Source: Escherichia phage vB_EcoM_ESCO8
Length of the DNA: 64,000 nt
Sequence record: OM386653.1
Reading direction: 5' to 3' (one strand)
In this document: in pieces, positions 1 through 64,000 of the stretch
Position numbering within the stretch: position 1 is the first letter of the stretch
Layout: every line of letters starts with the position of its first letter
Position numbers and translations under genes: made by a program
The notes under the pieces: generated by a model
The model's database searches: none
What the model was told of the DNA's origin: nothing
The model's input: only the letters and a program-made list of their open reading frames with translations

Positions 1-330
1 ATTTGATAGTTTATTCCTTTGATGTTTTGTTGTTTGATAGTTATTAGCTATCAATATATAGCGGGATCTTCCGGTGATTATCTTCCCCTGTCCCCAGGTG
101 CCGCCCGTTCCATAATAATAATCAAAAGCAGGGTAAAAGGCAAGATAAAAAGCAAATTATTTCCTATGTGCTTTAAACGCTCTAGATAGCTTTATAACGG
201 CTTTTTCATCCTGGTAAGGTGATTAATCATCACTACCTTGTTTAAGCGGTTATAATCGGTTTTAGGCTGTTTTACGCCACCTTTACGCCTATTCTTTACG
301 TGTTGTTTCCATCGTGAAAAAAGAATACAA

Positions 331-360
331 AAAAGGGCGCTTAGTGCGCCCCTTTCTTTT
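331..360 (-). terminator. Rho-independent terminator-like hairpin (bidirectional)
   Basis: GGGCGC-ttagt-GCGCCC stem-loop at 335-351 flanked by A-run and T-rich tract, immediately 3' of minus-strand ORF 369..758. Confidence 0.55.
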
Positions 361-368
361 ACCGTGTA

Positions 369-758
369 TTAATATTCGTTATAATACATCGCTAATTTTT
401 CATCAAAAGCTGATTGACGATCCGCATACTCCCAGAACATTTCCTGATCCTGTTGTTCGTCATCATCCATCATGTTGAATTGCGCAACCTCCTGGTAAGT
501 GATCGCTATATTATAACGATAGGTGATCTCTTCTGCGATGTTTTCCGGTAAAGATGATTCTACACTGTCTAACAGCATATCTAACATCATTTCAGCCGCT
601 TTTTCATCATTATCAAAGCAGTAAGCAGACCATGCCGCATGATGTTTATTTTTCATCTTTGCAATCAAGCCGTTTACTAAAAAAGGCGCTACGTTGTTAA
701 CGATACCCTGTAAAGATTGGAATTTTTCAACGTTAGAAACAGAAACCAGGTTGCGCAT
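369..758 (-). CDS. hypothetical early protein, acidic C-terminus
   Basis: ORF track 129 aa; no domain recognised. Confidence 0.55.
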   Translation of the reverse strand: MRNLVSVSNVEKFQSLQGIVNNVAPFLVNGLIAKMKNKHHAAWSAYCFDNDEKAAEMMLDMLLDSVESSLPENIAEEITYRYNIAITYQEVAQFNMMDDDEQQDQEMFWEYADRQSAFDEKLAMYYNEY

Positions 759-813
759 AGTATTTACCTTTTTTGATTACCTGGCGGGAAACCATTTCCC
801 GCCTACGTGGTAA

Positions 814-841
814 ATAATACCATATTGGGGATCGGTGTCAA
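814..841 (-). promoter_or_regulatory. sigma70-like early promoter with 5' leader hairpin
   Basis: Minus strand reads TTGACA-16nt-TATTAT; conserved hairpin GGCGGGAAACCATTTCCCGCC (783-803) lies at predicted transcript 5' end upstream of ORF starting at 758. Confidence 0.5.
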
Positions 842-847
842 TACTTT

Positions 848-1234
848 TTATTCAATATAAATCAAATTATCTTCACCAATGTAAGCATGCACCGATGGCA
901 TTAATTTAGCTGCATTTGTTAGGCGGTTGGCGGTGTTAGTAGTGTATATTTCAGGGCGATCCCAAAAGCCTACGCCGTGACCGTTACGGGTGAAATGTAA
1001 GTCATTCCCGATCTGGTTTGCTGTTGCGCCGTCGCTCATTGCCTCAGAGATAGCAGCATCATTGGCATCACAATAAGCCGCTACGTCATGAATGATCCGC
1101 TGATGGGCTTGATCTGAAAAATCATAATCGTCTAAGTTATCAATAAAATAGCCTTCATGATCCCTGGCTGATTCAGCAAAAATAAAGGCTTCTTTATAAC
1201 CGTTGATGATTTCAATAATGATTTCAGTTTTCAT
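848..1234 (-). CDS. hypothetical protein
   Basis: ORF track 128 aa; no domain recognised. Confidence 0.55.
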   Translation of the reverse strand: MKTEIIIEIINGYKEAFIFAESARDHEGYFIDNLDDYDFSDQAHQRIIHDVAAYCDANDAAISEAMSDGATANQIGNDLHFTRNGHGVGFWDRPEIYTTNTANRLTNAAKLMPSVHAYIGEDNLIYIE

Positions 1235-1464
1235 GCTGTACGCTCGACAATAATAATGGTTTGCGGGATCTCGTTTTCTACTACTAACAAGGCTTTTTTC
1301 TGTGTGATAGATATTTTAACACGTTGTAAAGTAGCGGTAAAATCTTTCATTTCATTATGCGCGGATTTAGTGCAATGCCAGATCTCAGGTTTACCTATTT
1401 GCAAGCCGCGTAAAAATTCTGTTTTACCTGTCTTATTCGTGATCATTTGATTCACCTTATCCAA
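1231..1464 (-). CDS. hypothetical protein
   Basis: ORF track 77 aa; start overlaps upstream stop (ATGA). Confidence 0.5.
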   Translation of the reverse strand: MDKVNQMITNKTGKTEFLRGLQIGKPEIWHCTKSAHNEMKDFTATLQRVKISITQKKALLVVENEIPQTIIIVERTA

Positions 1465-1561
1465 TACCGTGGGAAGATAGGATCATGTTAGCCATAGTTG
1501 CAACCAATCCAACCGATAACGCCAGGCCAACTACTACAACCGTGAAAATTTTCTCTAACAT
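1457..1561 (-). CDS. small hydrophobic peptide (34 aa, putative membrane)
   Basis: Manually read ORF MLEKIFTVVVVGLALSVGLVATMANMILSSHGIG, below ORF-track cutoff; single predicted TM helix. Confidence 0.3.
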   Translation of the reverse strand: MLEKIFTVVVVGLALSVGLVATMANMILSSHGIG

Positions 1562-1642
1562 GATTCTACCCTCATTAATGGGCGTTGCCTTATTGCCCCG
1601 CCCTATGTCGTACACTTTACCAGATAACAGCATATTGTCAAA

Positions 1643-1867
1643 CTATTTTTTATAAGGGATCAGTAAACTTCTCGCTATTGCTTCACGTAAACCTTTACTT
1701 TTTATTAGATCTATTGTTGCAGGGTGGCAAGTAAAAGCCTTTGACCATTTTTGATCACCTGGTTTACGGGCGAAAATGTAAACTTCTCCGTCGATTTCAT
1801 CCCAACGAGTATTGCTTGTTAGTTTTTTAAGCGCCATGCTGATTTCTCTTTTAGTTGTGAGCGGCAC
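1643..1867 (-). CDS. hypothetical protein
   Basis: ORF track 74 aa; preceded by conserved leader hairpin 1859-1878. Confidence 0.5.
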   Translation of the reverse strand: MPLTTKREISMALKKLTSNTRWDEIDGEVYIFARKPGDQKWSKAFTCHPATIDLIKSKGLREAIARSLLIPYKK

Positions 1868-1917
1868 TATTGCCGCCCTACGAAATACATTCTACCCGAT
1901 TTATAATTGTTGTCAAA

Positions 1918-2187
1918 CTATTTTTTCAAGCTCGACCAGTCAAAACACGGGGCGATCTCGTTAAAACTTGTACCCTGTAAAGCACATAATTTTTTAGCAA
2001 TAGCCGCCGTAACCTGGCGTTGTACGCGAGGATCTGCTACTGATTGGAGAAAGTAGGCGGCTTTATATGTGATCATGCTTTCGCCTGTTTCCTTGTTAAC
2101 GTGGTGCACGGTTTTAGCCTTATCATCTTTTACCAGGGTGTAACCGGATTCGATGGCCTTGATTGCAACGTCCAAAGATATTTTCAT
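1918..2187 (-). CDS. hypothetical protein
   Basis: ORF track 89 aa. Confidence 0.5.
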   Translation of the reverse strand: MKISLDVAIKAIESGYTLVKDDKAKTVHHVNKETGESMITYKAAYFLQSVADPRVQRQVTAAIAKKLCALQGTSFNEIAPCFDWSSLKK

Positions 2188-2234
2188 GATTTACCTCTTT
2201 ATTGACGGCGGGGAATACTCCCCCGCCTTATTAA

Positions 2235-2435
2235 TTACTCTTCATCGTCGCCGTTATAGTATTCAATGCCGTTTTCATCGGTTACAGTAATGTTAACGCC
2301 ACCGATAGCAACACGATCACGGGCAAACGTCATGGCTTCATTTAAATCTTCAGACCAAAAAATATTGTGACCTTTGCGCGATACGTAAAACATAGTTGGG
2401 ATCATGATTTGTTTCTCTTCTGTTATGAGCGGCAC
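2235..2435 (-). CDS. hypothetical protein
   Basis: ORF track 66 aa; leader hairpin 2427-2446 upstream. Confidence 0.5.
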   Translation of the reverse strand: MPLITEEKQIMIPTMFYVSRKGHNIFWSEDLNEAMTFARDRVAIGGVNITVTDENGIEYYNGDDEE

Positions 2436-2486
2436 TATTGCCGCCCTATGTGATAAACTTTACTACGTTGTTTGCCTAGTGTCAAA

Positions 2487-2771
2487 TTATTTTTTAATGT
2501 TTTGCCCTACAAAATTAATCACTTCCTTAAGCTGTTTCTCAGTCATGATCGTGCCTGGCAATTCTTCTTTGATTTCTTCCGGTAGATAGATATTACCGCG
2601 CCAGGTTAATAAACAACCGTTTTGATCTTCGCAGATAGAATAAGAGAAGATCCACTCATTATCATTCTCAAGCTCCCAAAAGCACAAAAAATCTTCTTTC
2701 CCCAGGTTTTCAACGGTTAAACATAAGCCGCGACGTGCTGCATAGTTGGAAAGTGCTTTTGTGATCTTCAT
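2487..2771 (-). CDS. hypothetical protein
   Basis: ORF track 94 aa; leader hairpin 2791-2812 upstream. Confidence 0.5.
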   Translation of the reverse strand: MKITKALSNYAARRGLCLTVENLGKEDFLCFWELENDNEWIFSYSICEDQNGCLLTWRGNIYLPEEIKEELPGTIMTEKQLKEVINFVGQNIKK

Positions 2772-2825
2772 AGCTTATCTCTTCTTTTAAGGCGGGGGAA
2801 ACCATTTCCCCGCTCTATGAGATAC

Positions 2826-2854
2826 AATATACTACCCGTTCAGTGTGCTGTCAA
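2826..2854 (-). promoter_or_regulatory. sigma70-like early promoter with leader hairpin
   Basis: Minus strand TTGACA-17nt-TATATT followed by hairpin 2791-2812. Confidence 0.5.
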
Positions 2855-3178
2855 TCAATAATCTTCAATATTTTCTACATTGACAAAAGCATGTTTATTT
2901 TCTAAGTTTTCGCCGTACCATTGCCCCATGTTGATTTCTGCGGTGCGCAACCAGGACATGCCGCGTTCTATCTTTTTGCTCGCAATGTCGATCCGGCTTT
3001 TGCATAGTGATTTAGCTTGCAATGTAAAAACACTATTGCCCTGTAATGCTTCCAGGTCATCATGTGCAAGGCGATACTCTTTAAAGCCTGATTCTATCAT
3101 TTCAATCGCATCAAGGAAACGAGCGCGATGATAGAAAAAATCAGAGTTATCCAAATAAACACCGATCACAGATTTCAT
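2855..3178 (-). CDS. hypothetical protein
   Basis: ORF track frame; start moved to internal ATG (MKSVIGV) preceded by AAAGGG RBS. Confidence 0.5.
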   Translation of the reverse strand: MKSVIGVYLDNSDFFYHRARFLDAIEMIESGFKEYRLAHDDLEALQGNSVFTLQAKSLCKSRIDIASKKIERGMSWLRTAEINMGQWYGENLENKHAFVNVENIEDY

Positions 3179-3507
3179 AATTTTACCCTTTTGTTTGCGG
3201 CCTTTGCCGTTTTCAAGATATAGTTTAAAGCATAACAAAAAATTGTCAAGCCTTTAAAGCGTACAACTATAAAACCTATTAAAACACAATGTATAATAAC
3301 ATGGCTATAGTAGCAATACAACATAAAGCCATGCTTGTTTTCCTTCCTTCCTCGTATGCTGGATTTATTACGCTATATTGTACGGGAATAATTTTCATGC
3401 TGTTTCCTTAATGTCTTAAAACGTGGTTTACAATAGAAACAAGCATACAGAAGAAAAAAGATCCTGTCAATAAGATACCGAAAAATAAATGTAAATAGGG
3501 CATGGTT

Positions 3508-3810
3508 TTACTCCTTAAAAAAATCATTGACAATTAAACTGATAACGCCCAGCACCAGATCACCAGGTAGCGCCGCGCTTTCGTTGTTGCTTGTTTGCAC
3601 TTCCTCACTAGTACCAGCATGATAAATCGCATGGTAAGCAATAGTATAATAACCTTTCGTTATTTCTTTAAGATTAATGATTAGCACGTTATTTGTTTCA
3701 TCTTGAAACAATTTAGCGGTGATAGTATTGTTTTCTTTTACACTATCGACTTTTATTGATGGATCATTTACACCAGAAAAAAGAAAAAACGTTTTAGCTA
3801 TGCCGTTCAT
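3508..3810 (-). CDS. hypothetical protein
   Basis: ORF track 100 aa. Confidence 0.5.
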   Translation of the reverse strand: MNGIAKTFFLFSGVNDPSIKVDSVKENNTITAKLFQDETNNVLIINLKEITKGYYTIAYHAIYHAGTSEEVQTSNNESAALPGDLVLGVISLIVNDFFKE

Positions 3811-3857
3811 GTAGTTCTCCTTTGTTGTGTGTATCTTATAACGTGCTTTCTATGTTG

Positions 3858-4259
3858 TCAATCTTTTATCTCGGTGCATTTTGCTAGGGTATACGTTGCA
3901 AGTGCTGACACTAGTTTTTCATTGCTACGATCTGCGGCTGTACTGTGTACTTTTTGAATACTTTTTAACCACGGCGTAAAATTTTGAGTAGTGAGCACAC
4001 TGGTAATAATTTCACATGGCACATCTTCATTTAAGCCATTAACAATAGATTTATCTATTTTTGCCGTTAGTTGTGTAACAGCACCATAAGCGATCATGTG
4101 TGAATCCTCCATGATTTCATCGGGGATCGCATTATTAATAAGCATGACGTTTTCCATTGCATCAACGGCGCTTAATTCTGCTACTGTGGAGGATATCGCC
4201 GCGCTAGATGTTCCAACCATGCCAAAAGAGATTAAACCAGCGATCAATAATTTTTTCAT
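3858..4259 (-). CDS. hypothetical secreted protein (signal peptide)
   Basis: ORF track frame; start at MKKLLIAGLISFGMVGTSSA with GAGG RBS; N-terminal Sec-type signal. Confidence 0.5.
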   Translation of the reverse strand: MKKLLIAGLISFGMVGTSSAAISSTVAELSAVDAMENVMLINNAIPDEIMEDSHMIAYGAVTQLTAKIDKSIVNGLNEDVPCEIITSVLTTQNFTPWLKSIQKVHSTAADRSNEKLVSALATYTLAKCTEIKD

Positions 4260-4267
4260 TTCTTGCC

Positions 4268-4450
4268 TCATATATGTTTTATTGAGATTATATTGTCACT
4301 ATATACAACGTTTTTCAACGTGTCAATAAAAATCTTATTGCCTTCAATCCCCAGGATCACGCCGCTAGTTATGAAGCCATATTGATCACGATATCTGGCG
4401 CATAACCTTTGCCCCTGGGCTAGTGCCTTGCTTATTTCTTCTAATCTCAT
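4268..4450 (-). CDS. hypothetical protein
   Basis: ORF track 60 aa. Confidence 0.4.
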   Translation of the reverse strand: MRLEEISKALAQGQRLCARYRDQYGFITSGVILGIEGNKIFIDTLKNVVYSDNIISIKHI

Positions 4451-4720
4451 TTTAAAGCTCCTGTAAAGCCGTCTAACGTTGATTTATAGGCTTGCCCTGG
4501 CGTTACCATTGCCTATGGGTAACAAGCCTCTATATAAGCTAAAAGGGCGCTTATTGCGCCCTTTTTGTTATTCGTTCCAGTATCTTTTTGTGCTGCGATC
4601 TCTTTTTGTTTTGTTCCGCTTATCGCCTTTTTTGGTGATCTCTTCGTTCCAATTTTTACGCGCCTTGCTGCGGTTGAATTTTTCGATCTGCTGTGATGCG
4701 TTCATGTTTTTTCCTCTTAA

Positions 4721-5080
4721 TTACGCCACGTTATGCTGTTTTGCCAGGGTTACGATCATGCTTGCAATATATAACCAATAATTTTCCCGCTCACGGGTAA
4801 CGGTTGTTTCTTTACTTGTTTCTTTTATGTACTTCCATTCAATTAACAAGTGATCGATCTCGTTATAATCAAAAGCAATATTGATTTCTGACGGTAAACC
4901 TTGTAACCAGGAGGCTATCGCCTTGATCATGTTATGATTGTAACGTTTTTGATTATCGGGATACCAGTATTCAGATTTAAAACGGCGCATCAGTTCGGTG
5001 ATCTTTTCTTTTTCTGTTGTAGTACCATTAAAAGAAATAGCCGACACAATGTAAGTTTTAATTGCTTTTACTGATTTCAT
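4721..5080 (-). CDS. hypothetical protein
   Basis: ORF track 119 aa; leader hairpin 5101-5121 upstream. Confidence 0.55.
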   Translation of the reverse strand: MKSVKAIKTYIVSAISFNGTTTEKEKITELMRRFKSEYWYPDNQKRYNHNMIKAIASWLQGLPSEINIAFDYNEIDHLLIEWKYIKETSKETTVTRERENYWLYIASMIVTLAKQHNVA

Positions 5081-5130
5081 AATCTTATCTCTTTATTGAT
5101 GGCGGGAAACCATTTCCCGCCGTTGTTGTT

Positions 5131-5159
5131 ACTTTACTTATAAATCATGCTACTGTCAA
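5131..5159 (-). promoter_or_regulatory. sigma70-like early promoter with leader hairpin
   Basis: Minus strand TTGACA-17nt-TAAAGT then hairpin GGCGGGAAATGGTTTCCCGCC (5101-5121). Confidence 0.45.
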
Positions 5160-5169
5160 GCGGATATTA

Positions 5170-5337
5170 TTTATTTTTTAACGTTAATGTTCCCAGCTTA
5201 TCAGCGTGACGCAGACCAGGGAAGATCCATTTTCCTGATTCATCTTTTACCGGGGCTTTAAGCGTAGCGCCCAAGTTGGCGGCATTAACTTTACGTGCAA
5301 CGTTGCGAGCGGCTTCACGGGTGGCGAAAGTGATCAT
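5170..5337 (-). CDS. hypothetical small protein (55 aa)
   Basis: Manually read ORF MITFATREAARNVARKVNAANLGATLKAPVKDESGKWIFPGLRHADKLGTLTLKNK with GAGG-type RBS; below ORF-track cutoff. Confidence 0.4.
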
Positions 5338-5408
5338 GGTGTTTTCCTCTTCTCTTTGTTAGGCGGTTGGCTATTCCACCGCCTTGATGAATACAGTTTA
5401 CTCTATTT

Positions 5409-5567
5409 TTATTTCTTTGCAACTACTTTTATATTTTCTTTCTTTGCCTCTTCCACCTGATCCGCCCACTGCTTACCCCACGTTTGAGCGTTATAGTGAT
5501 ATTGACAAAGAGCAACGCCACGTTTTAAACCAGAGATAGACTTTTTACCACATTGGCAAGTTTTCAT
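5409..5567 (-). CDS. hypothetical small Cys-rich protein (52 aa, zinc-ribbon-like)
   Basis: Manually read ORF MKTCQCGKKSISGLKRGVALCQYHY...; CxC...CxxH pattern; AAGGG RBS. Confidence 0.4.
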   Translation of the reverse strand: MKTCQCGKKSISGLKRGVALCQYHYNAQTWGKQWADQVEEAKKENIKVVAKK

Positions 5568-5578
5568 TTTGTGATCCC

Positions 5579-5842
5579 TTAGTTGATAATTGTCAAAGTA
5601 AAATCATAATCTTTTGACAGTTTATATTGCACCTTGTTACCGTATATGTCACCTTTACGTAAAGATCCACGGATACCGATAACATCCTTCACGTCTTTTA
5701 AATTTTTCACGCCTGTAATGTCTTTGTTGAAATACTCGTCATCTGAAAATAAAACTTGACTTGCATTTTTTAACAGTGTGCGGATATTAGCCATTTTGAT
5801 AATCTCTCTTACTATGAGCGGCACTATTGCCGCCCTATGCAT
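5579..5842 (-). CDS. hypothetical protein
   Basis: ORF track 87 aa; hairpin 5806-5825 lies inside the 5' end of this ORF as tracked, so the true start may be an internal ATG. Confidence 0.5.
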   Translation of the reverse strand: MHRAAIVPLIVREIIKMANIRTLLKNASQVLFSDDEYFNKDITGVKNLKDVKDVIGIRGSLRKGDIYGNKVQYKLSKDYDFTLTIIN

Positions 5843-5881
5843 TACATTTTACTGATTTTAGTTATCTTGTCAAGATTATTT

Positions 5882-6109
5882 TTAGTTTAATCCATCCAGG
5901 CACAACAAGCGATCAACATTCAGATCGGTTAGGCTAATCGTTGGCACCTGGTAGGATTCGATGTACTCAACGCTCGACCATTGCCCGAAGTTAGCGACCG
6001 CCCAGCTATTCAAGGAAGAGTGAAGATCATCCCCTTTCTTCTCGGTGATAACTGCTACTACCTGGGAGCTTCCAACCGTACCGGATACGCGAACAATAAC
6101 GATAGCCAT
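5882..6109 (-). CDS. hypothetical protein
   Basis: ORF track 75 aa; leader hairpin 6123-6143 upstream. Confidence 0.5.
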   Translation of the reverse strand: MAIVIVRVSGTVGSSQVVAVITEKKGDDLHSSLNSWAVANFGQWSSVEYIESYQVPTISLTDLNVDRLLCLDGLN

Positions 6110-6154
6110 AATGATAACCTTTCTTTGATTTGGCGGGAAACCATTTCCCGCCCT

Positions 6155-6182
6155 ATGTGATATATCTTACACTAATTTAAAA
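6155..6182 (-). promoter_or_regulatory. sigma70-like early promoter with leader hairpin
   Basis: Minus strand TTGACA-16nt-TAAGAT followed by hairpin 6123-6143. Confidence 0.5.
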
Positions 6183-6286
6183 CGTTGTCAAATTATTTTC
6201 TATTTCTTCCGTAATAGCCTAATTTATGATCTAAGCTAAAACGTTTTGTGAGATAGGTCGAACGATGTTTCATTTTTATATCTCCT

Positions 6287-6526
6287 TTACATTCCAACCA
6301 TCGCGGCGCGGATTGCAGTTTTACTGAACTTGTAACCGTCTGGCGTTTTATCTTGATCCATACTTTCAAGAAATAACATCATATCACGCGCTGCGTCATT
6401 CTTATTGGTGTTAGCTGCGATAAATTCACGCGCAAGATTATAAAAACCTTCATCATTGTTGATCCAAAGGCTTACATTCCAATGAGTTTTGTTTTTGTGA
6501 CCTAAGAACATTTTTGATTTAGCCAT
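6287..6526 (-). CDS. hypothetical protein
   Basis: ORF track 79 aa; leader hairpin 6551-6567. Confidence 0.5.
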   Translation of the reverse strand: MAKSKMFLGHKNKTHWNVSLWINNDEGFYNLAREFIAANTNKNDAARDMMLFLESMDQDKTPDGYKFSKTAIRAAMVGM

Positions 6527-6614
6527 GATGTTAATCTCTTTTTCAGTGAGGCGGGAACTATTCCCGCTCTCTATGTAATACAGTTTACTCTTTTTATTCG
6601 TGCTGTCAATGCTT

Positions 6615-6980
6615 TTATAAATCTTTTTTACGTTTTACATCGCTTGCATGACTGTATACAGTGATCCCATTGTCACGGCAAAAACGGGAAAGGTAGGCAT
6701 AATTTGAAAACTCTTTACCTTCCAGGTTGATAACCTTGCTAAATTCTTCCATTGCTACAGTGTCAAAGTGATCCCCGTATCCATATTGGAACGGCACGTT
6801 TACTACTTCGATCAGTTTACCGCCGATCTCAACGTCAACCATCAAAGAGAAATAAGTATTACCATAAGACTTTTGAAACCAGCGACGGGCGCTAATATGT
6901 ACCGCTTCAATGCTGGATAGTTCAATTTTAGCAGTGTTAGCCAGGGTAGCATAAGCAGAAACATTGATATTTTTAGCCAT
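6615..6980 (-). CDS. hypothetical protein
   Basis: ORF track 121 aa. Confidence 0.55.
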   Translation of the reverse strand: MAKNINVSAYATLANTAKIELSSIEAVHISARRWFQKSYGNTYFSLMVDVEIGGKLIEVVNVPFQYGYGDHFDTVAMEEFSKVINLEGKEFSNYAYLSRFCRDNGITVYSHASDVKRKKDL

Positions 6981-7075
6981 AGTCTTTAATCTCTTTTGAT
7001 TAGTTAGGAGTATTCCCGATAAAAGTTATTATGCTTGTACTATCGTTCGTTGTCAATAGCACAAGACTAAAACTT

Positions 7076-7255
7076 TTAACGATAATCATCATAGGCTTTA
7101 TTGACCTGGCGAATATAGCATTCAAAAGCTAGATCAATAGATTTATATTCACGGATATAATCACCATAGGAAACCACATACATTTCTATAGCTTCCTCAT
7201 ATGCCAAGATGATAGAATCTAAACCTACGATCTCAGTCTTTGCAATAATAGCCAT
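7076..7255 (-). CDS. hypothetical small protein (59 aa)
   Basis: Manually read ORF MAIIAKTEIVGLDSIILAYEEAIEMYVVSYGDY...; just below ORF-track cutoff. Confidence 0.35.
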   Translation of the reverse strand: MAIIAKTEIVGLDSIILAYEEAIEMYVVSYGDYIREYKSIDLAFECYIRQVNKAYDDYR

Positions 7256-7401
7256 GCTTTTATTCCTTAGTAATGTTTCAATCTATATAAGCATTATAGC
7301 TTACTGATTTCAGGTGTCAAGTGATTTTTTATTTCACCTTATGGGGCGTTGCCCCGCTTTATGTGGTACATATTACGGGGCTTGTTTGCATATGTCAAGC
7401 C

Positions 7402-7947
7402 TTACACAATACAATTTTCATAATTTTTTAGGGCTTGTCTTTTTTCCTCTTCTGTCGGCATGTATGGCTGGATCTCTTCCTCTTCCAGGGTAGGCATGAT
7501 TTCTTCCTCTTCCTCCTGGTCTTCCTCTTGCGCTACGGCAACAAGTTTATTGATCTTCTCCTGGGCTTTAATCAATTTTGCATCTAGCACCATTTTAGCG
7601 GTGTTGTATACCGTCCATGCCATGCGTTTTTCTTCGTATGCTTTATCTAGTGCGGCTAATTTAGCGGGATACTCTTCTAACACCTTAAAAGCCGGATCAA
7701 TGCTATATAAGGGATTATTTTTAGCGTCATCGCTTGGATCTGCGGCGCTTGCAATGTCAGCGTTACCATTTGCCAGCCAACCAGGGCGAACGGATCGCGT
7801 CTTTGTGTGCCCGTTGCTCTTTGCCGCTCGATTCCCTATCTGCTCCCCGCTGTACCCTTCCATGTGATCGATCATGTCATCTGGTATTATGCGCGGATCA
7901 TTAGCGTCATGCTTTACCCATGACTGGATCACATATTCACGCCCCAT
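7402..7947 (-). CDS. hypothetical protein with highly acidic E-rich segment
   Basis: ORF track 181 aa; poly-Glu stretch; antisense ORF 7460..7867 judged shadow. Confidence 0.55.
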   Translation of the reverse strand: MGREYVIQSWVKHDANDPRIIPDDMIDHMEGYSGEQIGNRAAKSNGHTKTRSVRPGWLANGNADIASAADPSDDAKNNPLYSIDPAFKVLEEYPAKLAALDKAYEEKRMAWTVYNTAKMVLDAKLIKAQEKINKLVAVAQEEDQEEEEEIMPTLEEEEIQPYMPTEEEKRQALKNYENCIV

Positions 7948-8209
7948 GTTCGTTCGCCTCTTCTGTTAGTAGTTTACACACCTTAAACATGCTTGCCGCG
8001 TCTTTTGACGGTAGCCAGCCTATGCGATACACTCCAGGATCTGGATTCGTTATATCTGTTAATTGAGCGTTACGATGATTAAAGATAGTGTAACCGCCAC
8101 CAGCACGGGGATAAACATTATCTTTAAACCTGATAGCGTATCTCGCCAGGTTGAACGTTGTAGCATGTTCAAAAGCGATCACATTATCAAAAACTTTTAG
8201 AAAAAACAA
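7937..8209 (-). CDS. hypothetical protein
   Basis: ORF track 90 aa. Confidence 0.5.
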   Translation of the reverse strand: MFFLKVFDNVIAFEHATTFNLARYAIRFKDNVYPRAGGGYTIFNHRNAQLTDITNPDPGVYRIGWLPSKDAASMFKVCKLLTEEANEHGA

Positions 8210-8436
8210 GATTATCCTCCCCAGCGTTTAAAGCCCGTTGCACGGTTATTTTTTAACTCTCGTTTTAGTCTCTTGCAACGGTTTACAAGTGCAAACCGTG
8301 CCGGAGTTGTAACAGTAGCGCCGTTTTTGGTGTGAATACTCATTACATATTGTTTCATAAAGTTTTATCCTATGTAAGCGGGAATAGTTCCCGCTTTAAG
8401 ATAGCTTATCAGGTTTTAGTGCAATGTTAACCGTTT

Positions 8437-8799
8437 TTATTCGTAAATTTTACCGCTTTCTACCCATACCATAACACGGCGCATGTTATCCCATGCATCT
8501 TGTCGCAGATTTAAGGCATGCAATTCTTCGGTTGTGCTCATACCTGGTACGGGCTTGCTATATGTTACAAAGAGATCGCCAGCATATTCATAAGCCAGGG
8601 TAAGATCACATTGAATCATCTTTTTAAGCATAGCATTAAGCATCATATTAGCGGCATGTTGATCACGTTTTAGCGGTAGCGTTGCGATCTGTGAGCGATA
8701 GCTTTCGATCCGTGCATCCACTGCATCACGTGGAAGATTTTTCACGTCGTCGCGGAAAGATACCAGGTTTAACATGATAGTATTGATTTGCTTGCTCAT
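8437..8799 (-). CDS. hypothetical protein
   Basis: ORF track 120 aa; leader hairpin 8822-8843 upstream. Confidence 0.55.
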   Translation of the reverse strand: MSKQINTIMLNLVSFRDDVKNLPRDAVDARIESYRSQIATLPLKRDQHAANMMLNAMLKKMIQCDLTLAYEYAGDLFVTYSKPVPGMSTTEELHALNLRQDAWDNMRRVMVWVESGKIYE

Positions 8800-8885
8800 T
8801 GCATTACCCTTTCTTTGATTTGGCGGGAAACCATTTCCCCGCCTTATGTGGTATATATTACAAAATTATTTTTAAGTGTCAAGCC

Positions 8886-9158
8886 TTAAAGCAAAAACGC
8901 TACATCTTGCGCTTTTAGTGTAGTGTCGATCATTTTCGGGCTTTTATAATCCACAAAGCGCGCGGTTTTTTCAATAACGAAGCCGAGATAATCTTGTTTA
9001 TTGAAATTACATTCTTTTTTAAATGTTTCCCGTGCCACGGTGATCGCTGCATCCAGGGATAAACGCCCATCAATATTGATGTTAGCGAAAGATCCGCCAC
9101 CGCGCATAGGTTTACCAGTGATGCCAGCTACGATCATTGATGCGCTATATGATGCCAT
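8886..9158 (-). CDS. hypothetical protein
   Basis: ORF track 90 aa; leader hairpin 9181-9200 upstream. Confidence 0.55.
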   Translation of the reverse strand: MASYSASMIVAGITGKPMRGGGSFANINIDGRLSLDAAITVARETFKKECNFNKQDYLGFVIEKTARFVDYKSPKMIDTTLKAQDVAFLL

Positions 9159-9210
9159 GATTATTTCTCTCTTCTGTTATGAGCGGCACTATTGCCGCCC
9201 TATGTGATAC

Positions 9211-9238
9211 ATCTTATCAGATTAAAAAACGTTGTCAA
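9211..9238 (-). promoter_or_regulatory. sigma70-like early promoter with leader hairpin
   Basis: Minus strand TTGACA-16nt-TAAGAT followed by hairpin GGGCGGCAATAGTGCCGCTC (9181-9200). Confidence 0.5.
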
Positions 9239-9246
9239 GAATATTT

Positions 9247-9342
9247 TTAAAAGATAATAACCGCTACTACAATCCAAAATGGAACGGCTAGAATGATAGC
9301 GTTAATCGTTCCAACCGTCAAGCTGTTTTCTTTCTTGATCAT
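9247..9342 (-). CDS. small hydrophobic peptide (31 aa)
   Basis: Manually read ORF MIKKENSLTVGTINAIILAVPFWIVVAVIIF; first ORF downstream of promoter 9470-9498. Confidence 0.3.
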   Translation of the reverse strand: MIKKENSLTVGTINAIILAVPFWIVVAVIIF

Positions 9343-9469
9343 CGTTATCAACCTTTTATAAGTAATGTTATTGTGACGGTGGATTGTGGAGATCCTCACC
9401 TTTGCCCGTCCTGCATTGCGCCCTCCTTTTGTTTATTGTCGTTGTGCCTCGCCCCCCTCGACAAGATGA

Positions 9470-9498
9470 ATAATACGCTACCAGGTGAGGAACGTCAA
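9470..9498 (-). promoter_or_regulatory. near-consensus sigma70 promoter (leftward, head of early gene array)
   Basis: Minus strand TTGACG-17nt-TATTAT; GC-rich ~120-nt leader follows. Confidence 0.5.
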
Positions 9499-9532
9499 CC
9501 CCTTTTTTAATCTTTTTTCATTTCTTTTTTGC

Positions 9533-9562
9533 TTGCTATCTATAAAGGAAAGGGGCTATTAT
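9533..9562 (+). promoter_or_regulatory. sigma70-like promoter (rightward)
   Basis: TTGCTA-18nt-TATTAT upstream of ORF starting 9610. Confidence 0.4.
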
Positions 9563-9609
9563 CTTTCTACCGCGCCAACCAGGGCGCACATCAAAGAAAG
9601 GGCGATACC

Positions 9610-9876
9610 ATGACAAATACTACTTTACACCTCATGCACTCATTAGGCTGGCAAGGCGGCACGGTGCACCAGGTAGCAAGCGCAACGGGCTTAAAGGTTG
9701 AAACCGTTCTCAACCTGGGCGATCATAAGGTGGAAGAAATAGATCATTTTGATACGTTCGCAAATGGTTATCTATGGGCTTGCAGTGGCGGCGGGGAAAG
9801 CAAGATCCCGCCAGGGGCGCGGGGCGACATGTATTTTTGGCTAGGTGTCCTATCCTGGCAAGAAAACAAAAAATAA
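9610..9876 (+). CDS. hypothetical protein (88 aa) in GC-rich island
   Basis: ORF track frame 9529..9876 trimmed to ATG with AAGGG-type RBS; local GC content clearly above surrounding AT-rich genes. Confidence 0.4.
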   Translation: MTNTTLHLMHSLGWQGGTVHQVASATGLKVETVLNLGDHKVEEIDHFDTFANGYLWACSGGGESKIPPGARGDMYFWLGVLSWQENKK

Positions 9877-9878
9877 TC

Positions 9879-9907
9879 TTGACAAGCCCAGGGATCGGGC
9901 TTATACT
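9879..9907 (+). promoter_or_regulatory. near-consensus sigma70 promoter (rightward)
   Basis: TTGACA-17nt-TATACT; spacer contains inverted repeat AGCCC/GGGCT; no obvious CDS downstream before repeat region. Confidence 0.5.
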
Positions 9908-10140
9908 GTTTTACATACAGAAGAGGAAGCGCCACCCCCACGGCGTAAAGGCGGGGCTAACATACCAGGGCACTACTGGTTGGAAGGTTGATCGCCGGTA
10001 GCTCGTCTAAAATAAATTTGTAAAGAAATGTAAAGATAAAAATAATCGCTTGCTTTTGTTGTTGGTTATGCTATTCTTATTGTATGGCGAGGGGACACGG
10101 GAGCGCGAGACAAACACCGCCCCTGCGCGTTATTCTCTAA

Positions 10141-10250
10141 ATGAGAAAATTCTCATTTGCTAATGATTCTCATTCTCTTACTGAGAATGATTATCACTTA
10201 CATACTTAAATGATAATGATTCTCATTTACAAATGAAAATGATTATCATA
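10141..10250. repeat. Cluster of Fur-box-like / ATGAGAA-TTCTCAT palindromic repeats
   Basis: Repeated units AATGATTCTCATT, GAGAATGATTATCA, AATGATAATGATTCTCATT, AATGAAAATGATTATCA resembling GATAATGATAATCATTATC. Confidence 0.45.
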
Positions 10251-10269
10251 CGCACACCCATAAAAACAC

Positions 10270-10480
10270 GAAATTGAACTTTTCATTTTTGATTTTTCTA
10301 CGGAAAAAGGCAAAAAACTTTAAATAAACTGGGGAATTTTTAAAAAATTGAAGTTTTCATTTTCAAAATCTGGATAGAAATACGTACAAAAACTTTAAAT
10401 AATTTTGACCAAACTTGAACTTTTCATTTTCAAAATTTGTACCCAAAAATCTGTAAAAACTTTAAATAATTTTGTCCTTT
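10270..10480. repeat. Three tandem ~70-bp direct repeats (iteron-like)
   Basis: Unit TTGAAC/G-TTTTCATTTTCAAAAT...AACTTTAAATAA recurs at 10274, 10348, 10415 with 67-74 bp period. Confidence 0.6.
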
Positions 10481-10688
10481 TTATAAAAATGATTTTACTG
10501 TTCTGTTATAAGTAGTAGTTAAGAGATAGTATGCCTTTTAAAGATCAGATACCATAGTCAAACAAACAAATTAAATACTTTATTAACAGAGTACAGAATA
10601 ATATTTACTCTGGATATATTATTCAGAGGGTGGATTTCCGTACATGAAACCCACACCCCTTTTTATAAAAATAAAAATTTTCAAAATA

Positions 10689-11240
10689 TCAGGAAATATC
10701 AGATTGTGCTTTTAGATAAACAGCAAGGTCTGTATGCCATTTTCCTAAAAGATTTTGTCCTTTCCAACAGTCCTTATTTTCCACATCACGATCCCACATT
10801 CCCATTTTGATACCATAAATAGAATCATAAGGGCTTGCCTCTACGAACTCCTTATCTGCGTAAGCGATAAGTTTATTTTTGAGATCTTCATTTTGTGTGT
10901 ATTTAAGATACAAACCACGCTTGACAATCTTCTCCCGTAAAGAAGTCCAAGTAGCTTCATCGTAATCTTTAACTAATCTACCTAGTCGCTTATAATATGC
11001 CTGTTCTTTTTCTCCTGTATATCTTAGATCTCCGGTTAAAATAGAAGATGCAATGTTGTAATCATAAAACAAACATGCTTTTCTCCACATCATATATTGT
11101 TCCACACAAGTAAATTCAACAGAACTTGTAATAGAATTATTATACTTGGGAGCTAAAGGTTCAATAAAAGATGATAGATACCAGTTGCTAAATTCATCTT
11201 TTGCCGAGAAGAAGAACACATACTTATCAGTAATCCGCAT
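10689..11240 (-). CDS. NADAR-domain protein (YbiA-like)
   Basis: 183 aa; motifs FFFS..EFSNWY, VEQY..W.KA, and C-terminal GIKMGMW...G.N.LGK.H align with E. coli YbiA-type NADAR pattern. Confidence 0.65.
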   Translation of the reverse strand: MRITDKYVFFFSAKDEFSNWYLSSFIEPLAPKYNNSITSSVEFTCVEQYMMWRKACLFYDYNIASSILTGDLRYTGEKEQAYYKRLGRLVKDYDEATWTSLREKIVKRGLYLKYTQNEDLKNKLIAYADKEFVEASPYDSIYGIKMGMWDRDVENKDCWKGQNLLGKWHTDLAVYLKAQSDIS

Positions 11241-12413
11241 TTACATCTCCTTACTGTATACTAATTTGCCACCATATTGTGTAATAATTTTTTGAAGATT
11301 TTCCAAATCAGAAACACTTACTGTTTCTGTATAACCATCTTTCAACTCTCTTGCCGTTAAAATACCAGTTTTTAATTTTTTCTTTATAGCTCTTTCAGCA
11401 GCCCTACATTGTTTCACTGTGCTAAAATCATATAAACAAATACGCCCCATAAAAAACAGATTACGGCTCTTTTGACCGTTTAATCGTCTATCGCTATCTT
11501 TAGATATACCAAACTTAAGAGCAACTATAATATCATTATCTTTAACAATATTAATATATAATTGCTGTTGATTATGACCAGCACACTGTGGACAACCTTG
11601 ACCGAGGCTTAATAAATTACGAGCACTCCCTATCTGCTCACCATGCACAAGACAAAGATATTTAAACTTACCTATAGAAGAGGGTTTGGTAATCCAATCT
11701 ACCCAGACATACCCTTTCCCTTCTACTTCCTTTTTTACCCTATAGGTGATCTGGTCTTCTGTATACTGATAGTTCCCACAACGACACGGAATATACCCTT
11801 GTTTAAGGTTATGTCCTGCAGAGTAAAATTTACCATCACAAACACCTGCTTGAACATATTCATCATGGGAGCAAACAGGACACTCAACCATCCATACTGC
11901 ATCACGCTTGTTACGTTTCCCTGTATTGGTGAAGATAGTGCCTTCCTTAAATTCCCCTGTAGAAAAGAAATCTGCAATATGTTGATCGTCGGACATTGTT
12001 TGTCTCTCCCTCTTACATTGTGGACAACCGCTACCACGTTTAAAATTGTTAATACTTGTAGTATCCCATTTATTACCACAATGACACAACAAATCAAGTT
12101 TTGTTTTATTCCCTTTCCATTCTCCCACGTACCCTAACACCTGATACCCCCTCTTCTGTGCTATCTCTTCCAAGATCGGCAATTCTGTTTCCCATGTTAA
12201 CGGCTTCTTACCAGAACAGATAGGACAACCACGTCCCTTCTTAAAATCATTAATGTTCGTGGTGTTCCACTCTCCATGTTTAGGACAAGATAGCTTAAGT
12301 TTAGTCTTGTTCCCTTTCCATTCACCAACATAACCCAGGATTTGAATATTGCGATTTTTAGCAAGGGGTGTTAATTCTTCTTTATATTGTTCCCATGATT
12401 TTGGTGCTGTCAT
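11241..12413 (-). CDS. T5orf172 (GIY-YIG-like) domain protein with tandem zinc-ribbon modules
   Basis: 390 aa; three repeats of GYVGEWKGNKTKL..C..HG.W.TT.IN.FK.G.GCP.C followed by C-terminal LYINIV..GIS...RRL segment typical of T5orf172. Confidence 0.55.
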   Translation of the reverse strand: MTAPKSWEQYKEELTPLAKNRNIQILGYVGEWKGNKTKLKLSCPKHGEWNTTNINDFKKGRGCPICSGKKPLTWETELPILEEIAQKRGYQVLGYVGEWKGNKTKLDLLCHCGNKWDTTSINNFKRGSGCPQCKRERQTMSDDQHIADFFSTGEFKEGTIFTNTGKRNKRDAVWMVECPVCSHDEYVQAGVCDGKFYSAGHNLKQGYIPCRCGNYQYTEDQITYRVKKEVEGKGYVWVDWITKPSSIGKFKYLCLVHGEQIGSARNLLSLGQGCPQCAGHNQQQLYINIVKDNDIIVALKFGISKDSDRRLNGQKSRNLFFMGRICLYDFSTVKQCRAAERAIKKKLKTGILTARELKDGYTETVSVSDLENLQKIITQYGGKLVYSKEM

Positions 12414-12450
12414 CTATTACTCCTCTTATTAAATCTGGCATCAATACAAG

Positions 12451-12476
12451 AAAACCCGCCGGAGCGGGTTTTTATT
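12451..12476 (-). terminator. Rho-independent terminator (bidirectional)
   Basis: AAAACCCGC-cgga-GCGGGTTTT stem-loop with flanking T/A runs, 3' of ATPase gene. Confidence 0.65.
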
Positions 12477-12487
12477 TGCTGGCTTAC

Positions 12488-13615
12488 TTAAAACACGCTT
12501 GCCAAAGTTGCACCATTGGTGATAGTTGGTTCCAGAACAATACGGAAAGAATCTTCTGGATCATCACTAAACACAACGATTTTACCGCCTGTAATAAGAT
12601 CTGCTTTCATTTTTGTCGCATTCAATGGAATTCGAGCATCTCCTTCATCATCAAAAACCACGTAAGAGCTATTAGCAAGGGCTTCTTTAGAGTCTGCATC
12701 ACTTGGAGATGACAAGTACACGTCTAGTGTGCACGAGCCACCTAAAAAGATTGCAGGTGTGAAGTTATGCCAACTAGATACCCAGCTAACTTTCTGAAGT
12801 TTCCCATTAATAACAACGCTGCTGATATCCCACTTATTACCACCACCCAAAGAAACGCCCATCATAGAGATGCATTCTTTAAAGGATAAATCAGGGTAGA
12901 AATTAAGTTCTTCTACTATACCTTGGATCACATCAAAGGACAACTCTAAACTTACATCCCAAAGCCTTTGGAAATTATCAAAGTGTGCTTTGTTATCCAG
13001 GTTTTTATCTAAATAGTCAATCATAGTTTCTAGTGAGATTTTATCATAATTAAAATTATAAAACACACGACTAGGACGATTTAGAAAGAATTCAGAGATA
13101 AAGCCACTGTTTTTAGTTAGAATAAACAGTTTATTACCACTGCCAGTACCATCTAACAAAGTGAGAAGTGCTTCTTGATCTTGTTTCTTCTCATACACTT
13201 TATCAAACTCGTCAAAAATAATCACTGCTTTGTCGGTGATCTTGCTAATAAGTTCAATGAAATTAGCATCGCTGTAGGCTTGAGTAACCATAATAGTTGG
13301 AATACCTTCTTCTACAAGGTCACGACTAATGAGTTTGGCTAACATAGTTTTACCACTACCCTTAGTTCCTGTCAGAAGCAATCCTGTATTTTTACCTTGT
13401 GCACTCCGGCGATGGAATGTACGGATAACGTGATTTGCTCGTTTTTCTGTTTCACCATACAGAACATCCGGTACACCTGTCAGATTACCACGGCTTAAAA
13501 AATAATTGCCAAGGGGATCACGACTAACAGTATAGAATCCAGGTGGAAGATAGTTAGATTCCACGCCCATATCTTTATTTACACTTACAATATCACCATA
13601 AATCGTGTATTTCAT
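12488..13615 (-). CDS. AAA-type ATPase (paralog A)
   Basis: 375 aa; Walker A GTKGSGKT, Walker B IIFDEFDK; paralogous to 28181..29341. Confidence 0.7.
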   Translation of the reverse strand: MKYTIYGDIVSVNKDMGVESNYLPPGFYTVSRDPLGNYFLSRGNLTGVPDVLYGETEKRANHVIRTFHRRSAQGKNTGLLLTGTKGSGKTMLAKLISRDLVEEGIPTIMVTQAYSDANFIELISKITDKAVIIFDEFDKVYEKKQDQEALLTLLDGTGSGNKLFILTKNSGFISEFFLNRPSRVFYNFNYDKISLETMIDYLDKNLDNKAHFDNFQRLWDVSLELSFDVIQGIVEELNFYPDLSFKECISMMGVSLGGGNKWDISSVVINGKLQKVSWVSSWHNFTPAIFLGGSCTLDVYLSSPSDADSKEALANSSYVVFDDEGDARIPLNATKMKADLITGGKIVVFSDDPEDSFRIVLEPTITNGATLASVF

Positions 13616-13626
13616 TTTAACCCCTT

Positions 13627-14064
13627 TTATTTTTGTTGAGATGAACGAATTAAATCAGCAGCAAATTCAATCAGATACACTTTTGGTGCAATAATGATTT
13701 TTAGCCAATCAAAATTCGAAAAGAAAATAACAAATCCTAAAAAGAAAAAGAAAGCACAGACAACAAGGCCAACAATAGGTAAAGCAGATACTTCACCATA
13801 GCGATCTCGTGACCACAGGCATTCTTTATCTTTAATTGCTTTTACGAGGTTCCGCACAGCAATAAAAGTAATAAACATAAAGCAAATACTAAAAAGTTGC
13901 CATAAACCTGCGGATACTGCTTTCCACACTAATAGTTGATGGATTACTTCTGGAATTTGTTGTTTTCCAAACTCTACAACATCACTCATTGTTTGAATAG
14001 TGACGTTAACCATGTTCAGAAGTACATCCGTTGCTTTATCTGCGATTGCGTTTGTTTTACTCAT
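13627..14064 (-). CDS. hypothetical membrane protein
   Basis: ORF track 145 aa; multiple hydrophobic helices. Confidence 0.55.
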   Translation of the reverse strand: MSKTNAIADKATDVLLNMVNVTIQTMSDVVEFGKQQIPEVIHQLLVWKAVSAGLWQLFSICFMFITFIAVRNLVKAIKDKECLWSRDRYGEVSALPIVGLVVCAFFFFLGFVIFFSNFDWLKIIIAPKVYLIEFAADLIRSSQQK

Positions 14065-14078
14065 TCTTTATTCCTCAC

Positions 14079-14252
14079 TTACCTTTTAAGGAAACCAATC
14101 ATAATGAAGAACCACATCCAGGCAGGAGAGATAATAAAGCCAAAGAAACCGCAAATAACCGCTTTCTTAATCTCTTCCAGACAACCCACCAGGAAAAGAA
14201 CGAGTGAGACTACAATCCAGATAGCCATAAATACTGTAACAAAGAAACTCAT
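14079..14252 (-). CDS. small membrane protein (57 aa)
   Basis: Manually read ORF MSFFVTVFMAIWIVVSLVLFLVGCLEEIKKAVICGFFGFIISPAWMWFFIMIGFLKR; GGAGAAAGG RBS. Confidence 0.4.
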   Translation of the reverse strand: MSFFVTVFMAIWIVVSLVLFLVGCLEEIKKAVICGFFGFIISPAWMWFFIMIGFLKR

Positions 14253-14272
14253 ACCTTTCTCCCGTCTGTATT

Positions 14273-14524
14273 TTAAAATTCAACCACCACTTTATCGAGG
14301 TGCTCTGCTTCAACTTGATCTAATGTTAACACCTCAACTAAACCCTTGTCAATACCTAATTTAATAACATCAACATATTGTCCAAACAGATCCTGGATAG
14401 ATATCTTGTGTTCGACAACAACAACCACTTCATTCCCTTTTGTGAATTCTCTCCATACACGTCCACATTTGAAAATAAAGTCTGCTTCATCTGCTGTTAT
14501 CATTTTAGGTTTGATACTTAACAT
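14273..14524 (-). CDS. hypothetical protein
   Basis: ORF track 83 aa. Confidence 0.5.
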   Translation of the reverse strand: MLSIKPKMITADEADFIFKCGRVWREFTKGNEVVVVVEHKISIQDLFGQYVDVIKLGIDKGLVEVLTLDQVEAEHLDKVVVEF

Positions 14525-14862
14525 TATAAAACTCCGTACTCTGGTTCAATATTATGCTTACGACAAATGGCATCCCAACGCTCATTACCAAAACTTCTTC
14601 CATGTAGTGCATCGTATGCGAAATGTTCTGCCAACCACATTACTACACCATCTGGTTCAGTGTCAAGCGGAATTCGAAACTCTCGATCATAACGCATACG
14701 GAGAACAAACTCATTACCGTCTTCCAGCAGGTGCATATGACTTTTAGCTCGTGATGCCAAATCGAAGAAAGGAGGTTCATCGTTCCAAACGTGACGCTCA
14801 ACTTCAACACCATGATCAACTACCAAAGTGGCAATTACTTCTCTCATTTCTTTACTAAACAT
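14524..14862 (-). CDS. hypothetical protein
   Basis: ORF track 112 aa. Confidence 0.55.
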   Translation of the reverse strand: MFSKEMREVIATLVVDHGVEVERHVWNDEPPFFDLASRAKSHMHLLEDGNEFVLRMRYDREFRIPLDTEPDGVVMWLAEHFAYDALHGRSFGNERWDAICRKHNIEPEYGVL

Positions 14863-14960
14863 ATTAAAGCCCTCCTAATTTAATAGTCCACTCAACACCT
14901 GTTAGATAACTTCTTTACACAAGTATACTAAGAACATATAAGTGATTTTACCAGATATGT

Positions 14961-15314
14961 TTAGCTCCACAAATTATGGAAATACTTAGCAAACAAAATA
15001 CGACCTTCTAAACGCTCTTGCCGTTGTTTTTCATTAACTTCTTCAGGTGGAGTTGAATCCTTAAAAGAGGACTCCATTTTTTCAAGAATTTCTAACCAGT
15101 GTTCTGCTGCTCGTTCTTCCATATAAGGTAGATAGTCACCTTTAGCGTGTGGGTACATCCGACGAAGTAACCCGCTAGGAATTTTAACATTGTTTGTGGC
15201 TATCACTTTTGCACGATATGCAGAAAGTGCGTTGTAGATCAGTTTACTTAGTGTCACATCCAGATCAAGAAGATCACTCTCTTCAAATTGAATTTCATCG
15301 TGTACAATTTTCAT
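14961..15314 (-). CDS. hypothetical protein
   Basis: ORF track 117 aa. Confidence 0.55.
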   Translation of the reverse strand: MKIVHDEIQFEESDLLDLDVTLSKLIYNALSAYRAKVIATNNVKIPSGLLRRMYPHAKGDYLPYMEERAAEHWLEILEKMESSFKDSTPPEEVNEKQRQERLEGRILFAKYFHNLWS

Positions 15315-15325
15315 ATCACTCTCCT

Positions 15326-15616
15326 TTATAGTAAAACACGTTTTGCACTGCTTGGTGCATTGTCGAACATGTTTATCACTTTGTCAAGTTTGTGTATTAA
15401 CTCGTTCGTAATGTTCCACTCTTTGTATGATCTCCATTGTTTCTTATTCTCACCTACCTGGTGTAAAACTTTGATTGGTGCATTCAAACGTACATTGCGT
15501 TCTTTGTCCTCTTCAAAAGAGGCTAACCATTTTTCGTTATGCCCATGAACAGCAATAATAATGCCAAAACCATCAAAAGTTTCTGTAATATTCTTAGTTG
15601 CTAGTGTGATGTTCAT
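15326..15616 (-). CDS. hypothetical protein
   Basis: ORF track 96 aa; first gene of leftward block 10.7-15.6 kb. Confidence 0.55.
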   Translation of the reverse strand: MNITLATKNITETFDGFGIIIAVHGHNEKWLASFEEDKERNVRLNAPIKVLHQVGENKKQWRSYKEWNITNELIHKLDKVINMFDNAPSSAKRVLL

Positions 15617-15675
15617 ATCTAACCTCTTTTGTTACGATACCCACAGAGTACCAGAAACTAATTTCAAATCAAGTA

Positions 15676-15703
15676 TTGACATACATTTTTATTTTGTTAA
15701 GAT
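15676..15703 (+). promoter_or_regulatory. sigma70-like promoter (rightward block)
   Basis: TTGACA-16nt-TAAGAT with TGT immediately upstream, ahead of ORF at 15735. Confidence 0.5.
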
Positions 15704-15734
15704 TAGCGCATACCAAATGAAAGGAGAAAAACAA

Positions 15735-15881
15735 ATGCAAAACATCGAACTAACTTCTATCGAAGCTAAAGAAGCAATGAAGGAAGATAGACGTGTTGAA
15801 CATAACCGTTTTTGCGGTGGTGAGTGGTTTGAGATGGAATTCAGATCGGAAGTTTGGCAAGGGAGTGATGGGGGGGTGTAA
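15735..15881 (+). CDS. hypothetical small protein (48 aa)
   Basis: AAAGGAG RBS then ATG; C-terminal part of ORF-track entry 15561..15881. Confidence 0.4.
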   Translation: MQNIELTSIEAKEAMKEDRRVEHNRFCGGEWFEMEFRSEVWQGSDGGV

Positions 15882-15899
15882 TCAAAAAGGAAAGAAGAA

Positions 15900-16046
15900 A
15901 TGATCTACAAAAATAAGTTCACTGGCTGTCTGCGTAAATTTATTGACAAAAAAGGGTATGTTTCTGTTGACAATGGTGTTACGTGGGTGCAAAATGGCAC
16001 TTCAGAACAACTGATCAAGGCTTTACCTTACTATGAGGAGGTTTAA
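15900..16046 (+). CDS. hypothetical small protein (48 aa)
   Basis: Manually read ORF MIYKNKFTGCLRKFIDKKGYVSVDNGVTWVQNG... with RBS. Confidence 0.35.
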   Translation: MIYKNKFTGCLRKFIDKKGYVSVDNGVTWVQNGTSEQLIKALPYYEEV

Positions 16047-16370
16047 ATGTCAAACAGTCTGTTTAGCGTGTCAATTGCACCACGTGTCAATATCCGTTGT
16101 CAGTTTGTTACTTTACCTGGTGTAACGCATATCACATTAGAATACGATCCTCGCTCACGAGACAACCCAATCACAGGGAAAATTGATTGTGCTTATGGTG
16201 ATTTTGTTATGGATCACCAAACCATCTTATGCTGTGTGCAACGCTTACAGGCAGGATCTTTATACATCTTTAAGAAAACGGTGTTCCAAGAGATTGCTCA
16301 AGCAGTTGAAAGTGGTATGGAGACTCTTAACGCTATGATTGAAGCAGCCAACAAGAAGGAGGTTTTATGA
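16047..16370 (+). CDS. hypothetical protein
   Basis: ORF track 107 aa. Confidence 0.55.
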   Translation: MSNSLFSVSIAPRVNIRCQFVTLPGVTHITLEYDPRSRDNPITGKIDCAYGDFVMDHQTILCCVQRLQAGSLYIFKKTVFQEIAQAVESGMETLNAMIEAANKKEVL

Positions 16371-16624
16371 CACTTTATCACGTAACTACAGAAGGCGACT
16401 GTGAAGGCCGCACTACAAAAGATTTGGGGTATGTTGAAGCAGATTCACCTGAACATGCAATTAAGTATCTGCACTCTATTGGTAAGTATGCTTATTATGA
16501 ATATTATATTTATGAGGTTGAGGAAAATCCTATACAAGTAGCAACACCTATGGTAGAGTTGGAACCTCTTAAAGCAAAAGTTAAAACTGGCAGTACATCT
16601 GGATTTAAGGGGGTAGTACAATGA
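16367..16624 (+). CDS. hypothetical protein
   Basis: ORF track 85 aa; ATGA overlap with upstream gene. Confidence 0.5.
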   Translation: MTLYHVTTEGDCEGRTTKDLGYVEADSPEHAIKYLHSIGKYAYYEYYIYEVEENPIQVATPMVELEPLKAKVKTGSTSGFKGVVQ

Positions 16625-16890
16625 AAATTCGTGATAATATTGCAGACTACATTGTAACTTGTGAAGATGGTACAGATGTTTTGCTCCCGCAACCAATTGT
16701 TTGGGAGGATGGTGAAATGTACCGTGTAGCTACGGAACATTGTAAAGGTATTGACATTAAAGCTCTTTGTGCTATGCTTGTCGAAGATCAAGAATCTGAT
16801 CTCTCAGTTGTAACATACCAAGATGTGTATGAAATCTGTGAAACTTTACTACAAATGCATGAAGATGGACAAGAGGTATTTCCAAAATGA
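16621..16890 (+). CDS. hypothetical protein
   Basis: ORF track 89 aa. Confidence 0.5.
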   Translation: MKIRDNIADYIVTCEDGTDVLLPQPIVWEDGEMYRVATEHCKGIDIKALCAMLVEDQESDLSVVTYQDVYEICETLLQMHEDGQEVFPK

Positions 16891-17087
16891 CAGAATGGGT
16901 AAAAGTAGAAGATCCATACGATATCCCACTAGGTGAGTATGTGGTGGTAATGGAAGATGGTGAAAAAGGGTATTGTGAAGTGCATAAAAGTATGTCTGGT
17001 AAGATTATTGTGGTGAACCATCATTTTCACTTTGATTACCCTCCTATTGTGGCATATATGCCTTTACCTAAATATGAAGGGGATTAA
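16887..17087 (+). CDS. hypothetical protein
   Basis: ORF track 66 aa. Confidence 0.5.
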   Translation: MTEWVKVEDPYDIPLGEYVVVMEDGEKGYCEVHKSMSGKIIVVNHHFHFDYPPIVAYMPLPKYEGD

Positions 17088-17234
17088 ATGTTATTCTTTA
17101 GACTTAATATTGCTTTTTGTTTGTTTGCAAACATTGCATTCTGGGTATTGGGTAGTGTAAAATTAGGCTACTTCTTTATTGTACTACAAGCTATTTGTTT
17201 AGCTGGTCAAATAATCACTAAGGGGCGAGTATGA
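17088..17234 (+). CDS. small hydrophobic peptide (48 aa)
   Basis: Manually read ORF MLFFRLNIAFCLFANIAFWVLGSVKLGYFFIVLQAICLAGQIITKGRV. Confidence 0.3.
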   Translation: MLFFRLNIAFCLFANIAFWVLGSVKLGYFFIVLQAICLAGQIITKGRV

Positions 17235-17659
17235 CACAACAAATCCAAGATAAATTTAATGAACTCTATCCAGCAAGCGAAAGCGGCACTCATAACGTGC
17301 GTAAATCGCTCTATAACGTCTTTAAAGCAGGATGGGAGGCTTGCCTTCAGGCTCAAGAAAAACCAGCGTTAGGGACGCGTAACGGCTTTTATATCCCGAT
17401 TGTTGAAAGCGAGGAAGGATGGGGTAGCAAATATGATGGCTATATGGTAGGATTCACCATAGAAGATCTTGAAGAACGCCGTAAAGTCTTTGAGGCAGCT
17501 AATACAGAAAAGTATGGCTACTATTATGAACGACCTATTCGTTACACTCCTGTTGTGCTTAGTCCTAAAGCTGTTGAAACAATGTCTGCAACAGAAAAAG
17601 AAAGGACTCGCCATTGTGTATGGTTTGATGATATTGACGATTTTCGATTTGGAGAATAA
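17231..17659 (+). CDS. hypothetical protein
   Basis: ORF track 142 aa. Confidence 0.55.
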   Translation: MTQQIQDKFNELYPASESGTHNVRKSLYNVFKAGWEACLQAQEKPALGTRNGFYIPIVESEEGWGSKYDGYMVGFTIEDLEERRKVFEAANTEKYGYYYERPIRYTPVVLSPKAVETMSATEKERTRHCVWFDDIDDFRFGE

Positions 17660-17662
17660 TTT

Positions 17663-17935
17663 ATGAAAAATAAACACCCTTACTATCAACTATTGCATGT
17701 ACTGCGCCGATTGCGCAATAAGCAGATTGAAGATTTCCGTCACTTCAAGCGTGATCGTGTGAATCGTCAATGGATGGATCATCGTTTCTTCTCTTTAACT
17801 GTACGTAAGTTCCGTGAAGAGATTAAGAAGACAGACCAGGTAATTGCAGGTGCTAAACGTGCAATCTCTATGTCAAAAATCACAGGTGTAAATCATATGT
17901 ACGACTTCAAAACAGACTCTGTTGTACCTATGTAA
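17663..17935 (+). CDS. hypothetical basic protein
   Basis: ORF track 90 aa. Confidence 0.5.
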   Translation: MKNKHPYYQLLHVLRRLRNKQIEDFRHFKRDRVNRQWMDHRFFSLTVRKFREEIKKTDQVIAGAKRAISMSKITGVNHMYDFKTDSVVPM

Positions 17936-18099
17936 AAGTATTTTGTAAAGTTTTGTGGAGAGTATTGACTTTTTCAGAAAAACATGCTACCCTAAACCTG
18001 AAAGGTGACGAGCGAAGCGAGTTAGTATTCTCTATAGATATTGTTCCTGTCACTCATGGAGGGGCAGGAACAGAGTATATTACTGTATAGGAGAATACT

Positions 18100-18366
18100 A
18101 TGGATGTTACTACACTAAGGTTTATACTTCTCTTCTTACTTATAGTTATAGGATTAATTGTTATACCCTATCTATATGTCTACATGTTATCTCGTAAGTA
18201 TGGTTATGATCGTATACCATTTTACTATTTAATACCTGTCTTAGTTATCTATCTATTTCTCTTTTGTAGATATTGTCCTGAACTAGTTCCTGAACACTGG
18301 AAGTTAGAACCTGTTGAAGTTTACCATTGTGAATGGAAGACAGAGTACAGATCTAACAGTAATTAG
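18100..18366 (+). CDS. hypothetical membrane protein
   Basis: ORF track 88 aa; two hydrophobic helices. Confidence 0.5.
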   Translation: MDVTTLRFILLFLLIVIGLIVIPYLYVYMLSRKYGYDRIPFYYLIPVLVIYLFLFCRYCPELVPEHWKLEPVEVYHCEWKTEYRSNSN

Positions 18367-18426
18367 TTATTGACTCTACCTACTAAATAATCTAGATTCT
18401 ATGTAAAATTTACTAAGGAGACTACT

Positions 18427-18591
18427 ATGCAAAACATTTCTATCACTAAAACAAAAAGATCTGTACCTAAACTTACTCACTCTACCTACCCTGTTATCAT
18501 CCGAAAAGGAAAAGAATGGATTAAAGATGATCATGGTGGTTATGTAGAAGTGTCAAAGCTGAAAGAAGCAGAAGTTAACTTTGTACGCTAA
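18427..18591 (+). CDS. hypothetical small protein (54 aa)
   Basis: Manually read ORF MQNISITKTKRSVPKLTHSTYPVIIRKGKEW... with TAAGGAG RBS. Confidence 0.35.
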   Translation: MQNISITKTKRSVPKLTHSTYPVIIRKGKEWIKDDHGGYVEVSKLKEAEVNFVR

Positions 18592-18601
18592 GGAGTAGAT
18601 T

Positions 18602-18883
18602 ATGACTGAAGAGTTTAAGCAATGGTTTGATAAAAACTTTCTACCCCATCTGTGGCCTAATGAAGAAGAACGTCAAGAGATGATGATCTACACTTGGCTT
18701 GCCTGGCGGGATGGCATCCGTAGCAAAGAAGCACAGGAAGAGGAACCTATTGCTTACATCTTTAAACATCCGGCAGGTAAGTTGTTTTGGGCTTTAACAG
18801 ACGAAAGTAATAAAGATCACCATGATGTTATTCCTGTGTATGCCAAGAACAATGTGAAGGATCAATCAGATGACAATGTATAG
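18602..18883 (+). CDS. hypothetical protein
   Basis: ORF track 93 aa. Confidence 0.5.
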   Translation: MTEEFKQWFDKNFLPHLWPNEEERQEMMIYTWLAWRDGIRSKEAQEEEPIAYIFKHPAGKLFWALTDESNKDHHDVIPVYAKNNVKDQSDDNV

Positions 18884-19352
18884 CATATGGGGTAGAATGG
18901 GTGAAGACCATGACTACTATTGCTTGAAAAGTAACGTTGAACAGGTAGATGTTGATCAAATTATAAAGCACTACCTGAAAACATGGCGTGAGGTGGAGTT
19001 TAGAGAGTTCGCTATCCTCCATAGTCAAGAAGGAGAAAAGGAGATAGACATGAGTACACTAACTAAAGCAGTACAAACGCATAAAGAATATGAGGAAGCA
19101 GTTAAAGATGAAGTAAACCCTACTTCACTGACCTTCGAAAACCTTACCCCTTTGTTTTGGTCATATGATGGTAATGAAATCCTTACACATCATACACCAG
19201 AGGCTGTTAAAAATTGGGAAGGCTGTTGTAATTCCTATGAGGTACGGTATGTTGTAGAAGAAGATGATACGTACATTATGTTCCGCATAGATAACGGTTG
19301 TGGTGATCAATGGGATATTGTTCTTTCTAAACATTTGCAATTGGGTGGTTAA
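18870..19352 (+). CDS. hypothetical protein
   Basis: ORF track 160 aa. Confidence 0.55.
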   Translation: MTMYSIWGRMGEDHDYYCLKSNVEQVDVDQIIKHYLKTWREVEFREFAILHSQEGEKEIDMSTLTKAVQTHKEYEEAVKDEVNPTSLTFENLTPLFWSYDGNEILTHHTPEAVKNWEGCCNSYEVRYVVEEDDTYIMFRIDNGCGDQWDIVLSKHLQLGG

Positions 19353-19353
19353 A

Positions 19354-19716
19354 ATGCTAAAGTACCTGATGATTACTTGGTTATGTTTACTTTCATTTGC
19401 TGGACATGCAACAGAAGGTTTTAAACTTGGTGCTGACGGTACTAAATTCTTTACATATTGGGGTGGGAAAGCCTTATACCAAGAAGAAAAGAATAGCATA
19501 GAATGTACGGTTAGTAAGAAGATTAAATCAGTAGATCAATATGGGGATGCCTATACTGGTGTAGGTTTTAACTGTGGAAAAGATTTATTTCTATTTGTTA
19601 AAAAGTATTTAGATGTTAACCTTGTATTGCTTATTGTTGTAGATCCTGCTAAGTTTGAAGAGCGTAAAGCATATCGTGCAGATATGTTCCTAGAATATGA
19701 TGATAAGGAGAAATAA
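19354..19716 (+). CDS. hypothetical secreted protein
   Basis: ORF track frame trimmed to MLKYLMITWLCLLSFAGHA signal-peptide start. Confidence 0.5.
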   Translation: MLKYLMITWLCLLSFAGHATEGFKLGADGTKFFTYWGGKALYQEEKNSIECTVSKKIKSVDQYGDAYTGVGFNCGKDLFLFVKKYLDVNLVLLIVVDPAKFEERKAYRADMFLEYDDKEK

Positions 19717-20067
19717 ATGCTTGATGTAACTATTAATGGTGTTAAATATATTCCTTACGTAGAGAAAAGCAATCCTGATGCCCTGGATGTTATGTTTGAG
19801 GATTCAGATCTTGGTACTGTCACTGTACGGGAATATTTCCGACAACTACTCTCTACGTTATGGAGAGAAGAAGAGTGTTTTAATGGTAAACGTCCATTTG
19901 GTAACTCATGCTGGCAATTTGATATGATCCGCGCCTTAATTGAGGCAGGGTATATTGAAGGTACAGTTGTGTACGATGAAGATGGATATCCAGAAGAGAC
20001 TGACTACGACAGTAAAGAAGCTAATAAATTTATACAGGGCTTGATTGCACAGATGTGTTTGGGTTAA
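19717..20067 (+). CDS. hypothetical protein
   Basis: ORF track 116 aa. Confidence 0.55.
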   Translation: MLDVTINGVKYIPYVEKSNPDALDVMFEDSDLGTVTVREYFRQLLSTLWREEECFNGKRPFGNSCWQFDMIRALIEAGYIEGTVVYDEDGYPEETDYDSKEANKFIQGLIAQMCLG

Positions 20068-20068
20068 T

Positions 20069-20455
20069 ATGAAAGTATTAAATTTTTACCACTTAGGTAA
20101 AGTAATACCTGAAGGTGCAGTTTACATTGGCAGAGCTATGCCTCATATGGGGTTAAAAGCCTCAAAGTTTGCAAATCCTTTTAAGTTAAAGGATGATGAA
20201 CCACGAGGGTCAACTATACAAAGATATAAAGAGTGGTTGTGGGAACAAATTCGTTGTGGTAAAATCACTCTTGAGGATTTGTTAGAATTAGAAGGGAAAG
20301 ACTTAGTTTGCTTCTGCGCACCTCAACCTTGTCATGGTGATGTGTTGGTAGCAGCGGTTGCTTGGGCTAGAACAGAGTGGGATAAAAGGCATCCTACTTA
20401 CACAGATGATTATTGGATTTGGGAGGATATTTATGAAGACTACACAAGAAATTAA
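20069..20455 (+). CDS. hypothetical protein (DUF4326-like, tentative)
   Basis: ORF track frame trimmed to MKVLNF; G.A.P.......S.F.NPF and CFCAP.PCHGDV motifs. Confidence 0.45.
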   Translation: MKVLNFYHLGKVIPEGAVYIGRAMPHMGLKASKFANPFKLKDDEPRGSTIQRYKEWLWEQIRCGKITLEDLLELEGKDLVCFCAPQPCHGDVLVAAVAWARTEWDKRHPTYTDDYWIWEDIYEDYTRN

Positions 20456-20798
20456 CGTATTTGATCTGTCAGGTTTAGATATGGAAAAAGCAACCCTGTA
20501 TCATCACGATAAAGATAACATTACATACATCTACATCGGAGCAGATAAATATAACATTCCTGAAGACTCCCTGGCAGTAATGAAGGAAGGGGATATGCCT
20601 TTGCAAGAGAAGATGATTGGTTTTTCCTTTCGTCAAGATGTTAAGATGGATGGTGTTATTGCTATCTTCCAGGTGGACGAGTTTTATATGGTTACTTTTG
20701 TAACACCAAATTTCACCAATATCAATGGGGAAGAGGCAGCAAACGATGTTATTGTTCTAACGTTGGGTAATGCCTTAAAAGATTTAGAAAACGTTTAA
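20433..20798 (+). CDS. hypothetical protein
   Basis: ORF track frame trimmed to ATG after GGAGG RBS. Confidence 0.5.
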   Translation: MKTTQEINVFDLSGLDMEKATLYHHDKDNITYIYIGADKYNIPEDSLAVMKEGDMPLQEKMIGFSFRQDVKMDGVIAIFQVDEFYMVTFVTPNFTNINGEEAANDVIVLTLGNALKDLENV

Positions 20799-20819
20799 CA
20801 AACCAATAAGGAAAATATA

Positions 20820-21335
20820 ATGTTTTTTGATGCTCAATCTCCACTTGTTGACTCTGTAAGCAGAGCGGTAATATATCCAGACTTTGATGAAAGAGAAATA
20901 TGGCTTAAGGAACACCACTATGATCCAGAAAATGTCAACTGGTGCAATCTGGATGTTGGTAAGTATCCGCGAGATAAGGGCATCTTGAAATATTATGCTT
21001 GCTATACGGTGGATAACATCTATGAATACTACGTGTTTCGTAGTTTGATTATCCATCTAAATAAATTGGGTGCTCTAACAGGGGATTCTCAATTTACTCT
21101 AGGCCACTATAAACCATTTAAGAAAGGTGGAGAGCACTTTCCAAGCAATTGGATTATACAAACATTAAAAGATAATTCTCGTGCTAGTGATGTTATCCCA
21201 GACAAAAAAGAAAAGTGGACATGGCATGAGCAAATGGAGTATATTATACAACATATGCCACAACGTGTATTGTATGAGGAAAAGTTGGTCAACCGTTGTG
21301 CCGAGTTAATACAGATTGTTAAAGGGTTTTACTAG
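20820..21335 (+). CDS. hypothetical protein
   Basis: ORF track 171 aa. Confidence 0.55.
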   Translation: MFFDAQSPLVDSVSRAVIYPDFDEREIWLKEHHYDPENVNWCNLDVGKYPRDKGILKYYACYTVDNIYEYYVFRSLIIHLNKLGALTGDSQFTLGHYKPFKKGGEHFPSNWIIQTLKDNSRASDVIPDKKEKWTWHEQMEYIIQHMPQRVLYEEKLVNRCAELIQIVKGFY

Positions 21336-21343
21336 GGGGAAAT

Positions 21344-21820
21344 ATGTCTAAACGTTTTGGTCGTAATCAAAAAAGAAAGTTAAGTGCTCAACTAGCAACT
21401 TTGCAAAAAGAGGTTAACACTTTACAAAAAAGTGTTTGTGAACTTAAGGAACAAAACCAACTTGAAAAAGAGTGTATCCAGCTTACACAGGAAGTTATTG
21501 GTGAGTATTTTCCTTCACTAGTTCCTAAGAAGGTGGCTCTTAGGGAAAATCTACCTTTTACTTTATCCTTAATGCAAGCAAATGATAGATTCCAAACTGA
21601 AACTGATGATTTGATGTTTGCAATGCATCAATTACATGGTTTAGAATATACAGCACAAGTGGATAAACTTCGTAACATGTTATATGTGCGGGTAGAAACA
21701 CCTAAAGGTGAGACAGTAGCTTTTAATTATAATTTCCAACAGCTACCTGATCATATTATTGAACAAATTTTAAAACGAGATTTTGTTCCTATGCTTGTTA
21801 AACAAATTAAGAGAGGTTGA
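21344..21820 (+). CDS. hypothetical protein (coiled-coil N-terminus)
   Basis: ORF track 158 aa. Confidence 0.55.
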   Translation: MSKRFGRNQKRKLSAQLATLQKEVNTLQKSVCELKEQNQLEKECIQLTQEVIGEYFPSLVPKKVALRENLPFTLSLMQANDRFQTETDDLMFAMHQLHGLEYTAQVDKLRNMLYVRVETPKGETVAFNYNFQQLPDHIIEQILKRDFVPMLVKQIKRG

Positions 21821-21821
21821 A

Positions 21822-23558
21822 ATGGCTAAGAAAGAGTTGAGCTTCACTCCAACAGAAGAGCAAACAGCTATTAAGGAGGCTTTTCCAGACCATCGCTTTT
21901 TAACTATCCAAGCTAAATCTGGATCAGGCAAAACGTCAACACTTTATTTGCTGGCTAACAGTACAGAAGATCGCATTCTTTACTTAGCTTTCAATAAAAG
22001 CATGGCAGAAGAAGCACGACGTAAGATGCCACTAAATGTAGAATGCCGTACATTGCATTCTATTTGCTATCAATTCCTGGATCATCGTTTACGTGCAAAA
22101 CTGTCACGACCAGAAGGACAGTATGTTAACGTTGCAGGTACAGGTAGCGAGATAGCAAAGAAATTTAAGATTAATAATCTTATTGATAAACGAGGGAAAA
22201 CACTTTTAACTCGTGCTATGATCGGTTTAATGATCAAGCAAACCGTAGGTAAGTTTGAATTTTCGGATGATCCTTTTATCAGCCGTAAACATTTTCCTAG
22301 TGTACATCTTGCAGATATTAAAAGAAAAGGTATTAACGAACACAAACTAATTACAGAAGTAGTTAAGTATGCAAAACAACTGTGGCGAGAGCGCATCGAT
22401 CCTAACACAGATACTTTGATGACGCATGACACCTATGTAAAATTGTTTGAATTGTCTGGTGCTGATCTTGGTTATGATATTATTTTTGGTGATGAATTCC
22501 AGGATGTTAACCCTGCATTCTTGTCTATTCTGCGAAATGCTAAATCTGCAAAACAAGTAGTAGTGGTGGGTGACGAATATCAGAGCATCTACCAGTTCCG
22601 TGGAAGCCAAAATATGATGAAGGAAACCTCTACATATGGGGCAGAGCTTCCATTAACTGCTTGCTTCCGTTTTGGCCCCAAAGTGGCAAACATTGCCAAT
22701 ATGATTTTAAGCGATAAAGAACCTTTGCGTCATCCTTTGGTTGGTAAAGGCTTTGATACTGTAGTAGGTAGCTACAAATCAGATGTTGTAGACTATACAA
22801 AACCTTACACTATCATCTTTCGCAAGAATTTAACCTTGCTTATGGAGGCAATGGATCGTATTGCAGATGGGGAAGAAATTATTATTAACGTAGATACCAG
22901 AGATTTTATCTCTATGGTAGATAGTGTTAATGCTCTTCGGAGAGGAGATATTGAGAAAGTAAAACATGAAACTGTATTACCTTACGCAGACTGGAATGAA
23001 TTTGTTGAGTGTGCAGAGGCTGATCCAGATGCTAAACGCTTGTTAAACATCGTAGTTTCTGGTAAGGCGAACACTATAGCACATACACTTAGAACGCATA
23101 GAAATTCTCCTACAGCAAAAGTCACACTGACTACAGCACACAAGTCTAAAGGTTTGGAGTGGGATCAGGTTATTGTTGCTAATGATTTTCCTTCCAACTA
23201 TGATAAAAAGACTGGTGAATGGATAGGACTGGAAGAGGCAGAGCGAAACCTACTGTATGTAGCGCATACCCGTTGTGTTAAATGCTTACAATGGAACACA
23301 ACCGTACAGGAGATTATAGATATCAACCGTGTTGCAACAGAGAAAGTACCAACAAGCACCACTTTACCGATCAATGGTATTAAACTTGGTGTATTTGGCG
23401 CTGGCACATCTCGAAAAGCTGTAGAAAAATTTGTTGCAGATTCTTTTGATGGTAACTATAATCATGCACAAGCATATGAGAGTTGGTTAGAGGAAGGTGA
23501 AGGTGATTTTTTAGGTGAAATAAATCTTTTACCAGATATAAATAAACTGGTAAACTAA
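21822..23558 (+). CDS. SF1 (UvrD/Dda-like) DNA helicase
   Basis: Walker A AKSGSGKTS, motif II GDEFQDVN, later SF1-like motifs; start at ATG after GAGAGG RBS. Confidence 0.7.
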   Translation: MAKKELSFTPTEEQTAIKEAFPDHRFLTIQAKSGSGKTSTLYLLANSTEDRILYLAFNKSMAEEARRKMPLNVECRTLHSICYQFLDHRLRAKLSRPEGQYVNVAGTGSEIAKKFKINNLIDKRGKTLLTRAMIGLMIKQTVGKFEFSDDPFISRKHFPSVHLADIKRKGINEHKLITEVVKYAKQLWRERIDPNTDTLMTHDTYVKLFELSGADLGYDIIFGDEFQDVNPAFLSILRNAKSAKQVVVVGDEYQSIYQFRGSQNMMKETSTYGAELPLTACFRFGPKVANIANMILSDKEPLRHPLVGKGFDTVVGSYKSDVVDYTKPYTIIFRKNLTLLMEAMDRIADGEEIIINVDTRDFISMVDSVNALRRGDIEKVKHETVLPYADWNEFVECAEADPDAKRLLNIVVSGKANTIAHTLRTHRNSPTAKVTLTTAHKSKGLEWDQVIVANDFPSNYDKKTGEWIGLEEAERNLLYVAHTRCVKCLQWNTTVQEIIDINRVATEKVPTSTTLPINGIKLGVFGAGTSRKAVEKFVADSFDGNYNHAQAYESWLEEGEGDFLGEINLLPDINKLVN

Positions 23559-23568
23559 GGGGGTTAAA

Positions 23569-23820
23569 GTGGCAGGGTATCATTTGAAGGAGATTAGCAA
23601 AGAGGAATATGGTTCTATTGCTAAAATTCAAGAAGAGCTTTATGAACTTCAGGATGCTATTGATCAAGATTGCAAGCTGATGCAACTTATTGAGTTATCA
23701 GATATTGTAGGCGCTGTTGAAGGTGTTCTTGAACAGCATTTTCCTGATATGACGCTTCAAGATTTGATCACTATGTCGAACATTACTAAACGTGCATTCC
23801 GCAATGGAGGTCGCTCATGA
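23569..23820 (+). CDS. MazG-like nucleotide pyrophosphohydrolase domain protein (tentative)
   Basis: 83 aa, GTG start; IQEELYELQDAI ... ELSDIVGAV resembles the EExxE/D helix pair of small MazG proteins. Confidence 0.4.
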   Translation: MAGYHLKEISKEEYGSIAKIQEELYELQDAIDQDCKLMQLIELSDIVGAVEGVLEQHFPDMTLQDLITMSNITKRAFRNGGRS

Positions 23821-24389
23821 ATGTTGAAGTAATAGCCCAAGCTATTGATTACTATGGTCGGTTTGCACAAATGTTGGAAGTTCCATATCTCGTGGATGCT
23901 GATATACTGGTGTACACACTACCAGAAAATAAAGAGGATCGCCCATTAGGGCATCCTAACGGTAAATACTATGTAGCCAGTGCAGAACAATCTTTCCTGC
24001 AAATGGAGAAGGATGGTTTTGAATTTGCAGCAGGTAATCCTTATATGGCACTAACACCATGTTACCGTACAGAAGAAAATTTAGATGATACTCATTTCAA
24101 TATTTTCTTGAAATTGGAGTTGATTGAGTTCTATCCTGATGCTACAATTGAAGAGTATGCTAACTCTATGCGCTGTTTCTTCTCTACTTACTATGGAGTT
24201 AAAACATATTTAGTACCCACTAATATTGGGGTTGACGTAGAGGATGAATATGGTTTAGAATTAGGTTCATTCGGTATGAGGGAGTCTCCAAAAGGTCATC
24301 CTTATATCTATGCAACAGGTATTGCGGAGCCTAGGGCTTCACTGGCAATAAACCGTGTTGTAAATAAGATTCAAAGCATTAGCAAATAA
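23817..24389 (+). CDS. hypothetical protein
   Basis: ORF track 190 aa; weak class II aaRS-like motif (TPCYRTEE) not considered sufficient. Confidence 0.5.
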   Translation: MNVEVIAQAIDYYGRFAQMLEVPYLVDADILVYTLPENKEDRPLGHPNGKYYVASAEQSFLQMEKDGFEFAAGNPYMALTPCYRTEENLDDTHFNIFLKLELIEFYPDATIEEYANSMRCFFSTYYGVKTYLVPTNIGVDVEDEYGLELGSFGMRESPKGHPYIYATGIAEPRASLAINRVVNKIQSISK

Positions 24390-24401
24390 GAGGAGAATAG
24401 A

Positions 24402-24836
24402 ATGTCTATTGTGACACAAATGAAAGCAGATCGTATCTTAGCACGTACAACCGATAAGGGTGCTTTTGCTTTGTTAACTAATATTATTGGTGAGTTTGAC
24501 CTTGCTCGTACTCAAAAGGCAAATCTAAATAAATCAGAAGACGATATTATGATTAACATTGTTAAGATTGGTATTGCACACGCTAAAGAGGAGCTAGACT
24601 CACTTAAGAAAGTTAATGCTTCCCTTAGCAAATGTGAGCGAGCTATGCGTGATATCACCACTCTGGAAAAATATTTACCAGAAATGCTATCTGAAGATGA
24701 CCTTCGAGCGATTGCTGAAGAATTTGCCTTGACAGGCAAGAAAATGCCAGATATGATGAAACACCTTAAAGCAGAGTATCCGAATCAATATGATGGAAAA
24801 CTTGCTTCTACCATTGCAAAAGAAATTTTAAACTAA
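24402..24836 (+). CDS. hypothetical protein
   Basis: ORF track 144 aa. Confidence 0.5.
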   Translation: MSIVTQMKADRILARTTDKGAFALLTNIIGEFDLARTQKANLNKSEDDIMINIVKIGIAHAKEELDSLKKVNASLSKCERAMRDITTLEKYLPEMLSEDDLRAIAEEFALTGKKMPDMMKHLKAEYPNQYDGKLASTIAKEILN

Positions 24837-24853
24837 TTTAGAAGGAGAACATA

Positions 24854-25804
24854 ATGATTGCATTTTACGCTAATAAACTGGAAGTTAAAAAAGCAGCAGA
24901 AGAGATGGGTATCCTGCATATTCTTAACGAAGCAATTCACAAAAGTTTTGGTTACACGTCTGAAGCAGAAATCAATGATCTGATTCACAGTGTTAATGAC
25001 TTGTTCTTCTACCCTAACTTTCTACAGCAATTAGATGGTTGTGGATTTGAATATATGGAGCTTCATCCTGAATATACATTTATGGAAGTAACACCTGAAG
25101 GTTTTCTGGAGATTATTCGTACTGAATATCTTGCTAAAGAGGATAAAGAAAAAGATATGGCTGAAAAAGTACAACTGACTGTGCATAATACGTGTTTCCT
25201 GGATACTGAGGCCACGGAAGAAAATATTAATTACTTGCTTTCCGTTTGTAATCCTCATTGTCCACAACCACATTGGAAAAATGCAGATCATTATCTAATG
25301 TATTCAACTGAAGAAAACATTACTTTCTTCGATGAAAATAGTGGTATTAATGGTGCACATAAGAATTCTCCATATAGGAAAGATCGGTTTGTAGTTGATG
25401 TAAAAACATTTACTAAACTGTTTGAGGAGTATTATTCAAAAAATGAAAGTAAGACTGAATCTTCACCAAAACCACGTTTTCGCCGACCGCGTAAACCTGT
25501 GCCTACTCGTTCTGTAAGTTATGTTCGTATCATTTACACTACGCAGCAGGTATATACTCTTAAGAACGTAAGTACCCTTTCTGTACAAGAAGATGTAATT
25601 AATATTGTGCGTAATAATGTTATTACAGAGGGTATTGAGGAAAAGATTATGTCTGTTATCGATCCTAAACTTGTTATGGCAATCATTATTAATGAACCAA
25701 AAGGTGTAACAACATTGTTCCGAAATATTCATGGCACTTGGGAAACTCAAGTTGACGGTTTGACTTCTGATGGTTGTACACGTATTACCAAAAACCTTGA
25801 CTAA
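24854..25804 (+). CDS. hypothetical protein
   Basis: ORF track 316 aa. Confidence 0.55.
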   Translation: MIAFYANKLEVKKAAEEMGILHILNEAIHKSFGYTSEAEINDLIHSVNDLFFYPNFLQQLDGCGFEYMELHPEYTFMEVTPEGFLEIIRTEYLAKEDKEKDMAEKVQLTVHNTCFLDTEATEENINYLLSVCNPHCPQPHWKNADHYLMYSTEENITFFDENSGINGAHKNSPYRKDRFVVDVKTFTKLFEEYYSKNESKTESSPKPRFRRPRKPVPTRSVSYVRIIYTTQQVYTLKNVSTLSVQEDVINIVRNNVITEGIEEKIMSVIDPKLVMAIIINEPKGVTTLFRNIHGTWETQVDGLTSDGCTRITKNLD

Positions 25805-25852
25805 GATCAAGGACAATCTTACGAAAAAGATTTAAAATAAAGATCCACCCTA

Positions 25853-25880
25853 AAGCCAGCTTAATGCTGGCTTTTATTTT
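25853..25880 (+). terminator. Rho-independent terminator
   Basis: AAGCCAGC-ttaat-GCTGGCTT followed by TTATTTT. Confidence 0.65.
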
Positions 25881-25893
25881 CCACGGAGGATTA

Positions 25894-27693
25894 ATGACCC
25901 AAAAACTATATGAGGATGTAATCGGATTCCTCGAACAAACATCCGAAGAATTTACTCGTGAAAATGCAAACAAACCTGCAATGATTGTTAATACTCACCG
26001 AGACTTACTAGCAGGTATCCTAAGCAAGCACATGGCAATGACCCATATTTTACCGGAAGATCTGGCAGAATGGCATAAAAGTGGGTATGGTCACATTCAC
26101 GATTTAGATTATTTACTCTCACCTTTAACTAATTGTTGCCTGGTAAATTACCAAGATATGCTTGAGAACGGTTTCCGTATTGGTAATGCACATATTGAAA
26201 AACCAAAATCTATCGGTGTAGCGACTACTGTCCTAACTCAAATTATTCAAGCAGTAGCTTCTAGCCAATATGGTGGACAAACTTGTGCACATGTTGATAC
26301 TGGGCTTAGTCAATACGTTAAAGCAAGTTTTAATAAAATATATGCCGATGTTGGCGATTATGATATTGCTATGCGTATGGTAGATAAACAGGTCTATGAT
26401 GCAATGCAAACTTTAATCTACCAGGTGAACACTCTAATGAGTGTAAATGGTCAGTCACCTTTTATAACAATTAGTTTAGGTTTGGATACCTCTGCTTTTG
26501 GTAGAATGATCACTAAAAACTACCTAATGGTGCACAAACAAGGATTGGGAAAAGATAGGGTAACTCCTGTGTTTCCTAAAGTTATCTTCTTCTTGGAAGA
26601 TGGTGTTAACATGAAAGCTGGCGATCCAAATTATGATTTGAAGCAACTGGCAATGGAGTGTTGTGCTGAACGCATTTATCCTGATTTTATCTCTGTACCT
26701 TTAAACAAAGAAGTTACAGGATCTTCAGATGGTCGCGTCACAAGCATGGGTTGCCGTAGCTTCTTGTCATACTATGCAACAGAGCAAGGTGAAAAATATG
26801 ATGGTCGTTTCAACTTAGGCGTAGTTTCTTTAAACTTACCTATCATTGCAGCAGAGTCCCGTGAAAAGGGCATCTTATTTACTGAACTGTTGGAACAACA
26901 TATGGAGATGGCGTATAAGGCACATATGCTACGTGTTAACCGTATTAGACATACCAAAGCATCTCAAAACCCTACATTGTTTATGGAAGGGGCTTTAGCT
27001 CGACTAGAAGCTAATGAAGAGATTGGTAAGCTATTTGAAGGTGGTTATGCCTCTATTAGTATCGGTTATGTAGGTTTAGCAGAAGCTATGGAGATTTTAT
27101 ACCCAGGTAACACCAATCCAAAAGCAATGGGTAAAAACATCCTTCAATATATGAAGGATATCTGTGGCACATTTAAAGAACGTTCTGGTTTAGCTTTTAG
27201 TTTGTATGGAACACCAGCAGAATCCTTGTGCTATAAATTTGCCAAAGCATTAAATGATCGCTATCCTGGTTCTATTGATCGTGACTACTTGACAAACTCT
27301 TTCCATCAACCTGTGTGGATGCACACTACCCCGTTCCAAAAGTGGGATTATGAGGAAGGTTTTGCACAAATCAGTAATGGTGGGAACATAGGCTATGTAG
27401 AAACACCAAACCTTAAAAATAACTTGCAAGCACTGGAAACCCTTGTAGATTATGCCTACAACAAAATTCCTTATTTTGGCGTGAACCAACCTGTAGATCA
27501 GTGTTTCAAATGTGGTTTTCATGGTGAATTTAAGGCAACAGCTAAAGGCTTCGAGTGTCCAAGTTGTGGCAATCATGAGGAAGAATCTATATCTGTAATC
27601 AGAAGAGTGTCAGGATACCTGTCTGCCCCTAACTCTCGCCCTTATAATAAAGGTAAAATGCAAGAGGTATTAGAAAGGGAGAAACATTTTTGA
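25894..27693 (+). CDS. nrdD: Anaerobic ribonucleoside-triphosphate reductase (class III RNR)
   Basis: 600 aa; C-terminal Zn site CFKCGFHGEF...CPSCGN and glycyl-radical motif RRVSGYL; followed by nrdG. Confidence 0.85.
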   Translation: MTQKLYEDVIGFLEQTSEEFTRENANKPAMIVNTHRDLLAGILSKHMAMTHILPEDLAEWHKSGYGHIHDLDYLLSPLTNCCLVNYQDMLENGFRIGNAHIEKPKSIGVATTVLTQIIQAVASSQYGGQTCAHVDTGLSQYVKASFNKIYADVGDYDIAMRMVDKQVYDAMQTLIYQVNTLMSVNGQSPFITISLGLDTSAFGRMITKNYLMVHKQGLGKDRVTPVFPKVIFFLEDGVNMKAGDPNYDLKQLAMECCAERIYPDFISVPLNKEVTGSSDGRVTSMGCRSFLSYYATEQGEKYDGRFNLGVVSLNLPIIAAESREKGILFTELLEQHMEMAYKAHMLRVNRIRHTKASQNPTLFMEGALARLEANEEIGKLFEGGYASISIGYVGLAEAMEILYPGNTNPKAMGKNILQYMKDICGTFKERSGLAFSLYGTPAESLCYKFAKALNDRYPGSIDRDYLTNSFHQPVWMHTTPFQKWDYEEGFAQISNGGNIGYVETPNLKNNLQALETLVDYAYNKIPYFGVNQPVDQCFKCGFHGEFKATAKGFECPSCGNHEEESISVIRRVSGYLSAPNSRPYNKGKMQEVLEREKHF

Positions 27694-28160
27694 ATTACGC
27701 CGGATATGAACCTGTTGACATGCTCAACGGTGATGGTGTAAGATGCTCTTTGTGGGTGAGCGGTTGTAGCCACGGTTGCCGTGGCTGCTTTAACCAGAAA
27801 GCCTGGTCGTATAACTACGGACAAGAGTTCACTACTGAAACATTAGATCTTATCTTGAAAGATTTATCTCGACCTTTCATTAAAGGATTAACAGTTTTAG
27901 GTGGTGAACCTCTTGACAAAGAGAACATTGACACTGTAGAGTATGTTCTTGAGAAGGTAAGAGATTGTTTTGGAAACAAAAAAGATATTGTCTTATATAC
28001 AGGATATCTTTTTGAAGAAATTCCAGAGAAAATTAAAAAACTGGTTGACATAGTAATAGATGGTAAGTATGATATGACTCAACCAACAACGAAACGTTAT
28101 AGAGGTTCAGATAATCAACGAATGTGGGTTAAGAAAGACAACATTTGGGAATCTGACTAA
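27690..28160 (+). CDS. nrdG: Anaerobic RNR activating protein (radical SAM)
   Basis: TTG start; N-terminus MNYAGYEPVDMLNGDGVRCSLWVSGCSHGCRGCFN closely parallels E. coli NrdG N-terminus as recalled. Confidence 0.85.
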   Translation: MNYAGYEPVDMLNGDGVRCSLWVSGCSHGCRGCFNQKAWSYNYGQEFTTETLDLILKDLSRPFIKGLTVLGGEPLDKENIDTVEYVLEKVRDCFGNKKDIVLYTGYLFEEIPEKIKKLVDIVIDGKYDMTQPTTKRYRGSDNQRMWVKKDNIWESD

Positions 28161-28180
28161 ATTAAATAGAGGAGAAAACT

Positions 28181-29341
28181 ATGTTTACAGTATTCGGCAA
28201 TCAAATCTTCCTGCGTCAGAAGTCTGGTACAGATATTGAAGAAATTCCAGCAGGAACTTTTGGTGTAGGTGTTACTCAAAGTGGCGAGTTCTTCCTGTAT
28301 CCTAAAAACGATATGGAAGTCCCTTCAGTAACATACGGTGATACTGATGATAAATCAGAACGTATTATCAAGACGTTCCTTAGCCGCAAAGGTAAAAACA
28401 CAGGTGTTCTCCTTGAGGGTACGAAGGGTAGCGGTAAAACTTTGCAAGCTAAAATGCTGTCTTCTGCTCTTCGTGAAATGGGTATTCCTACTATTTCTAT
28501 CGGTAGTGCTTTTAATGGTGAAGGCTTTATCAATTTTATGTCTAAAATCACACAACCTGTGATGATTATGATCGATGAATTTGATAAACTGTATGCTGAA
28601 AAAGATGCACAGGATGGTTTGCTTACCCTGCTGGATGGTGTTGGTGGCTATGACAAGCTGTTTGTATTGACTAAAAATGATGGTTATGTATCAGAATTTT
28701 TGCGTAATCGCCCTAGCCGTATTTTCTACAGCTTTAACTATAAGAAACTACCTAAAGCTACTATGGATGATTATCTGGCTAAAAATCTGGAGAACAAAGC
28801 CTTTTTACCAGATTTTGAAACGCTTTATAATCTGTCCGTGGACTTGAACTTTGATATTGTTCAGTCATTAGTAGAAGAACTTAACCGTTACCCTAATGAC
28901 AAATTCTCTGATGCACTTGCATTAATGGGTATCAGTATTACTGAACACCGCTATGCTGCAAAAGAAGTTAAACTTCTGAAAGTTAACGGTGTAGATCGTA
29001 CAGGAGATGTTTCGGCAGATACCGATATTGACGGTATGACAGCACAGGGTTTGTTTAGCGGTAATCGTTATGTTGTAGCTGTAGACCATAAGCTAGGAGA
29101 AGAGCATCTTCCTGAAATGGAAGGAGTCGTTACCGTAGAAGATAAAGACGAAGAAGGTGACTACTACTGGGGTGTAGACCGTATCTTGCTGACGTATGAT
29201 GAAAAACACATCCGTACAATGGGCGGTGACGGTTATCACTTTATGTTCACCGATGATAAAGGTAACAACATTGAAGTTGTTATTAAAAACAAAGAACGTA
29301 AAAACTACACAGAGTATGTGTTTGGTGGTCGTTCTTACTAA
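28181..29341 (+). CDS. AAA-type ATPase (paralog B)
   Basis: 386 aa; GTKGSGKT, IMIDEFDK, RPSRIFYSFNY; N-terminal ~250 aa similar to 12488..13615. Confidence 0.7.
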   Translation: MFTVFGNQIFLRQKSGTDIEEIPAGTFGVGVTQSGEFFLYPKNDMEVPSVTYGDTDDKSERIIKTFLSRKGKNTGVLLEGTKGSGKTLQAKMLSSALREMGIPTISIGSAFNGEGFINFMSKITQPVMIMIDEFDKLYAEKDAQDGLLTLLDGVGGYDKLFVLTKNDGYVSEFLRNRPSRIFYSFNYKKLPKATMDDYLAKNLENKAFLPDFETLYNLSVDLNFDIVQSLVEELNRYPNDKFSDALALMGISITEHRYAAKEVKLLKVNGVDRTGDVSADTDIDGMTAQGLFSGNRYVVAVDHKLGEEHLPEMEGVVTVEDKDEEGDYYWGVDRILLTYDEKHIRTMGGDGYHFMFTDDKGNNIEVVIKNKERKNYTEYVFGGRSY

Positions 29342-29348
29342 GTGATAA

Positions 29349-29375
29349 AAGGAGGCGAAAGCCTCCTTTATTTGT
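29349..29375 (+). terminator. Rho-independent terminator
   Basis: AAGGAGGC-gaaa-GCCTCCTT followed by TATTTG. Confidence 0.6.
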
Positions 29376-29387
29376 ATGGAGGGTATT

Positions 29388-29579
29388 ATGGATCATTATT
29401 TTGTTTTTAAAGATAAAGTTGATACCGCAGGTGGTCACGTTGCTAAAAATGATCGTGACATTAAAGAAGTATTAGGAGATCTGATTAACATTTTAGAACA
29501 AAAAGAGTTGCTTTTAGATAAGGATATTGCTAGACTTCTTGGTGTGGGGATAAGTGACATACAAAGATTACCATTCTAA
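29388..29579 (+). CDS. hypothetical protein
   Basis: GGAGGG RBS then ATG; 63 aa. Confidence 0.4.
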   Translation: MDHYFVFKDKVDTAGGHVAKNDRDIKEVLGDLINILEQKELLLDKDIARLLGVGISDIQRLPF

Positions 29580-29590
29580 AGGGGAAGAAA

Positions 29591-29746
29591 ATGCTTACAG
29601 ATGATGAATATAAAGCTATCCAAGAAAAACTAACGGAACTTGAAATTCTTGCTGTCAATATTAAAGATCAATCACATGCTGGAAAGTTACTACATCAAGA
29701 GATCAATAAAATTAAGCAGATGATATTCTTTTGGACGGAGGATTAA
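29591..29746 (+). CDS. hypothetical small protein (51 aa)
   Basis: Manually read ORF MLTDDEYKAIQEKLTELEILAVNIKDQSHAGKLL...; RBS AAAGGGGAAG. Confidence 0.35.
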   Translation: MLTDDEYKAIQEKLTELEILAVNIKDQSHAGKLLHQEINKIKQMIFFWTED

Positions 29747-29748
29747 AA

Positions 29749-30405
29749 ATGACTGTTAAGCATATTTCTTTTGATGTATGGAATACTCTTATTACTGCTA
29801 ATCCTTTGTATGCAGAAGAACGCAACAAGGTTATTGCCGAGTATGCCTCTTGTTCTGAGGTAGAAGCAGCTACCGTATATAAAGAGGTAAAAACTCTCCT
29901 GGATTTAAAAGCAGAAAAAGGCATTTGTGGAACATCTAGAAATGCTTGGGAAACACTTTCTGCTCGTTTGAACATTGATCTTGATAAAGTAGATGGGTTA
30001 AAAAGAGACTGTTTAGCAATGTTTATAAAACATCCTCCAACATTAAACCCTGAACTTTGCAAGAAGTTGGAAGAGCTAAGTTCAACCTATTCTTTGAGTA
30101 TTAAAAGCAATACTAATTTTGTACCTGGTAGTTTTTTAGCTGTATATTCTGGCTTGACAAAATTACCATTCGACTTTATGCATTTTTCTGACGAGTTTTG
30201 CTTGTGTAAACCAGATCCTAGGTTTTTTAAACTCTCTTTTGATGAAATGGTAACGTTTGATCTCGCACCAGAGGAGATCTTACACGTTGGAGATAGTTTG
30301 ATCTATGATGGAAAAGCTGTTGACATAGGGATGAAGTTCTGTCATATTATTAATCCAGAAGACTTGTTGGCTAAACTTAAAAAAGAGGAACTTATTAATG
30401 CGTAA
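29749..30405 (+). CDS. HAD-superfamily hydrolase (phosphatase-like)
   Basis: Motif I FDVWNTL near N-terminus, motif IV VGDSLIYDGK near C-terminus; 8-nt overlap with next gene. Confidence 0.55.
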   Translation: MTVKHISFDVWNTLITANPLYAEERNKVIAEYASCSEVEAATVYKEVKTLLDLKAEKGICGTSRNAWETLSARLNIDLDKVDGLKRDCLAMFIKHPPTLNPELCKKLEELSSTYSLSIKSNTNFVPGSFLAVYSGLTKLPFDFMHFSDEFCLCKPDPRFFKLSFDEMVTFDLAPEEILHVGDSLIYDGKAVDIGMKFCHIINPEDLLAKLKKEELINA

Positions 30406-31255
30406 TCAAATTCAACATTTTGCTAATACTTTTACTAACCTGAAGGAAGCAAAATTTAACATTGCAGATTATTCCAAGCTAAAGTTTGGTAGTAACCAGG
30501 CAGCAAAAAGAATGGGGCGCATTCTGGCTGAAAGTTTCTTTTCCAAGTATGAAGAACGACTGGTAAATGAAAGTTTTGTTGTTATTCCATCTCCATATAA
30601 CTATGTGAAAAATGCAGCTACAGTGTTATCTGAACATTTTGTAGATCACCTCAACTACCTAATCTCTATCAAAGGAGGTAAAGCAGTGGAGTGGGATATC
30701 GTTCATCGTAAAGTGAGCTATATCAATGATTATGGATTTCTTAGCAAAGAAGATCGTAAGGCTTTGATCGATGGTGACACTTTCTCTATCAATCGTGATT
30801 TCTGGGGTAATAAAACTCTGATTTTCATTGATGATGTTAATATTACAGGAACGCACGAAGAAAAACTTATTGAAATTTTAGACAAAGAAGGTGTTGAAAA
30901 CGATACGTTTTTCCTGTACTTTGCAAAGTATGAAGGTACAGAAGCCAATACCGAAGCTGCACTTAACTTCAACTATATCAATAACCTGGCAGCTTTTATT
31001 AAAATGATTAAACAAGAAACTGATGCTAAATGTTTGGTTCGTCCTATTAAGTATCTAATGAGTCAAAGCGAAGTTGATTTTAAAATTGCACTTTCACAGC
31101 TTCCTTTGTATTATGTAGAACAACTGTTCTTTGGTTGCCTTGCAGAAGGCTACAATAACATTGAAAAATATAAAGAGAACTTTGATTTCCTACGTCAATT
31201 TTTTGAAAGCAACATTATCAACAAATCTAATGTTAAAGGGGATTATTATGTCTAA
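30398..31255 (+). CDS. Phosphoribosyltransferase-like protein (divergent type I PRTase)
   Basis: 285 aa; LIFIDDVNITGTHEE resembles PRPP-binding loop of type I PRTases; translationally coupled to HAD and macro genes. Confidence 0.45.
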   Translation: MRNQIQHFANTFTNLKEAKFNIADYSKLKFGSNQAAKRMGRILAESFFSKYEERLVNESFVVIPSPYNYVKNAATVLSEHFVDHLNYLISIKGGKAVEWDIVHRKVSYINDYGFLSKEDRKALIDGDTFSINRDFWGNKTLIFIDDVNITGTHEEKLIEILDKEGVENDTFFLYFAKYEGTEANTEAALNFNYINNLAAFIKMIKQETDAKCLVRPIKYLMSQSEVDFKIALSQLPLYYVEQLFFGCLAEGYNNIEKYKENFDFLRQFFESNIINKSNVKGDYYV

Positions 31256-31964
31256 TAAAGTAATGACTTTCGGAGATCCTATCACCAATATTACAGAAAA
31301 AGATTTTGGGCGTGTAGCAACAGATAAAGATGGTGTCTTAAGAATTCGTGTACAAGGTATTACAGCACAGGATGAATATGCTGTGTATGTTTCAGGTCTT
31401 AACTATATTGATGATCGCATTACACAAAACTTTGCACTGATCGGTGGTGTAGAGAAAATGTATTGGGAAGATGAAATTGTAACAAGTTATCCGGCAGGTA
31501 TCATTGAGGTATACGGTGATCTTTTAGCAGCAGCCGAGAGAGGCGATATAGACGCTATAGCACACTGCTGTAACTGTTTTTGCACTATGGGTAGTGGTAT
31601 TGCACCAAAAATTAAAAGCAAGTGGCCTGGTGCGTTTAAAGCAGATTGTGCCACTAAACATGGTGATTATAAAAAATTAGGTACGTTTACCAAATATATA
31701 GAAAACAATTTGACAATTTATAATTTATATGGACAATATGGTTATAGTCGTCGTGAGGAAGGTAAGCGTGACCTGAATTATGAAGCTATCTACAATGCGT
31801 TAGATAGTATGGGAGACGATGTTGTATCTTCAGGCGGTAAAATTGTAGGTTTACCAATGCTTGGTTGTGGTTTGGCTGGAGGTTCTTGGAGTATTGTAAA
31901 ACTTATGATCGAAGAAACTCTAGTAAACAAAGGTTTAAATGTAATTGTTTACAAACTGAAATAA
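31248..31964 (+). CDS. Macro-domain protein with unknown N-terminal domain
   Basis: ATG preceded by AAAGGGG; C-terminal half has macro-like IDAIAHCCNCFCTMGSGIA and LPMLGCGLAGGS motifs; ORF-track start 31131 rejected. Confidence 0.55.
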   Translation: MSNKVMTFGDPITNITEKDFGRVATDKDGVLRIRVQGITAQDEYAVYVSGLNYIDDRITQNFALIGGVEKMYWEDEIVTSYPAGIIEVYGDLLAAAERGDIDAIAHCCNCFCTMGSGIAPKIKSKWPGAFKADCATKHGDYKKLGTFTKYIENNLTIYNLYGQYGYSRREEGKRDLNYEAIYNALDSMGDDVVSSGGKIVGLPMLGCGLAGGSWSIVKLMIEETLVNKGLNVIVYKLK

Positions 31965-31973
31965 GGAGAAAGT

Positions 31974-32180
31974 ATGGCAGGTGTTTTAGCAGTATTAGGT
32001 TGTTTTATTGTTGTGTTTTTGATTGTGTTAATCCCTAGTTGGCTACTGCTTTTAGCATACAACTATATGATTGACATTATCGGCTTAGACTGGCATCATG
32101 TTCCTGTAACGTTTTGGAGTGTAGTCTGTGTGACGTTCATTCTTGCGGTACTTCGTGGTATCTTTCAATCTAACAAATAA
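31974..32180 (+). CDS. hypothetical small membrane protein
   Basis: ORF track 68 aa; two TM helices. Confidence 0.45.
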   Translation: MAGVLAVLGCFIVVFLIVLIPSWLLLLAYNYMIDIIGLDWHHVPVTFWSVVCVTFILAVLRGIFQSNK

Positions 32181-32194
32181 GAGAGGATTTTTAT

Positions 32195-32443
32195 ATGCGT
32201 AAAGTAAATGTTGAAGTGCTTGAAAAATTTAGAAACACTCGTGATTGTACTATCGGCAAGGTTTACGAGGCTATTCTCCTTGAAGATGGAGATCAAGTTC
32301 CTGCCCCGTATCACGCCTTTAATGGTCAAATCAGCAAAGTGGAAGGTGGTCTTGCTATTTGCTTTATTGATGACGTAGGTGATGCTGTAGCTTTCCCTGT
32401 CATTAACAAAGAAGATAAACTTAAAATTACAGAACTGAACTAG
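32195..32443 (+). CDS. hypothetical protein
   Basis: ORF track 82 aa. Confidence 0.5.
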   Translation: MRKVNVEVLEKFRNTRDCTIGKVYEAILLEDGDQVPAPYHAFNGQISKVEGGLAICFIDDVGDAVAFPVINKEDKLKITELN

Positions 32444-32471
32444 TTGACTTTCTTTAAAAACAGTTTATAGT
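32444..32471 (+). promoter_or_regulatory. sigma70-like promoter with leader hairpin ahead of TerC gene
   Basis: TTGACT-16nt-TATAGT followed by CATAGAG and hairpin GCGGAGGA-ttgt-CCTCCGC (32484-32502), same architecture as early-array promoters. Confidence 0.5.
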
Positions 32472-32520
32472 ATAAGACATAGAGCGGAGGATTGTCCTCC
32501 GCATTAAAGAGGAGAAAAGA

Positions 32521-33498
32521 ATGCAACTGGGTTTCCCAATTATTGATGTGGTTGTTTTAGTGGGTATTTTAGTCTTGTCGATTTGTATTGACTTCTTTGG
32601 ACACAGAGAAAACAAAGAAATTTCATTTAAATCTGCAATTGGCTGGTCAATTTTCTGGATTGGGGTATCATTAGCCTACTATGGTTTTGTATACTTCCAA
32701 CACGGTGCTGATTTTGCGAGCTTGTTCTTGAGTGGGTATGTGTTGGAGAAATCTCTTTCTGTAGATAACTTAGTAGTATTTGTAGCAGTATTCGCAAGTT
32801 TTGGTATTAAAAGCACACACTTGCAGCACAAGATTCTACTTTGGGGTATTGCAGGTGCGATTGTCTTCCGAGGTGTGTTTGTAGCAGTAGGTACTTACTT
32901 GTTGAGTTTGGGCTGGTATGTTAATATCTTCTTCGGTGCTGTCATCCTTTTCTGTGCGGCTAAAATGGTATTCGCTGGAGATAATGATGCAGAAGTTGAT
33001 TACTCTAAACACTGGGCTACTCGCATTGTTCGTAAGCTGTTCCCTGTATCTGATCAGATGGATGGTGAGAAGTTCTTCACAATCAAAAATGGTGTTCGTG
33101 TAGCAACTCCGGCTCTGGTTTGTGTGTTTGTAATGGAAATGGTTGACGTAATCTTTGCAGTAGACTCTGTTCCAGCAGTAATTGCAGTGACACAAGAACC
33201 TCTGCTGGTGTTCTCTTCGATGCTCTGTGCAATCTTAGGTTTACGTGCTCTGTTCTTTGTTCTTAGTGTTGCACTGAAGTATTTGGTTCATCTGGAGAAA
33301 GCAGTTATCGTAGTCCTGGTGTTTGTGGGTGTAAAACTGATGTATCACCCGTTTGCAGAAACTCTGCACGCAAAAGTGAGTTTCCTGCCAGCACACATTG
33401 ACCCGACGATCAGTATGTATATTGTGTTAGGTACTCTTGGGCTGGGTGTTCTTGCAAGTTTAATCTTCCCTGAAAAAGAAGACCAGGCTGTTGCTTAA
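32521..33498 (+). CDS. TerC-family integral membrane protein
   Basis: 325 aa, multi-TM; conserved EKSLSVDNLVVF and DVIFAVDSVPAV motifs. Confidence 0.75.
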   Translation: MQLGFPIIDVVVLVGILVLSICIDFFGHRENKEISFKSAIGWSIFWIGVSLAYYGFVYFQHGADFASLFLSGYVLEKSLSVDNLVVFVAVFASFGIKSTHLQHKILLWGIAGAIVFRGVFVAVGTYLLSLGWYVNIFFGAVILFCAAKMVFAGDNDAEVDYSKHWATRIVRKLFPVSDQMDGEKFFTIKNGVRVATPALVCVFVMEMVDVIFAVDSVPAVIAVTQEPLLVFSSMLCAILGLRALFFVLSVALKYLVHLEKAVIVVLVFVGVKLMYHPFAETLHAKVSFLPAHIDPTISMYIVLGTLGLGVLASLIFPEKEDQAVA

Positions 33499-33504
33499 TT
33501 CATT

Positions 33505-33528
33505 AAGCCCCTTCGGGGGCTTTATTGA
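33505..33528 (+). terminator. Rho-independent terminator
   Basis: AAGCCCC-ttcg-GGGGCTT followed by TATTGA. Confidence 0.55.
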
Positions 33529-33537
33529 GGTGATCTG

Positions 33538-33744
33538 ATGGTGGTTTTACGTGTTCTTTGGATTCTGTTTGAAAATATTTGTTTTGCTCTAGGTTTGTTT
33601 TGTTTGATTTTTATCTTGACAACATATATTGATAACCATACAATTACTATCAACAGGAACGGAGAACAGATGTATTGTTTCTCTAGGGATTTTAAAAATT
33701 GTGTTGAGATTTTAAATGAGAGGGTTACAAATGAAAAACATTAA
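33538..33744 (+). CDS. hypothetical small membrane protein
   Basis: ORF track 68 aa. Confidence 0.35.
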   Translation: MVVLRVLWILFENICFALGLFCLIFILTTYIDNHTITINRNGEQMYCFSRDFKNCVEILNERVTNEKH

Positions 33745-34321
33745 ATCTTTTATTGTTGCAGTTGTTTTAGGTAGTGCATTGCTGGTAGGTTGTGATGATT
33801 CTGAAAATGTACAAAATCAACGTTACCAACAAACACCAAATCAGATGGTAGATGAACAATATGTAAATCAGCCTGCACCTCAAGTTGTTCAAGCAGCACC
33901 TGCACAACCTTCAACAGTTGTTGTGCAAGGAGGCGGCAGTGGTTCTTCTGGCGTAGGTGAGTTTGCTACAGGTATGCTTCTTGGTCATATGTTGAGTGGT
34001 AATAGTGGCGGTGGTGGTTATAGAGATGGCGGTAGCAATACAACAATTATCAATAACAACGCTGCTCCTACAACTAATAGTAAAGCATATACAACACAAA
34101 AGCATAGGTTTTATGATAAACAAGGGAATACATATACAACCACTAAACAAAACACAATTAAGCAGCAAAGTGTACAAACGTATTCACGCCCATCAACAAC
34201 AAAAGTGAATAGTGATTACTCTGCTCGTAAGTCTTACTCAAGTCCTATTAGCTCTTATAGTAAGTCTTCGAAAAGTTATTCTTCGTCGAAACGTAGTTTT
34301 AGTAGCTCACGTCGTCGTTAA
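33731..34321 (+). CDS. Putative lipoprotein with Ser/Tyr-rich low-complexity tail
   Basis: Start MKNIKSFIVAVVLGSALLVGC (lipobox LVGC) after GAGAGGG RBS; G-rich and S/Y/K-rich C-terminus. Confidence 0.5.
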   Translation: MKNIKSFIVAVVLGSALLVGCDDSENVQNQRYQQTPNQMVDEQYVNQPAPQVVQAAPAQPSTVVVQGGGSGSSGVGEFATGMLLGHMLSGNSGGGGYRDGGSNTTIINNNAAPTTNSKAYTTQKHRFYDKQGNTYTTTKQNTIKQQSVQTYSRPSTTKVNSDYSARKSYSSPISSYSKSSKSYSSSKRSFSSSRRR

Positions 34322-34356
34322 TAATTTAATACAGATTAAATAAGAAGGAGAAACAG

Positions 34357-35208
34357 ATGAAACTAGAAGTTGGTAAAGTGTATCGCCTGGAAGGTTGGAT
34401 CTTTAATCAAGAAATTCTTGAGAAGAATAAAGATGGTTTTGAGTTTGTTGGTACTACCAAGGAAAGTATGCACAATGACGAATACTGTAAATTCGTTGGT
34501 AAAAATACAGGTCAAGAACAATTTTGCTTTAAGAGCGCAATCGGTGATTATGCTTCTGTAATGCCAACACCAGAAAAGACTTCGAAGCAATATACTGTCT
34601 TTGGTGTAAAACTTGAAGAACTTGTAGAACACCCACGTTTTGAAGAGTTCAAGGTTGCTGCAATGCGCAAGCATTCTGAAATTAAAATACATAATTTGTT
34701 TGATTTAGAAGATCGGTTTGATATCTTTATGTATGATCGCAGGGAAAAGCATTTTGATGCAACGACTTCAAAATTTGCTGCAACAGAGGATATTAAAATC
34801 CTTGATGTTGATACCTTTCTTGAGAGTGTATCGTTTGTATTCATTCCTAAATACAAAAAACGTAGTGATCATAAACGTGTGAAAGGAACTCCTCGTAAAA
34901 AACGTACTGTAAACAAAGCAACTTTGCACTTCACTTCTGGTGATAAATATACTCTCAAAGGGTTTGAAAGTGTTTTGTATGATGCTGGAACGGGTAATAT
35001 CAAGTTTATCATTAAGGCAACCTACAAAGGTACGGTATTGCACGAAGAGGCTGTTACACTACCTGTATTCGATATCTCTCGTGTTGAGGTACGGGGTGTT
35101 AAAGAGTCCTTCGATCTGGATTTCTTAACTGCTAATACCACGGGTTATGTTAATCTGGAAGCAGATGGAGCATTTATTACTACAAATTATTTAGATATGT
35201 TTGTTTAA
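34357..35208 (+). CDS. hypothetical protein
   Basis: ORF track 283 aa. Confidence 0.55.
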   Translation: MKLEVGKVYRLEGWIFNQEILEKNKDGFEFVGTTKESMHNDEYCKFVGKNTGQEQFCFKSAIGDYASVMPTPEKTSKQYTVFGVKLEELVEHPRFEEFKVAAMRKHSEIKIHNLFDLEDRFDIFMYDRREKHFDATTSKFAATEDIKILDVDTFLESVSFVFIPKYKKRSDHKRVKGTPRKKRTVNKATLHFTSGDKYTLKGFESVLYDAGTGNIKFIIKATYKGTVLHEEAVTLPVFDISRVEVRGVKESFDLDFLTANTTGYVNLEADGAFITTNYLDMFV

Positions 35209-35276
35209 TACTTAACTTGTGTTATGATGGTGGTATAGAAGTATCACCATCTACTAAAGAATATGGAGGAAATTGA

Positions 35277-36380
35277 ATGTCCAGTCCTTTTATCAGTGCC
35301 GTAAAAAGCAAACCGTCTGAAATGAGTGTATTCACGGCAACAACAGAAAAAAGTAAGTCTTTGTTTGCTCCAACTGCTATGGATGCAAGTCCTGTATATG
35401 CCCCTGCTGTTGCACGACCTGTACAAATGCTGCCTCCAATGTCTCGTGAAGAGATTGAACAGGTTGGTGCTGATGCAGGACTTACTCTTCGTAACCTTAA
35501 TGCTGAAGTGCTTAAACACCAGCGTTCATCTCAGGGAGATGAAATGAGTGAACGTTTAACTGCGCTTATTAAGCAAGCAAAGCAACTTGATCCTAACTCT
35601 ATTAAACAATCTAAAGGTTTAGGTAAACTAGTTAAGAAAGTTTTAGGTATGAAAGAAGATTTGTTTGGAGAATTTGACACCATCAATAACCGTATTGAAG
35701 GTTTGGTAAAGACACTCCAAACAGACTTGAAAAAAGAAGAAGATTCTTTACGATATCTGCAACGTTTAGAAGAGGCTATTGCAAAATATGCCCTTAGTTT
35801 AAACAGGGATATAGAGCTTCTAACAGCTACTTATGAAAAAGAAGAAATTCGCCTTAATACACTGCCTGAAAATGAGGTAGAAGAGCGTCAACGTACTCGT
35901 GATACTATGGATCTGCTTGAAATTCGTATTGCAGACCTGAAAGCCTTACGCTTACTATGTGTTCAGATGGGGCCACGTGTACAAAGTATGCAGAAAGTAT
36001 CTGCAAGTTTGATGCGATCAGCCCGTAATATTGTGAATAATGTTATCCCTGCTTACTCTGCAAACTTTTCTATGCATATTGAAAGTCTACGCCAGAAGAA
36101 AGCAGCCGATACACAGAACAATGTACTAAATGAATTTAATGCTGCTATTGCAATGGGTAGTGATTTGGCTGCACAAAACCAAATTGAAGCTACACAACTT
36201 GCTAATCGTCAAGTATTGGATATTGAAACATTACGTCGTGATCAAGAAAACTTGGTTAAAATGTTGGAAGAAACTAACCGAATCAACACTGAAGCCCGTG
36301 CTGCTCGTATTGATTACATTCAAGAAGTGCAATCTCTTGAAGATGGTATGATTCAAACTGTTAAACGTGGTCTACTTTAA
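35277..36380 (+). CDS. TelA-like (toxic anion resistance family) protein, tentative
   Basis: 367 aa, predominantly coiled-coil, size and context (between TerC and TerD/vWA) fit TelA/KlaA family; not confirmed by motif. Confidence 0.4.
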   Translation: MSSPFISAVKSKPSEMSVFTATTEKSKSLFAPTAMDASPVYAPAVARPVQMLPPMSREEIEQVGADAGLTLRNLNAEVLKHQRSSQGDEMSERLTALIKQAKQLDPNSIKQSKGLGKLVKKVLGMKEDLFGEFDTINNRIEGLVKTLQTDLKKEEDSLRYLQRLEEAIAKYALSLNRDIELLTATYEKEEIRLNTLPENEVEERQRTRDTMDLLEIRIADLKALRLLCVQMGPRVQSMQKVSASLMRSARNIVNNVIPAYSANFSMHIESLRQKKAADTQNNVLNEFNAAIAMGSDLAAQNQIEATQLANRQVLDIETLRRDQENLVKMLEETNRINTEARAARIDYIQEVQSLEDGMIQTVKRGLL

Positions 36381-36393
36381 GGAGAAATATATT

Positions 36394-36600
36394 ATGAATA
36401 TTAAAATTTACAAACTGTCTGGTTCTATGATTGCTGTTCAGTATGATAATGAAGATCGTTATGTTCTCCTCCAGGATGCTTGGTTAGATGATCCTAATGT
36501 ATTCACTGTCCTGCGAGAACTACGTTCTGTCTATACCTATTCTTCTAAAGATGGTTTTGACAATTCAACGATGGAATTGGTAAAAGAGGAGAATGTGTAA
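36394..36600 (+). CDS. hypothetical protein
   Basis: ORF track frame trimmed to ATG after GGAG RBS. Confidence 0.45.
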   Translation: MNIKIYKLSGSMIAVQYDNEDRYVLLQDAWLDDPNVFTVLRELRSVYTYSSKDGFDNSTMELVKEENV

Positions 36601-36800
36601 TGAGTAAAGATATTCACTTAACTCGTGAAGAATTGCAAACCATTATGGAAGATGCTTTCATTGATGGTTGGAAACAAGGTCAAGAATCAGATTGGTATGA
36701 TGCCGAAGATTTTTTGTATTATCATATGACTGCACCTGTAGACGAGCAAACACACTCTGAAACAACTTTGGCTTTAATTGATCTTAAGGCTGGTGTATAA
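36600..36800 (+). CDS. hypothetical protein sharing motif with C-terminus of next gene
   Basis: 66 aa; LTREELQTIMEDAFIDGWKQG matches ISLNELQKITREAFYLGWKVG in 36800..37363. Confidence 0.45.
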   Translation: MSKDIHLTREELQTIMEDAFIDGWKQGQESDWYDAEDFLYYHMTAPVDEQTHSETTLALIDLKAGV

Positions 36801-37363
36801 TGGGGTGTTTTAGTTTCTTGTGCAAAGAGTCTGGTAATGCTGCTCTTTCTACCTCTTTTGATGGCTCTCCTTGCTACCTATTTCTTTTGAAAGGTGGTAA
36901 GGTTGTCGAAGAGATGTATGGGAATTATGATAGCTATGGTAGTGTTTTCTCTAACGAAGAAGATAAACATGGCAATCGTAAAAGATTTAAGTGGTCTATG
37001 CCTTGGGAAGAAGTTTGTAATTTGATGTTCTCTTCCGATCTTGGAGATGGGATTGCTCTGGTATTAGAAGAGCACTTTACAGGTGAGATCCCAACAGAAA
37101 GATCTGAAGAAGATCCTAACCAGGGTTGGGGTGATGGAGAAGAAGATCCAGATTGCTTCTTCAACACTGAAAATAATAAATTTAAACGTGTTGACAATCC
37201 TTACCACAAAGTGCATAATACTTGCATTGAGACAGAAGAAGACTCAAAGCTAGAAATTGAAGATGATTTAGTTGTAACTATCTCTTTAAACGAGTTGCAA
37301 AAAATCACTAGAGAGGCTTTCTATTTAGGTTGGAAAGTAGGTAAAGGAGGAGATAGTGCTTAA
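36800..37363 (+). CDS. hypothetical protein
   Basis: ORF track 187 aa. Confidence 0.5.
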   Translation: MGCFSFLCKESGNAALSTSFDGSPCYLFLLKGGKVVEEMYGNYDSYGSVFSNEEDKHGNRKRFKWSMPWEEVCNLMFSSDLGDGIALVLEEHFTGEIPTERSEEDPNQGWGDGEEDPDCFFNTENNKFKRVDNPYHKVHNTCIETEEDSKLEIEDDLVVTISLNELQKITREAFYLGWKVGKGGDSA

Positions 37364-37625
37364 ATTTAATATCAAAGACGACAAATCAGATGAACCTAAA
37401 TGTTTTGGAGAACTTGACGTAGGTGATACATTTGTATATTATGTTGCCTATCAAGATTCTGGTTTAGATACGTTCAGAAACTTAGTGTTTATTAAAGTTA
37501 ATACAAACCAAGCAATGTGTCTGAACGGTTCGCAAAGAGGTCAACTTAGCTGTATTTCGTATGATACAGAAATGGTAGAAGTGGATTTAGAAGTTACTAA
37601 CATTACACTCAGAAAGGAGAAATAA
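37356..37625 (+). CDS. hypothetical protein
   Basis: ORF track 89 aa; GTG start. Confidence 0.4.
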   Translation: MLKFNIKDDKSDEPKCFGELDVGDTFVYYVAYQDSGLDTFRNLVFIKVNTNQAMCLNGSQRGQLSCISYDTEMVEVDLEVTNITLRKEK

Positions 37626-37626
37626 T

Positions 37627-38421
37627 ATGTCCAATAAAATCAGTCTTAAAAAACGTCAAGAAACTCTTACCGTATCTCTGCGTAAGAAAAAGATTAACGA
37701 TGTTGTTCTTCGTGTCGGTAGCGCCTTAGATATTTCGGGTAGTATGTGTGAGCTGTATCGTGATGGCACTGTTAGTGATTTTGTAGGTAAGCTACTGCCG
37801 TTTGGTATGAAGTTTGATGATAATGCACAGATTGACATGTGGGCTTTCAATAGTTCTTCTTTTGAACTGCCTCCTGCAACGGCTGATGTATATGATGATT
37901 ATGTCGGCTCTTGTATGTCTAATGTTTGCATCAATGGTGGTACAGCTTATGCTCCAGTAATGCAAGAGATCTATGATACATACTTCGGTAGTGTACCTAT
38001 GAAAAATATTACACGCGAAGTCGTTGAGTATGAAGAAGTTCCGGCTAAGGGTTTCCTTGCTAAACTAACTGGTAAAAAAGAACGTGTAGAAGTTACACGT
38101 ACTGTTGTAGAACAGGTTGTAGATACTGATGCACAAGTTGATCGTACTCCTGCAATGATTTTCTTCCAAACTGACGGGGAGAACATGGATACTTCAGCAG
38201 TACGTAGTTTGCTGAACAAACACCGCAACACTCCTGTTTACTGGTTTATGGTTGGTGTAGGTAATGCAAACTTTAAATTCCTGAAAGACTTGGCAAAAGA
38301 ATACGATAACGTTGATTTTATCGGTATTGCAGATTTGTCCTTGTCTGACGAAGAACTTTACGATAAACTGCTATCCGAAGAGTTTGGCGAGTGGGTTAAA
38401 AAATTTGGAGCAAAAGCGTAA
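37627..38421 (+). CDS. von Willebrand factor A (vWA) domain protein (TerY-like)
   Basis: 264 aa; MIDAS motif LDISGSM near N-terminus, later FFQTDGEN; adjacent to TerD. Confidence 0.6.
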   Translation: MSNKISLKKRQETLTVSLRKKKINDVVLRVGSALDISGSMCELYRDGTVSDFVGKLLPFGMKFDDNAQIDMWAFNSSSFELPPATADVYDDYVGSCMSNVCINGGTAYAPVMQEIYDTYFGSVPMKNITREVVEYEEVPAKGFLAKLTGKKERVEVTRTVVEQVVDTDAQVDRTPAMIFFQTDGENMDTSAVRSLLNKHRNTPVYWFMVGVGNANFKFLKDLAKEYDNVDFIGIADLSLSDEELYDKLLSEEFGEWVKKFGAKA

Positions 38422-38493
38422 AAAACGCTTGACTTTGTAGAAAAGATTAGTAAAATAGACAACGTAAATTAACAACAAAGGAGATAATAAATT

Positions 38494-39090
38494 ATGACTC
38501 AGAAAATTTCCCTGAAAAAAGGTTCTAGCGAAAAAGTTTCTCTGAAAAAGATTGCACCAGCACTGAAACGCATTCGTCTGGAATTCTCTTGGAAATCTAA
38601 CGAAAAACTGGATCTGGATGTTAGTGCTCTGATTTGCCGACACAATGCATCTGGTCTGCCGGAACTGTTGTCTCCTCGCCACCTGGTATGCTACGCACAG
38701 AAATTTGATCCTGAACGTTCTACTTTTGCAGGTGAAGATGTTCGTGACGGTGTAGGACAAATGGAGCAGATTGATGTTACACTGGATAATATCTCTGCTG
38801 AAGCACAGGAAATTGCATTCGTAATCACTATTGATGACGAAACGGGTAAGAAACGCCTTGGTCACGCTACCGAAGGTTTCCTTAAAATCTTCGATGATGA
38901 ACGTAACGTTGAACTGCTGGATTTTGACTTCTTGGCTCCAGAACTTGCAGGTAATACCATTTGCCACGTTGCCTCCCTGGTGCGGGAAGATAGCGAATGG
39001 AAACTGAAAGCATATGGTGTAGGTAAAGCTGGACTTGACATTTATGATGTAGTTAAAGCGTTTGGCGCTGGCGACGATTGGTTCGAGTAA
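38494..39090 (+). CDS. TerD-family protein
   Basis: 198 aa; ISLKKGSSEKVSLKK, DLDVSAL, ITIDD, EWKLKAYGVG pattern matches TerD/TerE/TerZ family as recalled. Confidence 0.75.
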   Translation: MTQKISLKKGSSEKVSLKKIAPALKRIRLEFSWKSNEKLDLDVSALICRHNASGLPELLSPRHLVCYAQKFDPERSTFAGEDVRDGVGQMEQIDVTLDNISAEAQEIAFVITIDDETGKKRLGHATEGFLKIFDDERNVELLDFDFLAPELAGNTICHVASLVREDSEWKLKAYGVGKAGLDIYDVVKAFGAGDDWFE

Positions 39091-39099
39091 TAAATCATA

Positions 39100-39124
39100 G
39101 CGCCCTTCGGGGCGCATATTTTAA
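39100..39124 (+). terminator. Rho-independent terminator
   Basis: GCGCCC-ttcg-GGGCGC followed by ATATTTT. Confidence 0.6.
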
Positions 39125-39142
39125 ATAGAAGAGGAGAAAACA

Positions 39143-39745
39143 ATGGGTATTACTTTAGAAGGTCAAAAACTTATTCGCAGCGGTAATTTTCTTGTGGATA
39201 TTGACAACAATGAAGATTATGCTTTAGAAGTTAGTGATGTACTGTTTAATGCTTTGCAGTCTGGTTTCAATTTTGAAGTTTATGAAGTAATCCGTGGAAC
39301 TAAACTCAGAGAAACCCTTGGATCAACTAGTGATGTTTATTCTGCGATCTGGCAATATTTCGGGTTAATGGATGGTAAGACATACCTTACTGATAGTTAT
39401 TCTGAAGATGTTGTTTATCTTGATATGGAAGAGTTTCGTCGTCTGTTCAAAAGTGAAGAAAATGAAGAAGAGGGTGAACTTTTTGAAGGAATTACTCTCG
39501 AAGGTAATGTTGAAATTGTGTATAAAGCAGGAAAAACATTCCACTTGCGTGAAAACGGTAAAGCAAAAGTTGATTTTGTAAACAAGACAGTAACAACTGA
39601 ACATAATTATCTTAAAGATGGTCAACCAGCTTTTGAACGTGTAACAATTAAATTTAAAGTATTGTCTGCACTAGTTACGGATCAAGAACGTATTGATTTT
39701 GTAGAAGATGGTGTAGTAACTCATACAAAGGTTTACAACATCTAA
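39143..39745 (+). CDS. hypothetical protein
   Basis: ORF track 200 aa. Confidence 0.55.
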   Translation: MGITLEGQKLIRSGNFLVDIDNNEDYALEVSDVLFNALQSGFNFEVYEVIRGTKLRETLGSTSDVYSAIWQYFGLMDGKTYLTDSYSEDVVYLDMEEFRRLFKSEENEEEGELFEGITLEGNVEIVYKAGKTFHLRENGKAKVDFVNKTVTTEHNYLKDGQPAFERVTIKFKVLSALVTDQERIDFVEDGVVTHTKVYNI

Positions 39746-39777
39746 CAGGGTGTAAGAGGGGGATAATCCCCCTCCAC

Positions 39778-39806
39778 TTGCAAAACAGCCTCTTCTGTGT
39801 TACAAT
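39778..39806 (+). promoter_or_regulatory. sigma70-like promoter
   Basis: TTGCAA-17nt-TACAAT; preceded by hairpin GAGGGGG-ataat-CCCCCTC (39759-39777). Confidence 0.45.
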
Positions 39807-39837
39807 AAAAGTTCGTTTAACAAAATAGGAGGCAAGT

Positions 39838-40347
39838 TTGTCAATAAAAACCTTTGTCGCAATTGCGTTACTATCCTTAACTGCTTTTACATTTACACCT
39901 GTTGTGGCGCAAGCCGAAGCTGCAAACGTAAAAACTGCTAAAGTAGTTCACAAGTGTACAAAGCGTGATAGTAAAGAAAATCTATTAGCTTGTGCAATCT
40001 ATGCAGAAAGTCGTAATCAAGGAAAGCGAGGTATGTCTGCTGTTGGTAATGTAGTATTGAATAGGGCTAGAGATTCATATTTCCCTGATACTATAAAAGA
40101 AGTTTTGTTTCAAAAAGGACAATTCTCTTACACAAAGACATTCAACGTTATGGAACGTGATAAGTGGAAGGAAGCTAAGACTATAGCAGAACGTCTACGT
40201 TATCTCGATACGCATTTTCCAGAATTACGAATTGCATTAGATATTACAAAAGGAGCATTATACTTTAAAAAATCTACAATAAGAGCACACTGGGAAAAAG
40301 ATATGGTTCTAGTGTACCGCTACAAAGAACATCAATTCTATCGCTAA
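39838..40347 (+). CDS. Cell-wall hydrolase (SleB/Hydrolase_2-like) with signal peptide
   Basis: TTG start after AGGAGG RBS; signal peptide ending AQA; LACAIYAESRNQG...GNVVLNRAR motif. Confidence 0.55.
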   Translation: MSIKTFVAIALLSLTAFTFTPVVAQAEAANVKTAKVVHKCTKRDSKENLLACAIYAESRNQGKRGMSAVGNVVLNRARDSYFPDTIKEVLFQKGQFSYTKTFNVMERDKWKEAKTIAERLRYLDTHFPELRIALDITKGALYFKKSTIRAHWEKDMVLVYRYKEHQFYR

Positions 40348-40357
40348 GGAGATATAG

Positions 40358-40636
40358 ATGAAAGATGGCGTTATCGTTGCAAGTTATCTTGTTATTGGTC
40401 TTACAGAAGAGGATGTACATTACATTAGGAAACATTTAGAACAGTTTGCAATGATGTTCATCGAAGACGAAGACAATATGGATGTTTATTCAATTGAAAT
40501 GATCAATGATAACGTCTATCCTTGTATAGCTTTACGAGTCGATGAAGATGTTTGGGAACGTTTTTCACGTAGTCACGATAATGTTGAATGTTCTATGGTT
40601 ATGTCACAAAGCAACATACTGGGAGTGTTACACTGA
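40358..40636 (+). CDS. hypothetical protein
   Basis: ORF track 92 aa. Confidence 0.5.
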   Translation: MKDGVIVASYLVIGLTEEDVHYIRKHLEQFAMMFIEDEDNMDVYSIEMINDNVYPCIALRVDEDVWERFSRSHDNVECSMVMSQSNILGVLH

Positions 40637-40866
40637 TGGCTGATGTTATTGAAGTTAACTTTAAAACAAAAAAGAAAGTTGATAAGTATACAATCTTAAA
40701 AAATATTTGCGTTGTGTGCTTCAATTCTGTAATATATGACTCACGTAAGGGCGAAAATGAAAATGAACCTTACATCCAGATTTCTAAAGGTAAAGGGCAG
40801 TGTATCTGCAAAAACTGTGCTGTAGCAATTAAGGAGGTTGTAGATGAAAACCATTGGGATCAATGA
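40636..40866 (+). CDS. hypothetical small Cys-rich protein
   Basis: ORF track frame trimmed to MADVIEV; CVVCF...CICKNC. Confidence 0.4.
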   Translation: MADVIEVNFKTKKKVDKYTILKNICVVCFNSVIYDSRKGENENEPYIQISKGKGQCICKNCAVAIKEVVDENHWDQ

Positions 40867-41038
40867 TACTGGCGAAGTTGTAAAATCTTGGGATGATCTT
40901 AGTGGTATCCCTACAGATAAATTGATTAAACTGCGTGATGTTTGTCGTGATCATCTTAATGAAACGTATAAAGAGTATATGGAAGCACGAGATCACAGTT
41001 TAGCTATCCAAATGGAACTCGCAAAACGTAATCAATAG
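40844..41038 (+). CDS. hypothetical protein
   Basis: ORF track 64 aa. Confidence 0.4.
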   Translation: MKTIGINDTGEVVKSWDDLSGIPTDKLIKLRDVCRDHLNETYKEYMEARDHSLAIQMELAKRNQ

Positions 41039-41095
41039 GTAAAACCATTTAGACTTTTTAGTCTAAAAATGCTAAAGTAATAATACGGAGGGAGT

Positions 41096-41659
41096 ATGAT
41101 ATTTCACATAACTCCCTATCTTTCTGGAGATATTGGAAAAGGTATCAATGACACAATAAGTGTCTTACCAGAAGATAGTTGGATTTGCCTAAGAGACATT
41201 GATACAATGTTTCTTCTTCCAGAACAACCTGCTTGGCTGGAATCAATAGTCCGTTCAAATCCTGATTTTGATGTTCTTGGTGCATCTTGTAATAGATTGG
41301 GATCAACATATCAATTATTTAATAATGAAAGAAGTGAAGATCCGAATATACTACACCACATTGAGATTGCAAAAAGAGCACATCTAGAATGGGGAAACTC
41401 AATAGAGGAAGTACCTACAGATGCTATCTTAGCAGGATTCTTTCTTCTCTTTCGTAAGAGTCTGTGGAATGAAATCCCTTTTGAGGAAAGATCAATACAG
41501 TTTGATATAATTTTCTCTAAAGCATTGCACGCTAACAATAAAAGGCTAGGTTTACTACGTGGGTTATATTTATTTCACACATACCGTTTAGGTAATGATG
41601 ATCCTAGAAAAGCTATTTCACACCTTTTACATTGTCAAGACATGAATAAAATTATTTAA
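41096..41659 (+). CDS. hypothetical protein (possible nucleotide-sugar transferase fold)
   Basis: ORF track 187 aa; DxD-like LRDIDTMF; assignment weak. Confidence 0.45.
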   Translation: MIFHITPYLSGDIGKGINDTISVLPEDSWICLRDIDTMFLLPEQPAWLESIVRSNPDFDVLGASCNRLGSTYQLFNNERSEDPNILHHIEIAKRAHLEWGNSIEEVPTDAILAGFFLLFRKSLWNEIPFEERSIQFDIIFSKALHANNKRLGLLRGLYLFHTYRLGNDDPRKAISHLLHCQDMNKII

Positions 41660-41668
41660 GGAGTTATT

Positions 41669-42355
41669 TTGGAAAATACAAAAATTGGTGTTGGTGTTAT
41701 TACTGTAGGTAAGCGTCCTCTTAAAGATTATCTTGTGACTGATCCTAATGCTACTTTTGTTGTACAGTATGATCGGGAGCGAAAAGGTGTTGCATATGCT
41801 CGTAATGAACTGATGAAAAAGTTTTATGATGAAGGGTATGATTACTGGTTTATTTTTGATGATGATTGCTATCCTGTTGTTCAAGGTTGGGAAACATATT
41901 TTGTAAAACAGGCGAAGGAAAATGGTTGGGATTTCTTTGGTATGCCTGAATACTTTAAAGATAAAGTAAAAGGTATTGAAGGGGAAGTGGTTATTTGGGA
42001 ACTAGGTATGTGCCAGTTTGGTATGTATTCCCGTGCAGTTATTGAGAAAGCTGGCTATTTCCGCTCATACACCCACGGTTATGGATATGAAGATGCAGAG
42101 TGGATTCATCGCGTTCCACTGGCAGGTTTGAACCGAGGTATTCAAGGCGTGCCATGTCCTATTCGAATTATGGCGTTTATCCATCCTGATGATGTATTTG
42201 GAGACAATCCTTTACCTTTTGCGAATCTGTCAAAAGAAGAGAAAGAACAGGGGATTGGTGTAAACTGGGAACAATATAAACAATCCTTGGAGGATCTTCG
42301 CAATGGTAAAACTTTTATCTCTTATGAGGAGGCTCAAAAATATGGTAAATCCTAA
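41669..42355 (+). CDS. Putative glycosyltransferase (GT-A-like)
   Basis: 228 aa, TTG start; Rossmann-like N-terminus and FIFDDDCYP DxD-type motif. Confidence 0.45.
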   Translation: MENTKIGVGVITVGKRPLKDYLVTDPNATFVVQYDRERKGVAYARNELMKKFYDEGYDYWFIFDDDCYPVVQGWETYFVKQAKENGWDFFGMPEYFKDKVKGIEGEVVIWELGMCQFGMYSRAVIEKAGYFRSYTHGYGYEDAEWIHRVPLAGLNRGIQGVPCPIRIMAFIHPDDVFGDNPLPFANLSKEEKEQGIGVNWEQYKQSLEDLRNGKTFISYEEAQKYGKS

Positions 42356-43316
42356 TACTCCTGTACTTAAGTGTGATAATAAGTTAGGCAGTGGTTGTGA
42401 TTACCATCGTATTGTAATGCCATTTGCTGGAAATACGTTTAAACCTAAGAAAGACGTTTTAGTTTTTAATAGAGTGTATTCTCGTGGAGCAGACGAGGTT
42501 AAACGCCTGAAGGCACAAGGTGTTAAGATTATTGTTGATTTAGATGACTTTTATTCACTTAATCCTGAACATTATATGGCTGGCGTATTTACTAATCATT
42601 CAAAGACTATTGTAGAGATGGTTAAGTTAGCAGATGTTGTTACTGTAACAACAGAATACCTAGCTTACAAAATTCGTCATTTAAATCGTAATGTTGTCGT
42701 AATTAGAAACGCACTACCTTACGACGAAGGTCAATTTACTTTGACAAAAGACCGTAATTCTGACACGCCTATTATCTGGGCTGGAGGAGCAAGCCACGAG
42801 CCTGATTTATCTCTTGTAGCTAATACATTTGATGATACACTATTGACAATTGCAGGGTATGAAGTGTATCCTTCTGCACCTGTTGGAAATAACAGTCAGT
42901 ATCTAACTACTGCGGAGTGGGTTAAAATAAAACGTAAAATTCCAAATGCACAGTATAAACCAGCTATTAAAAATTTAGGTGAGTATATGTCTGTGTATGA
43001 CGGTCACAGCATTGCAATTGCTCCCCTGGTAGATAATGACTTCAACAACTGTAAAAGCAATTTGAAGATTTTGGAAGCAGGTGCAAAGGGTCTTCCTATT
43101 ATCTGTTCTCCTGTGCTGCCGTACTTCAATCCGGTAGATGCAAAGGCTGTTATCTATGCAGACTCTAAAGCATCTTGGCATTATGAAGTTGTCAAGCTAA
43201 TGAGGAACCCTAGATACACAGAAGATCGTGGTATGATGCTTGCAGAACACGTTCGTCTTAATTATAATCTTGCAGATGCCAATGAACTGCGTCGTCAAGT
43301 TATTGAAAGTCTTTAA
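42342..43316 (+). CDS. Putative glycosyltransferase (GT-B-like), paralog 1
   Basis: Start ATG after AGGAGG; LKILEAGAKGLPIICSP motif; paralog of 43328..44272. Confidence 0.5.
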   Translation: MVNPNTPVLKCDNKLGSGCDYHRIVMPFAGNTFKPKKDVLVFNRVYSRGADEVKRLKAQGVKIIVDLDDFYSLNPEHYMAGVFTNHSKTIVEMVKLADVVTVTTEYLAYKIRHLNRNVVVIRNALPYDEGQFTLTKDRNSDTPIIWAGGASHEPDLSLVANTFDDTLLTIAGYEVYPSAPVGNNSQYLTTAEWVKIKRKIPNAQYKPAIKNLGEYMSVYDGHSIAIAPLVDNDFNNCKSNLKILEAGAKGLPIICSPVLPYFNPVDAKAVIYADSKASWHYEVVKLMRNPRYTEDRGMMLAEHVRLNYNLADANELRRQVIESL

Positions 43317-43327
43317 CAAGGAGTTAT

Positions 43328-44272
43328 ATGCCTAATATTATTCTTGACACACGCGGAAATGAAAAGTATAGTGTATGTGATTTTCATAGAATCATTTTGC
43401 CATATAAACGCAAACTGACCATTAATCCTAAGCATAATATTTTTGTGTTCAATGGTGTACCAACACGTGGAAAGCCAGGTTTCCTGGCTCTTAAACAACT
43501 TGGGTTTAAATTGGTAATGGATCTGGATGATTCTTTAATTATTCCTGAAGGACATATGCTTGAAGGACTATTTGAAAATCAAATCCGAGATGACCTAAAA
43601 TGGTTTCTTGAAAGAAGCGATCTTGTAACTACAACAACTCCGGCATTAAAGGTTGAATTAAGCCAATACAATGATAATGTACATATTGTGCCTAACGGAC
43701 TACCTTTTGATGAAGGACAGTTTGTTCTTACTAAAGATCGTTATTCTAAAAGTCCACTGGTTTGGGCGGGAAGTGAAACCCATAAACATGATTTAGCAAT
43801 TCTTCCTGATTTTGGTAAAGATTTAACTTTATGTGGATTTCGTAGAGATCACGAAGAGTTAAGTAGTGCTCAATGGTTGCAAATTAAAGAAGATATTCAA
43901 CCAGATTGTGTTTATGAAGGTATTCGTCCTTATGAGTGTTATATGGAAGCATACGATGGTCATCAAATCTCCATAGCTCCATTAGTAAATAATCATTTTA
44001 ATAATGCCAAAAGTAATTTAAAAATTCTTGAAGCTGGTGCTAAAGGTTTGCCACTCGTTTGTTCGCCACGAGAGAACTATTATACTGAAGAATTTAAAGA
44101 TCTAATCTTCTTTGCTGATTCAGTTAAAGAGTGGAAAGATATTGTAGAATACTTAATCGAATCTCCTGATGTTTGTATTGAGAAAGGATTGGCTCTTGCT
44201 AAGTATGTAAGAGATAACTACAATATTGATGATTTAAATGAAACCCGCAGACTGCTTATCGAGGATTTATAA
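43328..44272 (+). CDS. Putative glycosyltransferase (GT-B-like), paralog 2
   Basis: 314 aa; shares GQF.LTKDR, ISIAPLV.N.FNN.KSNLKILEAGAKGLP blocks with 42342..43316. Confidence 0.5.
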   Translation: MPNIILDTRGNEKYSVCDFHRIILPYKRKLTINPKHNIFVFNGVPTRGKPGFLALKQLGFKLVMDLDDSLIIPEGHMLEGLFENQIRDDLKWFLERSDLVTTTTPALKVELSQYNDNVHIVPNGLPFDEGQFVLTKDRYSKSPLVWAGSETHKHDLAILPDFGKDLTLCGFRRDHEELSSAQWLQIKEDIQPDCVYEGIRPYECYMEAYDGHQISIAPLVNNHFNNAKSNLKILEAGAKGLPLVCSPRENYYTEEFKDLIFFADSVKEWKDIVEYLIESPDVCIEKGLALAKYVRDNYNIDDLNETRRLLIEDL

Positions 44273-44541
44273 TGAACACTTTTGATTTTGAGTATAAACA
44301 AGATAATAAAGAACCTATTATTGTTGAAGTAGATTACTATTATGAAGAACCTAACCCTTTCTCACGAGAAAGTGATTGGGATTATTATGGTGGTCTTATT
44401 GTTGATGGTATTAGGTTTTATTCTGGTACAAAAGAACTTTTTGATATAGATATTTCCCCATCGGAAATTGTTTACCAATTTAAGAAACATATGGAAGATT
44501 TGGAAATGCAATATATTATGGAGACAAACGAATCATTTTAG
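44272..44541 (+). CDS. hypothetical protein
   Basis: ORF track 89 aa. Confidence 0.5.
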   Translation: MNTFDFEYKQDNKEPIIVEVDYYYEEPNPFSRESDWDYYGGLIVDGIRFYSGTKELFDIDISPSEIVYQFKKHMEDLEMQYIMETNESF

Positions 44542-44553
44542 TAGGAGAATCCT

Positions 44554-46326
44554 GTGTCTTATGTTGTAAATAAATATGGGTATAACATTGATCTAAGTCA
44601 AGAAGGACATACTGGGTGTCCTCGTTGTATGAAAGGAGGGCGTGATCGATCACAAAACAATTTGATGGTATATGGCTTAGATGCCGATGAAGACCATCGA
44701 GGCGCACATTGTTTTTCTTGTGGCTTTACTATCCCTGATCAAAAATGGTTAAATGCACACGGCGAAGAAATTGAAGAGGAGGATATCTTGGGTAGTGAGT
44801 TTAATCCAGAAGTACATGATAAACTAAAAGCCAGCACTGGAACTAATCCAAAAGGTTATCGCGGTATTCGTGAAGATATCTCTAAGCCTTTCGGTGTACG
44901 TTATATGTACGATGAAGCTACTGGCGAAGTAATTTCAACACTATACCCTACAACTAAAGATTACAATATTGCTGGGTATAAACAACGTATCGATCCAAAA
45001 GATTTCTCGCATCCTATCGGTGAAACAGGAAAGGATTGTGATCTTTTTGGGGAGTTTAAATATCGTAACCACAGCGGTACTATTCTAATCGTTGGTGGTG
45101 AACACGATATGCTGGCTGCAACACAGATGCTAAAAGATTATAACAAGGGTGGTAAATATCCTGTTCCTGCTGTAGTATCTGGTACTTGTGGCGAAACATC
45201 TCTGCATAAGCAGCTTCAACATCGTTATAAATTCTTAGATCAATTTAAAAAGATTGTTCTATGTATGGATAATGATGAAGCTGGACGTGCAGCAGTTGAG
45301 AAATGTGTTAAAATCTTACCACGTAATAAAGTTTACGTGATGGAACTAACGGATGTTAAAGATCCTAACCAGGCACTAGTAGAAGGAAAAATTGATCATT
45401 TTATTGATCGCTTTTTCAAAGCTAAATTGTACACACCTGCTGGTGTTTACGCTTCTAACGTACTGTATGAAGCAGCCTTGGAATGCCTGGAAGCTAAAAT
45501 GATCACCCTTCCTCCATTCATGCGTGTTGCTTCTAATATGTTAGGTGGAGGCTTGGTAGAAGAAGAAATTACTGTTATACTTGCAAAAACAAGTATCGGT
45601 AAGACACTGTTGGTTAACGAGATTACAAAGCACATTATTCTTGCACATCCAGAACATACTCTTGGTATTTTATCTTTGGAGGCAACGTATAAGAAGTATT
45701 CTCGTAACTTACTGTCTTCATTCTTGCATATCCCTCTTCACCGTAAAACGAAAGAAGAGAAGGAAAAGATTTTAAAAGATAATGAAGAAAAGATTCGTGA
45801 TTTTTACGAACGAGAAGATGGAACACCACGTTTCTATGTTTGTGATGATCGTGGAGCTAACGTAGATGTGATTAAAGAGAAGGTTCTGGAAATGATTATT
45901 TATTTCGGAGTAACCATTCTTGTTATCGACCCTTATTCTGATTTGCTTTCTGGTATGGACGTGTCACAACAAGAGGAACTTGCGACGTGGCTGAAACGCA
46001 TTATGAAAGAGTATGCAATAACCATTGTTGTAATTTCACACGTTAAAAAGTCTTCTAACAATAGTAATGAACATATTGTAGAAGATGATGCAATGGGTAG
46101 TAGCTTCCTTGCTAAAGGTGCTGGTATCACAATTGCGCTGGAGCGTGATAAACAAGCTGAAGATCCTATGGAACGTAACCGCACATATTGCTACATTCTA
46201 AAGAACCGTGAGTTCTCAGAGACTGGTGCAGCAGGTAGTTTCTTCTATGAGATTAAAACAGCTACACTTCACGATTACGATCAATACACAAGTAACCCAG
46301 AGAACATCTCTGCTGGTTCTTATTAA
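44554..46326 (+). CDS. Bifunctional DNA primase-helicase (T7 gp4-like)
   Basis: GTG start; N-terminal Zn ribbon CPRC...CFSCGF, TOPRIM-like GGEHDM and CMDNDEAGR, C-terminal helicase Walker A KTSIGKT and Walker B VIDPY. Confidence 0.8.
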   Translation: MSYVVNKYGYNIDLSQEGHTGCPRCMKGGRDRSQNNLMVYGLDADEDHRGAHCFSCGFTIPDQKWLNAHGEEIEEEDILGSEFNPEVHDKLKASTGTNPKGYRGIREDISKPFGVRYMYDEATGEVISTLYPTTKDYNIAGYKQRIDPKDFSHPIGETGKDCDLFGEFKYRNHSGTILIVGGEHDMLAATQMLKDYNKGGKYPVPAVVSGTCGETSLHKQLQHRYKFLDQFKKIVLCMDNDEAGRAAVEKCVKILPRNKVYVMELTDVKDPNQALVEGKIDHFIDRFFKAKLYTPAGVYASNVLYEAALECLEAKMITLPPFMRVASNMLGGGLVEEEITVILAKTSIGKTLLVNEITKHIILAHPEHTLGILSLEATYKKYSRNLLSSFLHIPLHRKTKEEKEKILKDNEEKIRDFYEREDGTPRFYVCDDRGANVDVIKEKVLEMIIYFGVTILVIDPYSDLLSGMDVSQQEELATWLKRIMKEYAITIVVISHVKKSSNNSNEHIVEDDAMGSSFLAKGAGITIALERDKQAEDPMERNRTYCYILKNREFSETGAAGSFFYEIKTATLHDYDQYTSNPENISAGSY

Positions 46327-46336
46327 GGAGAAAAAT

Positions 46337-46732
46337 ATGAAAGACAACGAAAACATCCTCTATGGGGTATGCCCTTCTGCTTTAGCGTATGATTATACGA
46401 AAACTATTGCTAAGTTTAAATTTCAAGACGGATCAGAATTAGAACCATACGGTTATGCTTATGGTGAACATTTGTGGTTTGAGGATGGTTGTCTATACCT
46501 TCTCATTCAAACTACCAGTGGTTTTGTGGGAGAGCTTGTAGATCGTATGTTGAAAAATGTCAGTGATAAAGTTATTCTTGATATCACTAGTAAGGATGAA
46601 AACATTAATAACATTGTTTCCACTTTTAATGGTTTGACAGGCACTGTTAAAATTGAACGTGTAGGCTTGAGAAATACCAATGGTGTCCCTAATTGCCTTA
46701 TTAAAGTACAACTAAGTGCTGACAATAAATAA
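46337..46732 (+). CDS. hypothetical protein
   Basis: ORF track frame trimmed to ATG after AAGGAG RBS. Confidence 0.5.
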   Translation: MKDNENILYGVCPSALAYDYTKTIAKFKFQDGSELEPYGYAYGEHLWFEDGCLYLLIQTTSGFVGELVDRMLKNVSDKVILDITSKDENINNIVSTFNGLTGTVKIERVGLRNTNGVPNCLIKVQLSADNK

Positions 46733-46736
46733 CAAG

Positions 46737-46754
46737 AAGGGGCGAAAGCCCCTT
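46737..46754 (+). terminator. Hairpin, weak terminator
   Basis: AAGGGGC-gaaa-GCCCCTT; weak T tract. Confidence 0.35.
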
Positions 46755-46781
46755 TACAAAACAATTAATTTGTGGTACAGT
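46753..46781 (+). promoter_or_regulatory. sigma70-like promoter ahead of DNA polymerase gene
   Basis: TTTACA-17nt-TACAGT. Confidence 0.4.
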
Positions 46782-46822
46782 ATTAACAAATTAAGACTTT
46801 AGAAATATTTTAAGGAGGGAGA

Positions 46823-49402
46823 ATGGGAGCTTTTACTTTCGACATTGAAAGTAACAACTTGCTTAATGACGAAAGTGTAGATTACTTGGCAAGTCCATAT
46901 CGTTTAAAAGATAGTTTTGCAATGCACTGTATTGTGTGCGAAAGTCATGATACTGGAGAGATTATTGCTTTCCATGATGGTGATAAATATCTTTTCGATG
47001 GTCGTCCGTATGTTGAGACTGACGGAAAGTATGAATACCGACTGGAGGAATATGAGCATTTAGAATATACCCATTTCCCTCTTAAAGATTTTCCTGATTT
47101 TGTAAATGGAACAGGTAAATTTAAAGGTAATTCAAACTATAAAATTACCAAAGTAGTTGGACATAACATCATTAACTTTGACTTACTGGCAATTAAATTA
47201 TTTTTTAAACTCAACTACAGTATTAAGTACAATACTTGGGGTAATAGTAACATTGAAATTTGTGATACTATGATCTTAAGTAAGACACTAAACCCTGATC
47301 GCTTCGGTGGTCATAGTCTGGCAGAGTTATCTAAGAAAGCTGGAGGGGATGTTAAAATTGATTTTAGAAAAAACATTCCTGAAACTGAAAGATTTAAAAC
47401 ATTTGCAGCAGATATGCTGTATTACTGTATTTACGATAACAAAGCTAACACCGCAGTGTTCCGTTATTTGATGGAAGAGTGGGGTGATTATAACAAGTGG
47501 TCTGAACCATTTAACTTAGAACAACGTGTAGCTGATATTATTACACGTCAAGAGCACCGTGGCTTTGCTTTCAATATGAAACAAGCAGAAGATAATATTC
47601 GTGATCTGGATGCTCGAATGGAAGCATGTCGTTTAGAGGCAGAACCTGTGCTACCTCCTAAACCTGCTACTAAAGGTTATTTGAAATCATTCATTCCACC
47701 TAAACTACAGTTTAAAAAGAATGGTGAACCTTCAAGTAACATGATAAAGTTTGCAGAGAAACATTCTGGTGAACTTGTACAAAAAGAAGATGGTTGGTGG
47801 CTATTTGCATTAGGTAAAGAGTTTAAACTACCTATTCCAGCAGAAGAACCTATTTGTGATCCTACAGTACCTGCTACTTTAGACGACACTACACATATTA
47901 AAAACTGGTTAGTTGGTTTAGGTTGGAGTCCATCTGAATATAAAGATAAAGATATCACTCTTAAATCTGGCACTAAGATTAAGAAAGATGAAGCACAAAT
48001 GGAGAAAGCTATTCGTGACTATGTTGATCAAACATTAGCATCTAACTTCTGCCAGGACAGATGTGATCATCTGGAGTGCACACCAGAAACTTTGGAATGG
48101 AAACTAAGAGATCGTATTGCTAAAGCTAAAGGTCGTGGTGTTAAAGTGCTTACGAACCCTTCCTTTACAAAAGGGCAAGAGAAAGATATTTGTCCTAACT
48201 TGGAAGCACTAGGTGAAAAGTTTCCTTATGCTACGCAGATTGTGCAGTATCTTACGTATAAACACCGTAGGAACTCTATTCTAGGGGGTGGTGCTGATTG
48301 GGAAGAAGATGAAGAGGATTACGATAAAGGTTATCTGGCAGCAGTAAGGGCTGATGGTCGTATACCAACTCCTGCTGCAACGTGTGATGCAGCTACGTCT
48401 CGTATGAAACATAGGCTAGTAGCAAATATCCCACGTGTAACATCTCTGTACGGATATGAAATGCGTAACTTATTTGGTGTAGAAGTTCCAAAATACTTCC
48501 AAATTGGTTATGACTTTGATTCTCTTGAGGCAAAAATAGAATCACACTACTGTTGGCGGTACGAGCAGGAACCACACGAATATTGTAATGCTCTGTTATT
48601 GGAAAAACCTAATGACGTTCATACAATGATGGCTCGACGTATTTCTGACACTATTGGTCGTAAGTTTGAACGAAGCCCTGCTAAATCTGTTAAGTATGGT
48701 ATTACTTATGGTGCTCAAGCTGCAAAAGTAGCAAAAACTATAGGTAGTGATATGTATACAGGACAGCTTGTATACGATGCTTTCTGGGAAGCTGCAAAAC
48801 CTCTTGCGCTTCTTAAAGAACGTCTGCATGACTTTTGGGTTAAAACAGGTAAGAAATACATTCTGGGTATTGATGGTAGGAAAGTACCTACACGATCTGC
48901 ACACGCAATACTTAACTCTCTGTTCCAGAGTGGTGGTGTTATTTGTGCAAAAAGAGCAATGGTTATCTACGACGATCTTATCGAAGAAGAAGGATTAGCT
49001 GTTGACTTTTTTGTTGATGACTGGAAAAATAAGTCATTCGTTCAACAAATGATTGCATATCACGATGAAGCACAGCTTGAAGTAACTCGTGATCTGGTGC
49101 ATTTTAAATGGTTCTCTAAAGAATCTTTAGGTTGGACTCAAGTTGATGATCCAGAAGAACAAAAGAAAATTGATAAAGAATGTTTGGATAAAGTTAATGC
49201 CTGGAAAGAAGAGGAAGAGAAACGTACTGGCAAGATTTGGGCTAACGTACATGAATCTCCGAAAGGTGGTTGGTTTACAGCCTACAGTCGTGCTGGAGAA
49301 TTAGCATCTATCGCTGTTAATAAAGCTGGTGAGTATTACAATCTTAATGTACCTCTCACTGCTGGTTACGATGTTGGTAACTCATGGGCGTCTTGTCACT
49401 GA
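46823..49402 (+). CDS. DNA polymerase, family A, with 3'-5' exonuclease domain
   Basis: 859 aa; exo I FDIESNNL; pol motif A GYDFDSLEAKI, motif B RSPAKSVKYGITYG, motif C AYHDEAQLEV. Confidence 0.85.
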   Translation: MGAFTFDIESNNLLNDESVDYLASPYRLKDSFAMHCIVCESHDTGEIIAFHDGDKYLFDGRPYVETDGKYEYRLEEYEHLEYTHFPLKDFPDFVNGTGKFKGNSNYKITKVVGHNIINFDLLAIKLFFKLNYSIKYNTWGNSNIEICDTMILSKTLNPDRFGGHSLAELSKKAGGDVKIDFRKNIPETERFKTFAADMLYYCIYDNKANTAVFRYLMEEWGDYNKWSEPFNLEQRVADIITRQEHRGFAFNMKQAEDNIRDLDARMEACRLEAEPVLPPKPATKGYLKSFIPPKLQFKKNGEPSSNMIKFAEKHSGELVQKEDGWWLFALGKEFKLPIPAEEPICDPTVPATLDDTTHIKNWLVGLGWSPSEYKDKDITLKSGTKIKKDEAQMEKAIRDYVDQTLASNFCQDRCDHLECTPETLEWKLRDRIAKAKGRGVKVLTNPSFTKGQEKDICPNLEALGEKFPYATQIVQYLTYKHRRNSILGGGADWEEDEEDYDKGYLAAVRADGRIPTPAATCDAATSRMKHRLVANIPRVTSLYGYEMRNLFGVEVPKYFQIGYDFDSLEAKIESHYCWRYEQEPHEYCNALLLEKPNDVHTMMARRISDTIGRKFERSPAKSVKYGITYGAQAAKVAKTIGSDMYTGQLVYDAFWEAAKPLALLKERLHDFWVKTGKKYILGIDGRKVPTRSAHAILNSLFQSGGVICAKRAMVIYDDLIEEEGLAVDFFVDDWKNKSFVQQMIAYHDEAQLEVTRDLVHFKWFSKESLGWTQVDDPEEQKKIDKECLDKVNAWKEEEEKRTGKIWANVHESPKGGWFTAYSRAGELASIAVNKAGEYYNLNVPLTAGYDVGNSWASCH

Positions 49403-49429
49403 CATCTCTTTGATTTTAAAGGAGTTTTT

Positions 49430-50026
49430 ATGCTTACCGTATATGGTGAAGGTATTAATGATTTGGAAGGCGAGAGTACGCTACCTGGTAGTAAGAAACT
49501 AACGCCGCATTATATGAAATGGATGGCTATGTTGGGGAGGTGTTACTCCCCTTGTCAACAAGAACGTGATCCTTGTTATAATGGGGTGACGGTTTGTGAA
49601 GAATGGAAACTGTTCTCCAATTTCTACTCCTGGTTGCAAACTTGGGATAACTGGGAAAACTTAGAACTTGATAAAGATATTATAGGAGGGAGAGTTTACT
49701 CTCCCGATACCTGTCTTTTAGTAACAGGAGATCTTAACAAGTTCTTAGCTTATAGAGTAAGTAAAAGATCTCATGGGACTATGGTAGGATGTAGTTACGA
49801 AAAAGATCGTAAAAAGTATAAAGCCCATATTCAACGTGATGGACGTATTATAACGCTGGGACGTTTTAATACTGAAATTGAAGCGCATCTTTGCTGGTTG
49901 AAAGCTAAGGCAGAGCAGCTTACAAAATTCTTTGAAACTGAAGATGAAAGAGTTGTTCCACATCTTAAAGCACTATATAATGAAATGCTTGAGTATGTAG
50001 AACAACACAAAGAGTGGACACGATAG
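49430..50026 (+). CDS. AP2-domain DNA-binding protein (homing-endonuclease-associated type)
   Basis: 198 aa; GCSYEKDRKKYKAHIQRDGRIITLGRFNTEIEAH matches AP2/HNH-associated DNA-binding module; catalytic HNH motif not identified. Confidence 0.45.
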   Translation: MLTVYGEGINDLEGESTLPGSKKLTPHYMKWMAMLGRCYSPCQQERDPCYNGVTVCEEWKLFSNFYSWLQTWDNWENLELDKDIIGGRVYSPDTCLLVTGDLNKFLAYRVSKRSHGTMVGCSYEKDRKKYKAHIQRDGRIITLGRFNTEIEAHLCWLKAKAEQLTKFFETEDERVVPHLKALYNEMLEYVEQHKEWTR

Positions 50027-50034
50027 GAGAAAAT

Positions 50035-50628
50035 ATGAATATTGAAGATCAAAAAGTACGAGCTTTAGAAGTATTACGTATGTGCCAACTGGTAGATCCG
50101 TTTGCAATTGTAGCTGGCGGCGCTGTACGTGATTGGCGATTAGAGAAACCTGCGCAAGATATTGACATTTACTTGCGTATGCCTAACCACAATACACTCG
50201 TACTAGTAGAGAAATTTTTGATGTTGGGTGTTGGTGCACGTAATGTTAAACAACTTACTAAGCAAACAGAACACACTTATGCCGAACTACCACATTTGAA
50301 ATGGGTATTTGAAGCATACTATAAAGATCTTAAGTTTAACTTTATGATCATGGAAGAGGGTGTACGCAGTGAAATCGTATGGAACTTTGATGTGGCTATT
50401 TGCCTGTGTTACTGGGATGGTCAAAATTATGTATATCATCCAGACTTTGAATTTGCACTGAAAACTAATATTTGTACTATTAATCACCGATACACAGGTA
50501 AGGAAGCACACGTCCGTAAAATGGCAGAACGTTTCCCTATGTTCCGCTTTGTAAAAGACGTTTTCATTCCCAAAGAACCAGAAGTACGTACACTGGATTC
50601 ATTTAACAACGAAGAATTTAAGATTTAA
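50035..50628 (+). CDS. Nucleotidyltransferase, CCA-adding-enzyme head-domain-like
   Basis: Start ATG after AGGAG; AIVAGGAVRDWRL...DIDIY parallels GGAVRD...D.D motif of tRNA nucleotidyltransferases; only ~197 aa. Confidence 0.5.
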   Translation: MNIEDQKVRALEVLRMCQLVDPFAIVAGGAVRDWRLEKPAQDIDIYLRMPNHNTLVLVEKFLMLGVGARNVKQLTKQTEHTYAELPHLKWVFEAYYKDLKFNFMIMEEGVRSEIVWNFDVAICLCYWDGQNYVYHPDFEFALKTNICTINHRYTGKEAHVRKMAERFPMFRFVKDVFIPKEPEVRTLDSFNNEEFKI

Positions 50629-50671
50629 GTGTTGACAAACATTATAATTATGTGTTATTATGAGGACTTGA

Positions 50672-51070
50672 ATGACAGATAATCGTTCTAAAATCTTAGT
50701 CGAGACGTTCTACAGTAGAGAAACTAACCGTCTTGAGCTAACTAAAAAAGATGTTGAACCTCAAGATAATACCTTTTTTATTCAAATACTATGTCTCTTT
50801 GGTGGATACAACCGTTTAACAGTGCGGGTAGAAAACAAAGAGATATCTGAAACCACTATCACAAAACGTGAGCTTATGTTACTACAGGATACAATACGAG
50901 ATGTTTTGGATAATCCTGGAAAAGCAAAAGTAATTAACCTTGGTGGAGAAAAGATACAAATCCTCCATTTCGAAAGTGGTGAAATAGGATTTGGTATTGG
51001 TCTTGGTAAATACCTGTTGGAAGAAACTGACGCTACTCTTTTACGAGAGTTTTGTGTTAAAGTAATGTAA
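50672..51070 (+). CDS. hypothetical protein
   Basis: ORF track 132 aa. Confidence 0.5.
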   Translation: MTDNRSKILVETFYSRETNRLELTKKDVEPQDNTFFIQILCLFGGYNRLTVRVENKEISETTITKRELMLLQDTIRDVLDNPGKAKVINLGGEKIQILHFESGEIGFGIGLGKYLLEETDATLLREFCVKVM

Positions 51071-51086
51071 TTATAGAGGAGAATTT

Positions 51087-52034
51087 ATGCCAGTAATTAA
51101 TTCTGAAATCGACCGTCGTACTAAAAAAGAAGCATTCTGGGCTGAAGGTATCGTTGAATATGTCAAACTGGATAAGTTTGATGAAATGAAAGTCTCTTAT
51201 ATTAAGGTTGCAGGTCAGCCAGATAAGAAAATTGAATCAACTCACAAAGCATCTCTGCTTATTAAAGAGAAAGGTGCTAGTGCTGATGATAAAGGTGTTT
51301 GGGTTAGCCTAGGTGAAGTTAAACTGCATCCAGAACATGAAAACCTGCAAGTTAAAGATGGTGACAAGTGGGTTACTATCGAAAAAGGTGTAGAACTAAC
51401 TATGGATGTTAAACCTTCTGAATGGAATGGCAAAACATACTACAATTCCTCTAAAGGTAAAATCACTATTCTTTCAACAGAAGGTGTTCAGCAAGCACAA
51501 TCTTCTTCAAAAGGTGGAAATAAGCCATCTAATAACGAAGGTAGCAAGCCTAACTACAAAAAACGTGATACCGTAGGGATTGAAACAGGACACGCTGTAA
51601 ACGGCGCTCTGGAGCTTCTACGTGCTGGTGTGAAAGGTGATGCTTTCGACTTGGCTGGTGTGGTACAATCTGCAACTGTTACTCTGAAAGCAGAAATTGC
51701 TAAAGATCGTGGCGTTGATGTGACTGACTATGATCTTGGTGCTTCAGTTGGACACGCAATTCTTAACGCTTGTCGTGATCATACAGGTAAAACTGTAACG
51801 GCAGAAGAGATTATTGAAGCTGCTCGTGAAGTTCTTGCTTTGTCTGATAAAGTAGCTGCTGCTATCCGTGGAATGTCTACCCCAGTACAAGAAGTTAAGA
51901 AAGAAACTAAAAAAGTAGAGAAGAAAGAGCCAGCACCGAAAGAACCAGAACCTGTTGTTCAAGATTTCGATGATGATATCCCATTTGCTCCTATTGGTTT
52001 GCAGTATGGTCGAAACTTCCTGCACTGTTTCTAA
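51087..52034 (+). CDS. SSB-like protein with internal DFDDDIPF motif
   Basis: 315 aa; DFDDDIPF (E. coli SSB C-terminal tip) located 15 residues before C-terminus; context among replication genes. Confidence 0.45.
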   Translation: MPVINSEIDRRTKKEAFWAEGIVEYVKLDKFDEMKVSYIKVAGQPDKKIESTHKASLLIKEKGASADDKGVWVSLGEVKLHPEHENLQVKDGDKWVTIEKGVELTMDVKPSEWNGKTYYNSSKGKITILSTEGVQQAQSSSKGGNKPSNNEGSKPNYKKRDTVGIETGHAVNGALELLRAGVKGDAFDLAGVVQSATVTLKAEIAKDRGVDVTDYDLGASVGHAILNACRDHTGKTVTAEEIIEAAREVLALSDKVAAAIRGMSTPVQEVKKETKKVEKKEPAPKEPEPVVQDFDDDIPFAPIGLQYGRNFLHCF

Positions 52035-52056
52035 TAGTTAAATATTGTGTAAATAT

Positions 52057-52083
52057 AAGGAGCCTAACGGCTCCTTTTCTTTG
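52057..52083 (+). terminator. Rho-independent terminator
   Basis: AAGGAGCC-taac-GGCTCCTT followed by TTCTTTG. Confidence 0.6.
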
Positions 52084-52094
52084 AAGGAGATATA

Positions 52095-52826
52095 ATGAGC
52101 GAATTTGTAAACAACACCGCGTTAAACTACCTGCAAACCCTCGAAAGCAATAGTGTAGATTTGATTCTTACTGACCCACCATATGCTATTTCTCGTGACA
52201 CAAATTTTCAATCTGGAGAGCCTACTGGAAAAGATACAGATAGATTCCGTGTATCTTACAACTTTGGGGATTGGGATGTTGTAGATATTCCTTACTTTAA
52301 AGAAGTATTCAAAGAAGCCTATAGGGTGCTTAGAAAAGGTGGTACTTGCATAGTTTGGTATGATATCTGGAAGATCCAGGAGCTACGTGAAATCCTTGAA
52401 CCGCTTGGTTTTCGTATGTTCCGTACTATTGAATGGATTAAAACAAACCCTGTACCCATCAACAGTGGTGTTAACTACCTTAGTAACGCTAAAGAGATGG
52501 CTATTGTTTGTGTTAAAGGTTCTAAGCCAACCTTCAATGCCTCCTACCACAAGGGTGTGTTTGAGTATCCTATCTATCAAGGAGCAGATCGTTTTCATCC
52601 GACACAAAAACACTTGACTTTGTTTTGTGACCTTATTAATATACATACCAACGAAGGAGATGTAGTCTTAGACTTCTTCTCTGGAAGTGCAACAACACAA
52701 GTTGCGGCACTTTTAACAGGTAGAGAATACTTAGGCTGTGAAGCCGATGTAAATATTTTTAAGCAAGCGGAGGAACGACTAAATGAGTACACTGAACAGC
52801 AAAATCACCCTGAAAGCACTGATTAA
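52095..52826 (+). CDS. DNA methyltransferase, beta-class amino-MTase (N6A or N4C)
   Basis: 243 aa; motif IV LILTDPPYAI near N-terminus, motif I DFFSGSATT near C-terminus (beta-class order). Confidence 0.7.
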   Translation: MSEFVNNTALNYLQTLESNSVDLILTDPPYAISRDTNFQSGEPTGKDTDRFRVSYNFGDWDVVDIPYFKEVFKEAYRVLRKGGTCIVWYDIWKIQELREILEPLGFRMFRTIEWIKTNPVPINSGVNYLSNAKEMAIVCVKGSKPTFNASYHKGVFEYPIYQGADRFHPTQKHLTLFCDLINIHTNEGDVVLDFFSGSATTQVAALLTGREYLGCEADVNIFKQAEERLNEYTEQQNHPESTD

Positions 52827-53214
52827 CAACGGTATGAACCTGGACTCTGGTCTGTCTCCAAAGATTTCTATGGCACGACTAGAACAAGTTACTGGTCTTC
52901 GTCAAGTAAGTAATGGCGGTAAGATTATTCGTGATGACGCTGTACCTTTTAATAAATTTCAGATTGAACGTCATTACGATCCTGTAACTGCAAGTCTCAC
53001 TGGTGTAACTTTCTCAGGTTATCGTACTGCCGGATACCAACGTAAGGTTGTAGCTGAACGTATTAAAAATCGCAAACAGAAAATTGCAACATTGAAGAAA
53101 CTAGTAGAGAAAGATGTTTCAGAACTTCTTAACCTGTATGAAACTCTTGAGACAAAAGGTGAAGATCATAAACTCTTCTCTAAAGAAGATGTGAGCGTAA
53201 TTTTCACTGATTAA
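52783..53214 (+). CDS. hypothetical protein (start uncertain)
   Basis: ORF track 143 aa; overlaps MTase 3' end by 44 nt, later ATG possible. Confidence 0.4.
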   Translation: MSTLNSKITLKALINNGMNLDSGLSPKISMARLEQVTGLRQVSNGGKIIRDDAVPFNKFQIERHYDPVTASLTGVTFSGYRTAGYQRKVVAERIKNRKQKIATLKKLVEKDVSELLNLYETLETKGEDHKLFSKEDVSVIFTD

Positions 53215-53223
53215 GATAAAAGA

Positions 53224-53248
53224 AAAGGAGCCTATTGGCTCCTTTTTG
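53224..53248. terminator. Bidirectional terminator between convergent genes
   Basis: AAAAGGAGCC-tatt-GGCTCCTTTT with T/A runs both sides. Confidence 0.65.
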
Positions 53249-53249
53249 T

Positions 53250-55136
53250 TTATGTAACATTGACTGTAAATCTGACAAGAGGTGATAACACGTCATTATC
53301 AGCATCATAGTGTGCAACATCAAACACTGCTGTACCTGCTGCAAACCCGTATTGTTCAACCTGATCTGCATAAGTAAATGTGTAAGTGTTAGTATCAAGA
53401 GTTTGTTCTGTAAGAATTGCTGCTGTGAGGACGTTTACATTTCGGAAGTAATGTTTGGTATATCCTGCTGGTTCCCAAGAAATAATTGCATCTTGGTTAG
53501 CTTGTCTTACAGCGGCTCCTCCTGTTGGAACAGACATATCAACCCAAACAGGTGGTGTTGATGTTAAATCTGTACCGTCTGCTGCTGATTTAGCAAGTTT
53601 TGTAGCTGCTGTTTGATATACAGAAGAAATATAATGGATACGACCATCAATACCTTCTTCATAAACATAACCACTGTAACGTTCAGCACCATCTACCCAA
53701 GAACCAATGATAACATCATCACGTGCTGTAGAGATGGTTCTTTGTACATTTCTGTACTTCTGCCAATCCACACCATTAACTTCTACACCATATAAATAAG
53801 AACGTCCTAGGATCTGCCAAACAATTTTTGCTTGAGAAGCAGGAACTATTGTACGCATCTTATCAAAGATAGCTATCGTAGCATCATGGTAACGTGTAGT
53901 GTTACTGTACCTACCTGCAACAGTCGAAGATGCTGATACAGCATCATTTTCACCTTGTCCCCAAATAATTGCTTTAACCTTACTTGCATAAGGTGTGACT
54001 TTAGTGATAAAGTTAGTTAAGCATGGCCCATCTGCTGTGTTATCCAGATCATACCAGTAGTTGTCTGGTGTACCTGTTCCAGCTTTATCGTCAGCATATT
54101 TATCTGCTGCTGATGATCCAGAAGCTGTATTTAACGGAAGAACTTCAGCATTTGCTAAACCACGTTGCGTAGCATATGCATTACGGGTTGTTGTGCTACT
54201 CATTACTGCTTTATTTGCACCAGATAATTCTGTAAAGTGTGCATTTACGTTATCTTGTCCAGCAAAGACAATAACTTCTTTAATGAACGAATCATCTGTA
54301 GCTATTGAGTTATTAAAGATAACGGCTGCTGCTTTGGTGCTCTTAACGCTAATTTTAAGGTATGTTGGAGCAAACCCATAAAGAGGAATAGAGTCAGAGA
54401 TATCAAAGTAAGCGTAAGTATTCGTGGTTGTTGTAGTCCACTGAACACTATTATCACTTAAATCTAATACTTCTACAGTATAAGTATCACCGTCTAGTGG
54501 ATCAGTTACATCCCAAGCAACACGAACGTCTCCATAACTGTTTGCCACGGCTGTTACATTAGAAATAACAGGAATAGCATTAACACCTAAATAAGAACTA
54601 TCAGAGGCCACAACTGTTCCTTGATACGTTGCAGTACAACCTATACGGCAATTGCCATCTTTAAGAGCAGTTATTAATCCTGTAGGGCTTACAGTAGCTA
54701 CTTCTGGATCTGTTGTGGTGTATGTAATTACCATATCTGGAAGGTCTTTAGCACCTTCTGGACTGATTGTAGCAACCAACTGTTGAGTAGTGCCTACATC
54801 CATAGCCGATAGACTTTCAGTGTACACACTTAATTCTGAAGCATAACCACCAGATTGATCAGTTAAGACAGCACCTAAATTATTTTTAGCTGTCATTATT
54901 GCATCAAAACCACCTTCAGCAACAAACTCCATCATACCATTATTATCTATAACCATTTTGGTATTATCTGAAGATGAAAAAGCTATATCAAATAACGCAC
55001 CATCTTCGGGTGTAACTGTATATGTCAGTTGTTTTTTACTACCAACTATTGCAATGCCAATAGAGGAAGTGGTTATAGATGTAGCTGTTACTACTGAAGC
55101 TGATGTTGTTGACATAAATAAAGGAATAGGATACAT
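53250..55136 (-). CDS. Tail fiber / receptor-binding protein with Ig-like (Big_2) domains and SASA-type carbohydrate esterase domain
   Basis: 628 aa; Big_2-like ATVSPTGLITALKDGNCRIGCTA; esterase-like motifs IVFAGQDNVNAH and IIWGQGENDA. Confidence 0.55.
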   Translation of the reverse strand: MYPIPLFMSTTSASVVTATSITTSSIGIAIVGSKKQLTYTVTPEDGALFDIAFSSSDNTKMVIDNNGMMEFVAEGGFDAIMTAKNNLGAVLTDQSGGYASELSVYTESLSAMDVGTTQQLVATISPEGAKDLPDMVITYTTTDPEVATVSPTGLITALKDGNCRIGCTATYQGTVVASDSSYLGVNAIPVISNVTAVANSYGDVRVAWDVTDPLDGDTYTVEVLDLSDNSVQWTTTTTNTYAYFDISDSIPLYGFAPTYLKISVKSTKAAAVIFNNSIATDDSFIKEVIVFAGQDNVNAHFTELSGANKAVMSSTTTRNAYATQRGLANAEVLPLNTASGSSAADKYADDKAGTGTPDNYWYDLDNTADGPCLTNFITKVTPYASKVKAIIWGQGENDAVSASSTVAGRYSNTTRYHDATIAIFDKMRTIVPASQAKIVWQILGRSYLYGVEVNGVDWQKYRNVQRTISTARDDVIIGSWVDGAERYSGYVYEEGIDGRIHYISSVYQTAATKLAKSAADGTDLTSTPPVWVDMSVPTGGAAVRQANQDAIISWEPAGYTKHYFRNVNVLTAAILTEQTLDTNTYTFTYADQVEQYGFAAGTAVFDVAHYDADNDVLSPLVRFTVNVT

Positions 55137-55154
55137 TTAATCTCCTTAAACAAT

Positions 55155-55172
55155 AAGCCCCCGAAGGGGCTT
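55155..55172 (-). terminator. Hairpin terminator
   Basis: AAGCCCC-cgaa-GGGGCTT 3' of minus gene 55176..57137. Confidence 0.5.
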
Positions 55173-55175
55173 TGA

Positions 55176-57137
55176 TTATGTGCGTTTAGCAACAATAGCA
55201 TCCACGTAATCACCAACACCACAATATGTTAGTTGTAGTATTGTTACTCCGTTAGGATCTGTATTAATATCACTAGAACCAATTACTTTATAAGATGGAT
55301 CTAAAGTAACAGTACGACCTCCAGTGGCATCTTGGATAAGATAAACTATTGCAGAGAATGGTTTAGGTTTTGTGCTATCTTCGACACCAGGCCATGCTTT
55401 TATAGTAGAGTTACCAGTAAGATTCAACACATTCATGTTATGTGTTCCTGGAGGTGTCCAGTCACCTGTAACAGAGTTGTTGGTATATGCTGTAACCTCT
55501 ATAAAATTAGTTGTTACTTTTGTTGGAACTATATCTTGACCATCTACAGAACTGGTGAGTTCTTCCCATGCTCCATCTTTACGAGCATAGATCTTACCGT
55601 CACTAGGTGCATCTGTAATGCTAGGTAGTGTACCTTGAGAAGTCCAGACAGTTGCAGATGTTTTTAAGAACACCTCGCCAGTGGAGATATTAAAGGCATA
55701 ATCCCCTTGTTTACCATCACTAGAGATTGGATCTGTTGTTTTAACAATCCAAGTTGCACCGTCTGTACCGTTAGTACCAGCGTCACCTTTCTCACCCTTA
55801 TCACCTTTCAAACTGCCCATATCTACATATTCAGCAGTTTGAGTTTGTTCATCATAGGTGTAAATGTAAAGATGACCTGTGTCTTCCGTTAGATAAGCAT
55901 CACCGTAATTGGATGTAGGAGGAAGTGCACTTGCAGACGCAACGTGTCCTTTTGCAGTGATTGGAGTACCAGCTAAACGACCAACATTTGTCCACTGTGT
56001 GGCTCCTTGCAACCAAACCCAAAGTTCATTATTGATCAGATAACCATCACCATCTTCTCCAGTTTGTGGTAGTTCAGAAGTGTCAGTCAGAATATCAATA
56101 ATGGTCAACCCTGCACCAGTTGGCCCCGTCAAGCCTTGTATACCCTGCTCACCTTGATCACCCTTGTCTCCCTTATCACCTTTTTCTCCTTTCAGAGAGG
56201 CAATATATTCGTCAATAGTACCAACGTTACCAGCGTTTAACCAGACTTGATAAGCTGAATCACCAGTGTTACCCTTATCTCCTTTGTCGCCTTTATCTCC
56301 TTTTGGCCCCACTATAGCACCCATATTGATCCATTCTACACCGTTTGACACGTATAGATATGTACCAATACTCCATGCTTGAGATGTGTTTCCAGGAGAT
56401 GCAGAAGGAAGATCTGAAACGGAATTAGCTGCACCTTGGTAATCAAAACCATTAGCATTGTTACCTGGTACACCTTGTGGCCCCTCTGGGCCAGGCTCCC
56501 CTTTATCACCTTTAATTGAAGCAAGATAATCTAGTTCTGTACCTTGGTTTCCTGCTGCAAGCCAAACTTGATAAGCTGATTTACCTTCTGGCCCCTGTGA
56601 GTTTACTTTTCTCCAAGCAGTACCATCCCAAGCATACATATTCTCGCCTACAATCCATGCATCTCCTGCATTGTTTCCAGTTGTAGGTAATTGGTTGGTA
56701 TTAGATAGCGTCCCTAGCAGCTTTAATGGAGCACCTGGATCACCTTTTAAAGAAGCCAACCACTCTGTCTCAGTACCTTGGAAACCATTGTCTACGGCAA
56801 TCTGGTAAGCTGATTTACCAGCTTCTGGAATGGATTCTCTAAGATCTTCAATTTCAGCTTCAATAGCATCTAATTCTGATTCTATTTGAGCAATGTCATC
56901 TGCATTACCCACATTTTTCCAAGCTGTATCTGAAATACCTCCAGTAGATGTAGGAGTAGAGTTAGCAGGTACAACTTTAGGTAGAGAACCTTTCCACTGA
57001 TAGTAGTTACCGTCAGTTTCAAAGAGCAATGCTTCACGAGCATCTCTTAAGGTAAAACCACTTGCAAAACTTCTACGCTTTCTATAGCGAGACTCTACCA
57101 TGTCTGCAATGGCACTATTTGGACGTGTTAAAATCAC
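55176..57137 (-). CDS. Tail fiber protein with collagen-like Gly-X-Y repeats
   Basis: 653 aa; runs GDKGDKGDKGNTG and GEKGDKGDKGDQGEQGIQGLTGPTG. Confidence 0.65.
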   Translation of the reverse strand: MILTRPNSAIADMVESRYRKRRSFASGFTLRDAREALLFETDGNYYQWKGSLPKVVPANSTPTSTGGISDTAWKNVGNADDIAQIESELDAIEAEIEDLRESIPEAGKSAYQIAVDNGFQGTETEWLASLKGDPGAPLKLLGTLSNTNQLPTTGNNAGDAWIVGENMYAWDGTAWRKVNSQGPEGKSAYQVWLAAGNQGTELDYLASIKGDKGEPGPEGPQGVPGNNANGFDYQGAANSVSDLPSASPGNTSQAWSIGTYLYVSNGVEWINMGAIVGPKGDKGDKGDKGNTGDSAYQVWLNAGNVGTIDEYIASLKGEKGDKGDKGDQGEQGIQGLTGPTGAGLTIIDILTDTSELPQTGEDGDGYLINNELWVWLQGATQWTNVGRLAGTPITAKGHVASASALPPTSNYGDAYLTEDTGHLYIYTYDEQTQTAEYVDMGSLKGDKGEKGDAGTNGTDGATWIVKTTDPISSDGKQGDYAFNISTGEVFLKTSATVWTSQGTLPSITDAPSDGKIYARKDGAWEELTSSVDGQDIVPTKVTTNFIEVTAYTNNSVTGDWTPPGTHNMNVLNLTGNSTIKAWPGVEDSTKPKPFSAIVYLIQDATGGRTVTLDPSYKVIGSSDINTDPNGVTILQLTYCGVGDYVDAIVAKRT

Positions 57138-57154
57138 TTTACTACTCCTTTTAT

Positions 57155-57176
57155 AAAGGGGCTTTCGCCCCTTTTT
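57155..57176 (-). terminator. Rho-independent terminator
   Basis: AAAGGGGC-tttc-GCCCCTTT with flanking T run, 3' of tailspike gene. Confidence 0.6.
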
Positions 57177-57178
57177 AA

Positions 57179-59593
57179 TTAAGCATTATTGACAGTAACA
57201 AAAGTAACAGGATTCAGAGCTTTAATTTGTGTATTCTCTGCTGTAGGTGTTACAATTGGATCTGCAATATCTATTGTGTACAAACTATTTGTCACGTATG
57301 TAGCACGTGCTATAGTTGTCACAAGATCGCCGCCATTTGCACCTGCACCTGGAATAACAATCTTAGTACCTGCTGCTTTAGCGTAGCCATTACTAGCCCA
57401 GTTTAAAGCATTAGACTGTAGATAGGTTTGACCTGTAACAGTTGCTTTTATTTTCTCGTTGGCACTAAAGAAAGCACCACCTACTGTAACAACATGTTTT
57501 TTACCGCTTGCACAATGAATAACTGTTCCAGTAGGGAATTCACGCCCACCTGGGAATTCATCATAAGCTGTAAAATATTGTTCAGAAATAGTAGTTAAAA
57601 CTGGCCCACGATGACCTGTACCATCAACAGCAGTTGGAACACCAAAGTTATTTCCAACCTGATCGCAACGATCAGTGTAGATTTTAGCAAAAGAAACTGT
57701 TGTTTCATCTCCGCTAAGTGCTGTACATCCTACCCACTTCATATACGTGAATTGGCTGCGAGTATAGAAACCGCCACCACTTCCTTCTCCGCTTCCGTGT
57801 TGACCAATAAAGTCAATACTACGGCAACGAATATTATTAAAGGTAGAGCTAGATGGTAGCCCACGCCATTTAAAAACATTACAATTGATGTTACTAACAA
57901 TTGTAGAGTTTTCCCAGGCATCTGATCCAGCCGTTGCAATCTCAATTGAAGATTCTGGAATATCCAAATTCTTAATTGTAAAGTTAATTGGTGGCCCCGC
58001 ATATCTTCCACTGTTAACACCCCAGTCAATAAAGACCATGCGTGTTGAAACAGACGGATCATTAAGCAGATAACCAGTTAAACCATCAACTTCAAAATCT
58101 TGGCATCCGTATAATGCAACACCACAAGTAGTTAAACCTGTACCTGTTGAAACTGCTGTGTTAGGATAAACTTCGTTATCACGTATTGTGAAGTTTTTAC
58201 CCATTTCAACGTGTAGACATTGACGGCAATTGTAAACCCTATTCCCAACGATACTGAAATTACGTACATATTGTGAGTCAGGAACATCAACACCATATGG
58301 GCCACTACCTGCTACACCAATACCAATACCCCAGTTTGCCCCTTGTCCAGAAGCATCTACGTTAGCAATGTGGTTATTCTCGATAATCAAACCTTCAGTG
58401 TAGTGTTTTTGAACTACGTTAAGTTCAATAGCATCACCTTTAATATCGTGAATATAGTTGTTAGAGTAACGCCCGTAGGTCATTACTTCTCCAGTACCTT
58501 GTTGCAGGATCGCATATTTACAACCATACATTTCGTTGTAACTGAAGTCCAACGTACCTTCACTTGTCATTGCTTGCATTAAGAATGCTGCTGTAGATGT
58601 TGCGTTGGAGAAGATATTACGATAGAATCGGCAATCACCACCTAACATCTTAACATAACATTTTTCAAAGCGAACGTTTTCCATCCAACAGGACACAGTA
58701 GAAATCATTGTTCCACCGTTACCAGTGAATGTACCACCATACCAACGAATACCAGACATAGCAATTGAGCTTGTGAATCTATAATTCTTATCTGCACGTA
58801 CTTGAATGTTATTCGTGTTAGCGAAAGTAATAGTTTTTAAAATTGCTTGAGTATCATCGGTAACTCCATCACCAATTGCACCAAACTGCTCAGGCGTTAC
58901 AAAGTATTGAGCTTGTAACAGGTTGCCTCCAGATGGAAGACCAACCATTGCTGCACCAGTGGTAGATGACAAAAGGTTTTTCTCTACGTAAGAAGTAGAG
59001 GCTGTTGTTTTACCAATAAAAGCAAACAATTTGTTAGGTAGACCAGTAGACGGATCTAAACCTAATGGTTCTGCCAGAATAATTTTACTATCTCTGATAG
59101 TAAATGCTTCACCTTGAATCTGAATTACACCGTTAATGGTGACAATAGCATTATCAAAGATATAAGGAGGACTGATTTCTGTTTCATATCCTGTAGCACC
59201 TTTAAAATACCAAGGATACACATCTGAAGCTAACTGTTCAGTTTTAAGAGCGTATAGAGTCCAGTTACTGTCTCCTACAGGTGTACCCTGCATAGGTACA
59301 GGGTTCGCAGTAGTGGCAGATGGGGCATAATAGTACCCACTCAAGATACCGTTTTCAAAATAACGTAACTGGTTAAATACAGTTTCAGTTGATCCTGCTG
59401 ACCAAGCAACAGGACTCTTAAAGAAGAAGTTATCAACAAGTGCTTTACGCAGTGTAGGTATTAAACCTGTTTCGGTTTCTACAGTTGCTGTAGCATCTCC
59501 ATTAATAACATCATGCATCTGGTTAGACGAGAATATAACAAGATCAACACCTTGTTCTAGTGTCGTAGCAGGATATGTTGGAAAATTCGCCAT
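57179..59593 (-). CDS. Tailspike protein (pectate-lyase-like beta-helix)
   Basis: 804 aa; GAIGDGVTDDTQAIL motif typical of beta-helix depolymerases; G/N/S-rich repeats. Confidence 0.65.
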   Translation of the reverse strand: MANFPTYPATTLEQGVDLVIFSSNQMHDVINGDATATVETETGLIPTLRKALVDNFFFKSPVAWSAGSTETVFNQLRYFENGILSGYYYAPSATTANPVPMQGTPVGDSNWTLYALKTEQLASDVYPWYFKGATGYETEISPPYIFDNAIVTINGVIQIQGEAFTIRDSKIILAEPLGLDPSTGLPNKLFAFIGKTTASTSYVEKNLLSSTTGAAMVGLPSGGNLLQAQYFVTPEQFGAIGDGVTDDTQAILKTITFANTNNIQVRADKNYRFTSSIAMSGIRWYGGTFTGNGGTMISTVSCWMENVRFEKCYVKMLGGDCRFYRNIFSNATSTAAFLMQAMTSEGTLDFSYNEMYGCKYAILQQGTGEVMTYGRYSNNYIHDIKGDAIELNVVQKHYTEGLIIENNHIANVDASGQGANWGIGIGVAGSGPYGVDVPDSQYVRNFSIVGNRVYNCRQCLHVEMGKNFTIRDNEVYPNTAVSTGTGLTTCGVALYGCQDFEVDGLTGYLLNDPSVSTRMVFIDWGVNSGRYAGPPINFTIKNLDIPESSIEIATAGSDAWENSTIVSNINCNVFKWRGLPSSSTFNNIRCRSIDFIGQHGSGEGSGGGFYTRSQFTYMKWVGCTALSGDETTVSFAKIYTDRCDQVGNNFGVPTAVDGTGHRGPVLTTISEQYFTAYDEFPGGREFPTGTVIHCASGKKHVVTVGGAFFSANEKIKATVTGQTYLQSNALNWASNGYAKAAGTKIVIPGAGANGGDLVTTIARATYVTNSLYTIDIADPIVTPTAENTQIKALNPVTFVTVNNA

Positions 59594-59934
59594 TAATTTT
59601 TGTCCTTACTTTGTGTGCGCTTTGTAATCTCCTCTAGCATTAATTGAACAGGAGCATTTTTTAAATCCATTATTTTTTCAATCTTCTGTTCTAAGGCAGT
59701 ATTATTTGCCATTAATGTAGAGTTGATCTGGTTAAGCATTTGAGCAAGTTCTGCTTTGGTAGCATAAGTGGATTCAACAAACACCAACTTCTTTTCTAGT
59801 TCGCGGTATTTGTCTTCCATTTTATCCAAATCACTTGCCATATCATCTATCTTCTGTTTGAAGACCACCCAGATTACGCCAATAAGAGGGATAATCGCCT
59901 CTTTAGCGATATCCCATACTTCTGTTAGCTCCAT
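59593..59934 (-). CDS. hypothetical membrane/coiled-coil protein
   Basis: ORF track 113 aa; one TM helix then coiled coil. Confidence 0.5.
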   Translation of the reverse strand: MELTEVWDIAKEAIIPLIGVIWVVFKQKIDDMASDLDKMEDKYRELEKKLVFVESTYATKAELAQMLNQINSTLMANNTALEQKIEKIMDLKNAPVQLMLEEITKRTQSKDKN

Positions 59935-59943
59935 ACATTGCCC

Positions 59944-60495
59944 CTATTTCTTAGGTCTTGTAGGCCAAGTTATATTAGGTGCATCTTCAACGTTAATTTG
60001 AATTAATGTTGCACGATAGAGTTTAACTTTTCCTAACCAATCTTTTTGTTCTTCAGATAAACCTTGTAATTCCTCTAAATCTTGAATCGCAGACACTTGA
60101 TTCGTAGCCCAAGTTAGCTCCTTTTCTAACTTAAGAGTAGCATCTTCAATAGCAAGATTATTGTGAGGAACAAACTTACCTTCAACATATTGCCAAGAGC
60201 CAATGTTACTTTCATCTTCTATTTTATCTGGTACATTATATGTAACTAAAATAGATTGTCCGGCAGGGAAATAGGTAGTAACATCTTTAGTAGCACCACG
60301 TACAATATTATTATCATCTAAGGTAATAAAATAAGCGTCGGGATATTCTACCATCAAAGTTTTTTGAAGCTGATACCAGTCGTTACCATCTTTGTCTTGC
60401 AAAAAACCACCACCAACAGAAAGATAAAGAATATTTTCTTCTGTTAACTCTGGTTCATACAATTCAAAACCTGTAAAAATAACGTCTTTTTTCAT
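59944..60495 (-). CDS. hypothetical tail-associated protein
   Basis: ORF track 183 aa; in tail gene block. Confidence 0.5.
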   Translation of the reverse strand: MKKDVIFTGFELYEPELTEENILYLSVGGGFLQDKDGNDWYQLQKTLMVEYPDAYFITLDDNNIVRGATKDVTTYFPAGQSILVTYNVPDKIEDESNIGSWQYVEGKFVPHNNLAIEDATLKLEKELTWATNQVSAIQDLEELQGLSEEQKDWLGKVKLYRATLIQINVEDAPNITWPTRPKK

Positions 60496-60504
60496 AGACT
60501 CTCC

Positions 60505-61488
60505 TTACGAAACGTTGGTTACTGTTATCCAGCTACCATTAATATAATATTGTAGCGGGGCTGACCAATACCAAGCACCACGAAGTTCTTTCTTGTCACC
60601 AAAACCCCAACCTGTGATCACGTGACCAGCATAGAAACGAGACTCAGATACACCAGCTTGGATACGTGTTCCAAGACGGATAGCAGACACAACAGAAGAA
60701 ACTCTATTGTTAATGCTATTAATTTGGCCTTGCAAGTTACTATTAACGTTGTTAATATTATTTTGCAGTGTGCTTTGCAATGAGTTTAGTCTGGAGTTAA
60801 GATAATCTAATCTTACAAGAGCATTACCATTGCCAGTATCTTGACCAGAATTAGAACGAGGATTGTCTATTAAAACATAACCTGCATCATACAAACGGAC
60901 TCCACAAGATGTTCCTCCAGTAGATGGATTTATTCTATAAATATAGAGTTGACCACCTGCACCTGGTTCAGAAGACATATTGCCTACTGTTTGTCCATTA
61001 TAGTTTCTAAAAAATAATGTTGCAGGATCTGTAGCACCTGTACCACAAGTGTAAATATCACCTGCATAGATAGCACCACCATTATCACGCTTAACAAGGA
61101 CATTCCCTACAACTTGGTTTGATGTTGCGTCTGTAATGTTAGCTGATAAGTGATTATGGCTGTTATCTACTACTTGAATAGATAATGTTACAGCAGCATT
61201 ACCATTCCATGTGACTTCACCTGTAGCATCACCTGCCATTGTAATTTTAGTACCGACTATAGGAAGATATGTAGTAGGCAATGTTGGGAAGAATTCATCT
61301 TGCATATAGCGAATCCAAGACCCAATATTGTTTAAGATCCAGTTCATTTCTTCACAAGTCATAATCTGACCAAAGTCCATACCAACATTACGGATGGTTT
61401 CTTTTGGTCTAATCTTGTTTGTGTTTCCCGTTCCTGGGAGGGTTACTGTTTGTGTCGCCCAGTCAGGGTAGTATTGTGGCTTTGCCAT
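60505..61488 (-). CDS. Putative tail fiber protein
   Basis: 327 aa; G/N/T-rich repeats and C-terminal coiled coil. Confidence 0.45.
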   Translation of the reverse strand: MAKPQYYPDWATQTVTLPGTGNTNKIRPKETIRNVGMDFGQIMTCEEMNWILNNIGSWIRYMQDEFFPTLPTTYLPIVGTKITMAGDATGEVTWNGNAAVTLSIQVVDNSHNHLSANITDATSNQVVGNVLVKRDNGGAIYAGDIYTCGTGATDPATLFFRNYNGQTVGNMSSEPGAGGQLYIYRINPSTGGTSCGVRLYDAGYVLIDNPRSNSGQDTGNGNALVRLDYLNSRLNSLQSTLQNNINNVNSNLQGQINSINNRVSSVVSAIRLGTRIQAGVSESRFYAGHVITGWGFGDKKELRGAWYWSAPLQYYINGSWITVTNVS

Positions 61489-61501
61489 TAAGAGTAACTC
61501 C

Positions 61502-62131
61502 TTATTCTATTTGAGCTATCAGCATAGTCATTCGCCCTGTATCATCTCCTTCAGCCTCGGTGTAAAGAGAACCTAAACCACCTATACCATGAGGTGGAGT
61601 TGTGGCATAATAGGAAGTGAAACCAAAGGCTGCACCCGCTTTCGCACCTAAGCGATAACTACTTAGGATCGGGAAAACGTTAAGTAACTGTGCTACTGCC
61701 TGATCGGATTGTAGACACAAATTATAAAAGAATACGTCGAATGTTTTATTTAATCCAACGTATGTATTGATCGTTTCTTTTTCTGTTCCTGTAAAACGAG
61801 CGAACATATCAATGATATCATCTCGCGTACCAGAAGACGCAACACGATAAGCCCTGATTTTTAATATTGTACGATACTCTTCATCTGTAGCACCATTTCT
61901 TTCCATTCCCATCTCTTCACCAATAAGATCTAAATACTTACCAGTTGCAGTAGAGATTAAGCGGTGTTTGGCAAGATAGATCATTGCCTGATCTATCTTT
62001 TGTTTTTCGCTAGAAATGATATAGAGTAGTTTGACAATGTTCGGAGAAGATTTAAAATCTTCAATCAGTAGGTCTTTAACATCTTCATTGATACTATCCC
62101 ACGTTGTCACATGGTCAACACTCACTGCCAT
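61502..62131 (-). CDS. hypothetical baseplate/tail protein
   Basis: ORF track 209 aa; adjacent to baseplate J-like gene. Confidence 0.45.
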   Translation of the reverse strand: MAVSVDHVTTWDSINEDVKDLLIEDFKSSPNIVKLLYIISSEKQKIDQAMIYLAKHRLISTATGKYLDLIGEEMGMERNGATDEEYRTILKIRAYRVASSGTRDDIIDMFARFTGTEKETINTYVGLNKTFDVFFYNLCLQSDQAVAQLLNVFPILSSYRLGAKAGAAFGFTSYYATTPPHGIGGLGSLYTEAEGDDTGRMTMLIAQIE

Positions 62132-62133
62132 TT

Positions 62134-63621
62134 TTAGACTCCGTACTCGTAGGAAATATTATCAAGGTCAAAGGATGGTACAACATTGTACGCTGGAGTG
62201 ATATCTCCCTCATTATATTTACTGTCATCCTCAGTATTAAGTTTAACATAAACACGGAGAGAAGTCAAGCGTCCGAACGCAAGTGCAGAATAAATTACAC
62301 CTTTTATCTGATCGTTAGTTACTGTTGACCCTAGCTCAAAATAAGCCTGTAAGTTTGCAAGAGCAGAAACAATATTTTCCCTTTCTGTTGTACTTAGCAC
62401 ACTACCATTGCCAGTTTGATACACCAGTTTAAGTGAATATTCAGCATTGTCACCAGGAGAAAAACGAATTACTTCTTGACCGCCATCTTCTGTTACGATA
62501 GTAATTGCTGTTGTACCATAGGTTAAGGTGTTAATAGGCTTAGTATTATAAATAACCTGTGCAACTTCTTCTGCTGTACCACCATACACAATAGTCTGGA
62601 ATGTCATAGCTGGAGCATGTTCCTGATCATGTAATGTAGGGTTATCATAAATCTTAACCTTTGTCACACCATCTGTCAGTAGCAGAGCTTTAACAATAGC
62701 AGCACGAGTAGCAGCATTAGCTTCATCCATATTATCATTGAAACGAGAACGGAATTCTGCATCTGTTTCAACATCTGTACCTGGAGAGAATGGATAGAAG
62801 TTACCTGTATCTAAAAAGCCTGTAAACGTTGAAGAAATACCTGTGATACTTTCTGTACCTACTGGATTATAACCAACGTCTGAACACGTAACTGGAATTT
62901 CACTCCATTTTGTACCAATTGCAATAGATGCGTAAAATTTCACTGGTGTTACTAGACCTATTGGGTTAACATTATCTTCTGGATTATAACCCATATAAAC
63001 ATTACTAGCATCATTCCATACTAAAGCACGATCTGTTGTTGATACGTTAGCTTTAATGAAATTCGTGAGATCTAAAATAAAGTTTGTATTGCTAGGACTT
63101 AATGTTTTACTGTTAAGACCACCATCAATAGCACTTTGAATGTAGAAAGTAATAGAAGTTTCACCAGAAGCTGTTGCGTTTGCTTTAGAAATGGTGTATG
63201 CTCCAATCTTAGCATTCAACATTGTTGGTGCACTGATATAATATGTCAAATCGTTATCGGCATTAAAATAAACATCTGTGCTTAGTTCATAAGTCCAAGC
63301 TGCCTTATTGTTAGATTTAACATAAGCATAACCACTACCAGCAGAAGCAGCTTTACGATAAAAACCTCTTTTAGAGAAGATTTCATCAAGGTAAATACCT
63401 TCTGCACCATCTAAGGTTTGGGTATTGTAAACACCTTGCATACCTTCCCAAAGGGTGTAATCTGTATATGCAATAATACGAAACAGTTGACCAAAGACAG
63501 TATCTTCAGATGTAGCTGTATCTGCACCGAAAGTGTTTTTCAATGCTGTCATATAATTATTTAAAATATCATCAAACGTTGGAATTACAAAACCAGCATC
63601 TGTTAAACCATAATCTGCCAT
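62134..63621 (-). CDS. Baseplate J-like protein (tentative)
   Basis: 495 aa; size, position and N-terminal pattern consistent with baseplate J family; not motif-verified. Confidence 0.4.
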   Translation of the reverse strand: MADYGLTDAGFVIPTFDDILNNYMTALKNTFGADTATSEDTVFGQLFRIIAYTDYTLWEGMQGVYNTQTLDGAEGIYLDEIFSKRGFYRKAASAGSGYAYVKSNNKAAWTYELSTDVYFNADNDLTYYISAPTMLNAKIGAYTISKANATASGETSITFYIQSAIDGGLNSKTLSPSNTNFILDLTNFIKANVSTTDRALVWNDASNVYMGYNPEDNVNPIGLVTPVKFYASIAIGTKWSEIPVTCSDVGYNPVGTESITGISSTFTGFLDTGNFYPFSPGTDVETDAEFRSRFNDNMDEANAATRAAIVKALLLTDGVTKVKIYDNPTLHDQEHAPAMTFQTIVYGGTAEEVAQVIYNTKPINTLTYGTTAITIVTEDGGQEVIRFSPGDNAEYSLKLVYQTGNGSVLSTTERENIVSALANLQAYFELGSTVTNDQIKGVIYSALAFGRLTSLRVYVKLNTEDDSKYNEGDITPAYNVVPSFDLDNISYEYGV

Positions 63622-63866
63622 TAATTATCCTCCTTATCAGGGGCAGGTGATCTGCCCCAACGTAAATCTATTAAATTCTTCATTAGTCTGGATGGTGTGA
63701 TCATAAAAACAAAAGCCCAGCCCATCCATTCAGGAATTTCTTTATCAATTCCCAAATAAATAAACATACTGGACATAACAATCATACCAATAGCATTCCA
63801 AACTTTAGTAGAACTGACTTTATTATCAGGATATGTACAGAACATACCTATTAAAAATTTTCTCAT
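63621..63866 (-). CDS. hypothetical small membrane protein
   Basis: ORF track 81 aa; two hydrophobic helices. Confidence 0.4.
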   Translation of the reverse strand: MRKFLIGMFCTYPDNKVSSTKVWNAIGMIVMSSMFIYLGIDKEIPEWMGWAFVFMITPSRLMKNLIDLRWGRSPAPDKEDN

Positions 63867-64000
63867 GGTGCGTTCTCATTACTTTTTAAATCACGATATA
63901 CAGCTAATTCCCCAAGGTCTACAGAACCCGCTGAATGCACAAGTACAGCAGCACTAAGACTAAAAGCAGTTCACCTGATTCATTCATAATATTACCGTAA

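Follow-up and report, generated by a model that had tools for sequence, protein, structure and literature searches.

Gene content and domain map of the locus

The window analysed here is a 64,000-nt stretch of the genome of Escherichia phage vB_EcoM_ESCO8 (OM386653.1), and the ORF at positions 55176–57137 of its minus strand is the orthologue of phi92 gp151 in a phi92-like E. coli phage. The reading frame begins with a GTG codon preceded by AAGGAG about 7 nt upstream, shows 97.7 % identity to the gene for phi92 gp151, and encodes a product that matches the 'putative tail fiber protein' of Escherichia phage outra (MN850645.1) at 100 % identity. PHROG 15437 ('tail fiber protein') matched the 653-aa product from end to end. 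The gene has been annotated before, and the record of a relative (Bas61 EmilieFrey) labels it 'lateral tail fiber protein with type I collagen domain'. phi92 gp151 and the Justusliebigvirus orthologues are the same gene at the same position of the cluster, with no difference of substance, although the phi92 record annotates the central part as coiled-coil and not as collagen-like. The neighbours are the orthologue of the colanidase tailspike gene gp150 and another fibre gene, with Ig domains, all inside the tail-fibre cluster. Promoter-like sites numbered 21 compared with 21.6 expected from shuffles, and the idea that the region acts as a promoter or terminator was rejected.

The features of the gene, all on the minus strand, are as follows.

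55176..57137, minus strand: whole gene, 653 aa plus stop, phi92 gp151 orthologue (tail fibre), from the ORF list
56907..57107, minus strand: N-terminal anchor, Tail_spike_N (PF18668), of the CBA120 TSP1 / G7C gp66 type, residues 11–77
56823..56906, minus strand: short alpha-helical coiled coil of three heptads, residues 78–105, from heptad spacing
56739..56822, minus strand: S module 1 (GKSAYQIAVDNGFQGTETEWLASLKGD), helix-turn-helix, residues 106–133, from local HMM iteration and AF2
56592..56705, minus strand: H module 1 (LP..G..GDAW.V....YAWDG.AW..V), small beta unit, residues 145–182, HMM E 1.4e-14
56505..56588, minus strand: S module 2, residues 184–211, from local HMM iteration and the AF2 monomer
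56457..56510, minus strand: collagen-like tract T1 (GDKGEPGPEGPQGVPGNN), GDK GEP GPE GPQ GVP GNN, 6 triplets, residues 210–227
56307..56429, minus strand: H module 2, residues 237–277, HMM E 3.2e-11, with AF2 strands (block-mean pLDDT 79–88)
56256..56309, minus strand: collagen-like tract T2, GPK GDK GDK GDK GNT GDS, 6 triplets, residues 277–294
56184..56267, minus strand: S module 3, residues 291–318, from local HMM iteration
56109..56189, minus strand: collagen-like tract T3 (GEKGDKGDKGDQGEQGIQGLTGPTG), 9 triplets, residues 317–343, best PF01391 stretch at 317–341
55968..56087, minus strand: H module 3, residues 351–390, HMM domain E 1.2e-13
55803..55943, minus strand: H module 4, residues 399–445, HMM domain E 4.7e-11
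55752..55805, minus strand: collagen-like tract T4 (GDKGEKGDAGTNGTDGAT), GDK GEK GDA GTN GTD GAT, 6 triplets, residues 445–462
55632..55736, minus strand: H-like module 5, a weaker match, residues 468–502, from the H-profile seed and AF2
55551..55634, minus strand: foldon, fibritin-type trimerisation hairpin (DAPSDGKIYARKDGAWEEL), residues 502–529, from fibritin homology and the AF2 hairpin
55179..55550, minus strand: C-terminal all-beta domain (putative PF26209, Phage_phiTE_241_C), presumed receptor-binding tip, residues 530–653

The N-terminal anchor links the product to tail structures. Tail_spike_N (PF18668) matched residues 11–77 with an E-value of 3.6e-21 (75.5 bits, cutoff 25), and the PDB matches of this region were exclusively tailspike and tail-fibre chains (9vvr, 5w6h, 4oj5, 5w6f and others, E down to 5e-14). 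Together with the orthology to gp151 and the position inside the tail-fibre cluster, this bears out the initial annotation of the gene as a tail fibre. In the coiled coil that follows, the hydrophobic residues I82, I85, L89, I92, I96, L99 and I103 are spaced 3-4-3-4-3-4, and a coiled-coil fold is likewise predicted for the central domain of gp151 in the phi92 record.

Two modules recur along the shaft. The S module (consensus GKSAYQLAVDNGFTGTEAEWLASLKG, approximately 28 aa) forms two short helices in the AF2 monomer in its first copy, for which DUF2934 gave a weak, sub-threshold match. The H module (consensus LP.TGN.GDAYLVG..LYVWDGTAW.NVG, approximately 40 aa) is predicted as four strands in its first copy, with a block-mean pLDDT of 79–88. 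H-like module 5 was a seed of the H profile, yet was not recovered at E ≤ 1e-4; AF2 predicted three strands there, at residues 480–503. Neither the S nor the H fold had a PDB match at E < 2 by Foldseek; profile searches of the PDB returned spurious designed-ankyrin matches only for the S module and a single weak match, phiKZ gp184, for the H module.

The gp184 match suggests another location for the protein, as a fibre or decoration of the head. The H-module profile matched this phiKZ capsid protein weakly (8y6v_I, E 0.003), and gp184 and a crAss001 capsid fragment also appeared, non-significantly, in Foldseek. All of these structural matches lie below significance, while the N-terminal docking domain has no PDB matches other than tailspikes and tail fibres, the gene sits inside the tail-fibre cluster, and the phi92 head model consists of the major capsid protein and a cement protein only (PMC13450770). 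A head location is consequently improbable, and we retain the tail-fibre assignment. Against the tail-fibre reading, gp151 could be assigned to none of the fibre densities in the 2026 cryo-EM study of phi92, where its AF3 model gave a poor fit to the density of fibre II (PMC13450770).

Downstream of the modules, residues 508–526 (DAPSDGKIYARKDGAWEEL) are identical at 16 of 19 positions to the C-terminus of the T-even fibritin of Mosigvirus phage SF, and the foldon DNA aligns with the 3' end of the same fibritin CDS (82.5 % over 57 nt, E 8e-6, blastn). By sequence, these residues are homologous to the C-terminal foldon hairpin of fibritin, which spans about 27 residues, and AF2 predicted a beta hairpin at residues 517–526. 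The last 28 or so of the 93 positions of Fibritin_C (PF07921) matched with 19.5–20.1 bits, below the gathering cutoff of 21, and PDB fibritin and foldon chains matched the foldon region with E-values of 0.05–0.6. In fibritin of the T4 type the foldon ends the protein after an alpha-helical coiled coil, whereas here it lies inside the protein, with a tip of 124 residues downstream.

For this tip, precomputed PF26209 hits exist for P0001, the cluster representative with 98 % identity, and for a 656-aa allele, while direct Pfam scans of the product gave no PF26209 match. Searching with residues 506–653 (foldon plus tip) alone returned no homologues, which we read as a word-index limit rather than as absence, since the full-length search recovers proteins with the same C-terminal domain. 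The phiTE structure paper makes no mention of protein 241. The tip is exchangeable among relatives and presumably binds a host surface structure.

Collagen-like tracts and their predicted conformation

The initial annotation described collagen-like Gly-X-Y repeats at two positions. Both strings are real (GDKGDKGDKG from residue 280 in T2, and GEKGDKGDKGDQGEQGIQGLTGPTG from residue 317, which is T3), but the tracts number four, T1 and T4 having been missed. Two stubs of two triplets each, GDPGA and GPEGK, were also observed besides the tracts. Four runs with at least six in-register glycines were present, compared with a mean of 0.001 in 2000 shuffles of the protein, of which only 2 reached a six-glycine in-register run at all. 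In agreement with this, the Pfam Collagen family PF01391 (InterPro IPR008160) scored 32.5 bits, above its cutoff of 27.2 (E 7.4e-08). A collagen definition of at least six contiguous Gly-X-Y triplets is quoted in PMC11923368, and the four tracts, all uninterrupted, contain 6, 6, 9 and 6.

Across the four tracts, the X position is 57 % Asp/Glu and 17 % Pro, while the Y position is 43 % Lys/Arg, 17 % Gln, 13 % Thr and 9 % Pro; no aromatic, Cys or His residues occur in the X/Y composition of the tracts. Viral collagens show a matching composition (PMC3368898, Table 4). K/R-G-D/E pairs are formed by 9 of the 23 triplets, and the K-G-D/E salt-bridge motif, which stabilizes triple helices, is most abundant in viral collagen-like proteins (PMC11923368). 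The LPXTG adhesins Scl1, Scl2 and Lcl (NCBIfam) were rejected as relatives, as they scored 28–52 bits against cutoffs of 325–500 and the similarity is one of composition only.

To these features we can add the pattern of conservation. Among 13 orthologues with 57–61 % identity, the Gly-X-Y register was perfect in every tract, and tract lengths differed by multiples of three residues, with one apparent exception, T4 of orthologue P0014. The latter tract has 16 residues and adjoins a large downstream deletion. Major-allele frequencies were 1.00 for Gly, 0.53–0.62 for X and 0.74–0.77 for Y. The tracts are also flanked by trimerisation elements, including the coiled-coil heptads and a true foldon C-terminal to all of them, a placement in keeping with the zipper-like folding of collagen from the C to the N terminus (PMC11923368). 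In a set of 120 homologues, collagen tracts adjoined an S or H module upstream in 86 % of cases and downstream in 84 %.

The monomer models behave differently in the two kinds of segment. S and H modules fold in the AF2 monomer (block-mean pLDDT 79–88), while the tracts remain low-confidence coil with pLDDT < 50, as expected for a structure that is obligately inter-chain; the PDB search returned no solved homologue over the tracts. Low confidence in the tracts would also suit flexible glycine-rich linkers, acting as hinges between folded trimeric knots in a bendable fibre with no stable triple helix. The tracts are short (6–9 triplets) and proline-poor (17 % of X, 9 % of Y), so isolated tracts might be only marginally stable, and collagen-like parts are unresolved or called flexible in 80alpha FibU and phi24B gp61. 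A disordered linker, however, needs neither an invariant glycine at every third position among orthologues this divergent, nor a restriction of indels to multiples of three residues, nor a pattern of Asp/Glu at X and Lys/Gln/Thr at Y with K-G-D/E pairs. Flexibility is moreover compatible with a triple helix, as the fibre could bend where the tracts meet the knots. We consider the linker reading unlikely. Taken together, glycine invariance, whole-triplet indels, the viral-collagen composition and the flanking trimerisers suggest that the tracts likely form collagen triple helices; the capacity proposed at the outset is thus plausible, with the monomer models leaving the tracts themselves at low confidence.

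Tract length, repetitive DNA and recombination

To determine how far the tracts vary in length, repeat numbers were compared across relatives. In all of the best-matching 40 phage records the gene measured 1962 nt, at 97.6–100 % nucleotide identity, and 12 of the 14 cluster members listed encode 653 aa. The only indel found within the 90 % cluster, and within the genus, was one extra GEK triplet in T4, carried by a minority allele of 1971 nt. The inserted unit differs from the neighbouring triplet by a synonymous change, which points to an insertion long ago and not to slippage that still continues. A scan of IMG/VR found one contig each for the short and the long T4 allele, too few for allele frequencies. 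Between genera the tracts differed in their behaviour: the length of T1 was fixed across orthologues, T3 ranged from 24 to 30 residues (no more than one triplet longer or shorter), T2 from 14 to 32, and T4, the most variable, from 8 to 38. The expected length variation was therefore partly supported, in the wide ranges of T2 and T4 between genera and the GEK allele within the genus, while T1 is fixed and the 40 best records are of one length. Variation exists but is slow: it lies mostly between genera, and the genus itself shows a single polymorphism of one triplet. Host specificity is more likely to be set by the exchangeable C-terminal domain than by tract length.

We next consider the DNA beneath the tracts, which had been described as repetitive. 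TRF reported arrays with a 9-nt period, of 2–4.6 copies and 71–90 % match, and a repeat search found 47-nt copies that were only 64–74 % identical. Adjacent GDK triplets differ in their codons (GGAGATAAA GGCGACAAA GGAGATAAG), and the longest exact self-match was 5 nt at a 9-nt offset and 11 nt at an 18-nt offset. The triplet unit is nowhere repeated exactly in tandem at the DNA level. The longest exact direct repeat, of 14 nt, lies in the GKSAY motif outside the collagen tracts, and a repeat of this length was reached by 10 of 200 codon shuffles, about chance level. The repetitiveness is accordingly confined to weak, imperfect 9-nt arrays, with exact repeats at the level of chance and codons that differ between neighbours. 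We reject a slipped-strand or contingency-locus reading on this absence of exact repeats.

The tracts had also been proposed as a likely recombination hotspot, and in a contingency-locus form of this idea frequent slippage or recombination would give fibre-length or host-range variants within populations. Several observations point in this direction: the 9-nt insertion polymorphism of one triplet in T4 within the genus, the lengths of T2 and T4 that lie far apart between genera, the homology breakpoint of Citrobacter phage Tr1 in T4, and the T3-coding DNA, which matches fibre genes of unrelated phages at 81–92 % over approximately 50–70 nt. Of five mosaic breakpoints examined, however, that of Tr1 was the only one in a collagen tract, the remaining four being at the boundary between the foldon and the C-terminal domain. 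The lack of exact tandem repeats (at most 5 nt at the 9-nt offset and 14 nt gene-wide), the uniform gene and protein lengths among the best-matching records and listed cluster members, and the synonymous difference of the inserted T4 unit stand against the proposal as well. A hotspot was largely unsupported, and population-level variation generated in this way is very improbable; slow change by whole triplets is the reading that we keep.

Proposed fibre architecture and relation to other phage fibres

Taken together, these results point to a probable homotrimer, serving as a tail fibre in a phi92-like myophage and consisting of an anchor, a coiled coil, a segmented shaft of collagen tracts, S and H modules and foldon, and an exchangeable tip, with slow, triplet-wise evolution of length. 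In the proposed structure, the tailspike-type anchor would dock the fibre onto a branched receptor-binding apparatus, and the three-heptad coiled coil would lead into a shaft resembling beads on a string. Four short, hydroxyproline-free triple helices of 6, 6, 9 and 6 triplets would serve as thin spacer rods of about 5, 5, 8 and 5 nm (about 23 nm in total), alternating with helical S modules and beta H modules, with the fibritin-type foldon just past T4. The folded modules, together with the foldon, would align the three chains and initiate the helices, and interchain Lys–Asp/Glu salt bridges (K-G-D/E) would stabilize these. The all-beta tip would bind a host surface structure, and whole-triplet changes in the tracts would alter the reach of the fibre, slowly.

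Close parallels are the collagen-like proteins of E. coli prophages (Ghosh et al. 2012). Recombinant collagen-like tail proteins of this group (EPclA) are trimers with the CD signature of collagen (PMC3368898). Like gp151, EPclA–D belong to side-tail fibres of E. coli phages and have hydroxyproline-free Gly-X-Y repeats with Asp/Glu-rich X and Lys/Gln/Thr-rich Y positions, and in both cases coiled-coil and C-terminal trimerisation domains flank the repeats (PMC3368898). In contrast, Pro occupies 48 % of X positions in EPcl proteins and 17 % here (PMC3368898), and EPclA is described there as having one collagen triple-helical domain, whereas the gp151 orthologue has four short tracts split by S and H modules. 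The EPcl architecture is PfN - Col - PCoil - PfC / Pf2; none of the phage-fibre N, C and repeat-2 families was found by Pfam in our product at E ≤ 0.1.

Segmented collagen-like shafts have also been modelled in other phages. An AF3 model of Agrobacterium phage Miki gp42 contains a segmented collagen triple helix with beta insertions (PMC13611946). Counting against the proposed structure, the comparable collagen-like part of FibU in staphylococcal phage 80alpha was disordered in cryo-EM, and the protein was seen as dimers in the ring (PMC7048315). Miki gp42, phi24B gp61 and 80alpha FibU resemble the gp151 orthologue in that collagen segments are broken by beta or coiled-coil insertions and the C-terminal end is small and globular; their anchors and tips differ from those described here, and collagen segments are longer in Miki (approximately 180 aa) and in the phi24B shaft (residues 243–567). 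The N-terminal docking domain is shared with the CBA120 TSP1–4 and G7C gp66 tailspikes (PDB 4oj5, 5w6h, 5w6f), although these carry beta-helix depolymerase bodies, while the product analysed here is a fibre of collagen and knots with no detectable enzymatic domain.

More tentatively, the S and H modules that bracket the tracts may represent a very large family of knots, neither curated nor solved structurally, which bring trimers into register and thereby nucleate and align short collagen helices in the fibres of phages and prophages. On this rather speculative extension, gp151 would be a minimal member of the family and an unplaced part of the multivalent adsorption apparatus of phi92, in which changes of triplet number in T2 and T4 might adjust how far it extends compared with the receptor-binding proteins around it.

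That phage fibres can contain collagen-like segments has been known since the 1990s. The repeats described here are an ordinary, already known feature of such fibres, and the gene is already annotated accordingly. In engineered (GPP)n-foldon fusions (Frank et al. 2001; Stetefeld et al. 2003) the foldon is reportedly placed C-terminal to the collagen segments, the same placement as in the product of 55176–57137; for protein engineering, this gene offers a natural case in which a foldon follows short collagen segments that are hydroxyproline-free and rich in salt bridges, as in the synthetic fusion design. For annotation, the ORF is confirmed to encode the collagen-like fibre that is conserved among phi92-like phages, with a residue-level map from anchor to tip. 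For the biology of phi92, the domain map suggests expression constructs and points to the foldon-delimited tip as a candidate for receptor binding.

Identity and modular architecture of the fibre gene

The fibre gene occupies 1962 nt of the minus strand (55176–57137 in the ORF list), starts with GTG about 7 nt downstream of AAGGAG and encodes a 653-aa orthologue of phi92 gp151. It was 100% identical to its counterpart in Escherichia phage outra (MN850645.1), annotated there as "putative tail fiber protein", and 97.6–99.1% identical to that of the other 39 closest phage records, from the Justusliebigvirus (phi92-like) group and including phi92 gene 151. In the phi92 record the orthologue belongs to the tail-fibre cluster and comes immediately downstream of the gene for the colanidase tailspike gp150. 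The record of the BASEL phage Bas61 names it "lateral tail fiber protein with type I collagen domain", and further records use "collagen-like protein" or "collagen triple helix repeat protein"; the Gly-X-Y feature is of a well-known kind, and annotations of it already exist in relatives. The phi92-like gene occurs at 97.6% identity over its full length in four records of about 146.4 kb each (MG065639, MG065645, MG065656 and MG065689) that are titled 'Campylobacter phage' and give Campylobacter jejuni as the host; this host label looks doubtful, e.g. through contamination or mis-assignment.

From N- to C-terminus, the protein consists of an anchor, a coiled coil, S, H, S, T1, H, T2, S, T3, H, H, T4, H, a foldon and a C-terminal domain, where S and H are small helical and beta shaft modules, defined by local HMM iteration on homologues, and T1–T4 are uninterrupted Gly-X-Y tracts.

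Features of the fibre protein (residues; gene on the minus strand)
11–77: Tail_spike_N domain PF18668 (Pfam, 75.5 bits)
106–133, 184–211, 291–318: S module copies (local HMM)
145–182, 237–277, 351–390, 399–445: H module copies (local HMM)
468–502: weaker H module copy (local HMM)
210–227: T1, 6 triplets
277–294: T2, 6 triplets
317–343: T3, 9 triplets
445–462: T4, 6 triplets

In the PDB, residues 11–77 matched solely tailspike or tail-fibre chains, and the same domain docks CBA120 TSP1–4 and G7C gp66 onto the tail. That the protein is instead a head fibre has a low probability: its anchor is of the tailspike type, the gene position contradicts a head location, and the head model holds solely the major capsid protein and the cement protein. 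Following the tail anchor, hydrophobic residues at 82, 85, 89, 92, 96, 99 and 103 give residues 78–105 a clean 3–4 heptad pattern over three heptads.

The S module has 28 residues (consensus DGKSAYQLAVDNGFTGTEAEWLASLKGE) and the H module about 40 (consensus ...LPATGNNVGDAYLVGGDLYVWDGTAWVNVG...). In an AF2 monomer model of residues 100–300, each S was folded into two short helices and each H into four beta strands (block-mean pLDDT 79–88), and the Gly-X-Y tracts had a pLDDT below 50. The S-H-S segment (residues 100–209) matched 8250 cluster representatives among 1.84 billion at E ≤ 0.001; for 2385 the E value was ≤ 1e-10, and a single protein held up to 38 matched stretches. Across the 120 best homologues, tracts of 3–31 triplets abutted S or H upstream in 86% of cases and downstream in 84%. 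Pfam returned nothing past threshold for either module, the sole match being a weak DUF2934 for S, and PDB profile searches and Foldseek gave no convincing solved homologue of S or H. These abundant modules, bracketing the tracts without a curated family or solved structure, are the one mildly novel aspect of the fibre; AF3 models have already shown a similar arrangement in other phages (PMC13611946), and collagen-like shafts have likewise been reported for phi24B gp61 and 80alpha FibU.

The surroundings of the gene also contained the following features.

55155–55172 (-): GC-rich hairpin AAGCCCCTTCGGGGGCTT directly after the fibre stop codon, terminator-like with a poor T run (ATTGTTTAAG), followed by AAGGAGA, the ribosome-binding site of the next gene
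53250–55136 (-): gene just downstream, 628-aa protein with two Big_2 Ig-like domains
53222–53247 (both strands): symmetric stem-loop of 10–11 bp with T runs on both strands, between convergent genes ending at 53214 (+) and 53250 (-)

Residues 278–438 of the 628-aa protein resemble PDB 9lc0_I, 'Non-contractile tail sheath' (E 2e-25), and a weak SASA acetylesterase match was also found (E 0.018). Close relatives differ in this slot, which holds two small ORFs (gp152 and gp153) in phi92, a protein of 943 aa with 'intimin and glycosidase domains' in Bas61, and proteins of 628 or 939 aa in metagenomic contigs, next to a fibre gene at least 97% identical throughout. The stem-loop is likely a bidirectional terminator that would close the tail-fibre cluster.

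Collagen-like tracts and the internal foldon

The initial annotation had described Gly-X-Y repeats at two positions. Both quoted strings were present (GDKGDKGDKG from residue 280 and GEKGDKGDKGDQGEQGIQGLTGPTG from 317), but the description was incomplete, as four tracts were found, besides two 2-triplet stubs. Runs with at least six in-register Gly numbered four, against a mean of 0.001 in 2000 shuffles of the protein, and Pfam Collagen (PF01391) scored 32.5 bits (cutoff 27.2); therefore, the tracts are real and not due to chance.

All six Gly-X-Y stretches were perfect in every one of the 13 full-length orthologues at 57–61% identity. In the orthologue alignment the major-allele frequency was 1.00 at Gly, 0.53–0.62 at X and 0.74–0.77 at Y. 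Position X was 57% Asp/Glu and 17% Pro, position Y 43% Lys/Arg, 17% Gln and 13% Thr, with zero aromatic, Cys or His residues at either, matching the viral collagens in the compilation of Ghosh et al. (PMC3368898, Table 4). K/R-G-D/E pairs occurred in 9 of 23 triplets; KGD and KGE salt bridges kinetically stabilize triple helices, and viral collagen-like proteins are particularly rich in KGD (PMC11923368).

Residues 502–529 scored 19.5–20.1 bits, just below the Pfam Fibritin_C cutoff of 21, and gave weak matches to PDB foldon chains. The question was settled by a blastn search in a sensitive setting, where query positions 383–439 (~residues 509–527) matched the fibritin gene of phage SF (Mosigvirus, T-even) at 82.5% over 57 nt, within the last ~70 nt of its CDS. 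In translation, the SF C-terminus (...DAPSDGKFYVRKDGAWVELPTA*) and gp151 (DAPSDGKIYARKDGAWEEL) shared 16 of 19 residues. Judged by this homology, residues 502–529 are a real foldon, genuine and internal. The foldon is a classic trimerization hairpin. Here it lies immediately C-terminal to all collagen tracts and N-terminal to the tip domain (residues 530–653), and collagen folding runs from a C-terminal nucleus towards the N-terminus (PMC11923368).

Taken together, the best-supported and most likely reading of tract conservation, X/Y composition and K-G-D/E pairs, with the coiled coil and C-terminal foldon, is a trimeric fibre whose spacers are short triple helices, an inference, as the structure predictions were of monomers and no solved homologue spans the tracts. 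The triple-helix formation proposed in the initial annotation fits these features at the level of inference. Taking 0.286 nm per residue, rods formed by T1–T4 would measure ~5.1, 5.1, 7.7 and 5.1 nm within a segmented trimeric tail fibre carrying an internal foldon.

Tract length and the underlying DNA

Among the 13 orthologues, T1 always had 17 residues (by our anchor definition), while T2 had 14, 17, 23, 26, 29 or 32, T3 24, 27 or 30, and T4 8, 11, 17, 23, 26, 29, 32 or 38. All steps were multiples of three, with one apparent exception (homologue P0014, T4 of 16 residues beside a large downstream deletion), and indels outside the tracts were small (1–5 residues) and not quantized. Closer to the phage, 40 of 40 best megablast records had exactly 1962 nt, and 12 of the 14 listed members of the 90%-identity cluster (308 members) had 653 aa. 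The sole indel among close relatives was one extra GEK triplet in T4, carried by two cluster members of 656 aa and by the 1971-nt genes of phages SD2, PD06 and PHB05. In DNA the extra unit reads GGTGAAAAA beside GGTGAGAAA, which we read as an old duplication or deletion with later synonymous divergence, rather than active slippage. The tracts had been called prone to length variation: this holds between genera, where T2 and T4 vary widely (e.g. Phapecoctavirus orthologues, ~63.5% nucleotide identity), and marginally within the genus, but the variation is not rapid. The tracts were not both invariant and too short, the finding that would have spoken against the initial annotation; their length changes by whole triplets, but slowly.

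The claim of repetitive DNA was weak. Tandem Repeats Finder reported just 9-nt-period arrays (2–4.6 copies, 71–90% match), and a gapless repeat finder 47-nt copies 64–74% identical. Codons differ between identical neighbours in GDK-GDK-GDK (GGAGATAAA GGCGACAAA GGAGATAAG), and the longest exact self-match at 9-nt offset was 5 nt. No exact direct repeat anywhere in the gene exceeded 14 nt; the one of that length lies in the GKSAY motif outside the tracts, and 10 of 200 codon shuffles reached it as well. The DNA is not a slippage-prone repeat. For the suggested recombination hotspot the evidence is thin overall, although sliding identity to the homologue from Citrobacter phage Tr1 (P0015) collapsed at ~residue 450, inside T4.

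The T3-coding DNA at 56142–56189, encoding GEKGDKGDKGDQGEQ, was 81–92% identical over ~50–70 nt to tail-fibre genes of unrelated phages, including Salmonella PVP-SE1 and SSE121, Aeromonas 65.2, Pseudomonas PhiPA3 and Lactobacillus JCL1032, which reflects either shared short segments or convergence imposed by the constraints of Gly-Asp/Glu-Lys coding.

Probable exchange of the foldon, and the exchangeable tip

Four homologues (P0016, P0017, P0019 and P0021) retained 40–90% identity along the shaft, and their sliding identity collapsed at ~residue 510–526, later than in Tr1. This shows that the tip is exchangeable among more distant relatives. In a word-indexed protein search, residues 506–653 alone (foldon and tip, 148 aa) gave zero matches and missed even a near-identical cluster representative recovered with the full-length query, so that such negatives with short domain queries do not mean absence.

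For the tip (55179–55550, minus strand), precomputed matches to PF26209, Phage_phiTE_241_C, are listed for the 98%-identical cluster representative and the 656-aa allele, and Pfam scans of the fibre itself returned no match to this family; the N-terminal domain of the adjacent colanidase gene (gp150 orthologue, WcaM-like; 57179–59593, minus strand) is PF26208, Phage_phiTE_241_N. Both families are named after one phiTE protein and would lie here on two adjacent genes, suggesting domain shuffling between fibres. The foldon-coding DNA maps to 55558–55614 (L008 1801–1857), and its nucleotide identity to the Mosigvirus SF fibritin 3' end points to a small trimerization unit exchanged fairly recently between unrelated myophage lineages.
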